Counted from the stretch's first letter, positions 1-64,000 are shown. The stretch: 64,000 bases of DNA from Asterias rubens (GCF_902459465.1 NC_047064.1:3906001-3970000), one strand, 5' to 3'. Notes: generated from the sequence alone by a model not told the origin. A program made the numbers and translations.

Positions 1-347
1 AATTTGAAGGATTAAAAAGTAATTTCTTACAGCCCGTAAGCAGACATTTTGGTGCTTGGAGAGCGACCCTAGCACAGGTTTTATTTCATAAACACTCCTT
101 ACAGTTGAGTTAGCGAAGCAAAAGGCATGCTATCTTGCCACTGGTTCTTTTAACCGATGAGTGACGCAACAATGCAAATCCATAGTAAGTTTGCAAACAC
201 ATGCTGTCAAACCATCTCGCTTGTTTATAAAATACACTCTTGCTGTTTGGACATGGTTTTCTGACATTCAAAGCGCAATGAATTTGATTACTAGTAAGCA
301 GCTTTATGAAAATACAACAAATGGTGATAAACAAATATTTTGCTTAC

Positions 348-3300
348 TTGGAACGGGATATTGAGTCTCTTCTTGACGTCCAATCTGTACTCCTTCATTT
401 CTTCAGGGTTACTTGAATCAGTGACCCGTAATCTTAAGATCTCATACACTCGTCTCACTTGTTTCTGAAACAGGACAAAATATCGAGATTATTGAAAATA
501 GTTCAGTGGATGGGATGTTTATCAACTTACAAACCACAGGGTAAATCTAAAATATAAAGAAAAATTTACTAGAGCGGAACGTTAACCTTCGGATTGAATG
601 TTTGTTAAAATTTTAATAGCAGCATGATTCCTTTTAATCACTCCATGTAGTGACTCACTTTTTAAAGAATGTTTTGCTTTTGGTATGAGAATTTTTTTAT
701 TTTATTCATTACACATCCAACAGCACAACTTAGTGCCAATAGACCGATCCATTAGGCTCCGCCTACGACGCACATGTGAGCAAGAAATAGTGGGGCTCTC
801 CAATGCCTTTCTGCACAACTCTGCCGCGTGCGCCAAGATATGCTCACACATGTCGGACCTTATTTGTCGGACCTTCGTTGCGTTGTGATTGGTTAATACA
901 CAATGGGGCGGAGCTTCGTGGATCGGTCTATTACAGGATGAATAGTAACGAGAAAGTGTTCTTAGATGTGAAAGGAAAACCCCCAATGGGGGAAAACCCA
1001 TGCAATCAAGAAAGGACTGAAAACACAATCTACATGCAAGGCTCCGGTCTGAGGTGGGATTCGAACCAGGGTCCACAGAGGTGAAAGGCAGGCAAAGAAA
1101 ACACTGAGCCAACATAAACCCTCTCTGCTTTATCACATCCAATTCAAGAAAAACACCATTTTACTAACCTGTGAAAATTAAATTTTAAATGGTGGACAGG
1201 CTTTATAAAAAACAATGAACAGGAAGTGTTTTTTTTTTTCATGGAACTTTGAGCACATTCATATTGGGCTAAAAATAGACCCTTATCATGCTGCCTCCAT
1301 CTTGGTTATGTTCCTTGTGTCGCATAACGATAATGAATGCTAATAAGCATTTTGCATTTAGGAACCAGACTATCTTGTTTTTCCAGCCATGGTTTGGTAA
1401 CATTGACATCAATGGGAGAAATTCAAGACAGCTGCACTGTGATCAGGGGTGAGAGTCATTGCTAACGAAAAAGTCTGAAACTTGGATACAAATTCGGATA
1501 CAAATTCAAAGGTATGTTGAAATGAAGCCATTTCTACCGTTTGGTAACCCCTGGGGTTATAGATTCCAAGGAGCTTTTGGAAACAGTATCCAAAGCACTA
1601 GAGAAGTAGACCAATGAGCAGGATTTCTTTATTTGTGGAAACAAATATTGTCTGATTTTCTTCACCAGGCAACATAAAAAGTCTGAACAATCTCATCCCT
1701 GCCTGACAAAGGTCGATCAATTGCGGCAATCAAAACACAAATTTGTGATGTCTTCAGATGATTATTTGCATGGCTTTTACAGTATCTTATGATTAAATTA
1801 TGGGATAGGCTTAGTCCTTCCAGTACCTTGCACAGCTTCAGTTTCTCCAACGCTTGTTTCTCCATTTCTGGTGAGAAACCCTTCCCTAAGTTGGGCGGAG
1901 TGAACGCCGGCAGTTTCTGGCAATTCCTGCAGTCTACGAAATCTCTCAGTCTCACAAAGTTATCAGACGGGTCTTCAACTAAAATGTAAAATGAAAGCGA
2001 TCAGGAGACGATTTCACAAAGAGTTACATGTAGGACTAGTCCTAAGTTAGAACGAGTTGAGATAAGACTAGTCTTAACTCTTTGTGAAATCCATCCCAGA
2101 AGAATTTACCAAATGTGTTGATAAAAATCTAAATTTTTCCGTGCACAGCCACAATCATGGCTACACCTTTTGTTACAAAGACTCCACATGAACAACAGAT
2201 ACATAATGAGTAACTCCTTGTACATCTTGTATTCGACAAACTAAAGCATTTTCTTGTTAACCATTGACACAACGATTGTTGATTGATATATCAGTAACAT
2301 TGAGATAACTGCTACATCGAAAATATATTAGTAAATGGCAGAAGTGCAGAAATTAAGGTCAGGGGTTATATGAGCCAATGTGAACTATAATAAGTTCAAC
2401 AGAATTAAAGAAAGCACACAATCACATTTTGAAAGGTTGGGATGGTACAATGTAAATGATTTATGGCCCAAAACATCCCTTCACTGAATTCACCTATGTA
2501 TCTTCTTGCATATCGACATCAAGATGGACATCAATAGAAATGAACAAAAACTTTTAACCAATGGATAAATGATAAGAAACAATTCAACACTGAAAAACAA
2601 GTTGTGGTGGTGCCTAAACCTTTTCCACCAGAAAATTTTATTGTGGTTTCTGAAGCAAATGACTCAGAAAAGTGAACTTAATCACTACACTAGCTATTAA
2701 GGACCCAATGGAGGGAAGACAAGGAAGGATGTTTCAGTTTTAGATGTGGGAGGAAAACCGCTGAGAATTATTCCAGGGAAAACGCACTACATCGAGACGG
2801 ACATACTGGTTGAAACCCTCAGACAGCCTTGTTTTCCACTCACGAATTGTAATACAACAGAGTCGCAACAACTCCAGGGAGGGTCATGGGAAGGATGAAG
2901 GGAAGATGAGGGTAGGGATGGAGGAGGCAATGGGATGGGTTGGCAGGATGAAGGGTTGGTGGGGAAGCTGCTCCTAACTGAAGATCAATCTCAGAATAAG
3001 GCATCTTTTGTCATCACAGGGTAATACCATTCAGTCCTCGTCCTTATAAACTGCAAATAGGACATTCTTTGAAAAGCTCATTAGATGTAGAGTATATTTT
3101 TAAAGTTCTACAAAAGCTTAGGCGTGTCGTGGCCAAGTGGATAAGAGCACCAAACTCAAGCTCCGGAGACTCTGATCAGCGGGGTGTGGGTTCGAGTCCC
3201 AGACTCTAAACCATTATTGATTCAGCCTTGGATGGGACATAAGCAGTAGGTCCCGTGTCATGTGCAACGCGCGCAAAAGAACCCAGTGCACTTATCTTAA

Positions 3301-6300
3301 AGAGAAGGGGTTCGTCCCTGTGTTCATGGTTTGATCGGCTGCATATTGCGTCGCAGCACCATGTAAACCAATGGTGCTATGCAAAGGAATATGACTCATA
3401 CTTCAACAGGTAGCTCCGCATACCTTGTAGGATAAATACTGAGTGCTTTGAGACGCCCATCGGGAGTAGATAAAGTGTTATCTAAGAACTTCATATTATT
3501 ATTATTAAACAAAACAACAGCACAAATACTAAGCTTAACACCAACCTGTTACATCCAGTACTTTGTTATCGTTCCTGAAATGTGTGTACATTGCTTCTAG
3601 AAGGTGAACTCCGTGTCCTTGTCTCTGGAACGGTGGCAATATCAGTACTTGACTAAAAAGAAAAAAAAAAGTACAAGAATGGTAATTATGTTTTAAAACA
3701 CCTGAAAAATATCTTCTTTGAAGGTTATACACATGAAAACACAAAATCTCAACATAGTTTCGCTTACATGGCTTTAACGATCAATAAAAATACAGAGTTC
3801 TTATATAGCGCTTTAACATGATTGGGGGGGGGGGGGGTCTTAAGCACTCAGTATTTTTCCTTTTCGCTTTTTTCCCCTTTATTTAGCACCATGTACATGA
3901 TGTAATGGTTTACAAGTTGCTGTGGTGCAATATACCACTAATTGAACCATATTACCAGGGTGAACCCCTTCTCCTTACAACAATTGCACTGGGTTCTTTT
4001 ATGTGCATTACACAACACATGGGACCTACTGCTTTACATCCCATCCGAAGGACGCAGCAATAATGGCGAAGTGTGTCCAGCTTAGGGGCATGAGTGTCAA
4101 GATTGGGACTCGATCCCCCACTCTGCTAAATCAAAAACACCGAGTCTGGTGCTCTTATCCGCTCGGCCACAACAATATACCAGAACCTGAAACAATATAT
4201 TTTTAATTTTAAAATCTTGTAACACCTAAAACATTTGTAAAGCAAACAACATTACTGATGTTGAAATGGAAAGAGTAACACTGAAAAATCAAAGCAAGAA
4301 CTGTAAGATCAGATAACAAGCCCATTCTAAGATAACCAGGATTAACAAAAGTGAACCCTTTCACTGTGGCTCAAAAACCTACTTATCCAACCGGAAAAGG
4401 AAAAGAAAGTCTGGTTACTTTTTCATGGAGTTTCAAAGTGTACTATGATCATGAGTTAGGGTCTGTGGTACCATACCTTATTCTAGGCCTTATGAGGTCG
4501 GGATAGGCATAGTATCTGTAGGCTGTAGCGTACCCGGCGACAGCGTATCTCTTGTTACCATCCACTGAATATCTCTCAAATCTAAAAAAAACCCAAAAAA
4601 AAACAATAGTTTTTCAGGAGAAAATAAAAGAAAGTTCAGCATTCCTGATTTCTTGTGTGAGACCTTTGTAATCTTGGTGTAAGTTTTGTAAAAAAGACCC
4701 CAAAAACCAGAGACCTTTCTGCTTGAAAACATTAAACCTAGAAACATTACAATAGAATAGCTTTTAGAACAGAATACCTTCCTCATAAGATTACATTCTT
4801 CAAATCTGTGAGTTAGCATGATTGATAAATATAGTGAAAATTACCAATGCAAGTTTCAGTGAAAGAGGTTTTCAAAGTAATAGAATGGTTTTTGTATGAT
4901 TTGGGGTAAAGTTTAATAGGAAAACAAAAGGGTTGGTCATTCTATGCTTGCTATAATACTGTGGTAGATCTAGGAAAGTTCACAGTAACTACCACCACAT
5001 TTACCTTACATATCGGTAAAAAATTAGTTAATGGCTGATGTTTTGACCCTAGCAGAGTCTTTCTCGAAGGCTCTTCTAGGGTCAAAACGTCAGGCCTTGA
5101 ACTATTTTGTTTGCATTTAGTGTAAAGGTCCCTTTGGTTGGTAGGCAGTTTCCAACAGCTAATTCTATTTCTCTCTTAAATATCAGTAATAAGGTTTTAT
5201 GAAAGATAAACTTGATACAATGAAATAAGATCATTCAAAGAAGGGGCAAAGTTTGGAGAACTTGTGGGTTGGAGGTAGTCCGGTTCAGGGTGGGAAATCT
5301 TTTGAACTGGTCCAACTTACATAGTATAATAATCCCACTTCTCATCATCTGTGTCAATGTATGATGCTGCATCGATGTACCACCACAAGAATGTCTGCAA
5401 TCTCTCATGGTATTCTTTAAACCCAGGGGTCGTGATGCTGTTGGAGTAGACCTCGAAGTGTCGGGCTGGCCCCTCCCCTTCCACTGAATATGCATGAAGG
5501 AGATCACCCATTGGCTGGAAAGTGCTGTCGTCTGATATCACCGTTAGGAACTTGTCGAGGTTGTCCAGTGGTTGGATCTCCAGTTGGTCGATGATGGTTT
5601 TCAGGACATTGTCAGCCTGGAGTTTGCAGAGAAGATCATTTTGTTAAATACAGGGGTGAGAGTCATTACTAAAGAAAAAGTCTGAAACTTGGATACAAAT
5701 TCAAAGGTTTGTTGAAATGATGCCATTTCTACCTGTTGGTAACCCCTGGGTTATAGATTCCAAGGAGCTTTTGGAAACAGTATCCAAAGCATTAGAGAAG
5801 TATACCAATGAGCAGGATTTCTTTATTTGTGGAAACAAATATTGTCTGACTTTTCTTCACCAGGCCCACATAAAAAGTCTGAATTCAGCAAAAAGTCTGA
5901 ACAATCTCATCCCTGTAATTAACAATCTTGGTATTATTTTCCAGCGAGTTGACCAGCCATTTGAAACCATTCAATGGGAACTTTGGAACGCTAGGTGGCA
6001 GCGGCTTACCAGATAAATTAATTTCCATTGATTATGTTGTTCTGAGCATGCGCACATAAAAAAGAACAATGGATCTACCTGGTAAGTATGCTGCCACCTA
6101 GTGACCCAAAAGTCCCCAATAGCACAGGTTTGTGTATGGCGGCTAGCATGGTTTCAGTAATAAATACCTGGGACAGTTTATCCATCCTGATTGGTCGAGA
6201 GGGGATCACATGAGCATGTTTAAAAAAGCAATTGAAATATAGTAAGGAGTGTTTTCAAATGGCCTGAGGAAATTGGGTCAAAAGAGGGCGCTATCAGATG

Positions 6301-9142
6301 ATTGCTTATTTCACATCCTAATTTAAGTTAGGTTGATATTGGGCTCACGCAAGTTCAAAACTTATGTCCGATAGCTTGAAACTTAAGGGGCGCGAGGAAC
6401 TTGCGGGAGGAGCTACTTAGTGCTCAACATGGATAGAAGTTCAATGCAGAGTCTAAACAGCTCAGGCTAAACTGTCAGATTTGTTCTCAACTTTTCAAAG
6501 TTTTTTTTTGGTCAACGTTTATATGAATGGGACTGAAAGACCAGCTTCTCAGACTTAAACTGCGGCTTAAAACTTAGCAGGGCAATCGGCTTTTCATTGA
6601 TATTACCTTGACACCATCAAACAGCTTACTGTTGACCTTACTGCTAGAGGTCATGTGAAGGTAGGGAACAAGTCTAGCCGCTGTAAAGTACAGCTGCACC
6701 TTCAGGCCCTTGTAGCCAAAGATGTTCTCACTGAAACAATGAAGTAACAAAAGTTGGAATTGTACTTAATTATCAGCAAGATTGTTGACAACTTTCCTAT
6801 ATGTGAAAGGGCTCCCCTTTAGCACTAGCCCAGCATACAATGTCTATTAAAATTTGCTATCCCATGCTATTAAACATCACTTCTCAACTTGCCCAGTCCT
6901 GTGAACTACTAAAAACTGTGCAGCAACCTCGTTTAAAAATAAAATGCTCATATCTTCTTAAACAACTTGACTTTAAACCTATTCTTCTCGGGTTTATTCT
7001 CTCACATCTCTCTCACAACTTTTGAACCAAAGGTGGTTTTAATATGGGGTATTACAAAATTTAACACATAGGTTGTGCTCTTTTCAAATGTATAACTTTT
7101 TGGTAAATGACCTTGGTCGACAAACGACTAAAATGAGTCTCACCTTTGGCCGAAGAGCTGGTGAGTAAACTCCGGCTGGAAGATCTTGTCATCGTTAAAC
7201 ACATCCGCCTCCTCTCGGACTGTAAGGGCAGAAGGGAGATGGTGTAAGGGTTTAAGAGATGCTAGGTGTTTAATTTACTAAAAATTGGGTTTAAGATCAA
7301 TATTTATTTAAAGGTATGGGCCCTACCTTTGTTTTTTTGGGGGACCGTTCGGTTCTTTTAATCTTATATGTGCACAGCCACAATCATGTGTACACTTTTT
7401 GTTACAAAGGCACCAATTGAACAACAGATAAATGTTGAGTATCTCTTTGCAGATCTTGTAATTTATTCGACAAACTTTTTTCATTTATCATTGACACAGT
7501 GATTATTAATTGATAGAACTGTACAATAAAAAGTAACCTGTGAAAAATTGATTTTGAAAGGTGGTAGGCTATTGCCAATATCAACCATTTATACCCCTGG
7601 GTGAGAAGAAAAGCAAATTTAGTGAAGTGTCTTGCTCAAGGACACAAGTGTTATGACCGGGATTCAAACCCACACCCCAATGACTTAACCACCAGAACTT
7701 GAAGTTTACGCTCTAAACCACTCGGCCATAACGCCCTACAGAATGCTAAACAGAATACAGACATTATAAATGGAAGTGTCGTGGCTGAGCGGTTAAGAGC
7801 ACCGAATTCAAACTCTGGTGTTTCTAATCAGCAGAGTGTAGGTTCGAATCCCCAGCGGTGAAACTGGTGTCCTTAAGTAAGATACATAACCATTGCTTCG
7901 TCCTTCGGATGGGACGTAAAGCCGTTGGTCCCATGTGTTATGTAACGCATGTAAAAGAACCCAGTGCACTTATCGAAAAGAGAAGGGGTTCGCCCCGGTG
8001 TTCCTGGTCCAATCGGCAGCAAATTGCGCCACAGCACCTTGTCAAGCATTACATGGAGTATCAGAATTAGGTCTCATAATTCAAACGTAGTTCCACATCT
8101 CGCAGGAAATACTGTATGTTAAAGCGCCATAAGAAGCCATAATTATTTTTATTATTATAAACGCAAAACTAATCACCTCACGGCCTGTGTCAGTGTACTA
8201 GCAGAGGAAACGTGAACTACTTCTTTGCTTGTTGTTTAGTATTATATTAGAAACTCACCTAACTTCAGTTCAATTACATCATTTGAGGAACAGACAAACT
8301 CCTCCAGCACATTTTTCATGAGAGTCACATCTGGAGAGAAAAAAACAGGCCAGGACATTCAATGTTGTTGGAAAACAAGTATTACTATAATGTCAAAAAC
8401 TCAAAGATTGTATATCTTTTATTTTTTTATATATTTTTTTAATCATATGAGATGTATGCTAACTTCAAAAGGGCGGACGGCCACTTCAGAACGTAGGGTG
8501 AGGGTTACATTGGATAACTTTCCGTATGGCGCCACCACTTTTTCACTCATTTTTACAAAAAGGGATATCTCATTGACTTTGGAAACTTTGAGGTAAATTA
8601 GATGCTATTTTATTTCCTATCGAATATGGCTGTCAACCCAAATCAACCGCCGCCACCTGTGACATAGGTGGGGGACATAGGTGGGGGACATAGAGACTTT
8701 AGAGTCATTGCCACCTACGCATGGTACTGAAAATGTCCCGTAACGGGAGATGATAGCGGAATGAAACCGCATAGTTCGAGGAGTAACTAGCAGTAGCACA
8801 AGCAGATCCTGCAATGATCCAGTCCAATTGCGAGTACAGTGCCCAGTGTCATTCGATGTGTGCCAACATACACACCTGTATTCATGGTATTCTTTCTACA
8901 GTTTTTACACTACTTGATTCCTACAGACATTTGACGTGAGATTGGCACCTGCCAGATTTGGGACATCGTCATCTACAGGACACGGACAGTGAGTTAATTT
9001 TTGATAACAAAACCTCTCCAAAATAAACTGTGTGTGTACATAAAAACCATTAATTTATTATGCCAGGAAATTGTAGCAAAGAAAGTAAAGTACAAGTCAA
9101 CAACAGTAATAAAGTGAAGAGTGCTTCCGACTTACCCGCCAT
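348..9142 (-). CDS. HAT1: Histone acetyltransferase type B catalytic subunit; 3'-incomplete (last exon lies left of the window). Coding exons: 9142-9136, 8330-8259, 7219-7144, 6730-6607, 5616-5321, 4581-4477, 3652-3546, 1978-1827, 464-348
   Basis: All junctions are GT-AG with consistent phases. Translation reads MADVTLMKNVLEEFVCSSNDVIELKLVREE...FQPEFTHQLFGQSENIFGYKGLKVQLYF...GFKEYHERLQTFLWWYIDAASYIDTDDEKW...RPRISQVLILPPFQRQGHGVHLLE (acetyl-CoA motif A)...VEDPSDNFVRLRDFVD...KQVRRVYEILRL...YRLDVKKRLNIPFQ, the recognisable HAT1 sequence. Confidence 0.97.
740..930. mobile_element. MITE with TAGACCGATCCA..AGCTCCGCC inverted ends
   Basis: tagaccgatccattaggctccgcc ... ggcggagcttcgtggatcggtcta. Confidence 0.7.
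1444..1701 (+). mobile_element. ~260-bp element with CAGGG(G/A)TGAGA inverted ends (hAT-like MITE), copy 1
   Basis: Nearly identical to 5651-5915; no 8-bp TSD was found. Confidence 0.7.
2010..2091. mobile_element. Short palindromic element (GATTTCACAAAGAGTT inverted ends); related copies near 51942, 52942, 53340 and 61081
   Basis: 16-bp perfect terminal inverted repeat with internal ggactagtcc/agactagtct palindromes. Confidence 0.65.
3121..3506 (+). mobile_element. tRNA-derived SINE, near full length
   Basis: A box (tggccaagtgg), B box (ggttcgagtccc), conserved body ggatgggac...aagaacccagtgcac...gaaggggttcg and an (ATT)n tail. Confidence 0.85.
3782..4173 (-). mobile_element. tRNA-derived SINE, near full length
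   Basis: Reverse complement of the same SINE head and body. Confidence 0.8.
5651..5915 (+). mobile_element. Same element, copy 2
   Basis: caggggtgagagtc ... caatctcatccctg. Confidence 0.7.
7584..7736 (-). mobile_element. tRNA-derived SINE, short variant, head-to-head with the next copy
   Basis: Minus strand reads tggccgagtgg...gggtttgaatccc...gtgtccttgagcaagacact...cccaggggtataaatgg. Confidence 0.75.
7772..8158 (+). mobile_element. tRNA-derived SINE, near full length
   Basis: tggctgagcgg (A box), ggttcgaatccc (B box), shared body and an AT-rich tail. Confidence 0.88.
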
Positions 9143-9836
9143 ATTTTCGACATTTCGCGGGGTTATCCACAGTACAGAGTGAACTTTGACCTTGTTTCCG
9201 ATTGGCAAGATTGGCGTACTGACTTGATAAATGCATAAAGCAACTTAGTGAAGTCTAATCGCCAGACAAGTAATAAACTTGCTTTAAATACATTGGCAGA
9301 ATATGTGTCTGCAAAATTGTTTACTTCATTCATAGGAAATAAATGTCCTTAATTTAAAGTTAACATAATAAATTCTGACTATCAGGATGAATTATTTCGT
9401 TAAAGTGAAAAATAAAAGCTAACATCCGGCGTTTAAAATAAAAATAAGTACCGGTGGATTTGTAGCGAGTTTAAAGTAAATTCCATGCGGAAATTTTGCA
9501 AGCCGCCAATCAAATCATTCCAATCGCGTGCTGAAGCCCATATTTGGATGTTAACTTACTTTATATGGTTCGAATGGGTACGTGACTCATTACCATAAAG
9601 CAACCCTCGACTCGATTTATTTCTCGCGTGTGTCGAATATCGGCGAGAATCTCCCGGGTCGAACTCTCTCTTCGGTGTTGTGGCGGTTTATATCTGAATA
9701 ACTAAATTCATGTATTTTACAAATAATTTACTCTTCAAAAGGTTGTGACCCATATTCTTGTAAATCACATATAGATATGTGAGTTTGGAGTGTTTTGTAG
9801 ATCTCCCCCCTCGAAGCAATACATCAAGACTTCAAG
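9143..9836. promoter_or_regulatory. Bidirectional promoter shared by HAT1 and aralar
   Basis: The divergent ATGs are about 700 nt apart. The region is CpG-enriched relative to the introns, with ATTGG at 9201 and 9210 and CCAAT at 9506 and 9520. Confidence 0.7.
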
Positions 9837-12800
9837 ATGTTTCAAACTGCAAGTTGTATGTCGGCACCGGGAGCGCAGGTAAACATGCACAAACTTTGCA
9901 TCCTCGGGGTTTCGCACTTTGCATGCCCCCTTCCTTATTTTAATATTTAAATAAACGTTTTAAAATTAAGAATACATATTACAACTTACAAGTTGACGAT
10001 GCAAAGACAACAATCAAAACCCTGCCAAATAACAAGTCTCATAAGTGCCCATGCCCATCTATGGACTAACACTACAGTAAAACAGATCATCACAACATCC
10101 TGTCATTTTAAATAAATGATGGTGAAGTTAAGTTTTATTTGTAAAAGTTTTGAGTGAGTTGGAAATGAGAGGGGGGGGGGGGGCCGGGGTGTCTATGGTT
10201 GCAGCATGGAGGCTCCATGGTTGCAGGTAGGTACCGTCTGTCCAATGTTATTTCGGAAAGGTTTCCGTTATTCCTGTCCAACCACCGTGACAAACCTTAA
10301 TATTTGGGTTAATAAAACTCTATTGTTAGACAATTGGAATTTTCATGTATGGATGTGGATTGGAGCTCCCTCGACCATACCTTAACTAAGTTTTTAGCAA
10401 ATAAATCAGACAAACTCTACCGTGTAATCCCCCCCCTCCCCTCCTAAAATAAACATTAGATCAAACACAAATTTGACCAAATGAAACAACCTATTAAAAA
10501 TAAAAGTATACTTTATGATTGTGAAAATAACGTTCATTTGATTTTGATCTGTCTGAGGTAATAAAACCTTTACATTAAATGACTCTTTCTGATCATTTTT
10601 CGACAATGATTGATTGATATGAGTAAATACCTTGCTCGACTTGCTCGGCGCTGTATTCCTTTTTTTTCTTCTTTTAATAGCGGTCCTGCTACGTAGTACA
10701 ACCGATAATGGACAAATTTGAAAAAAAAGAGTAGGGTAGGCGCCCCAGTTACTTGGTCTCACCTGTTTGCAGTCATTCCAAGGCTACATTTGGCTTTTTG
10801 TCTGACTGACCCTTTTGCGAAGGTCATTTATGGAATCTACTACATTACTTTAGAGGGAGCCGTTTCTCACAATGTTTTATACTATCAACAGCTCTCCATT
10901 GATTGTTAAAGCCATTGGACCCTTTCGGTAAACAGTGTTGCCCAAGGCCCACACTTTGTGTACCACAACTTCTATACCAAATAACAAACCTGTGAAAATT
11001 TAGGCTCAATCGGTCATCGGAGTCGGGAGAAAACAACGGAAAAACCCACCCTTGTTTCCGCGCGTTTCGCCGTGTCATGACATGTGTTTAAAATAAATCC
11101 GTAATTCTCGTTAACGAGAATTTATATTGTTTTGCTGTTTTCTCAAAAAGTAAAGCACTTCATGGAATAATATTTCAAGAGAAGTCTTTCACCAGTGCCT
11201 TCTGTAAACCCTGAAAGTTATTTGTAAATCTGTGAATTTTTTTTATTTTTTTATTGAACCGAAAGGGTCCAATGGCTTTAACAAGTAAGATTTTATGCTA
11301 ACGGTGATACCAATAGTATCCAGTGCCTTTAACACTTAAATGTTTTTTGTTTTGTTTTTCTTCTAGACCCTTCATCTTGTAAAGAGAGCAGACACGGCTC
11401 AGCTGAGGCAGATTTTCTCCAAGGTCAGTTATTATTTGGCTAATGGTTTTCATGTCTAAACATTTGGCCACATTCCCTGGGCGTTGTTTTGTAATCTATT
11501 CATTGCTTCTTCCCCAAATTGCCAAACGAAACAAAAGAGGAAACTGTGTGGTCTTACAAGTTAAAGTGATGAGTGTAAAGTTTTGTATTCTTCATTGCTT
11601 TTCCCAGCACTGCCAATTGAAACAAAACAGGAAACAGTTTTGTCCTACAAGTTGAAGTGATGAGTAAAAATTTCAAGTGAAGAGTCAGAATTCCTAACTG
11701 ATTAGTTTTGCTGATTACTATTAGGCAAGACATTTTTGGCATGATGTATTTCTGTACTAAAGAAAATTCCTTCCCATCATAGAAAACCAAATCATAGAAT
11801 TGGGTTCCTATACTTCCTGGCCTTAAAAGCTGACCTAGAAATAGTAATTGCCCTTAGTGGATAACCCTGGTACGATAACGCAAGGCAGGCGTGCATTTTG
11901 AAGGGATAAATCGTGTGATTATTTGCACTCATGTGGAGGCTTTTAGGTGTGCGATGGTATGCGGGTGCGATTCATGCTGCAAAAAAAAGAAGGACTGAAA
12001 TTAACCCCTTGTGCACATCAAACGTTGCGACTGTGCCAATGCTTACTTCACTGTATAACACACAGTGATGCAGAGTATCCTTTGTTTTTGTTTTTAGTAT
12101 GCTGGAGTAGACAAAGATGGAGAAAAGTTCATGAATGCTGAGGATTTTATCCGCGGTTTCCTGGGAATGCAACCAGAAAGAAACTACAATCCTCACACTA
12201 TGAAGCTGCTTGCTGGCGTTGTGGACCAGACAAAAGACGGGTAGGTTATTGAACAGATTGCTTCCTTAAAACTAATACTTGTCTTGCGCGAGGTGAATAT
12301 TAGCCCATTTTAAGATAACACAGTCCATGGTTGCACTTTCAGCTACCATGCCGGCTTATGCAACATAATATTAACAATATCAAAATCTTATATAGCGCAC
12401 GTATCTACCAAACAAGGTACTCAAGGTGCTGAGTATATACAAACTTTTAGAAAGATAGGTTATTGCAGTGATGAATTTTGAGACCCAATTAGTTAGCACC
12501 TTATAAGGGTTTACAAGGTGCTAGGGCCCATTAAGCAGCCGCAGCCAGGAACACCGGGGCGAACCCTTTCTCTTTTCGATAAGTGCACTGGGTTCTTTAA
12601 CATGCGTTACACAGCACATGGGACCAACGGCTTTACGTCCCATCCGAAAGACAAAAGACTCTTGCATTGTCTAATGCATCAAGGACTTCCAGAATGTAGG
12701 TTTCATTTGAAGCACAACTTGGATTAAAGACAGCAAAAGCACTGGGCATCATGGCAATTGCTGTAGGCGCTATAGTTTTTTTTTTATCTAATGAATATTC

Positions 12801-15800
12801 CTAAATGTAACCTTCTGGATGTTTTAGGGGCTCCATGTCAAGACTAAGCTCTTGACCGCCTCCCAGTTTTCAGGATGTTTCAGTTTGTGCACAATAGTAT
12901 TCCCAGTGTACAATTTCCATTTCTCACGATGCACCAGTTGTTTGCGTTTATTTCCAGCCTGATATCCTTCATAGAGTTCCAGGCCTTTGAGGCACTGTTA
13001 TGTTCTCCAGATGCACTTCACATGGTAGCCTTTCAGCTTTTCGACACCAACGGCTCGGGATTTGTGTCGTTTGGTGAGTGATTAACCTTTCGTTAACCTG
13101 TATTAGCCTTGAAGGTTTTAGACATTTACGCAAGAGTGGATACTGTTTTGTTGAGTTTTGTGGCTGAGTGGTCTATGAACTGGCATTTTGCCATTGTTAC
13201 AAGAGAACCCTGAGCTTGCACACTTGTTATGTGTTGTTTGTACAATTATTAACTATTGAATACATTGATTTCTATCTATCAGAGGAGTTCAAGAAGGTGA
13301 TCAGCGCCACCGAGGTATACCAACAGATCCCGTTCAACTTTGACTGTTCCTTTGTCACCAGGCATTTTGGAAAAGATAAGAAGAAAGAACTGTCCTACGC
13401 TGAATTCACACAATTTCTCTGGGTACGTAGAGTTCCCTCTCTGAATAAAGATGTGGCACTTTTTGGTAAGGGTTGGCAGGCCTGATACTTCATGAAGGCA
13501 ACGAAGGCGATTGCCTCCATGCCCCCGGTCATTGCCTTGGTGCCCTTGAAATGCTACAGTAGAAATTTAAAACCTCCTCATCGATCATAGGGTGCCCTTT
13601 ACCAAGGAGCAAATGCCTCGATGCCCTTGCCCTTTCAAAGACGAAGCATACAGGCCTGGGTTGGTCTACTCATGAAACTCACTGATAGTGGCTTGGTTAT
13701 TCCAAGTCTGTCAGAAAACACAAGGTGTGATGGAACCAATCACCAAGGCCATAGGGACATCGAGTCGTGGCCAAGCAGTTAAGAGCACCAGACTCGAGCT
13801 CTGGTGTTTCTGATCACCAGAGTATCAGTTGGAGTCCCGGTTATGGACACTTGTATCCTTGAGCAAGGTACTTTACCGTAGTTCTCTGTCCTTTGGATGG
13901 GATATTTTAAGCCCTACGTCCTGTGTTCTAGGATTAGAAGTGCACATAAAAGAACCCAGAACACTTATCGTGGAAGAGTAGGGGTTAACCCTGGTGTTGC
14001 TGGTTCACATACCAAGCACCCTTGTTTACAGGTTTCCTCAGGCTTGCAAGCTACAGTGGAAGGGTAGGGGTTAACCCCAGTGTTTCTGGTTCACATAGCA
14101 AGCACCCTTGTTTACAGGTTTCCTCAGGCTTGCGAGCTACAGTGGAAGGGTAGGGGTTAACCCCAGTGTTTCTGGTTCACATAGCAAGCACCCTTGTTTA
14201 CAGGTTTCCTCGGGCTTGCAAGCTACAGTGGAAGGGTAGGGGTTAACCCCAGTGTTGCTGGTTCACATAGCAAGCACCCTTGTTTACAGGTTTTCTCAGG
14301 CTTGCAAGCTACAGTGGAAGGGTAGGGGTTAGCCTTAGTGTTTCTGGTTCACATACCAAGCACCCTTGTTTACAGGTTTCCTCAGGCTTGCAAGCTACAG
14401 TGGAAAGGTAGGGGTTAACCCCAGTGTTTCTGGTTCACATAGCAAGCACCCTTGTTTACAGGTTTCCTCAGGCTTGCAAGCTACAGTGAAAGAGTAGGGG
14501 TTAACCCCAGTGTTTCTGGTTCACATAGCAAGCACCCTTGTTTACAGGTTTCCTCAGGCTTGTGAGCTGCAGTGATTAAATTCACTTATGAGACATCCTT
14601 GGTTTCATTACAAGAAGTATAAGAATAATAATAAACTTTTGCTATTGTTGTGCACTTTTTCACAGAGTTTACAAGAAGAGCATGCTAGACAGGCCTTTGA
14701 TAGATTCGACAAGGACCACCTTGGCGTCATCAACGCGTTAGAGTTCCGCAAGATCATGACCACCATCTCATCTCATCTCCTGACAGAATACGTAGAAGGC
14801 AATCTTGTTTCGGTAGGTGATTTAGGTTTCTTACAAAGGCAAGTCTTTAATTGTCAAATGAAAACTATATTAGATTTATTGGCTAAAACGATTGAGAGTT
14901 TTGCTGTGGGCAGAATGCCAGTCCATTGAAGATTACTCCCCAGCGCTCACCTGTGTTGCAGGAGATTCTGTCCCGCCGGAGATTCTCCCCCCCCCCCCCC
15001 ACCATCATACAGCAAACTGTGTACGAACTGCTTCTGAAAGTGCCCTCTTGAAACAGCCTCCTTCAGCCCACGTTAATTTCCCATAAAGGGGACAATCTCT
15101 GGTGGTCGTTGAAAGATTTCCCAGGGACAACAGTACCCCTTTTTAGCAATTGGGATAAAGTGCATTCTGGAAGGACACAGTTGTCTCAACTGACCTGGCC
15201 AGGATTCGAACCCACATTCTGTAAACTACAGAACTGGAGTCCACTACCCTAGACCACTTGGCCATCGGGCCATGACACCTCAGAAACAGGCCTAATAGGA
15301 AAAAAAATATATATATATATTAATTTTTACAATAATGGAACAAAGTAGTCTGGGCAATTTCATGAAAACTTGGTGCAGGGTGGTCTTATTGTTGTTGTTC
15401 AGGAGATTGTGAAACGATTTTTTAAATGGAGTTGTCGTGCCTGATCAATGGCTGATTGAGCATGATCTAGATCGGCACAAAGCCGTCAGAGTGACATATT
15501 GATGTCTCGACTTCACCCTTGTGCACAGCACCAGACTCCAATTCCATTCACAAATCGTGTTAATCAATGTGTGCTACCCCGTCTCCTCCCACAGGTTGCA
15601 GGTGGAGAGACCAAGCATTTAGTGAGCTTCCCGTACTTCAACGCTTTTAACTCTCTACTCAGTCGGATGGATCTCATCAAGAAGATTCACTCTGATATCA
15701 CAGACTCGGACCCCATAGCAGCTGTCACAAAAGGTAGGAGTCCAAGGTAGACAGTCCATGGTGCAGGGACATTGATTCTCCCTTTTCAACCGAAAATCCA

Positions 15801-18800
15801 GATTTTGTTTAAATTCCAAAAACAAATCTTCAAGGACCACCTTGGCGTCATCAAATGTTTTGTTTTTGTTTCTTTTTTCTCGAAGATCACATTTTTGTTT
15901 TATTTAACTAAGATCAAATTCATAAGACAATTATATGGCACACCCCATATTGCAGATTAGGGATTTTTGAAAATCTTTCGCGCTAGCAAGCTATCACGCT
16001 TTCTGCTCTTGGTTTAGTTTTCTTTTTAACAGCCTTTGACGGTGTCAAACTTATGCCAACAGTTTCCACTAACAAAAGTTCCAAATACGTAGCTATCAGG
16101 CTAAATGAGTTGTTTGTCGGAAATATCGGTCATCTGTACAGAAACAAACAAAAAAGGGCAAACAGGTGAAACTTTCAAAAACTATTTTTTTAAGGCCAAA
16201 GTATATTTATTTTATGTTAGCAACCTCTTTTCTGATAAACAACGTCAAACAGATTCTTCACAAAATTTTTGAAAATATATATTTCAAACCTCAAATTGTC
16301 AACTATCAAAGTGTCTATAATTGTATTTTTTTTTACGAATTTTAAAGCCATTATACACTTTCGGTACAGGAAAAGAAAAAAAAAAAGTTCACAGATTTAC
16401 AAATAACTTTTGGTAATGGTGAAAGACTTCTCTTGAAATATTATTCCATGAAATGCTTTACTTTTTGAGAAAACATTAAAAAACAATTATCAATTCTCGA
16501 TAGCGAGAATTACAGATTTATAGTAAACACATGTCATGACACGGCGAAACGTGCAGAAACAAGGGTGGGTTTTCCCGTTATTTTCTCCCGACTCCGATGA
16601 CCGATTGAGCCTAAATTTTCACAGGTTTGTTATTTTATATATAAGTTGTGATACAAGAAGTGTGGGCCTTGGACAATACTGTTTACCGAAAGTGTATAAT
16701 GGCTTTAACAAAAGGGCATTTATTAATGGGAATAAAAGAGTAAGTGGCTTGTTCTTACACGTCGTTTAAAACCTTGCAGGGTCGTTGCCGTGCGATAAAG
16801 GCCCTCACCTTCGCCTTATTGACGGATAATTTTTTTAAATTCAACAATATTAGTCATGTCTGGGCTTGTGGTGATGATTAAATACAGAAAGTGTTATTTC
16901 CAATCCTGTCTGTACTTGTTATCTTTATCAGAGGAGTTCTTACACGTAGCTCAACAGTTCTCACAGGTCACACCCCTGGAGGTTTCCATTCTGTTTCATC
17001 TCTGCTGTATGGACAGCTCCACAGGGTAAGTTTACCGGTCAATCAAATCACTAAAACTGCCAAGCTCGACCAATCATATCACTAAAAACTGCCAAGCTCA
17101 ACCAATCGTATCACTCAAACTGCTAAGCTCTGACCAATCATATCACTAGAACTGCCAAGCTCGACCAATCGTATCACTCAAACTGCTAAGCTCTGACCAA
17201 TCATATCACTCAAACTGCCAAGCTGAAAAGCTGTGACATAATATCAGTTTTGAGAAGAGATTTGAATTTTGTGGTACAAAAGATTTAATGGTAGAGGGTT
17301 CTGGATACGTGGCGCAGCTGAAGAAAAAGACCTGTCACACCAGGAGTGGTTATTTTATCAGTTTGTATTGTATGTCCTTTTCTTCTAATCCATTAAAACA
17401 GTCGTATCACGATGGCCGACCTTGATAAAGTAGCTCCAAAGGGTGACCTCGTCGGTGAACTTCAAGTCCAGCAACCAAAACAGGAAGTCAAGAGGACTGT
17501 GATCATCCAGGCCATGGAGTCTATCTATAGGTTTGCTCTTGGTGCTGTGGCTGGTGGTAAGTAGCCATCACAATACAACAGACCTGTAACTTAAGCATGA
17601 GATCTTTTCTTCCACGGTATAAAACCGCCCCCCTAGTGGCTTATAAGCCCACCTGGTATTCACTGCCTACCTTTATACCCATTTCACCTGGTACATTCTT
17701 CTAGGCATGCCAAACTGTTTTCTGTCTGGTTTGGAGCTGACAGTATAAAGTTATTGAAGCGGTTAGCTTACTGAGCCATATTACTGAGATACTGGGGGGG
17801 GGGGGGGTTGTCAAAGACTAGCCTTCACGGTTGGTGTATCTCAACACATGCATAAAATGACAAACCTGTGAAAATTTAAGCTCAATCGGTCATCGAACTT
17901 GCGAGATAATAATGAAAGAAAAAATACCCTTGTCACGAGAAGTTGTGTGCGTTTAGATAGTTGATTTTGAGACCTCAAGTTCTAAACTTGAGGTCTCAAA
18001 ATCAAATTCGTGGAAAATTACTTCTTTCTCGAAAACTATGGCACTTCAGAGGGAGCCATTTCTCACAATGTTTTATACCATCAACCTCTCCCCATTACTC
18101 GCCACCAATAAAGGTTTTACGCTAATAATTATTTTGAGTAATTACCAATAGTGTCCACTGCCTTTAATGCATCAGAAGGGTAAATTTATGACAATACATG
18201 TTTAAAATCAGGGCTACTGACCCCAGAGTTTATTAGCCCGAATGGCTACTTAACAAAAAGCTTAAGAGCAAGGCCTGACACCCCATTGCTAAAACTAAGA
18301 GGTAAGTGGTTTAGCGTCTATTGCTCTTATCAAAGTGTCAGGGTTTAGGGTTTAACTCTGCTGTGGGATCGGGTTGGGATTCAGGCCTAATTTCAATACT
18401 GTTTACCGGTAAGCAAATTTGTGCTAACTGTATCAGAAAAATGTGCATTAGCAAAACACTTATTTCACCATGTTTTTTTCAAGTTAGCAGAACATTTCTA
18501 AATGGCCTGCACATTCACTGTGGATTTGCTTTGTTATGTCACTCATGTGCTAACCTTGCTTAAGTTAAAGCCATTATACACTTTCGGAACAGAAAAATAA
18601 ATAAAAGTTCACAGATTTACAAATAACTTACAGGGTTTGCAGAAGGTAATGGTAAAAGACTTCTCTTGAAATATTGTTCCATGAAATGCTTTACTTTTTG
18701 AGAAAACATTAAAACAATTATCAATTCTCGGCAACAAGAATTACGGATTTATAGTAAACACATGTCATGACACGGCGAAATGTGCGGAAACAAGGGTGGA

Positions 18801-21800
18801 TTTTCCCGTTATTTTCTCCCGACTCCGATGACCGATTGAGCCTAAATTGTCAGAGGTTTGTTATTTTATATATAAGTTGTGATACACGAAGTGCGGGTCT
18901 TTGGACAATACTGTTTACCGTAAGTGTCCAATGGCTTTAAACAGCCTTATAAAATAGAAATTCTGCTAAGGGAGGCCCTGAAAGTACAAAACGGCTCCTC
19001 ACTAGTCTTACAAAATTGAGCCCTGAGTTGACAAAAAATCTCCCATGTATGTTTTTTTTTATCGACAGCTGTTGGAGCCACTGCTGTGTATCCGATCGAT
19101 CTGGTCAAGACCAGGATGCAGAACCAGCGTGGAGGTTTGGTCGGCGAGTTGATGTACGAGAATAGCTTGGACTGTTTTACTAAAGTCATCAGACACGAAG
19201 GCATCATGGGTCTCTATAGAGGTATGTCACCACCTTGCTTACTGAGTTTTCACCCCTCTCTTCCCCTCCTGCTTAGCGGAAATTTGCCCCAAGCACAGTT
19301 TCTAACAGTTTCAGTTTTTCATAGCAAGGTTGAGAGCAGGGGAACGACTAAGCCATTAAGTTGGTTTAAGTGGGCAGTAATACTTAACTTTTTCCCCAGC
19401 ATTTGGAGCCTTAAGCTCGGTACATACTTCTTTTGAATGCGAATGCGGCAGCATCTCCAATCTTCCCTGTCCTTTATGCAGCCAACTCTGTTGTGGTTTC
19501 TGCCCCAGCATCTCTCCTCAAGACACCAACAAAGCTCAACCTCTGTCTTCCTTAACACCTTCTCTGCAATAAAGAATAGCACAGAGAACTGAGTGGGATA
19601 CTTGTATACCATTAGCGGCAGGAACGTTTTTAAACAATCTTACTTTTTTTATTTTAACAGGGTTACCCCCTCAGCTGGTGGGTGTGGCTCCAGAGAAGGC
19701 CATCAAGCTCACCATGAACGACTTTGTCCGAGATCATATGAGGAATAAAGACGGAAGTATACCATTTTGGGCTGAATGTCTGGCAGGAGGCTGTGTAAGT
19801 GTCTCAAGGGGTTATGAAATAAATTGCCTTTCAAGGGTTTGAGTACATTTTGTAGGACACAAACACAATGTCCACAGATTTTTATTTGAAGATAAAGATG
19901 GCAGAAAGCTTCCCTTAAAATATTACTTGCTATAAAGGTGCCGTAGGTTTTTTAGAATTGAGTCACAAAACAATGTTTGTATCCACGAGACAAACGCTAT
20001 TTTAGCATGTCAAACGTATTTACCAGTACTTATATGAAATACCAATACTGGTTAATACGTTTGTACATGCTAAAATAATGTAAATCTGTGGACATTGTGT
20101 GTTGTGCTTCAAAAAAGTACCCAAACCCCTTTAGAGGCAGGGTATACTTTTAGTAATTGTCAAAGACAAGTATCAAATTTGTTGGTGAAAAATAACCTCT
20201 TGCTCCAAAACTACAATAACATCAAATGTCTACGTCCTTGCGGACTGGTAGGAGGTAAACCTGTTTCAGCCTCAAGGGTAGGTGGCAACAAGCTCCTTAT
20301 GTCAGTTGATTTGAGTCAATAGTCCAAACCCGTTAAGTGTAGCCCAGACCTTGCAGTGGGCTTGTGATATTAAGCAATCTCATGAAAACAAAATGTAATC
20401 AAATTTTTAAAAAAGGCAATTTCTGATAAATTACCTTCGCATTTTTGGAGCTGACAAAACAAAACGTTTCGCTCCATGCCAAATCTGTACTGGTAGTAAT
20501 TTTCTTCAACAAGTTGGCTTATTTCTCGTGGTATGACTTTATTATAATTGAATTTACAGGCTGGTGGATCTCAAGTGATGTTCACCAATCCATTAGAGAT
20601 TGTGAAGATCCGGTTGCAGGTAGCTGGTGAGATTCAGGCGGGACCCAGAGTCAGTGCCATCACCGTCATCAGAGATTTGGGATTCTTTGGTCTGTATAAG
20701 GTAAGAAACATCTTTAGTCTCTTGACGTTGACTAGAGCAAGCTAGTCAAAAAATGATGAGACCCATTAAGATCTCACTCTGCGGCAGTGAAGTTATTAAC
20801 GAGAACTCCCCTCAATCCAACAAGAAAAAAGTAGTAGTCCATGCCGATTTCCTACCTTCCGTCCAGGTAGTAGTTCTTTTTACAAATAAGTAGTCTCCCG
20901 AAATCTGAAATCTACTCCGTGGTAGTATAAAAAAAACAAGACCTCGTCTCCAAGGAGCCAAGTAGATGTACTACCGCAAGCTGAGTATATATTGATACCT
21001 TAACATGCAATGCCTCAAAAACTATAAACATCGTCTGCCTCTTAGTTCTGCTGCTGAATTTCAAAACTTTTCCACAATAGGTTTCCTTCACTGTGAATGG
21101 ATCTTGATAAATTTGGCATGAAAGTAGTATGATGAACGGAAAACTACATTAAATTCATAGTTTGTTATTCATTCCTTTTTTCCAATCTGTTCTGATCTAG
21201 GGTGCCAGAGCGTGTTTTCTTCGAGACATCCCCTTCTCTGCCATCTACTTCCCCGGCTACGCACATCTTAAGAAATTCTTTGCTGACAAGGATGGACACA
21301 ACAGCCCTCTCTCCTTGTTGACTGCTGCCACACTTGCTGGTAAGTTTTTAATTTTTTTTCTTTTTTTCTTTTACGGTGTTGCTGTTGGTTGGTGTTTGAT
21401 TGTTTCTTTCTTTTTGTTGTTTTTGTACGTTTGTTTTGTTTGCTTGTTTAGATGATCTTATCGACAAAAAATACTTGGCAAAGCTCCCCACAAGGGGATA
21501 TAAACGCCAAGCTGGCAACAGCCAATCTTAGTTTATTGTCTATGACTATGATTTGTGCAACGATGAAATGTGATTCACTAACTAGGCGACATACTAATAC
21601 TAGTCATTGTGAAATCAGCGGTTAGCTTGGCCGGATTCAAACCCAGAACCTTTTTTATTGCAAGTCATGCAGTCTGACCACTTGATCACGATGGCATAAA
21701 AGACACACTGGAATAAACAATTTTTAGACATTGAAAATAACATACAACATCATTCTGCCAACACATGTCTCAAATTGTATATTCCGATTACAGACTACTT

Positions 21801-23430
21801 TCCCTGCGCTTCAATAACAGCTCCAGATTTTTGGCAATATCTCGAATACACTACAAATTTGTTAAAACAATCGGATGGTGGTTTCAAAAACCAAAGGTTT
21901 ACCTTGCCTTTAATCTGTTCATGTCTCTGTTTCTCCCCCAAGGCCCTCCTGCCGCTTATCTAGCCACACCAGCTGACGTCATTAAGACCAGGCTACAGGT
22001 TGTTGCCAGGAAGGGACAGCAGACGTACTCCGGAGTCACTGACTGCATCCGTAAGATCTATGCACAGGAAGGCTTTAGAGCGTTCTTCAAGGGTGGGCCA
22101 GGTTAGTCGCATCCAGGCATGGTATTCTGTCTACTCTAGTCTGATTTCCAACACACAAAAAAACAGCAAAATTTTGGTAGAATGGGTTAACGCTTTAGAG
22201 ACCATATTGGTCTCACAAGCGTCTTGTACCAAAATGCCCATGGCAACGGCAAACACGTATACACTGTGTGTTAGCATTGTATGCTCAGTTCTGTGAAAAA
22301 AAATCACAGGCATACTACTCGGATGGGATTCGATCCCACGACCCTTGTAATTCTAGAGCAGTGTCTTACCAACTAGACTACCGAGGTTAGACTGCTAGAG
22401 GCAGTTCGAATCCTATGTTTTAGCCGCAGGTACTGCAAACGATTTAATAGATGTATTAATTATATTAACTTTGGGTTTATTAGCACTGTATGCTTGGTAC
22501 TTTCCCCGAGTTCTGTGAACAAAATCACATGAGTAATATGCCTACGGTACATGTAGGTGTTCTGTTTAATTTTTAATGTATATTGGTCTATATTGTTACA
22601 ATTTTAAATGTTTTTTCCCTGTTTAAATATCCGGGGCCAGCCAGAAAAGCAGGTTGGCTCCGTATGTTTTGTTTTTAATCAGATGTGTCCTGGTTTTTTA
22701 CTAAAAATTAATTGATTTGATAAAAATGTTGTTCTGTTTTTTAGCCCGTGTGTTTAGATCGTCACCGCAATTTGGCGTCACCCTTATGACATATGAGATC
22801 CTGCAGAGAAGTCTCTACATCGACTTTGGAGGACAGTAAGTTTAACAGTGTAGAAGTGTCAAAGGGTGTCACGGCCGAACAGTTTGAGCGTTCAATTCAA
22901 GTTCTGGTTGTTAAATCATCGGGATGTTGGTTAGAATCCCCGGTCATGACACTCTCTTCACTCTCTCATAGCCGTCTTCACCCAGGGGTATAGTGGGTTC
23001 CTTCGAGGGTAGAGGTTAATATTGTGTTTGAAAAAGCCTTCGGAGCACCATGGCAGCCTGGGGCTGTATACTCCCCAGTAAGCTGAGAAAGATCAAAGGA
23101 ATGTTTTATTATTATTATTATTCGCCCAGACCTACCAATCATAATTGTTAAGTTTCCATTATGTAATTTTCTAAATCCACCTGAGTAAAAGCATTGCTTT
23201 CTGAAAAATGAGTCTTATTATTTTTTATGTATTTGTGTTTTTTCCGCAGACGTCCAGAGGGTTCGACGCACAAGGCAAGCACCCATGTAGCAGACCTGCC
23301 TCCTGTCAACCCCGATCATCTTGGAGGACTCCGGCTAGCCGTCGCCACCTTCTCTGGTGTCGAAACCAAGTTTGGCTTGTTCCTACCTAAATTTAGAAAC
23401 CCTGTCGCAGCCGCCGCGCAAAGCAGCTAG
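9837..23430 (+). CDS. SLC25A12: Calcium-binding mitochondrial aspartate/glutamate carrier (aralar/citrin; presumed co-ortholog of SLC25A12 and SLC25A13), ~676 aa, 16 coding exons: 9837(or 9858)-9878, 11367-11423, 12098-12240, 12958-13073, 13283-13422, 14666-14812, 15595-15733, 16932-17025, 17402-17556, 19069-19221, 19661-19794, 20560-20700, 21201-21339, 21943-22101, 22745-22835, 23250-23430
   Basis: The exons join in frame (2031 nt from ATG 9837). N-terminal EF hands ([30 protein letters not shown]) are followed by three carrier signatures ([33 protein letters not shown]), [34 protein letters not shown] and the C-terminal helix [27 protein letters not shown]. Confidence 0.98.
10906..11281 (+). 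mobile_element. MITE family B (~375 bp, TTAA-flanked)
   Basis: TTAAAGCCATTGGACCCTTTCGGT ... ACCGAAAGGGTCCAATGGCTTTAA are perfect inverted ends. Confidence 0.88.
12366..12652 (-). mobile_element. SINE, 5'-truncated
   Basis: Body and tail are nearly identical to 30298-30692. Confidence 0.82.
13477..13658 (+). mobile_element. CAGGCCTG-ended short repeat family; other copies at 40398-40561 (+) and 34365-34445 (-)
   Basis: Shared body gcgattgcctccatgccc..gtcattgccttg.tgcccttg.aa...gtagaaattta...catagggtgccctttaccaaggag. Confidence 0.75.
13754..14010 (+). mobile_element. SINE whose 3' half runs into the 86-bp minisatellite
   Basis: tggccaagcag...ggagtcccgg...gtatccttgagcaagg...ggatggga...aagaaccca...acttatcgtggaagagtaggggtt. 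Confidence 0.8.
13970..14571 (+). repeat. Minisatellite, 7 x 86 bp, in aralar intron 5
   Basis: The unit gtggaagggtaggggttaaccccagtgtttctggttcacatagcaagcacccttgtttacaggtttcctcaggcttgcaagctaca starts at 13970, 14056, 14142, 14228, 14314, 14400 and 14486. Confidence 0.95.
16342..16708 (-). mobile_element. MITE family B copy
   Basis: TTAAAGCCATTATACACTTTCGGT ... ACCGAAAGTGTATAATGGCTTTAA. Confidence 0.88.
17039..17224 (+). repeat. Tandem repeat, about 6 x 30-31 bp, in aralar intron 8
   Basis: The unit is approximately gaccaatcatatcactaaaactgccaagctc, with alternating variants (gccaagctc / gctaagctct). Confidence 0.9.
17808..18167 (+). mobile_element. MITE family A copy (left end replaced by a poly-G run)
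   Basis: Same internal sequence as 34493-34867; ends in accaatagtgtccactgcctttaa. Confidence 0.85.
18565..18940 (-). mobile_element. MITE family B copy
   Basis: TTAAAGCCATTATACACTTTCGG ... CCGTAAGTGTCCAATGGCTTTAA. Confidence 0.88.
20717..20980 (+). mobile_element. Decayed copy of the hammerhead-headed element in aralar intron 12
   Basis: GTCTC-TTGACGT-TGACTA-GAGCAAGC-TAGTC-AAAAAATGAT-GAGAC keeps the same helices I and II but has a mutated core. It is followed by ...gcggcagtg...gtagtagtcc...ctccgtggtagta...caagtagat...taccgcaa, homologous to 29690-29912. Confidence 0.6.
22265..22540 (-). mobile_element. tRNA-like SINE head embedded in a short direct repeat (not a functional tRNA)
   Basis: Minus strand CTCGGTAGTCTAGTTGGTAAGAC...GTGGGATCGAATCCCATCCGAG has D and T arms but no paired anticodon stem. 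Direct repeats ttagca.tgtatgct...gttctgtgaa..aaatcaca occur at 22271 and 22480. Confidence 0.6.
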
Positions 23431-25291
23431 TGACGGAATGTTTGTTTTTGAAGAATTTAAAAGTAGGAGCGTGTAGATAATTGTGAGTACAAGGGAGGTA
23501 AGGAGGGGCTGGACAGTTCCTTGGTTGAACCATTGAATCGGATAAGGAACAAAAGTGGTGTGACTTAAATACTTTTAAGGCACTGGTTAGTTTTTTATTT
23601 AGTTTTTTTCTGGGAAACCCAACAAGCATTCTATACACCAATCCGGGCGCCCAAATGTTGGGCACCGCGCGCCATTTGCTGCGGTGTCTTCAGTGTCTAG
23701 ATTATGCACAAAGACACCGCAGTTGTTAATTTTGTTCAATAGATGGCACTACCAATTTTGTTTCGTCGGATTGGTCTATGGGTTGTCTGTTAACCTAACT
23801 CAAACTACGAGTGTTCAATTGCGTTTAAACCTAGGATTTGACTGACCCTCATTAATCTTTGTGAAAATTCTGTCTGTTATTTTTTTGGTTTTTGTCTGTT
23901 TGAGATAGCATTAGCATTTCATTGTTGTCTCAACAGTGCAAACTTGCAGAGTAAGTTTGTAAAAAAATAATTGTCACAAGTGCATTTTTAATTTTAATTT
24001 TTGTTTGCCAAGTTTCTGATTGTGATAATATTTCAGTGAATATTTATCACCGAAATTTGTAATGAATGATACATGTTGCCAACATAAACATTTGCTTGAA
24101 AATCTAATGTATTATAAATTTGTCTAGGAGTAAGAAATATAAAGGAAAAAATATGGATGCCCGTGCCGCACAAGCTTGACTACTGAGCTAGAGCAGTTGT
24201 CTTTGATAGAGCAGTCAGCAGCTCTATTGTATTTGGTAATGATAAGGCTTGCTTTCAGAGAGGCTCAAATCATTCTCTTTTGATGTGAATTATCTTTTAA
24301 ATCGGGAAACTTGTTGGTGCTTTGTGCAGCTGAGTAGAATCTTGAATGGTTGGTTTAATCTCTTGTTTGAGAAGGAGATAAGAGTGCGGTGTAAAAGACG
24401 AGTATACTGTTTTACCCATTGTGTTAATTTACAGGAAGTGGAATAGCGCCCTCGCTTGCTATTCAGAAGGATTACATCATCCACCTCTTGATAAATTTGA
24501 TGGTAGTATCTGCAGATTTGTTACTGTTGCATGCAATAAAGGCCAATGCTTGCTATTTGACAAGATTTATCCACACGTTACGTGGAAAAGTGTTATTTAT
24601 TGCAATTTGCAGGCGAGGCAAATATGTGTTCAGGTGAACTCCTTCTGCACTGGGACATGTTGAAATTGTTTCAAAATGTTGTCGAAAGACTTCGGTATTG
24701 CTATGGCAAGGGAATTCAACAAACTATGTTGTGAACAAGTTGTGCCCAAAATGTGCGAGCATAAATTCAGCATTTGATATCTATCCTGCAAGGTTGAAAA
24801 AATTATTGTAATTTTGAAAAAATTATTGTAATTTATTTTTGCCATTTTAAATGGAGAGACAGTACTTTTTACATTTTTTTTCACAAATCAATTATTAAAT
24901 GACAGGGTGTTTTATTATAAATGAATAATAAATTCCAGCTCCTTTAAAATCAAATTTAATATGTTTTGGGGTGTGAATATAGAGATAAAGAAGACGTTTC
25001 CAGAAGGATTTACTCAAAAATGTATAGTAATGAAGTTAGAGTCGATTTATCATATATAATCCACCTTTATAGAAACGTGAGGCTTCTTAAATAACCAAGA
25101 ACAATAGTTTAAAAAAGTGAATGTTGTATAAATTGCAGTGACAGTGTGCACTTGGGATACAGGCAAATGCCTGTTTTAGAACCACTCAAATAATTGAAAG
25201 AATAGCTGGAAGCAAATAAGTTTTTTTTTGTGGCTGTTCGGACAGAATCATTTTGTAAGATGCTTACTACTGTAACCATCTCTATAACAAG

Positions 25292-25650
25292 TTCAAAGAC
25301 ACTGGACACTATTGGTAATGGACCCTTCCCATGAAATATGCTAATTACATTCACGCATGCGAATGTGTATCTCAACATTTGCATAAAATAACAAACCTGT
25401 GAACATTTGAGCTCAATTGGTCGTCAAATAGGTGGAAGAATAATGGAAGAAAAAACGCCCTTGTCACATGAAGTTGTGTGCTTTCACATGCTTGATTTCG
25501 AGACCTCAAAATCTAATTCTGAGGTCTCGAAATCAAATTCCTTGGAAAATTACTTATTTCTCGAAAAGGTCATTACTTCAGAGGGAGCCATTTCTTACAA
25601 TGATTTATACTATCAATAGCTCTCCATTGCCTGTTAACATGAAAGTTTTT
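25292..25650 (+). mobile_element. MITE family A copy, 3'-truncated, with a short internal insertion near 25321-25360
   Basis: Starts aaagacactggacactattggtaat and carries the family A body. Confidence 0.8.
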
Positions 25651-26153
25651 GGTATGGGCAGGAAGTGCCTGCTGGTTTTGGCATGGTACAATTCATTTTG
25701 TATTTTGGAATGATTAACATAATATGATATTAACACAACATGGAAACTGTTTATTATTCCCCTTTTGTTCAACTACAAAACACCCAGTACATTTTAGCTG
25801 CTTGGTGTTCTCAAACTGGGTCACTAGTTTGTTTTTTTGCATGCTTTAAAAAAAATTTGTTTTTAAGACAACAAAATATCAGGCATGCCTGGACAGTTTC
25901 TTTAATGGTTTTTCTTACTTCTTATTCAAATGTATATTTTAATATATTTAAATGAATTGTACATTAGAATCTAGTCTTTGAGAAAATGGAACTGATGTGT
26001 TAGTTCAAACCGAATGAAGAATTAAAATGAAATGATTTTTCATTGTCAAAAGTTGTTTTTCCTTTCTACATTCGTGTCTGAGTTTTTGTTTGATTTATAT
26101 TTGTCAAGAAAAGATGTAAAAAGAAAGTTGGTCAGATTATGGCTCTGGCAAGG

Positions 26154-26525
26154 TTAAAGACACTGGACACTATTGGTAATTGTGAAAGACTAGTCTTCAC
26201 AGTTGGTGTATCTCAACATATGCATACAGTAACAAACCTGTGAAAATATGAGCTCAATCGGTTGCTAGGTTCTGAGATAATGAAAGAAAAATACACCCCT
26301 GTCGCACCATGATCACACGAAGTTATGTGCTTTCAGATGCTTTATTTCGAGACCTCAAATTCTAACTCTGAGGTCTCAAAAATCAAAATCATGGAAAATT
26401 TCTTGAAAACTATGTCACTTCAGTGGGAGCCGTTTCTCACAATGTTTTATTATATCAACCTCTCCCCATTACTCGTAATCAAGAAAGGTTTTATCATGAT
26501 AGTAATTATTTTCAGTAATTACCAA
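26154..26525 (+). mobile_element. MITE family A copy
   Basis: ttaaagacactggacactattggtaatt ... gtaattaccaa. Confidence 0.82.
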
Positions 26526-26835
26526 AAGCAACACGCTCAGCAACAGCCATAGCAGCAGCTGTACACACCAATTTGGATACAGCCTTAGTGTTGGTTTTAC
26601 TTTGGGTTTTTTTTTAAGTTTAATTTTTTCCCATCCCTCTAGTTTTCATTTGTACACATCCTTGCCTGTAAAGTTTCCATCTTATTGGTTGCGTTCTGGA
26701 GGAATCAACTAGTCCAGGGCTTTGAAGCTATCCATTCGACTTGGGACAGCATTTCAGATTGAAATATTTGGGTTGGTACATGTATAAACTTAAGTCGAAT
26801 TTGAAACTTTGCATGGTGGAAATGTGATGTAGAAA

Positions 26836-26950
26836 GGTTTGCGGTAACACCATGTAATGACTATCTCTAATGAGTTGTGGTGATCCTGAAAAGAACCGTT
26901 GGTTTCAACTCGACGTTTCAATCGGTATGCTCTGATCGTCTTCTGGAAAC
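26836..26950 (-). mobile_element. Decayed hammerhead-headed element (short variant)
   Basis: Minus strand reads CAGAAGA-C-GATC-agagcatacc-GATT-GAAAC-GTC..., ending in acatggtgttaccgcaaacc. The core has a U4->A change. Confidence 0.5.
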
Positions 26951-28818
26951 TTAATAAATCAGTGAGCTTGCCGTAGGAAACTTTTTTTTCTTTCTCTCCA
27001 ACAACCAATTCAGTAGTTTTTAATATAATAAATACAACCACACTCTGAATAATTCTTGTAATGATTTCACAAACCAGAAAAAAAAGTGTTTGCAAATAGT
27101 TGAAGATAATTAGTTGCAACGTAGCATATCAAAGTATTTTTGTTGTGTGGTCAACAATTCCCTTTAATGCTATTGACACTAACGAACACAAGATCACAAA
27201 ATAAGAACAGTCCAAGATAATGAGGTACTTTTAATGATAAAATACCAAATTTATTCATACAAATACTGTCTTGTTGCATAAAATACCATGCATGGTATCA
27301 TCAGTTAAAGATCCAATCTAGCAAAATTGTTAATTTCTATGCAGTGATGTGCATTTGGAAAGAAATATCTTCTTTTATAATCTTAAGTTCCTCAAACTTC
27401 AGTTTTAGTAAATTGTTTATGTAACTACAGTTTTAAGAGAAATTTGTCACATTTTAATAAAATGCCATAAAAACTAAAAAATACATAAAACAATGTTACT
27501 TTGAAATTAAATCTACATCATTCACACTTTCTAATGGAATAAAGATTCAGAGTAGCAAAGTTAAACATCTGACAAACTTCTCTGAAAAATTTGTTGAAGA
27601 ATATTAAAATATAACATGACTATCCTACTATATTTTAAAACCGATACCTTAGTCTAATCAAAATAACTTAGTATCGAGAAATTTATATTCATTCCATTTT
27701 AATAACAATATTAGTGTCCATATGGCGTGTTTGATGCTAAGCACAATGGCAGAATTTGTAAAACCGGAAGCCTTTGTTTTATCAACACAGAATATCAAGA
27801 AAAAATATTTGAATAGTTATTTTCTTGCTATTTTTCCAATTACCCGTTTGATGCTTCACACAAGTTTCTACACTAACTTAACTGTATTTTTCTTCTTCTT
27901 ATCAATAGGAAGTGAAACACACTGTTGATGATCTTTTTCAAAAATATTCTTTGGTTTGTTTTAAATAATGATTTCCTTTCCAGGCTCAATTTGTCAAACA
28001 CAGAATTCTTTTCTTTGTCGCTCCTCTATCGAATAGTCTACCTACAACATTACACTAATCTTGGTGTGGTAGCCCAACATGGGAAATTTGCCGAGTATCA
28101 ATGTAGAAGTAGACTGTTTCTCTACAAAGGTTCAAGAAAGGACTTGAATCCCTTTTTTTGCATATTTTGTTGTGTGATTTGTCTCATCATACAACCACTG
28201 TGATTTTGCTAGCAGCAGGAAATGCAGGAAATGGGTATAAAGAAGTTCAACATTAACTTGGTCATAAATTATAAAATTAATCAAAGAAAACTCTTATTAC
28301 ACAGTGGTTATTTTGTTAAAAATTAACACAAAATTTAACACCCCTTAATAGGCCCCCATGCTTACATTGTTAAGAAAAATAAGACGAAATAAGGATTTTG
28401 TGTTCGGGAGAGACAAAAATTGTTCTTCAAAAATTCTGTCCAATAAACCTTTATCATGGTGCAGCCATCTTGAAATTGTCCCACTGATATCAATGTTACC
28501 AAAAACCGAGGCTGGAAGAACAAAAAAGTCTGGTTCCGATTTGCTGAATGATTATTAGCATTCATTATTGTTATTGGATGCGAGGATCATGACCAAGATG
28601 GAGGTAGCCTGATAAAGGTATATAATATGATGACGAGGGCTCCATCATTTCATCTCTGCATTCCATTAAATCAATTCCAATAAATAATAGCCAACTTTAA
28701 CTCGGGCATTTAATTTAAATTCAAAACCCTCTTTTGAAATAAGTGATTTTGGAAAAAAATATAATCACCAGGGGTGGAGCAAATTCTTAAAAGCGCTAGT
28801 TGGGTCAAATATTTGTCT

Positions 28819-31800
28819 TTAATCTTTCTTCTCTACTTTGGCTGCTTCCTTCTCATTGTACTCGATGAATTGCTTGTCTGTGCCGAAGATCTTGTCCCAG
28901 TAAGTGAAGGTTGATGAATAATTCCCATTGAAGTTCATGTGGTGAAAATCATGGAAGCGGGCACCTGAAGGAGGGTGGATAATTACAAATTAGGTTTTGA
29001 ATTTATAAGGCCATCGACTTTAGAAGGGAATAGAGTCAACTCTCTTTATTACAAGGGCACAATTTCATAGAACTGCGAAGCATACAAATCTGCTTAGCGT
29101 GAAATTTCTTCTTTGATAAAAAAGACAGGAGTACCAACCAAATTTCCACGTGATTTTCAGGATAAGCAAAGAACAGCTGAATACAAGTAAGCAGCAATAT
29201 GCAACAAATGGAAATTTGGTTGGTAATCCTGTTTTTATCGAGGACGAAATTGCATGCAAAGCAAATTTGTGTGCTTAGCAGCTCTATGAAATTGGGCCCA
29301 GGTTGCTGGGACTGGCCAAATTACCTCTTTACAAAAGGAATGTAGTTGCAAGAGGAAATCAGAACAAAGAAACACAAAGCAGAAATGAGATTTCGGAATG
29401 TACTCTTCATAAGCAGAACCCTTAATTTAAGAATTCAAACCATTCAGCCACATTTTCGGACAAATATGTGTAAATTAATTGATGGATGATGCTACCCCAG
29501 CGAATGGGGATACTCCAGGAATAGCCACCCCAGGGCCTGCTCTTGAGTAGGGGTAAGCAAACAAAACCCCTGGGGTATTCTTGAAACATGCAGCCAGAAA
29601 CCTGTGGGATAGGGACCTAAGCATGGACAACGTGAAAGCGCGCCGGGCTAACTCACTTTGGGCTAAAAAAACAGACTATTTTGGTTGCGGTAACACCATG
29701 TTTGTATCTACTTGCCAGGTAGAGTTTGTTCTTAGAGAACTGTCTTTCTTTATTCTACTACCGTGGAGAAGATTTATCGGATGTTCGGGAGACTTCTCAG
29801 TTCTGAAAAAAATGTCCTGCTTTTAATTACTACCCGTGCGGAAGGTATAGAAAATTGGCTGGGACTACTACTTTAGCTTATAGGATCATAATTAACCACA
29901 CTGCCGCGAAGTCAGTCCTTAATTTGGTCTCAACGTTTCGACTAGCTTGCTCTGATAGTCATCGTCAGGAGACAAAGGAAAAGGACTGTGCGTGTATTCC
30001 ACAAGAATAAAAGATGACATTGTGAAAAGGGCTCAAGTCATGTCTCTAAACAAGAGGAACCGAGTACCCACCTCCGTAGAAGGGTAGCAGGTGCAGTGGG
30101 TTGAGGGGGAGGTCGTAGCCACTGTGAACATCAATGGTCTCAAGTAGACGGAATGCCATCCATCCCCATAGAAGCATCAGGTGGTTACAGGTCAGCATGA
30201 TGCCCCACATGAAGCCTAGTCCAAGGACTGCAAAGACACAAACAAAGAATTGTTTTTGTTTAGCATTAGATGTCATTTTTACCATAATCTTTGGCGTAAT
30301 AATAATAATATTGAAGTCTTATATAGCGCACGTACTGTATAACAAGGTATTCAAAGCGCTGAGTATATACAAGCTTTCAGAAAGATAGGTTATTGCAGTG
30401 ATGAATTCTGAGACCCAATTATGTAGCACCTTATAAGGGTTTACAAGGTGCTACGGCGCATTCAGCAGCCACAGCCAGGAACACCGGGACGATCCCCCTG
30501 CGCCTTGAACACCCAGCAGGGTGGCTATGTGTGCATTACAAGTCTTATTATTATTATTATTCTCTTTTCAAAAAGTGCACTGGGTTCTTTTACATGCGCT
30601 ACACAACACATGGGACCAACGGCTTTACGTCCCATCTGAAGGACGAAGCAATGGTTAAGTGTCTTGCTTAAGGACACAAGTGTCACGGCTGGGGATGCCA
30701 AACATGTCGCAACTTCTTTAATTTTAAAACAATTCATGATGAACAAGTTCCTCAACTTTGACCTCATGTTATAAAACACCTTTGATATCTTGTTATCTAA
30801 ATCTAATTAACCATATCAAGTTTCGAGGAGTTTCACGTTTTTTTTCTTTTTGATATTACAAAATTACTTTGTCATGACGTGATGCAGGCTGGTTTTATAA
30901 AGGACCCCTATATAACAGCTTACAAAACCAAATCTGTTGAATTCTCAATAAATACGACCCTCATGAATCAGGGATGTCTCATGATGGCTAAATACCAGGG
31001 TACCCTCATGTTTCTTCATCCTACGCGTTTGATCAACACTCGACAGGAAGTCTCTTTACCCGCCTCAGTGATTTGGCCTTTTCCATCATTCCCTCGATAA
31101 CGGCCCACTTACATAAAAATTCCTTTCACGACGACGACTGATGACATCATGAGCTTCTTTGCATGCGTGTTTATCCACGTATTTTTAGTTGTGTAAGATG
31201 TCCTTATTTAACTTTAAGTTCGGATGTGGTTACGTAAAATGTCCGCCACACCACTTGTTATGAAACAAGCTTAATTTGAATCAAAATTCTTAAGAAAAGG
31301 TTTTTGGGGATTATAGAGCGAATAAATTGTTGGATCTATTGATTGGTTAGAGTCACTTTCCAGTTAATATCTAGTTCTGTTTCCTCTAACCAGGAATTTA
31401 AGCTGCCTGGGCCCAACTTCATAGAGCTGCTAAGCACGAAATTTGCCAAGCATTAAATTTCTTCCTTGATAAAAACAGGATTACCAACCAAATTTCCATT
31501 TGAGGCATATTGCTTTTTACTGGTATTCAGCTGTTGTTGGCGCATCCTGAAAGTCACGTGGAAATTCAGTTGCTAATCCTCTTTCTATCAAGGCAAAAAT
31601 TTCATGCTAAGCAAATTGTTGCGCTTAGCAGCTCTATGAAATTGGGCCTTGTTCACAATATCAAATTTTGTCCCTTGGTGATCATTGGTAGGCATGATAG
31701 GCGACAAGAGTTTTGTTGGGGCAAAAGCATCCCAACTGACTGCCAAGCGACAGCATCGGATCAGGGACACAACTGATGACCAGTTATCATGCAAATTTAT

Positions 31801-34800
31801 TATTTGTTCATAGATTTTAGAACCTATAGCTTTAAAGGAATTGCAGTTTATGTTATGAACCTTTCAGTCGTGTCAGTAATATGTTAATATGTTGATGGAG
31901 TCACGTAGGCCACAAGGCCATACTCAATAATTATTTTACTGGTTGTATTTTTTACGACCATGGCTTCACTTCCTCAAGTTTTTATTACTTTGTGTGTTTA
32001 ATTTTTAACTTCACAAAAGGTACACTTTTTAGTACATTTCGGTCTACGTGACTCGTGATTCACCAATGACCAAATCGGGGGCAATGGCATGCTTAGGATT
32101 TTTGTGGGCAAGGGACTGCAAAGAAATTTCTTAATTTTGCAGCACAGCAGGAGCGCAGTAAGGTTATTTTTGGAGGATGGTATAGGACATTCTATTTTAG
32201 TTGATCTGTAATCACGATGTACAGGTGACCTGAAACTAAAGGGATATTTCGATGACAATGGGGACAAAACTAATTAAACAGGTCTGGTGACAATGTTTAG
32301 ACCTATAAATAAAGAGATGGGGGGGGGGAAATTACCTTAAATAAAGAAATGCAAACAATTGCATATTGATAACATTGTTCATTAAAAGAACTACAATAAC
32401 AAAGTAAACATTCTACAGGTACTGTACTTTGTACTCTTTGAGCCGATACTGTTTGATAATACTTGATTTCAGATTGTTTGCTTTTTATCAGATGCTAAAA
32501 TAGTAATGTGGCATAATGTATCTTGTCATTTAGTTTTTTTTTTTTAGCATTCAAGTTAACCACTTCAGAAAGACAATAAAGATTACTCCCAAATTTCAGG
32601 ATAAAGTGTCCATTTATATCTTGACATGTAGGTGTTCCGACAAAGAAAATTCTTCATCTGTGTAAACTATTCTCATCATAGATTTGGGATAAAATGAATC
32701 TGCACAATTTCAGATAATTTTGAAACTTATTTTTTTTAAACGATTTTGTATGGTATGAAATAAAAGATGGCCCCAATACATTAGTGTTAATCAACTATTG
32801 GTACTATTAACTGATGGGACTACTTGACTCTTTAGTAACTGAGTATTACTGTAATGTTCACATAGAGCGCCGTACTTGTGAACAATGACATGACAATACA
32901 TGCACTATTGTAAACAAGGCTTGACCAAAGGTCCTGTGTAGCCAATCATTTTTTAGAGAATATTTTTACACAATCTAAAACATGTTTTTGTTGTTTTGAA
33001 TTGCTGAATTTTTTAGAAGGTTTAGAACTCAAAAGCTTCAGCAAACATTTGTGAATCTTAAAAAATGTTTTTGTTTTTAGAAAGGTAGACTGCCGGGCTT
33101 GTTTAGCTGTGGGTTTTAACTGGCCAAGTGGTTTGGAAAATTACTGGACTCTGGCGAGAGGTCCAAGGTTTATTTCAAGCCCAGACTCTGACATAACACT
33201 AGATAAACCTTTTGAGGAGTGTCACACAAAGCCTGAAAAAATGCCTTAACAATTGTAAGTATTATTGTTACATGAAATAAATTAAAGCTTACTCATTGTC
33301 TCAGCAGGGTGGGCATACTCGGCAACAATACCAAATGGAGCCTGGAGAAGAAAAAAAAGGAAAACATCAAGTAAATTATTATATATTGCACTCTTTAGAC
33401 AAATTACCCAAAAAATTTCAACTGAACAATTACCATTTAAAATATTGTACACTCAGTGTACCCACAATGGGCCTGTAATTATACGTAGGCTGGTCTCTGT
33501 TGCCCCTGGTCTTGGCCTAGTTGCCCCAATGACACCAACAATGTTAAGTTCAATTTCCATTCAAAGTGTGTCCTAACAGGAATGTTTCAAAGGGGCAGAC
33601 AGGCTTGCACTTGGGGCAATGGTCACTGTGGTCAATTGACAAGTGGTTAGATCGCAATCACAAGGTTGTAGGTTCAAAACCAGCTTTAGAAGCTAAATGC
33701 TGTAGTCACGAATCACAATTGAATGATTTGTACATTTTATAATCATACACTACAATAAACCGTTGTTTGTATGGGAGAGATTTTTGCCGTTTCCAACTTG
33801 ATGTTTAGTGGGTACAGTATATCCCCCTTGTATGTAGGAGCTTTGTCGAATTCCCATGTTGGGAAGATCATCTTATCAAACAAACAAACAAACCAAGGAG
33901 GAAACATCCACTAGCCGGTATAATTTGGGGCCTGTTTAAGGACCCCACAACCTATTTCGACATTGATTAAACTGACCTGGAAGTTGTGATGGATCTTGTG
34001 GATGTACTTGTAGATTCTCTTATCATGAAGGGCGCGGTGGAAGAAATAATGCCAAGTATCTTCAATGACGAGGCATACTAAGAATTGACCCATCAGAACA
34101 TACCTGTATATTCACAAAGAAAGAAAAGAACTTGACAAATTTTGTGTGATCACACTAAGTTGTTACAGTGTTATTTTGCAAAATGAAAAGTTTCAACACG
34201 TGTTTGCATGCAGGTCTGGAATTGCATTGTTGAGAGGGCAAGGCCATTTTCAATTTGTAAAGGAAACACCCATTGCAGATTCCTATAAAAGTGTATGGGA
34301 AAGCTTTGGAGGGGCACTTAGGCCAAGACCAGGGCAAGGGAGGCCATGATGGCATTGATTGCCCCAGGCCTGTATGCTTCAAATTTGAAAAGGCAAGGGC
34401 ACCAAGAAATGTTCGCCTTGGTGAAGGGCACTCTATGAGAAAATTGTAAAAACAACGGACCACTTGTGCAAAAGGTTGTGATCCGATTGCTATTAAAGAC
34501 AATGGACACTATTGGTAAATGTCAAAGACCAGTCTTCCCACTTGGTGTATCTAAACATATGTATAAAATAACAAACCTGTGAAAATTTGAGTTCAATTGG
34601 TCATCGAAGTTGCGAGATATGAATGAAACAAAAACAAAACCTTGTCACACCAAGTTGTGTGCTTTCAGATGCTTGATTTCGAGACCTCAAATTCTAAACT
34701 TGAGGTCTCAAAATCAAATTCGTGGAAAATTACTTCTTTCTCGAAAACTACATGTTTTTTCTACACAATGTTTTTTATTATCAACCTCTCCCCATTACTT

Positions 34801-36483
34801 GTTGCCAAGTAAGGTTTTATGCTGATAATTATTTTGAGTAATTACCAATAGTGTCCATTGCCTTTAAATTTGTGCATTGTTGCCGCTACGCGACGCTATA
34901 TGACTTTTGGTTGTTCCGAACCAGTAATTTGTGTGATTTTTCATTATGTTATACTTTTAAAATACATCAATGACAAATGTCAGTTATATAAAATATTTGT
35001 ATACTATACAGCTATACATACCATGCCGGCATCTTGTCCCACTCAAACGATATATTGAAGAACTCACAGTAGACATACGAACCGCATACCATCGGTAGCT
35101 GCACAAACAACTGGTTTACCAGAAGAATTCTCAGACATTTCCACTGGCTCGCTGCGGTTTCTGGTTTATCCTTTTGGATTTTGTACTTCCTCATGTATGG
35201 TATGAACTGGAAAGTAAACGCTGGAAAACTCAGCAGATAGTAGGTTGCCTGCAAATAAAACAAAACATTAAATTAAAACAAATCAGTTAGGCCTATTGCA
35301 AACAACGATGCAATTAAGTTTAATATTATTTTACAAAATTGGTTTGTTTGTGCATTGTTTTTTTTTATATTATTATTTGTTTGTTTGTTTGCTCCTTTGA
35401 GCATCATCAGTTCTGTTTCCGCAGTAAATCAGTCATTGAGATCTAGAGGCAGGTATGTTGTCTAGGTAAAATTTTAATAGAAACACGATTAATAGCTTTA
35501 AACTGTTTAATAGTTTTTGTTTTGGGTACAAACACCTGACAAATAAGATGTCTCAGTGAAAACATTGAAAGCTGCTAAATGAAGCATGGAAGCAAAACGA
35601 AATTTTGGGATTGAGAACAAAAACAATACCTATTAAAATATTTTGAAAGTAAAGCCATTAATAACTATCGACTCTCAAGTTAGTTGCGATTACGTGACCC
35701 TCTTCGCCGTCTGGAGGAGGGTTATGTTATCGCATTCGCAACTACTCTCAAGTCACAAGTGACAAGTCTCAATCAAGATCTGCAAAATAATACTATTTAT
35801 TTATAATATCTTACTTATCACAATATCACAAAAATAATACTGAAATGGTTAGTTAATAATGAAGACCAAGATTTTTTAAATTTTGCGAAATCGAGAAAGC
35901 AGGCAGAAGGTTACATGTAGTTGCAATAACGTAAAACCCTCCTCCCAAAACGGCAATATAAATGTATCCGCCGTTGGGAGGAGGGTTACGTTATCTCAAC
36001 TAGCAGTGAGCTATCGTCTAGAATCTGTTCTATTCTATGTCACTATGTGTGTTCAGGAATTAAAATTGCAAAATATCACACTTTTTTCCTCTTTTTCAAT
36101 CATCCACCCCCCCCCCCCCCCCACAAATTAATAGTAAAATTATAAAATTATATTTAAAATGTACCAACTCAGTTTCCCTTCTCCTACTCTAGGCCTACTA
36201 CTAGTACTACTACAGTACTAGTAAAGACAAGTTGTGGTTTATATTTACTCTTTATTTACCGTTACAATTACTGGAATTTAAAAGTAAGATAATTTTAGGC
36301 AAACTTTTTTCTCACCATGTGAACCAAGACAGACCCGACGGTAGCTATCTGAAACCGGGTGTAGTTGTCAGTCATGTAGGTCCATGCTGATTCCATGGGT
36401 GGTTTGAGCGGATTCTCCGGTATGTACTCCAGGTACTCGCTGGCACTCAGCCGCATCGTCTCCATAATTCCTTCCTCAGCCAT
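28819..36483 (-). CDS. MSMO1: Methylsterol monooxygenase 1 (C-4 methylsterol oxidase, ERG25/SC4MOL), 290 aa; coding exons 36483-36316, 35248-35022, 34103-33977, 33341-33293, 30227-30072, 28964-28819
   Basis: In-frame join of 873 nt. Contains PENPLK...[27 protein letters not shown], the three His boxes [13 protein letters not shown] / [20 protein letters not shown] / [28 protein letters not shown], and [12 protein letters not shown]. Confidence 0.97.
29690..29988 (-). mobile_element. Hammerhead-headed short element (probable Penelope-like/retrozyme-like remnant), best-preserved copy
   Basis: The ~220 nt downstream of the ribozyme align by eye with 20763-20980 (+). Its end (catggtgttaccgcaa) is shared with copies at 26836 and 46861. 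Confidence 0.55.
29913..29988 (-). ncRNA. Minimal type I hammerhead ribozyme (Penelope-like-element type) in MSMO1 intron 5, sense to the gene
   Basis: Minus strand reads CAGTCCTT-TTCCTTT-GTCTC-CTGACGA-T-GACTA-TCAGAGCAAGC-TAGTC-GAAAC-GTT-GAGAC-CAAATT-AAGGACTG. It has the core CUGANGA and GAAA, helix I GUCUC/GAGAC plus a distal 8-bp helix, helix II GACUA/UAGUC, and helix III reduced to the palindrome ACGU; the cleavage triplet is GUU. Confidence 0.72.
30298..30692 (-). mobile_element. SINE, 5'-truncated, with a nested opposite-strand retroposon tail at about 30498-30559
   Basis: The SINE body is interrupted between gatcccc and ttctcttttc by gcgccttgaacacc...caagtcttattattattatt. Confidence 0.8.
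31409..31648. mobile_element. GGGCCCAATTTCATAGAGCTGC-ended MITE (PIF/Harbinger-like); other copies at 29055-29299 and 52093-52329
   Basis: Inverted ends gggcccaacttcatagagctgctaagc / gcttagcagctctatgaaattgggcc. Confidence 0.75.
34493..34867 (+). mobile_element. MITE family A (~375 bp, TTAA-flanked, Kolobok- or piggyBac-like), full copy
   Basis: The ends TTAAAGACAATGGACACTATTGGTAA ... TTACCAATAGTGTCCATTGCCTTTAA are inverted repeats; there is an internal gagacctc...gaggtctc hairpin and no transposase. Confidence 0.85.
35681..35744. mobile_element. Small hairpin element TAGTTGC...GCAACTA flanked by a 9-bp direct repeat; related copies at 35918-36002 and 40060-40129
   Basis: CTCTCAAGT is present on both sides (35672-35680 and 35745-35753). 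Confidence 0.65.
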
Positions 36484-36757
36484 GACTGGGCTTTTGTTGA
36501 GGATTTCACTGCTGGCCGGAGGTTGCTGCTTGCACACAAATGTGGGCTGCGAATGCCTTCAGCTTTATATAACAAGATACTTATATAAATGGGGAAATGG
36601 TGTGTATGTGCTGGTACTTTTCGTGGATTTGGACGTTTCGATCTCCCCCCGCTACGAAAACAAGTCCACCGCTGATCGACCGCTCTCGTTGTTGTTGCGA
36701 TGTGTATTCTTTTCGAGGTGCAGTCTCTCTTCGGTTATGCAATCATGACACGAGCTT

Positions 36758-36901
36758 ATCACGTAACATCGCGTGATATGTCGAGTGTCGTCTGCTGAAT
36801 CGAAGCGCACGTACGCCAGCAAGTTTGCTCGACCCCACCAACGTTATCTGTAGGGTAGTTAAGAGCAACCAGGGGCTATTACTACGGAGAGAAGGTCCAA
36901 T
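36758..36901 (-). promoter_or_regulatory. Candidate SREBP/NF-Y module upstream of MSMO1
   Basis: ATCACGTAAC and ATCGCGTGAT lie back-to-back (36758-36777), resembling the SREBP E-box ATCACGTGAT. There is also GACCCCAC at 36831 and CCAAT at 36897. Confidence 0.4.
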
Positions 36902-36944
36902 GTCGTTCTCGTTCTCAAAAGTAATCCAGTGAATGGGGGGGGGG

Positions 36945-37300
36945 GGTAATAATAACAATAATAATAATAAAAATGAAAACTTATAAAGCGCACAAATCCA
37001 CAGAAGTGCTCATGGCGCTAAAATACAAACAATAGCATTTATTAATATACAATAGCAACAACACAAATTAACGTGGGGCGGGCGTGGACACAGAGCCGTA
37101 CAATAAGAGGTGAGTGCCGTAAGCGGTGAATCAGTGGCCTGGAAAATCGGTCCCAGGGAAATCCGTCACCCAGAAAGAAATTATGGGATGGAGGAAGATG
37201 ACTCAAAGGAGGGCGTTATCAGAAATAAGTTTGCATGAGTTCGCAATGGGGGAGGGAGCGGGACCGATCCTGCTATAGCGGGCGATGCATCAGAGGGAAA
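36945..37300 (-). mobile_element. Probable LINE 3' remnant with an (ATT)n tail; a similar segment lies at about 6260-6460
   Basis: Minus strand gcgccatgagcac...gtgcgctttataag...ttattattatt; gagggcg(c/t)tatcaga is shared with 6283-6297. Confidence 0.4.
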
Positions 37301-37419
37301 CCCACCTTTGACAGGACTTAATTTTTTTTAAAATTTTATGTACTGATGTTTTTTTAACTCTCAACTGTGCGTGAACAGTTTTATTTTTCAATTACCAGGG
37401 CCATGTCAGTGTTGTTATA

Positions 37420-37610
37420 NNNNNNNNNNNNNNNNNNNNNNNNNNNNNNNNNNNNNNNNNNNNNNNNNNNNNNNNNNNNNNNNNNNNNNNNNNNNNNNNN
37501 NNNNNNNNNNNNNNNNNNNNNNNNNNNNNNNNNNNNNNNNNNNNNNNNNNNNNNNNNNNNNNNNNNNNNNNNNNNNNNNNNNNNNNNNNNNNNNNNNNNN
37601 NNNNNNNNNN
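37420..37610. other. Assembly gap (191 N) between MSMO1 and NIFK
   Basis: Run of N followed by a G run. Confidence 1.
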
Positions 37611-37950
37611 GGGGGGGCTATCCTTGGCTTGGTGTGCATTTTGTCTTTATTGGGGGGGGGGGGGTCATAGTCTATCCTCTCAATTTTGTGTATTTCATTC
37701 ATTAGATTTATTGTGAGACAAAGGGACTGTTCAAATTCAACAGTGGATGAGTAGAGACTCTTAAACCGTCCGCCAGCATCATAATATGCAACTTTACTGC
37801 CACCTACGCGTTCGAATCTCCAAAGTCTACACTCACTTTATTTCAATACGCACGATAAACGGGTATTATGTGTTTTTGTTTTGTTATTTCAGCCTAGATT
37901 GAACAATCCGAGCCATTAACTTTTGGGAATTGTGGATGATCAAAACAATT

Positions 37951-38285
37951 ATAAAAGAAAGTGGACACACTATTTGGTAATTATTTATTGTCAATTCTCA
38001 CTTGGTGGTGGGGGGGGGGGGTATCTCAACATGTATGCATGAACAAACCTGTGAAAATTTGAGCTCCATTGGTCGTCGATGTTGCGAGGGTAATATGGAA
38101 GAAGAAAAAAACACCCTTGTCACTCGAGGTTGTATCAGATGCGTGATTTCGGGACCTCACATTCTAAATCTGGGGTCTCGAAATTAAATTTATTAGTGGA
38201 AAAATTACTTCTTTCTCGCAAACAACGTTACTTCAGGATTCAGAGGGAGCCACCTCCATGGTAATACCAATAGTGTCCAAATTAA
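37951..38285 (+). mobile_element. MITE family A copy, degenerate, in the MSMO1-NIFK intergenic region
   Basis: gtggacacactatttggtaa ... aacaaacctgtgaaaatttgagctc ... taccaatagtgtcca. Confidence 0.75.
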
Positions 38286-38489
38286 AAGACTACATTGTCG
38301 GCCGGCCGGCTATAGGCTAGGCGCGGCCTAGTCCTATACTAATGTATAGGTACATGCTTAGTAGGTATGTGTAAAGTTACAGCCGAATACATTGTCAGGG
38401 TCAACAATTCACTCAATTAGCCAATTTTCTAAAAAGAAAGATTTTCAGTGACAAAGAGTATAGTGCCAGCATGAAGTTCGGTTTGTGGA

Positions 38490-38680
38490 AACCGGAATTT
38501 ACACGTGTCAACTAAACTTATCGTAAACACACTCGATGACGAGGTTGATCTTTTGCATGAACTGCACGTTTTTAAATGTGTCACTCGATCGCTCAGTAGA
38601 TAGTCTGGCTCATTGATTATATTTATTGGATGAGCTTGTATCTATCAAGCGTTGGGTACCAGACCTAAGCTACACGTGCA
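38490..38680 (+). promoter_or_regulatory. NIFK proximal promoter with two canonical E-boxes and an ETS-like site
   Basis: CACGTG at 38502-38507 and 38673-38678; ACCGGAA at 38491-38497. Confidence 0.4.
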
Positions 38681-38706
38681 GTTTTGCAAGGTGAAAATCG
38701 TCAAAA

Positions 38707-41700
38707 ATGGCTCTACTGGATGAAAATGATGCCGAAATGTTGGCTCCAGACTTTTCCGATGATGAGCAGGGGAAAAAGAAGAGGGTTAGAAGAAAGAGGT
38801 CGAAGAAAGTGGTAAGTAAAATTATAATTTCATATTGCGATAAAGAATAGAAATATAATGGCAACAACAACACGACTGACCATTCAACAAAATTGTGTGT
38901 TAAACTTTTAAAGGCCGTGTGTTAACACTAACAGTAAGCATGGTAGGGGTGAGTAGAAGTTAGTCAGGTAGTGTCACTCAGTCTCATTGCTCATGTCATC
39001 ATGGAGGTACGTTACTGAATTCCTTGTTACTTCTAGAAACAATAAAAGGCTCCCCCGTGAGTAGAAAACTAGAAGTAGTATGACAGTGTATATCGATATC
39101 ATTATCAAGCAAGGGAAAGAGAAACATGTTTCGCTACTTTTGGAATCCTGCCAGCCACCATTTCTTCACTCATTTTGACAAAAAGGAATATCTCTTGATG
39201 ACAGTAGTATTTTATTTCATAGAATGAAACAAAAAGTGGTGGTACGCAGGATTTGAAAACTTTTGCAACTTTCAGTATCCAAATCCTGCCACCATCTTTT
39301 CATTCGTTTTGAAACATATTAAATTGGTGGAAAAGTTTCCGTATGGCGCCACCACTTTTTCATTCGATATGAAATAATGTAGTATCTAATTTACCTCAAT
39401 GAGATATCCCTTTTTGTAAAAATGAGTGAAAAAGTGGTGGCGCCATACGGAAAGTTATCCAAATTGGTATCTAAATGCCCACTATTTGACCTCCAGGACT
39501 GATGGGTGCTTTATCTCATTGTCCGTATGTGAGTCAGATTTGCGTGTCCAAGGACCCACCTGAGGCAAAATATATACTCTTTTTGTACATTTCTTACTTC
39601 TTTCTTTGTACTTGAAAAGATAGCCAATTCCCAAGCGTGTCACTAGACTAGACTATGTTATCTCGTCAGGGACAGGGTTTATAGTTTAGCAGTTGTTAAG
39701 CCGAACATCGTCAAAACCAAGAATGATATGGAATTTTGGAACTTTGGGTTAGTCTTTATTACGTTTATTGGAAGATGTCATTAAACATTTGAATTAACAA
39801 GAACACATTTAATGCAAACTAGCAAAAATCTTGACAGACTTAACCTTGACTTTTTTTATTTCATGGTACATGTATGTGTTGCCAAAGGTTGCTGGCTTTA
39901 ATTTATGTTCTAGTTTCATTTTCATCATTGTCTTGCTCATTGTTTGATTGTATTGTTGTCTGAATAAATCATGTTAATAACAAAAGTTGTCATGATTTAG
40001 ATTTGTTTATTGACACTTGCTATTTATTTATATAGCAAAGGCAACAGCATCTGTGAAGATAGTTGCAATAATGTACAGTAACCCTCCTCACGACGACGGC
40101 GGCGAATGAGGGTTACGTTATCGCAACTACTTTTAAGAAGAAATAAAGAGAGAGCAACTTGAACTTAGGTAAATAATGCTTAAGAGACATATCTCTCTAG
40201 TAAAACAAAATATTGTTTTGATTCTTAGAAGGAAGAAGATCTTGACATGAGCGGTGAGCCAGAAGAACGGGGTGTGGTCTACCTAAGTCACATCCCCCAT
40301 GGATTCTACGAACCTCAGATGATATCGTTCTTTGAACAGTTTGGCAAAGTCACCAGATGTAAACTGTGGAGAAGTAAAAAGGTAATTAATTGTTTGTCAG
40401 GTCTTAGAGAGGTAATAAAGACGATTGCCTCCATGCCCCTGGTCATTGCCTTGATGCCCTTGGAAAGCTCCAGTAGAAATTTACAATTTCCTCATAGGGT
40501 GCCCTTTACCAAGGAGAAAATACCTTTGTGCCCTCGCCCTTTCCAAAAGAATACAGGCCTGCAGGATCATAGTTTATGACTGTCATTTATGTTTGCTTGT
40601 TAAATAGTTAGTATTTTCTGTGACATATTTTTTATTGGTCATGTATTAATTGCTGCTAAATTGTATGATTTGGTGGTTTAGAGTTGATTATCTGTGCATT
40701 TTAAGACCATGTTTACTTTAATGCATGTTTTAATGTTTTACCAAAACTATCTTTTTTGTGTTGTGATGTTTAGTTTTATTGATGGATACTTCTGTTGTTA
40801 TTGCTTTGATAATTCTGAGAATGTTTTTAATGCAGCTATTATTGAAACTATCCTGTGGTTGCTAGTAATAATAATAATAATACCAATATTGCAAATGGAA
40901 TCGTCCAAAGTGTTTACTGTGACCATTTGTTGAAACTTTGATGGCTCTTACAAATTGATTCATACTTTTATTTGTTTTCAGACCGGCAAGTCAAGGGGCT
41001 ATGCCTATATTGAGTTCGAGTACATTGATGTCGCCAAGATAGTCGCTGATACCATGAACAACTACCTCATGTTCCAAAAGCTGCTCAAATGTAAGAAATG
41101 TTCAGTCATCAATTTAAAAATAATGAGGAAATAACGTTTCTTTATTTAAAGGGAATGTACACTTTTGGTAGTTGTCAAAGACCAGTGTTCTTACTTGGTG
41201 TAATCTCAACATATGCATAAAATAACAAGCCGGTGAAAATTTGAGCTCAACACTGGTCATCGGAGTTGGGAGAAAATGATGAAAGAAAAAACACCCTTGT
41301 TGTACGAATTTGTGTGCTTTCAGATAGGAATAAAAGACTTCTAGCTAGAAGTCTTTTATTATTGTAGTGAGAAATTACCTCTATTTCAAAATCTGTGCTA
41401 CTTCAGAGGGAGCCGTTTCTAACAATGTTTTATACTATCAACAGCTCTCCAATGCTCGTTACCAAGTCAGTTTTTAATTTATTATTTGTTTTGAGTAATT
41501 ACCAACCTAACTAATCTTGTTTGTTACCTTTAACTTCAGGTAAATTCATCCCGAAAAAGGATCTGGTTGCTAAAGCCTTCAGTCAGTGTGACAGACATTT
41601 TGTGAAGCCATTTCATCGCGAACGCTCGGCCAAACGCCACAACAGTCTACTTGTGTCTGGTGAATCCCGCATCCTGAAGAATCAGAAACGACTTGTCCAG

Positions 41701-43229
41701 ATGGAGGGACGTCGCATGAAGAAGATGGCAGCCTTAGGGATTGAATACAAACCAACCGGATATGTAAGTCTACTTCAGGAAACTGTTGAGCTAAACAGTA
41801 AGCCAAGTCAGACTTGAAAAATGTTATGTCCACAAGTTACCTCTTAAATTTGAATTCCTTAGACTTTCGAGATAGTTGGGTACATGTATAGTTATGGAAG
41901 AGACGGCGAACACCCACGCACAAGTATGAATGAATGTGTATGGCACAATGAGACAGGATGAGATTAACCACAGATTTATTGCCCAGTGTTTTAATGAATC
42001 AGAGTTTGGCAAACTTATTTTCGAAACTGTATTTGTCGTTTGTATAGGCAGATGAGTGGGAGGACATCAAGAAAGCCAAGAACGTGATCCACGAGAAGAG
42101 ACGTGTGGAGGAACTGCTCACCAAAGAGATCACGATGAGGAAGGAGGCAGCCTTGAAAAAAGCCAAGCATAAAGCCCACCTTCTCTCCAAGAAGCGAAGA
42201 ATCGGCAAGAAGCTGAGACGCAAAGAAGAGAAGGAGAAAGCTGCAGCCGCAGAGAAGCCTGAGGAGCCAAAGACGGAGACCCCTGATGCAGTCACCCCTA
42301 AGTACCCTAAACGTAAGTCTCTGGATGCGGTCTCGGGGGAAGTCGACCAGCAACCACTGAAGAAAAAGGGAAGAACCTCCACTCTGTCTACCCCTGCCCA
42401 AAAGTTGGCGTCTCCCGCTCCAAAAGATGAAGTGAAAGCCGCATCACCTGCCGTAAAAAGCAGTAGAAGAAGTAGCCGAAGATCCGTGAAGGGTGATGCT
42501 GCTGCACCGACATCCCCTGAGAAGGAGGTTGGCTGCAAAACGCCAAAACCTAAAACCCAAGGTTCTAAGACGCCCAGTTCTAAGACGCCAATTTCTAAGA
42601 CGCCCAAGACCATCAAAGAAGCTTCATCAACATCTGTGAAGGATGATGCTGCTGCACCGACATCCCCTAAGAAGGAGGTAAGCTCCAAAACGCCTAAACC
42701 TAAAACCCCAGGTTCTAAGACACCAAGTTCTAAGACGCCAAGTTCTAAGACGCCCAAGACCATCAAAGAAGCTTCATCAACCCCTGGGAGAAAAGTTGCT
42801 ACCCCGTCCCAAGCTGTTTCCAAACTGTCTGTTGAAGATTCCCCCGAGCCCAAGATGGTGAAGAAGACCCCGAGGAGTTCGCGGAGAGGAAGGACACCCA
42901 GAAAAGGACTCTCTCTCGATTCAGAAGCCACCAGCGACTCAGATTCTGGGAAACCAAAAGTGATGGAGTTTGCCGGAATCAAGCTCCAAGTATCAGATAC
43001 CCCAGAAGTAGAACTCAAAACACCAAAAGCATCAAAGGCCAAGACTCCGAAAACAGCCATCAAGGGAAGTTCTAAGAAAATCGCACAGATTGAAGAGCTT
43101 GAAGGTAACATGACACCAAAAGTTCCTACAAGCAGTAAGAAAGGTGCCAGCGCCAAGAAGAGTGCCAAGAAGAGTGCCAAGAAGATGACAGAGATCAACA
43201 TCCCAGAAGCATCAGTGTTATTATTTTGA
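38707..43229 (+). CDS. NIFK: MKI67 FHA domain-interacting nucleolar phosphoprotein (Nop15-like RRM protein) with a long Lys/Ser/Thr/Pro-rich C-terminal extension, ~590 aa; exons 38707-38811, 40229-40381, 40982-41090, 41540-41763, 42048-43229
   Basis: In-frame join of 1773 nt. RRM reads [78 protein letters not shown], followed by [10 protein letters not shown], typical of NIFK/Nop15. Confidence 0.93.
39336..39461. mobile_element. TTTCCGTATGGCGCCACCACTTTTTCA-ended palindromic element; half copy at 8509-8573, decayed copies at 39149-39310
   Basis: 27-bp inverted arms; the 8509-8573 segment is the reverse complement of 39397-39461. Confidence 0.75.
41146..41506 (+). mobile_element. MITE family A copy in NIFK intron 3
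   Basis: ttaaagggaatgtacacttttggtagttgtcaaagacc ... gagtaattaccaa. Confidence 0.8.
42483..42782 (+). repeat. Coding tandem duplication, 2 x 150 bp (50 aa), in the NIFK tail
   Basis: [50 protein letters not shown] / [50 protein letters not shown]. Confidence 0.95.
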
Positions 43230-44038
43230 AAAAAGTAATACTTAAATAATCAAAACAACTTTTTTTTTAATGATCATTGAAAAGTCAATTTATGAAATTA
43301 ATTCATTTTTTGATTTTGTTTGTTTGTCAAACTCATAAAAACAAACATGTACTCTGTATGAAGTTGTCACTTTTTATGCAAATTGAAAATACCTAAACTT
43401 TTGGTGAGGATTTTGTTTCCTTTTTTTTTCAGAGTTTCAACGAACTTAACATTTTACATTATTTCATGTAGAGAATACAATTTAAGGTCTCCACAAATGA
43501 TTATCTGGATTTCCTAATATCCTGAATTGTGTTGTTTAGCATCAATGTTGTAGCTCAAATTTGGTTCAAACATTGAGTTTTACATTTGTTGTGGTGTAGA
43601 GAGAGTCTGTAAATCCTCAGAATGGTAAGAATTACTATTATTACCATAAGAAATGAGAAAAGAAAAGCCATTTTTGTTTTCTTTTTTTCTTTTTTTTCAG
43701 CATGTGTCAATGCTCTGTCTTTAATAAAGTTCTAAATAATTACTTATGCATTTTATGATTTTGTCAACAAAAATTTGCAGCAATATCCAACATGTAATGG
43801 GACACCATATTTATTTTTATATCTGTGCTGCAGCAGAAAATACCACAAGATTTCTTGTTTTGAATTTGGTGGCTGATACCATTTGACATTGTCGAACGAG
43901 GCAAGCTACTCTGTGAATGTTGAATCCATAAATCTCCCTCATGGATTAGTTTGTTTGAAAGTTGGCTAGTCTTTGCCAAGACGATGATATACTGATATAG
44001 GGTATGTTTTTCTCAGTTTCTTTTTTTATTGTTTCTAA

Positions 44039-44426
44039 TTAAACACTGGACACTGGACACTATTGGTAATTACTCCAAATAATTGCTAGCATAAAAACTT
44101 ACATGGTAACAAGCAATGGAGAGCTTTTGATAGTATAAAACATTGTGAGAAATGGCTCCCTCTGAAGTAATGTTGTTTTCGAGAAAGAAGTAATTTTCCA
44201 CGAATTTGATTGTGAGACCTCAGAATTGGATTTTGAGGGCCCGAAATCAAGCATCTGAAAGCACACAACTTCGTCGAGGATGATTTTTCTTCCATTATTA
44301 TCTTGCAACTTTGACGACCAATTGAGTTCAAATTCTCCCAGGTTTGTTATTTTGTGCATATGTTGAGATACACCAAGTGAGAAGACTGGTCTTTGACAAT
44401 TACCAAAGGTGTCCAGTGCCTTTGAA
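44039..44426 (-). mobile_element. MITE family A copy (reverse orientation)
   Basis: Reverse complement of the family A body, with both terminal repeats present. Confidence 0.85.
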
Positions 44427-45724
44427 TTCCATTTACAAGTTTGTATTCATAATATACAAAAACTTTTTATGATTAATTTGTGGAAAACAAAATTTTGTTC
44501 TCTATTAATTCTTAAATTGTCAAGTAAATTTTAATATTACGTTCAATTATTAAGCTTTTTGAACACCTGTACTGTGTTCTCACTTTTAAGGAAAATAAAG
44601 ATACATGTTGTAAATACTTGTGTGCTTGGAAAGGTGGTATACAAAGAATATTTTACTGTGTCCATTAACATTTGGAACAATGCCTTAGAGTAATCATTGT
44701 AAAATTCGCCTCGTAAATGCTTACTATTTAATTCATGGTTAAATTTTTTTATTTTTTTTATTTTGAAGTTTACTTACATGCATGGTTATTTTTTTTTTTT
44801 GGGGGGGGGGTGTATGTGATGATTTTGACTTTCATTTGCCTCTGTGTCCACATTTTTGACACAAATTTTAGGAGTTTTCCTTATTGTCAAGTCGGTGACT
44901 AAATTTGTAGAGCAACTGTATACATTTCTTCTCTAAAAAAAATTGGAAAATAAAAATAGGTTTAGAAAAGCTGCCGGGAAAAAATGGTCTGAAATAGATT
45001 GAGAACAGAGAAAAAGAGTGGTCCTAGTGGATGCTTCTGCCACAATTTGAGGGGGGAGGGGGGGGGGGGCACACGAAACTCCAAAATTTGCTTTGATGCC
45101 CTGTACTATGGGATGGGCAGCATCAACAACACTGGGGGACGCGTCCGGACGCCTGCCCTTCAAGGCGAGTAGGACAATGCGAGCTCGCTGTGTGCAATAC
45201 AGATAGACTTGATACAAAACATTGAAAAAGAAGAACACAATTAAATATGATAAAGAAACTAACAATGAAAAGAATTGTCAAAGTTGGCGTACAATAGTCG
45301 GGCAGTTGTAGAATTGTTGTCATCTCGCATTTATCAGCCGTGTTTTTTTGTGCTAGCAGATTTCATGAAGAAACACTTTGAGCGTGATGTAGGCCTATAT
45401 CTGAGATGAGTCAATTTTTCACTTTGAGAACATCTTGGGAACTAAATACTGTTTTTGGCTGAAAAATGTAAATTTCATGAATTTTGGTATTATGAAAATT
45501 TGGCATTCCTCCCACCAGCTCCCTATGCTGTTCATAAATTTCTCGGAATTAGAATTCATCAAAAAGGCGCTGAAAATACAAGAATAACGCAATAATCCAG
45601 CCTGTGGCACCGTGTTTCCCCCTCCATGGACAAATTTATTATTGCGCGCGGCGTGCAGCCCCGATACCTCGACCACCCTATGAGAACGAGGTTGAAAAAC
45701 ACGGTGACACGAAATACTCGGGCT

Positions 45725-45784
45725 TATTTATAAATAGTTGGTGGTTCGTGGCACGTTCCTCCAGTGTACGTGTGTCTTGGCAAC
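45725..45784 (+). promoter_or_regulatory. Candidate forkhead/TATA palindrome plus RFX X-box upstream of MDH1B
   Basis: TATTTATAAATA (45725-45736) gives RYAAAYA on both strands. GTGTCTTGGCAAC (45772-45784) lies 22 nt before the ATG. Confidence 0.45.
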
Positions 45785-45805
45785 ACACTACACATTGTCA
45801 ACAAC

Positions 45806-48800
45806 ATGACGAAGTTGGTGATAGCAGGTAAGTTAAATACCGTAATTTTACACACTTTAGACACATCAGTGAAAATTTAAAGTTTTTATATCGATTAAAT
45901 ATGTATTAGGGCATAGTTGAACTGGTATAATTTGGTCGTCCTGTGTAAAATATCGCCTGAATCATTTGAAAAAGTTGCTAGCCCAATTTCCGGACATTAC
46001 CTTTTTTCACAGTTTTCTGATAGATGAATAAATGGATCTTTTAAATACTACGGCTAAAACTACTTTGATTATTATTGACTTCAGTTTCTTAGTTGGTGAT
46101 GGCCTGCCAAGGTAGTTTCCCCGTAGTTTCATTTATTTAAAATGTTTCATTTGTTAAAAAGTTAAATTAAAGTCATTTTGTTTGGGGTTTGGTGTGTGGC
46201 CGTGTGGGTGATTTGTGGCCTTTTAAATGATTTTTTAAAACTAATTTAATAATATATAGGGAAATAAAGTTTAGAAAATCATAAATGGTCTGATTTCCAT
46301 CTTGTGACTATGGAGTCACAATATTCGTGATGCATATAGATAAATATACTACCCCATGTTTGGAATGACCCCATCATGCTGATCAAATCATGATGTCATT
46401 GACCAGCCAAACTGGGGGAGGGGGGAGTGGGGGAATTTTTGCATAAAACAACCAATGAAATATGCACCCCTCCGTCCGGCCATAGCCTTGCCAAATAATG
46501 ACATTTTAAATCACGTAGAAGGCCTATAGTAATTCATTTTTTTTTTTCATTTTTTTTTTTTACATTTTTTTTATGGGGGCATTAGGGCTGTAGTTTTCTG
46601 TTTGTCAGTTCAGTTATTCTTTAAACAAATATTTTCTCAGTCTCACCTATAATTGTCTCTTTAATTCCCATTCTCAATAGGTCATGCTGATTGCCCCTAC
46701 TATGCCCGGGCTGAACTTCTTGCGGATGATCTGAAGATCAATCTGCCCAGTTTTAGTGTCCACAAAATTGTCAAACATCCAAAAGAATGGGAGGTAAAAA
46801 TTTAGGCTTGGCATTCATGGATTAATATTAAACAGTTTGTAAACTGTTTTTAAATTGGTGAGGTTTGCGGGAGCATCATGTGTGAATTTCTTTTGATTGA
46901 GTAGGTTCTGAAAAGAACCCGTGGTTGACAAGTCAACATTTCAATGAGTATGCTCTGATTTTCTTCAGGAGAATGCTGGACTTTGTTGCTTGATCCTGCT
47001 GAAGACGATCAGAGCATTGTGAATTTGTGATCGTCAAAACTTTGAGTTGTCAACCACTGGTTGTCTTCAGAACCAACACTGCTTTAAAGAGATTTACACA
47101 TGGTGCACCTAGTTATCTTTCCACCATGCAAAGTTTAAAATCCCACTCTTTCAATTGTTTCTATATTACCAAAACATATCAAGTGTCTAAGTTCCAACGA
47201 CCAGATCTTTTTTTTTATCCCAATGTCATGGCTACTGAATGCAAGAATTTCAGAGAGGTTAGTCAACTCAAAAGATGTTAAGATAATTTGTAATTTAATG
47301 ATTTACTGTATTTTTTACAGCCGTGGCTTCAGCAGCTGTGTAAGAAGAATGGCTGGGGCCATCGCAAGTCTCCCATCGTATGGCGAGAGCTCATCGACCG
47401 AGGTGGGAAAGGCGTTCTCATCGGAGGCTCCAATGAATTCCAGGAGTACGCCAGCGGCTACTACGGGATCACATCCAAGCAGATGAGTACCGATATGACC
47501 AAGATTGCCGGCGAGAATATCGAGACTAAACTGCTCGTCGACGCCGAGGAAGAACACGAGAGAAGTCTGAGTAAGCCCCTGCATGTTTGCATCACCAACG
47601 CTGCAAGCCCTGTTGCGTACCACATGCTGCGTGAGATAGCTCAGGGTGACGTGCTCGGCAAGGGCACCGAGGTTTCCATAAAGCTACTGACAGAACCCGA
47701 CTGTATCAAAACAGTTGAGGGTATGAAAATGGAAATGGAGGACTTGGCTTGCCCTCTCCTTCGTAACATCGTACTGACTACGGATGTGAAACATGCCTTC
47801 AAGGATGCGAGTGCCATCATCTTTTTGGATGAGATTGCGCAATCAGAGGATATGGAGAAGGCGGAGTGGCTGAGACAAAATGCTGAGGTGTACACAGAGT
47901 ACGCTAAAGTATTGAACAATACGGCACTACCAGACGTCAAGGTGATTGTGGCCGGCACAGGTCCGCTGAACTTCAACGCTTTCATACTCGGACATTTCAC
48001 CCCTTCCATTCTGAGACAGAATGTCGTAGCCCTAGCACGCCTTGAAGAGAATCATGCTAAGTCGGCCATCGCCAGACGCATCAAGGTCAAAACGGCCGGG
48101 GTCATGAACCTCGTGATCTGGGGCAACATTGGCGGAACAACGCACACCGATCTGAAGAAAGCAAAAGTGCGGGGTTGCGACGGCGCCATTTGGGGTCCGC
48201 CATTTTACTCTAGGCCAGTTGGTGAAATGGTCCATGATGACAAGTGGCTGCAAACGGAATACCTCGAGGGATTGAAGACATATAAGGAAACTATAGAGGG
48301 AGCCCTTAAACACCGCGCAGCATTCTCTGAAGCTCACTCTATCATTAGTCTTCTGACAGACTGGTGGAATGGCTCAAAGGGAGACAACTTGTATTCTCTT
48401 GGTGTCCTGTCTGAAGGTAAATTTTATTTATCTTTTTTTTCCACAAAACACTAATTCACAAAGATGTAGTCTCCACAAATTTTAAACAGGTATACTGGTG
48501 TAACAGCAGTAGCCAGGTGGAAAAATATGAAAAGAGAGAGACAGAAGTGTACAGTACCCGGAAAAACCAATGGATGAAGGATGTCTCCTTTTTCATTTGT
48601 TCATTTGTTGCCTTTTCTGTGTGCTTTTTTCCCTCTCTCTCTTTTCACTTATTTCTGCTTGATTGCTTTTGTTACACCAGTATACATGTTCATGTGTTGT
48701 GTTGCCATTTAGCGTTTGAGAAAGGCTAGAGTCAAAATGTCTGGCCATTTAATATTGTTTTCATGTACATACAATTTGACTTTTTTAGCTGAACATGTAA

Positions 48801-49484
48801 AGTGACACTATGGGCAAGTTAGATCAGCGACAGCGACCATTATTTTGTCAACCCTAGTCAATGTTCCATGGCTACCTTCCTATCTCATGAAATACCTCTT
48901 GTTTATCAGGCAAACATTGCTCAGAGATTGAAAGTTAGTCAACTATAGTCCCTAGGATGAGCTTGCTCTAGATTTGCTCTTCCAATAACTCATGCCTGCA
49001 AAATGAAGTTGTACAAATTCATATTTTGTGCACATTTTAAAGTTTTAATTTTACAAACAAAACTCAATTTGAACTTGATGCAGGTTGGTACGATCTCCCA
49101 GAAGGCATTGTGTTCTCCCTGCCCGTCAAGTTCCAGAAAGGAAACTGGGAGGTCGCTCAAGACATCAACATCAGCGAAGACGTCCACAAGACGCTCAAGT
49201 CGATTGCCGAGGAGCTCATTAAGGAGAAGGAAGTCATCTTCCCTCCTCCACGGGTCTCCCCGCCTCCTGGGGTAGAAGAGGTTAGTGATGAGAGCGAGAA
49301 GAAAGTGTTTGGAACGGACGAGATGGGAGAAGCAGGAAAGGAGAATGGAGAGATAAATGAGCAGAGTGGGGAGGGTGTGACGAAGGAGGATGGACCATTG
49401 TCTAAGATTCCTGAGGAGTCGGAGGTGGACAGTAAGGAAGGGGAGAAAACAACAGAAACAGAGAAATCAGGAGAAGAAGCCTAA
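45806..49484 (+). CDS. MDH1B: Putative malate dehydrogenase 1B (likely pseudoenzyme), 543 aa; exons 45806-45827, 46681-46793, 47321-48416, 49084-49484
   Basis: In-frame join of 1632 nt. Contains [101 protein letters not shown]; these match the MDH1B family rather than MDH1. Confidence 0.95.
46861..47078. mobile_element. Inverted pair of decayed hammerhead-headed elements in MDH1B intron 2
   Basis: Minus strand CTGAAGA...cagagcatac...GAAATGTT (about 46930-46970) and plus strand CTGAAGACGATCAGAGCAT...GATCGTCAAAAC (46999-47040). Mirrored flanks: ggttctgaaaagaacc.gtggttgacaa / ttgtcaaccactggttgtcttcagaacc. Confidence 0.5.
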
Positions 49485-61216: not shown

Positions 61217-61596
61217 GACTGGACACTATCGGTACTTGTCAAAGACCAGGCAGTCTTCTCACTTGGTGTATCTCAACATATGCATAAAATAACAAACCTG
61301 TGAAAATTTGAGCTCGATTGGTCGTCAAGTTGCGAGATATTATTAAAAAAAAAAACTCACGTGCCACGAAGTTGTGTGTTTTCAGATGCTTAATTTGGGG
61401 ACCTCAAAATCTTATTCTGAAGTCTCGAAATCAAATTCGTGGAAAATTACTTCTTTCTCGAAAACTACGCCACTTCAGAGGGAGCTGTTTCTCACAATGT
61501 TTTATACTATCAACCTCTCCCCATTACTTGTTACCAAGAGAGGTTTTATGCTAATAAATATTTTGAGTAACTACCAATAGTGTCCACTGCCTTTAA
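61217..61596 (+). mobile_element. MITE family A copy
   Basis: gactggacactatcggtac ... accaatagtgtccactgcctttaa. Confidence 0.85.
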
Positions 61597-63010
61597 ATGG
61601 ACATGGCAACAAGAAAACAAACTTGACTACAATAAAAACACAAATTTGTCGCGAGAGTACGCATAACTTTCTAGAGGATTTAAAAAAAAAATTAGAGTCA
61701 GTGATGTTAACTAAAATAAGTTTCTCGAACCCAATGTCCCCTTTCATAAAACCTGTAGCTTCTTTTTACACTCACCAACATTTTAAAAGTTTTTGTTTAA
61801 ATATGCAGGCTTTTTATACTACACCATACATAAACTGAAATTTAGAAGTTTGAAGGCCATCTGGGTCACGAGAAAAAAAAGTAGGGAAAACCCGATGACA
61901 CATTTTGCATGACATCGATTAAATGCAAAATAAAAAATTAAAAAACGCTCACTGAGCGATAAACTCCAAACGGGAAAAGTATTTTTACTTATTTCTATTC
62001 AAACAATATCATGACATTTCAGACAGAAATATTTCAAGGGGTGTATTCTTCTACGTATCATCATCCTTAGACACGGTGTAACTTTTATGTAAAACTGTGA
62101 TCTTCACGACTTTTTCTTACCAATTTTGTAACGTTTCTTTAAACAAAGAATCGTTGAAATGTTCTTCACTATTTTGCACCTCCTCAAAAGAGTCATTGAT
62201 ACATTATTGTGTTCAGGTTGCTTCAACAAAGAATTAATAGTAATTATAACAATAACAGCTCTTATACAGCGCAATTCCATAATATAAATGGTAAACTTGC
62301 ACCGTACTGAAAAAATACAAACCAATTTTCAACTACCAAACAACTGAGATTTATTAAACTATTAAATTATGAACTGTAAAGAGAAACAAATTGTTGAGCT
62401 TTCGTCCCGCGACGTTTTTTTTTTATCCTGAAGCTCTCCCCTCTTGACCAAAATCACATACTTCATAAACGGTGCACCCCAATAAATAAGAAGAAAACAG
62501 CGTGTCGAGTACATTAAATTTGTGTATAGGCTCTCAAATATTCCATGATTATTAGACAGATTTGAGAGCCCCCCAAAAGGGTTTCAGTGTATAAAAACTT
62601 TGCATAATTGTGACCTGGGGGTTGTTAACATCCAACTTGAGGTATTTTGGATAACATAGGCCCTAAACAATATGTCATTTGTTGAGAAGTCTAGGGACAT
62701 TTTTCAAGATTGATGCGTGTACGTTTGGAAAATTACACTGGTGTTGAGGTGTTTTAACTTGGCGGGAAAATAACCTGACGCGCACTAGGACTTCCCTTCT
62801 TATATTTATAGTAATAATAATGTAATAATTGAGCAGAGGATTAAAGTTCAAGAGGCAATAAACAATGTTCTTCTTTACTGTTAAAAGCTATGAGACGTCT
62901 TTGTTTTGTTCGTGTATTTAGTAATACTTAGCTTTTTGCACTGTGGGAGTTTATAGCGTTTGTGTAGCCACAACTACATGAGTCGTCGTCTATAGAGGGC
63001 GGTATACAAA

Positions 63011-63974
63011 TCAAACACGCGGTTCTTTGCTGCTGTCTTCGTAGGTTTCCGGCAACGGTTTGTCCTTGGTTTCTGGTAGCATCGTGACGCACACGCAGAC
63101 TACCAGCGAAGAGACACCAAGTATAGTCATTGGGAGGAAGTAGACGACTTCCTTCTATAAAGTAACACAAGATGAAAGAAATGAGTTCTCCCAGCAAGTC
63201 CAGAGTATTACCTTTTTCCCGTAGGAGATGTTTTTGGAGTTAGATAATCAACACAATGTCCTCATCAGCAGACTAGAAAATGTATGTTCATTATTTTAGC
63301 CAATACGAGTAGGCCTACACACTTGCACGAGGTCGTTGGTTCGAATCTCAGCCGAGTATAATGTATACAGATCGGGGTATAGGGGTAAAACAATTATTAG
63401 TCATTATCCCAGATTCAAATTAATTAATTAATTAATTAATTAATTAATTAGTTGATGTATCAGGGTTTGCCTTTGTTGTTGTTTTTGCCAAGCACGCTGA
63501 AAAACTTCCGGGTCAACGATGACCCAGAACCGGGTCACATTTTATCTTCCGTAGTATAAAGTTGCCATCCTCAATCAATATTTCCTGAGAATTATTTATT
63601 AAGGATTCCCTTTTTGGCATCGATTGAAAAAGAAAATCCCCGTTAAAGGCAGTGGACACTATTGGTAAATAATCAATATAAATATAAGAATAAAGTTACT
63701 TGGTAATGAGTAATGGAGAGCTGTTGATAGTATAATACATATAACGGCTCCCTCTGAAGTGATGTAGTTTTCGAGGAAAAAAATAATTTTCCAGGAATTT
63801 GATTTAGAGACTTCATTTTTGGTTATGTTTGACTATAGAAAGTAAAACAAATGTTATCCCCGGGATAAAAACAATAAAATAAAACATAAAAAATAACTTA
63901 CCAAATACACAACAAATGGAGCAACTATGGCACCGACCCTCCCAATGGTGGAAGCGCTTCCAGTTCCTATAGAT
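63011..63974 (-). CDS. Last two coding exons (63974-63902, 63154-63011) of an SLC22-family organic cation/anion transporter (MFS); the rest lies right of the window
   Basis: Translation (R)SIGTGSASTIGRVGAIVAPFVVYL|KEVVYFLPMTILGVSSLVVCVCVTMLPETKDKPLPETYEDSSKEPRV* shows TM11, TM12 and the SLC22 C-terminal LPETKxxPLPET motif. This frame is not in the supplied ORF track. Confidence 0.88.
63416..63451. repeat. (TAAT)n microsatellite
   Basis: Directly visible in the sequence. Confidence 0.9.
63643..63815 (-). mobile_element. MITE family A partial copy (reverse) in the SLC22 intron
   Basis: ttaaaggcagtggacactattggtaa ... ggctccctctgaagtga ... gaatttgatttagagac. Confidence 0.75.
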
Positions 63975-64000
63975 CTTAGGGGGGAACAGAACAACGGGAA

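What the first reader, a model, noticed from the sequence alone, without database searches (positions are those of the whole stretch)
29913..29988. Structurally complete minimal hammerhead ribozyme in the sense strand of the last MSMO1 intron
Seen: the minus strand has every core nucleotide (CUGACGA, GAAA, GUU triplet). Helix I GUCUC/GAGAC is extended across an internal loop by CAGUCCUU/AAGGACUG, helix II GACUA/UAGUC carries an 11-nt loop, there is an extra U between A9 and G10.1, and helix III is reduced to the loop-less palindrome ACGU. It sits 84 nt into the intron from the exon 5 donor. Established: loop-less palindromic helix III is the hallmark of minimal type I hammerheads of Penelope-like retroelements, which cleave mainly as dimers; an extra residue after A9 occurs in natural viroid/satellite hammerheads. 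Inference: this is the best-preserved copy in the window, so it is either young or retained. It could cut MSMO1 pre-mRNA in trans-dimer with another copy's transcript. Predicted cut is between plus-strand positions 29932 and 29931.
Basis: partly seen in the sequence, partly recalled or inferred. Interest (0 to 1): 0.75.

Follow-up and report, generated by a model that had tools for sequence, protein, structure and literature searches.

The report
Penelope-type hammerhead in a dead retroposon
The self-cutting RNA motif is really there, but it is the head of one ordinary, decaying copy of a short jumping element present thousands of times in this (probably sea-star) genome. Nothing suggests it acts on the host gene.

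Summary
Window 29927-29973 (minus strand) has a complete minimal type I hammerhead: core CUGACGA, GAAA, an extra U after A9, palindromic ACGU in place of helix III, and a GUU cleavage triplet. It lies in the sense strand of the last intron of an MSMO1-like gene.

Rfam finds nothing. It also finds nothing on the hammerheads of this genome's own autonomous Penelope-like elements, so that blank says little. A covariance model trained on other copies hits the motif at 47 bits.

The motif is not a gene-specific device. It is the first 47 nt of a 297-nt copy (29677-29973) of a non-coding retroposon with at least 3,000 candidate copies. The family shows:
- target-site duplications;
- 5' truncations;
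- two classes of 3' end (with or without a "tail" of about 35-40 nt);
- abutting inverted or tandem partial copies.

These are Penelope-type insertion marks. About one copy in five still has the intact motif pattern, so this one is not special.

The 8-bp extension of helix I is host flank plus a private A>G change, so it is most likely chance. The monomer is predicted to misfold, no partner hammerhead lies in the gene, and the intron is spliced normally.

The kind is known, and this scan has already reported such elements elsewhere in this genome. Low interest.

The parts
29927..29973 (-). Minimal type I hammerhead motif. Helix I 29973-69 pairs with 29931-27; core C3-A9 29968-62; extra U 29961; helix II hairpin 29960-40; G12-A15.1 29939-36; palindrome ACGU 29936-33; U17 at 29932; predicted cut between 29932 and 29931.
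   Evidence: Sequence. Custom covariance model, 47.4 bits, E 7e-11. Descriptor finds 1 hit against 0.057 expected. No Rfam hit.
29677..29973 (-). One copy of a short non-coding retroposon (full length about 330-345 nt) that starts with the hammerhead. This copy is the short-3'-end form: no tail and no promoter extension. It is 93% identical to the 48-copy consensus.
   Evidence: Own-genome searches give 2,356 and 3,053 first-look candidates. Copy boundaries. Consensus comparison.
29945..29955 (-). Helix II loop, with a 3-nt insertion (AUC, 29956-29954, running from the last helix II pair into the loop) relative to the main family form. In the main form helix II is 6 bp with a 6-nt loop. The insertion is shared in position with two other copies.
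   Evidence: Alignments. 'Left out 3' at 29953 in many contigs of other copies.
29981..29988 (-). CAGUCCUU, the 5' arm of the apparent helix I extension. It is host intron sequence outside the repeat.
   Evidence: The repeat boundary is at 29973-29975 in 19 of 20 comparisons. Upstream flanks of other copies are unrelated.
29913..29920 (-). AAGGACUG, the 3' arm of the apparent extension, inside the repeat. The family consensus has A where this copy has G (29917).
   Evidence: Other copies read T on the plus strand at 29917 (table 3).
29798..29814 (-). Remnant of the family's conserved internal hairpin (7-bp stem, UUUC loop, apex like a histone stem-loop). In this copy it is broken by a 1-nt deletion and a C>U change.
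   Evidence: Consensus compared with window. Comparison with histone-type stem-loops in sister families.
28965..30071 (-). Last intron (1,107 nt, GT..AG) of the MSMO1-like gene (FA_hydroxylase family). It contains the retroposon in sense orientation.
   Evidence: The splice joint is seen in contigs of three runs. Donor and acceptor read. Flanking exons match Pfam PF04116. ORFs.
20716..21026 (+). Older copy of the same family (69% identical to the consensus). Its hammerhead core is dead (C3>U without compensation, A9>U, G12>A).
26907..26950 (-). Degraded hammerhead of a related family (core CAGAAGA, so U4 is mutated).
   Evidence: Custom model, 32.8 bits.
46904..46973 (-). Degraded hammerhead of a sister family, followed by a histone-type stem-loop (stem-loop starts at 46919).

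Best explanation
The motif is the 5'-terminal ribozyme module of a short, non-coding retroposon that is copied by Penelope-like elements (PLEs). One copy inserted in sense orientation into the last intron of an MSMO1-like gene and has been decaying there as a passenger.

Shown:
- The hammerhead fits the PLE minimal type in every published feature.
- It is the first 47 nt of a 297-nt repeat copy.
- The family has thousands of copies with target-site duplications, 5' truncations, two classes of 3' end and abutting inverted or tandem partial copies.
- The genome holds many intact PLE genes (reverse transcriptase plus C-terminal GIY-YIG nuclease), and their own tails carry hammerheads of the same design.

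Inferred:
- Master copies are transcribed from an upstream CCAAT/TATA promoter, starting at the first base of helix I.
- The PLE protein copies mostly uncleaved RNA by target-primed reverse transcription, starting at either of two internal sites.
- The ribozyme can cut only when two copies pair through the ACGU palindrome, or with help from the PLE protein.
- In the MSMO1 pre-mRNA it stands alone, folds into an inactive rod and is removed with the intron.
For: Motif and coordinates.

Family membership and boundaries.

Copy counts: 618 intact-pattern copies against 0 in the control, and at least 3,053 candidates.

In 29 copies picked by the non-ribozyme body:
- 20 start at helix I and 9 are 5'-truncated;
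- 3' ends cluster at about 298-306 or about 327-344;
- about 7 have abutting inverted or tandem partial copies.

Target-site duplications of 8-13 bp occur in 10 of 38 full-length copies, against 1.6% of shuffled flank pairs.

PLE genes: 149 GIY-YIG hits, many with intact 921- or 931-codon frames, carrying RVT_1 plus GIY-YIG.

Their tails carry min-HHRs with different helices but the same design. Across families 93% of cells pair, against 72% in shuffles, and 10 of 13 pairs change on both sides.

Custom covariance model: 47.4 bits on the window motif.

Decay of this copy: 93% identical to the consensus, and its internal hairpin is broken. In the body-selected sample only about 2 of 20 full-length copies keep an intact ribozyme.

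The monomer's lowest-energy fold pairs the core with the cleavage site. The ribozyme-competent fold is 4.6 kcal/mol worse.

Normal splicing.

Literature:
- PMC4209133: features of the type; monomers inactive, dimers weak.
- PMC8557442: tails and inverted copies as PLE marks.
- PMC11167929: two internal start sites for reverse transcription; the ribozyme is protein-assisted and not needed for insertion in vitro.
- bioRxiv 10.64898/2026.07.22.740005: animal retrozymes are non-autonomous PLE derivatives; monomers are dispersed and about 44% overlap introns in Xenopus.
Against: - No autonomous PLE with sequence homology to this retroposon was found. The two young PLE families share no sequence with it, so the partner is inferred from insertion marks only.
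- Cleavage was not measured. All RNA data were assembled contigs, which cannot show RNA ends.
- The sequences used for the covariation count were picked by a descriptor that demands pairing, which inflates the percentage paired.
- Zero substitutions in the 47-nt ribozyme, against about 2.6 expected, is mildly low (P about 0.07). Weak retention cannot be excluded.
Confidence: 0.88

Rival explanations
1. Exapted intronic ribozyme. The intact sense-strand hammerhead is kept by selection and cuts MSMO1 pre-mRNA, lowering or timing expression. It would do so as a trans-dimer with other family transcripts or with PLE protein help.
For: The core is fully intact, with no substitution in 47 nt. It lies in sense orientation. 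Intact PLE genes exist that could supply an assisting protein (PMC11167929). Hundreds of intact copies could supply dimer partners.
Against: About 1 in 5 family candidates keeps the intact pattern, so no selection is needed. The rest of the copy decays, and a 3-nt insertion weakens helix II. The helix I extension is flank plus a private mutation. No cis partner lies in the gene. The monomer is predicted to misfold. Published min-HHRs are inactive as monomers and weak as dimers (PMC4209133). Spliced mRNA is normal in three runs.
Confidence: 0.04
2. Retrozyme locus. The copy is a unit of a tandem hammerhead repeat that is transcribed, cut at both ends and circularised into a small circRNA.
For: The unit length (about 330 nt) and the type I hammerhead resemble animal non-LTR retrozymes (PMC7229834). 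Tandem hammerhead arrays from this family exist elsewhere, for example 7 x 67 nt on contig 13.
Against: The window copy is a single monomer with one ribozyme, so double cleavage is impossible. The ribozyme is the minimal type without loop-loop contacts. Most copies begin 47 nt upstream of the cleavage site, so uncleaved linear RNA was the template. The contig-13 array carries G8>A and a broken palindrome.
Confidence: 0.04
3. Chance look-alike. The core boxes and stems arose by accident in intron sequence.
For: Rfam reports no hammerhead, even at E up to 10. Relaxed descriptors do give occasional random hits (16 of 300 shuffles).
Against: The same 47 nt recur hundreds of times in the genome (618 pattern matches), with 0 in the reversed control. 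The independent model gives E 7e-11. Helices covary between families. Rfam also misses the PLEs' own hammerheads.
Confidence: 0.01

Closest known systems
Minimal hammerheads of metazoan Penelope-like elements (Cervera & De la Pena 2014, PMC4209133; Lunse et al. 2017, known to me by title only and not read here)
   Same: Type I topology. Unpaired nucleotide between A9 and G10.1. G10.1-C11.1 pair. Helix II of 6-7 bp in the family (5 bp plus a mismatch here). Helix I of 5 bp. Helix III reduced to the palindrome ACGU. Thousands of dispersed single copies grouped in consensus families.
   Different: Here the motif heads a short non-coding element, not the tail repeat of a coding PLE. No homologous coding parent was found in this genome.
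Animal non-LTR retrozymes (Cervera & De la Pena 2020, PMC7229834; Li et al. 2026 preprint, 10.64898/2026.07.22.740005)
   Same: Non-autonomous units of about 300 nt with a type I hammerhead that co-occur with PLEs. Dispersed monomers are common and often intronic.
   Different: Retrozymes are defined by tandem arrays, canonical hammerheads with loop 1-loop 2 contacts, and circRNA products. This family is mostly single copies with a minimal hammerhead, and its copies start upstream of the cut site.
Sm-alpha SINE-like hammerhead elements of Schistosoma (Ferbeyre et al. 1998, as cited in PMC4209133)
   Same: A short retroposon of about 330 nt, in high copy number, with a hammerhead in its 5' part.
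   Different: Sm-alpha carries a canonical, efficient hammerhead. It is in a different phylum and shares no sequence.
Conserved intronic hammerheads of amniotes (HH9/HH10; De la Pena & Garcia-Robles 2010, as cited in PMC4209133 and PMC7229834)
   Same: A sense-strand hammerhead inside an intron of a protein-coding gene.
   Different: Those are single-copy, deeply conserved, have a stable helix III and are found by Rfam models. This one is 1 of thousands of repeat copies, has no stable helix III and gets no Rfam hit.

Membership tests
Hammerhead ribozyme, type I | Conserved core: C3 U4 G5 A6 N7 G8 A9, G12 A13 A14, A15.1-U16.1, and H17 not G | tested here: met
   CUGACGA at 29968-62, GAAA at 29939-36, U16.1 at 29933, U17 at 29932.
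Hammerhead ribozyme, type I | Helices I and II flank the core, and helix I is open-ended | tested here: met
   Helix I is 5 bp. Helix II is 5 bp, then a U-C mismatch, then a C-G pair.
Hammerhead ribozyme, type I | Self-cleavage after H17 | not testable with these tools
   Only assembled contigs were available, so RNA ends cannot be seen.
Rfam hammerhead families (those included in the Rfam release 15 scan) | Score at or above the gathering threshold | tested here: not met
   No hit even at E up to 10. The PLEs' own hammerheads also get no hit, so these models do not cover the minimal type.
PLE minimal hammerhead (PMC4209133) | [quoted passage not shown] | tested here: met
   U at 29961. The position is filled family-wide (U or C) and is A in the PLE tails.
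PLE minimal hammerhead (PMC4209133) | G10.1-C11.1 pair, long helix II (6-8 bp) and short helix I (4-5 bp) | tested here: met
   G-C in 19 of 20 aligned sequences. Family helix II is 6-7 bp and helix I is 5 bp. The window copy has helix II weakened by a 3-nt insertion.
PLE minimal hammerhead (PMC4209133) | Palindromic 15.x-16.x positions in place of a closed helix III | tested here: met
   ACGU here. AGCU in the 921-codon PLE. The inner pair changes C-G to G-C.
PLE minimal hammerhead (PMC4209133) | Consensus families with compensatory changes within one genome | tested here: met
   10 of 13 pairs change on both sides. 93% of cells pair, against 72% in shuffles and 14-37% when the partner is slid. 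Caveat: the sequences were picked by a pairing descriptor.
PLE minimal hammerhead (PMC4209133) | Located in the terminal repeat of a PLE, or derived from one | tested here: inconclusive
   Autonomous PLEs of this genome carry such motifs about 75 nt from their 3' ends. None shares sequence with this retroposon.
PLE-mobilised non-autonomous retroposon | Insertion marks of PLEs: optional 30-40-nt tail, abutting inverted or tandem partial copies, 5' truncation, target-site duplication | tested here: met
   The criteria come from PMC8557442 and PMC11167929. The window copy itself shows none of these extras and no clear duplication.
Non-LTR retrozyme | Tandem units, each with a canonical hammerhead, giving unit-length circRNA | tested here: not met
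   The window copy is a lone monomer. The ribozyme is the minimal type. circRNA could not be tested.
Conserved functional intronic hammerhead (HH9/HH10-like) | Single-copy and conserved at the orthologous site across species | tested here: not met
   There are thousands of copies. Orthologous introns of named relatives were not available. Contigs under two organism codes bridge the 3' junction, but the relation between those organisms is unknown.

The most novel reading that the evidence does not exclude
Intact sense-strand copies such as this one might be cleaved in vivo, because this genome expresses intact Penelope proteins that can assist such ribozymes and hundreds of partner transcripts that can dimerise through ACGU. 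Retroposon hammerheads would then act as dispersed, conditional pre-mRNA cutters that tie host gene output (here sterol synthesis) to transposon activity.
Probability: 0.03. Interest if true: 0.6.

Novelty: new member of a known kind. Interest (0 to 1): 0.2.

Why it matters
For the gene it matters little: an intronic repeat copy with a ribozyme motif that most likely does nothing there.

For the family there is modest value. This genome offers a clean, high-copy example of a hammerhead-headed, Penelope-dependent short retroposon, with three useful properties:
- Most copies begin at a probable transcription start and include the whole ribozyme, which suggests that uncleaved RNA is the usual template.
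- The two classes of 3' end match the two internal start sites for reverse transcription reported for a lizard PLE.
- Rfam's hammerhead models miss this whole class, so genome annotations under-report it.

Tried and rejected
- Rfam scans of the window, the locus and four related loci gave no hammerhead hit. This says nothing about this class.
- I looked for a coding parent. Two same-strand motif pairs, 1.9 kb and 6.5 kb apart, turned out to be segmental duplications without long ORFs. The 921- and 931-codon PLE families share no sequence with the retroposon. A weak 50-nt match upstream of one PLE copy is absent from other copies of that PLE.
- I asked whether the window's upstream flank is the family's promoter extension. 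Similarity is only about 50-58%, against 93% for the body, so I rejected this.
- I asked whether that flank is an inverted fragment of the element. Only the 8-mer matches.
- RNA evidence for cleavage: all runs were assembled contigs, so no ends could be seen. Depth over the repeat is a pile-up of many copies.
- Dimer cofolding gives an extended duplex only 4.5 kcal/mol better than two monomers. This is not informative about the double-hammerhead fold.
- The contig-13 array of 7 x 67-nt hammerhead units, considered as a possible active master, carries G8>A and a broken palindrome.
'Sea star' rests on marine runs, earlier scan notes and my memory of a 417.6-Mb Asterias assembly. It is unverified.

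Full report
**Observation.**
- Helix I: GUCUC (29973-69) pairs with GAGAC (29931-27).
- Core: CUGACGA (29968-62), then an extra U (29961).
- Helix II: GACUA pairs with UAGUC, with an 11-nt loop (29960-40).
- GAAA (29939-36), then the palindrome ACGU (29936-33), then U17 at 29932. The predicted cut lies between 29932 and 29931.
- The outer 8-bp pairing, CAGUCCUU with AAGGACUG, is also present.

**Host gene.** Contigs from three runs join 28961/28964 to 30069/30072. With the canonical GT..AG register the intron is 28965-30071 on the minus strand. The flanking exons match the fatty-acid hydroxylase family that includes MSMO1, and the downstream exon ends in a stop codon. The motif is therefore in the sense strand of the last intron and starts at intron nucleotide 84, as stated.

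**Is it more than chance?**
- Rfam gives no hammerhead hit at gathering thresholds, or at E up to 10 on the local 900 nt.
- That blank is not informative. Rfam also gives no hit on consensus-like copies or on the hammerheads in the tails of this genome's autonomous Penelope-like elements.
- A descriptor written for the minimal type finds 1 motif in the window, against 0.057 per dinucleotide shuffle.
- The family pattern occurs 618 times in the genome and never when read backwards.
- I aligned 20 hammerheads from five families of this genome, none from the window, and built a covariance model. It scores the window motif at 47.4 bits, E about 7e-11.
- The same model finds three degraded relatives in the window, at 26907-26950, 46932-46973 and 20717-20762.
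- On that alignment 93% of cells pair, against 72% in shuffles and 14-37% with slid partners. Ten of 13 pairs change on both sides, including the inner pair of the palindrome (C-G to G-C). One caveat: the sequences were collected with a descriptor that requires pairing.

**What the motif belongs to.** Own-genome searches show that window 29973 down to 29677 is one copy of a dispersed repeat. The first look gave 2,356 candidates with the ribozyme half as query and 3,053 with the body alone. Scored copies are 87-93% identical.
- The repeat boundary falls at the first base of helix I in nearly all comparisons.
- Full-length copies are about 330-345 nt and have no ORF.
- In 29 copies chosen by the non-ribozyme body, 20 start at helix I and 9 are 5'-truncated.
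- Their 3' ends fall in two classes, about 298-306 and about 327-344. That is, with or without a shared tail of about 35-40 nt.
- About 7 of the 29 have an inverted or tandem partial copy abutting them.
- Ten of 38 full-length copies have 8-13-bp direct repeats exactly at their edges, against 1.6% of mismatched flank pairs.

Tails, inverted or tandem partial copies and 5' truncation are the published insertion marks of Penelope-like elements (PMC8557442). Two adjacent internal start sites for reverse transcription have been shown for a lizard PLE (PMC11167929).

**Penelope-like elements in this genome.** The genome is rich in such elements. There are 149 GIY-YIG hits, many with intact 921- or 931-codon frames. 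These encode a reverse transcriptase plus a C-terminal GIY-YIG nuclease, and they sit in the classic partial-tandem and inverted arrangement.

Both PLE families carry a minimal hammerhead about 75 nt from the unit's 3' end. The helices have different sequences, but the design is the same: an extra A after A9, and an AGCU or ACGU palindrome. The 931-codon family has a core variant. I found no coding element that shares sequence with the retroposon. Dependence on PLEs is therefore inferred from the insertion marks, not from a shared end.

**State of the window copy.** It is 93% identical to the 48-copy consensus, with about 16 substitutions in 297 nt.
- The ribozyme has no substitution. It does have a 3-nt insertion that turns the family's 6-7-bp helix II into 5 bp plus a mismatch.
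- Zero substitutions in 47 nt, where about 2.6 are expected, is not significant.
- The family's conserved internal hairpin is broken in this copy.
- The copy lacks both the tail and the promoter extension described below.
- About 20% of candidates (618 of at least 3,053) still match the intact pattern. In the unbiased sample about 2 of 20 full-length copies are fully intact. An intact core in one copy needs no special explanation.

**The helix I extension.** Its 5' arm (29988-81) is host intron outside the repeat. Its 3' arm is perfect only because this copy has G where every other aligned copy has A (29917, and table 3). At insertion the pairing would have been 4+3 bp with a central mismatch. 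I read it as coincidence.

**Could it cut MSMO1 pre-mRNA?**
- There is no second hammerhead within the gene. The nearest same-strand relic lies beyond the last exon and has a mutated core.
- The monomer's lowest-energy fold pairs G5-G8 with the CGUU at the cleavage site. The ribozyme-competent fold is 4.6 kcal/mol less stable.
- Published minimal hammerheads are inactive as monomers and weak as dimers (PMC4209133). The lizard one needs the PLE protein and is dispensable for insertion in vitro (PMC11167929).
- Spliced mRNA contigs are normal in runs under two organism codes.
- Cleavage itself could not be tested, because every available run is held as contigs.

**Family anatomy, beyond the finding.** Six of 38 full-length copies share a 5' extension of at least 60-110 nt. 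It has a CCAAT box near -80, TATAAATA near -30 and an initiator-like TCA|GUCUC at the common 5' end. The usual 5' end of copies is therefore probably a Pol II transcription start.

Because most copies contain the 47 nt upstream of the cut site, uncleaved RNA seems to be the usual template. Sister families in this genome place a faithful histone-type stem-loop right after the hammerhead. My family instead has, about 120 nt downstream, a hairpin that shares the 14-nt apex of that stem-loop.

**Earlier scan notes.** Notes on other DNA of this genome had already reported Penelope-type hammerhead retroposons and the histone stem-loop pairing. I used them as a lead and checked the stem-loop point only partly.

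**Comparison and verdict.** The motif is a member of the known class of Penelope-type minimal hammerheads. The element is a non-autonomous PLE-dependent retroposon, close to but not the same as tandem non-LTR retrozymes (PMC7229834; preprint 10.64898/2026.07.22.740005). That preprint also shows dispersed monomers to be common in introns.

The specific locus is ordinary. The 'young or retained' and pre-mRNA-cutting ideas are not supported.

A sea star is my guess, from marine runs, earlier notes and memory of the genome size.

Noticed in passing
L049, L054, L055, L066, L044 and L004: 60-110 nt upstream of the element start: A minority of family copies carry a shared 5' extension with CCAAT and TATAAATA boxes, placed so that the usual 5' end of copies (the first base of helix I) would be a Pol II start site. 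This would be a promoter-bearing 'master' form of the retroposon.
   Followed up: partly
window about 46904-46973 (-); L054:843-925; L023 (-) near 3159; L008, L045, L060, L064, L065, L067: Sister hammerhead families in this genome are followed within about 10 nt by a faithful histone-mRNA-type stem-loop (GGYYCUUUUCAGRRCC plus an ACC-like flank). My family has only a hairpin with the same 14-nt apex, about 120 nt downstream. Earlier scan notes reported the same pairing.
   Followed up: partly
L021:1610-2078 (G000 contig 13, about 16282110-16282578): An array of 7 x 67-nt units at 99% identity, made from the hammerhead head of this family. Both CpG sites have decayed (G8>A, ACGU>ACAU), so this is a recently amplified but catalytically dead satellite.
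   Followed up: yes
L036:5555-5600 (tail of the 931-codon PLE): The hammerhead in this young, 99.5%-identical PLE family has a non-canonical core (UCGAGAA where CUGANGA is expected): a U3/A8 covariation plus C at position 4. Activity is unknown.
   Followed up: no
window 22316-22387 (-) and L019:2587-2658 (+): Near-identical tRNA-like sequences (Rfam tRNA, 35.7 and 28.1 bits) at unrelated loci. Probably a tRNA-derived SINE family.
   Followed up: no
window 29099-29326 and 30296-30400: Two further high-copy repeats sit in or next to the same intron, seen as huge contig pile-ups with sharp edges near 29299-29305 and 30297. They were not identified.
   Followed up: no
L038-L041 (G000 contigs 1 and 2): A third, very short hammerhead family (about 100-130 nt) with core CUGAGGA, a 7-bp helix II, a 3-nt loop, a GUA triplet and only a 3-5-bp helix I.
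   Followed up: partly
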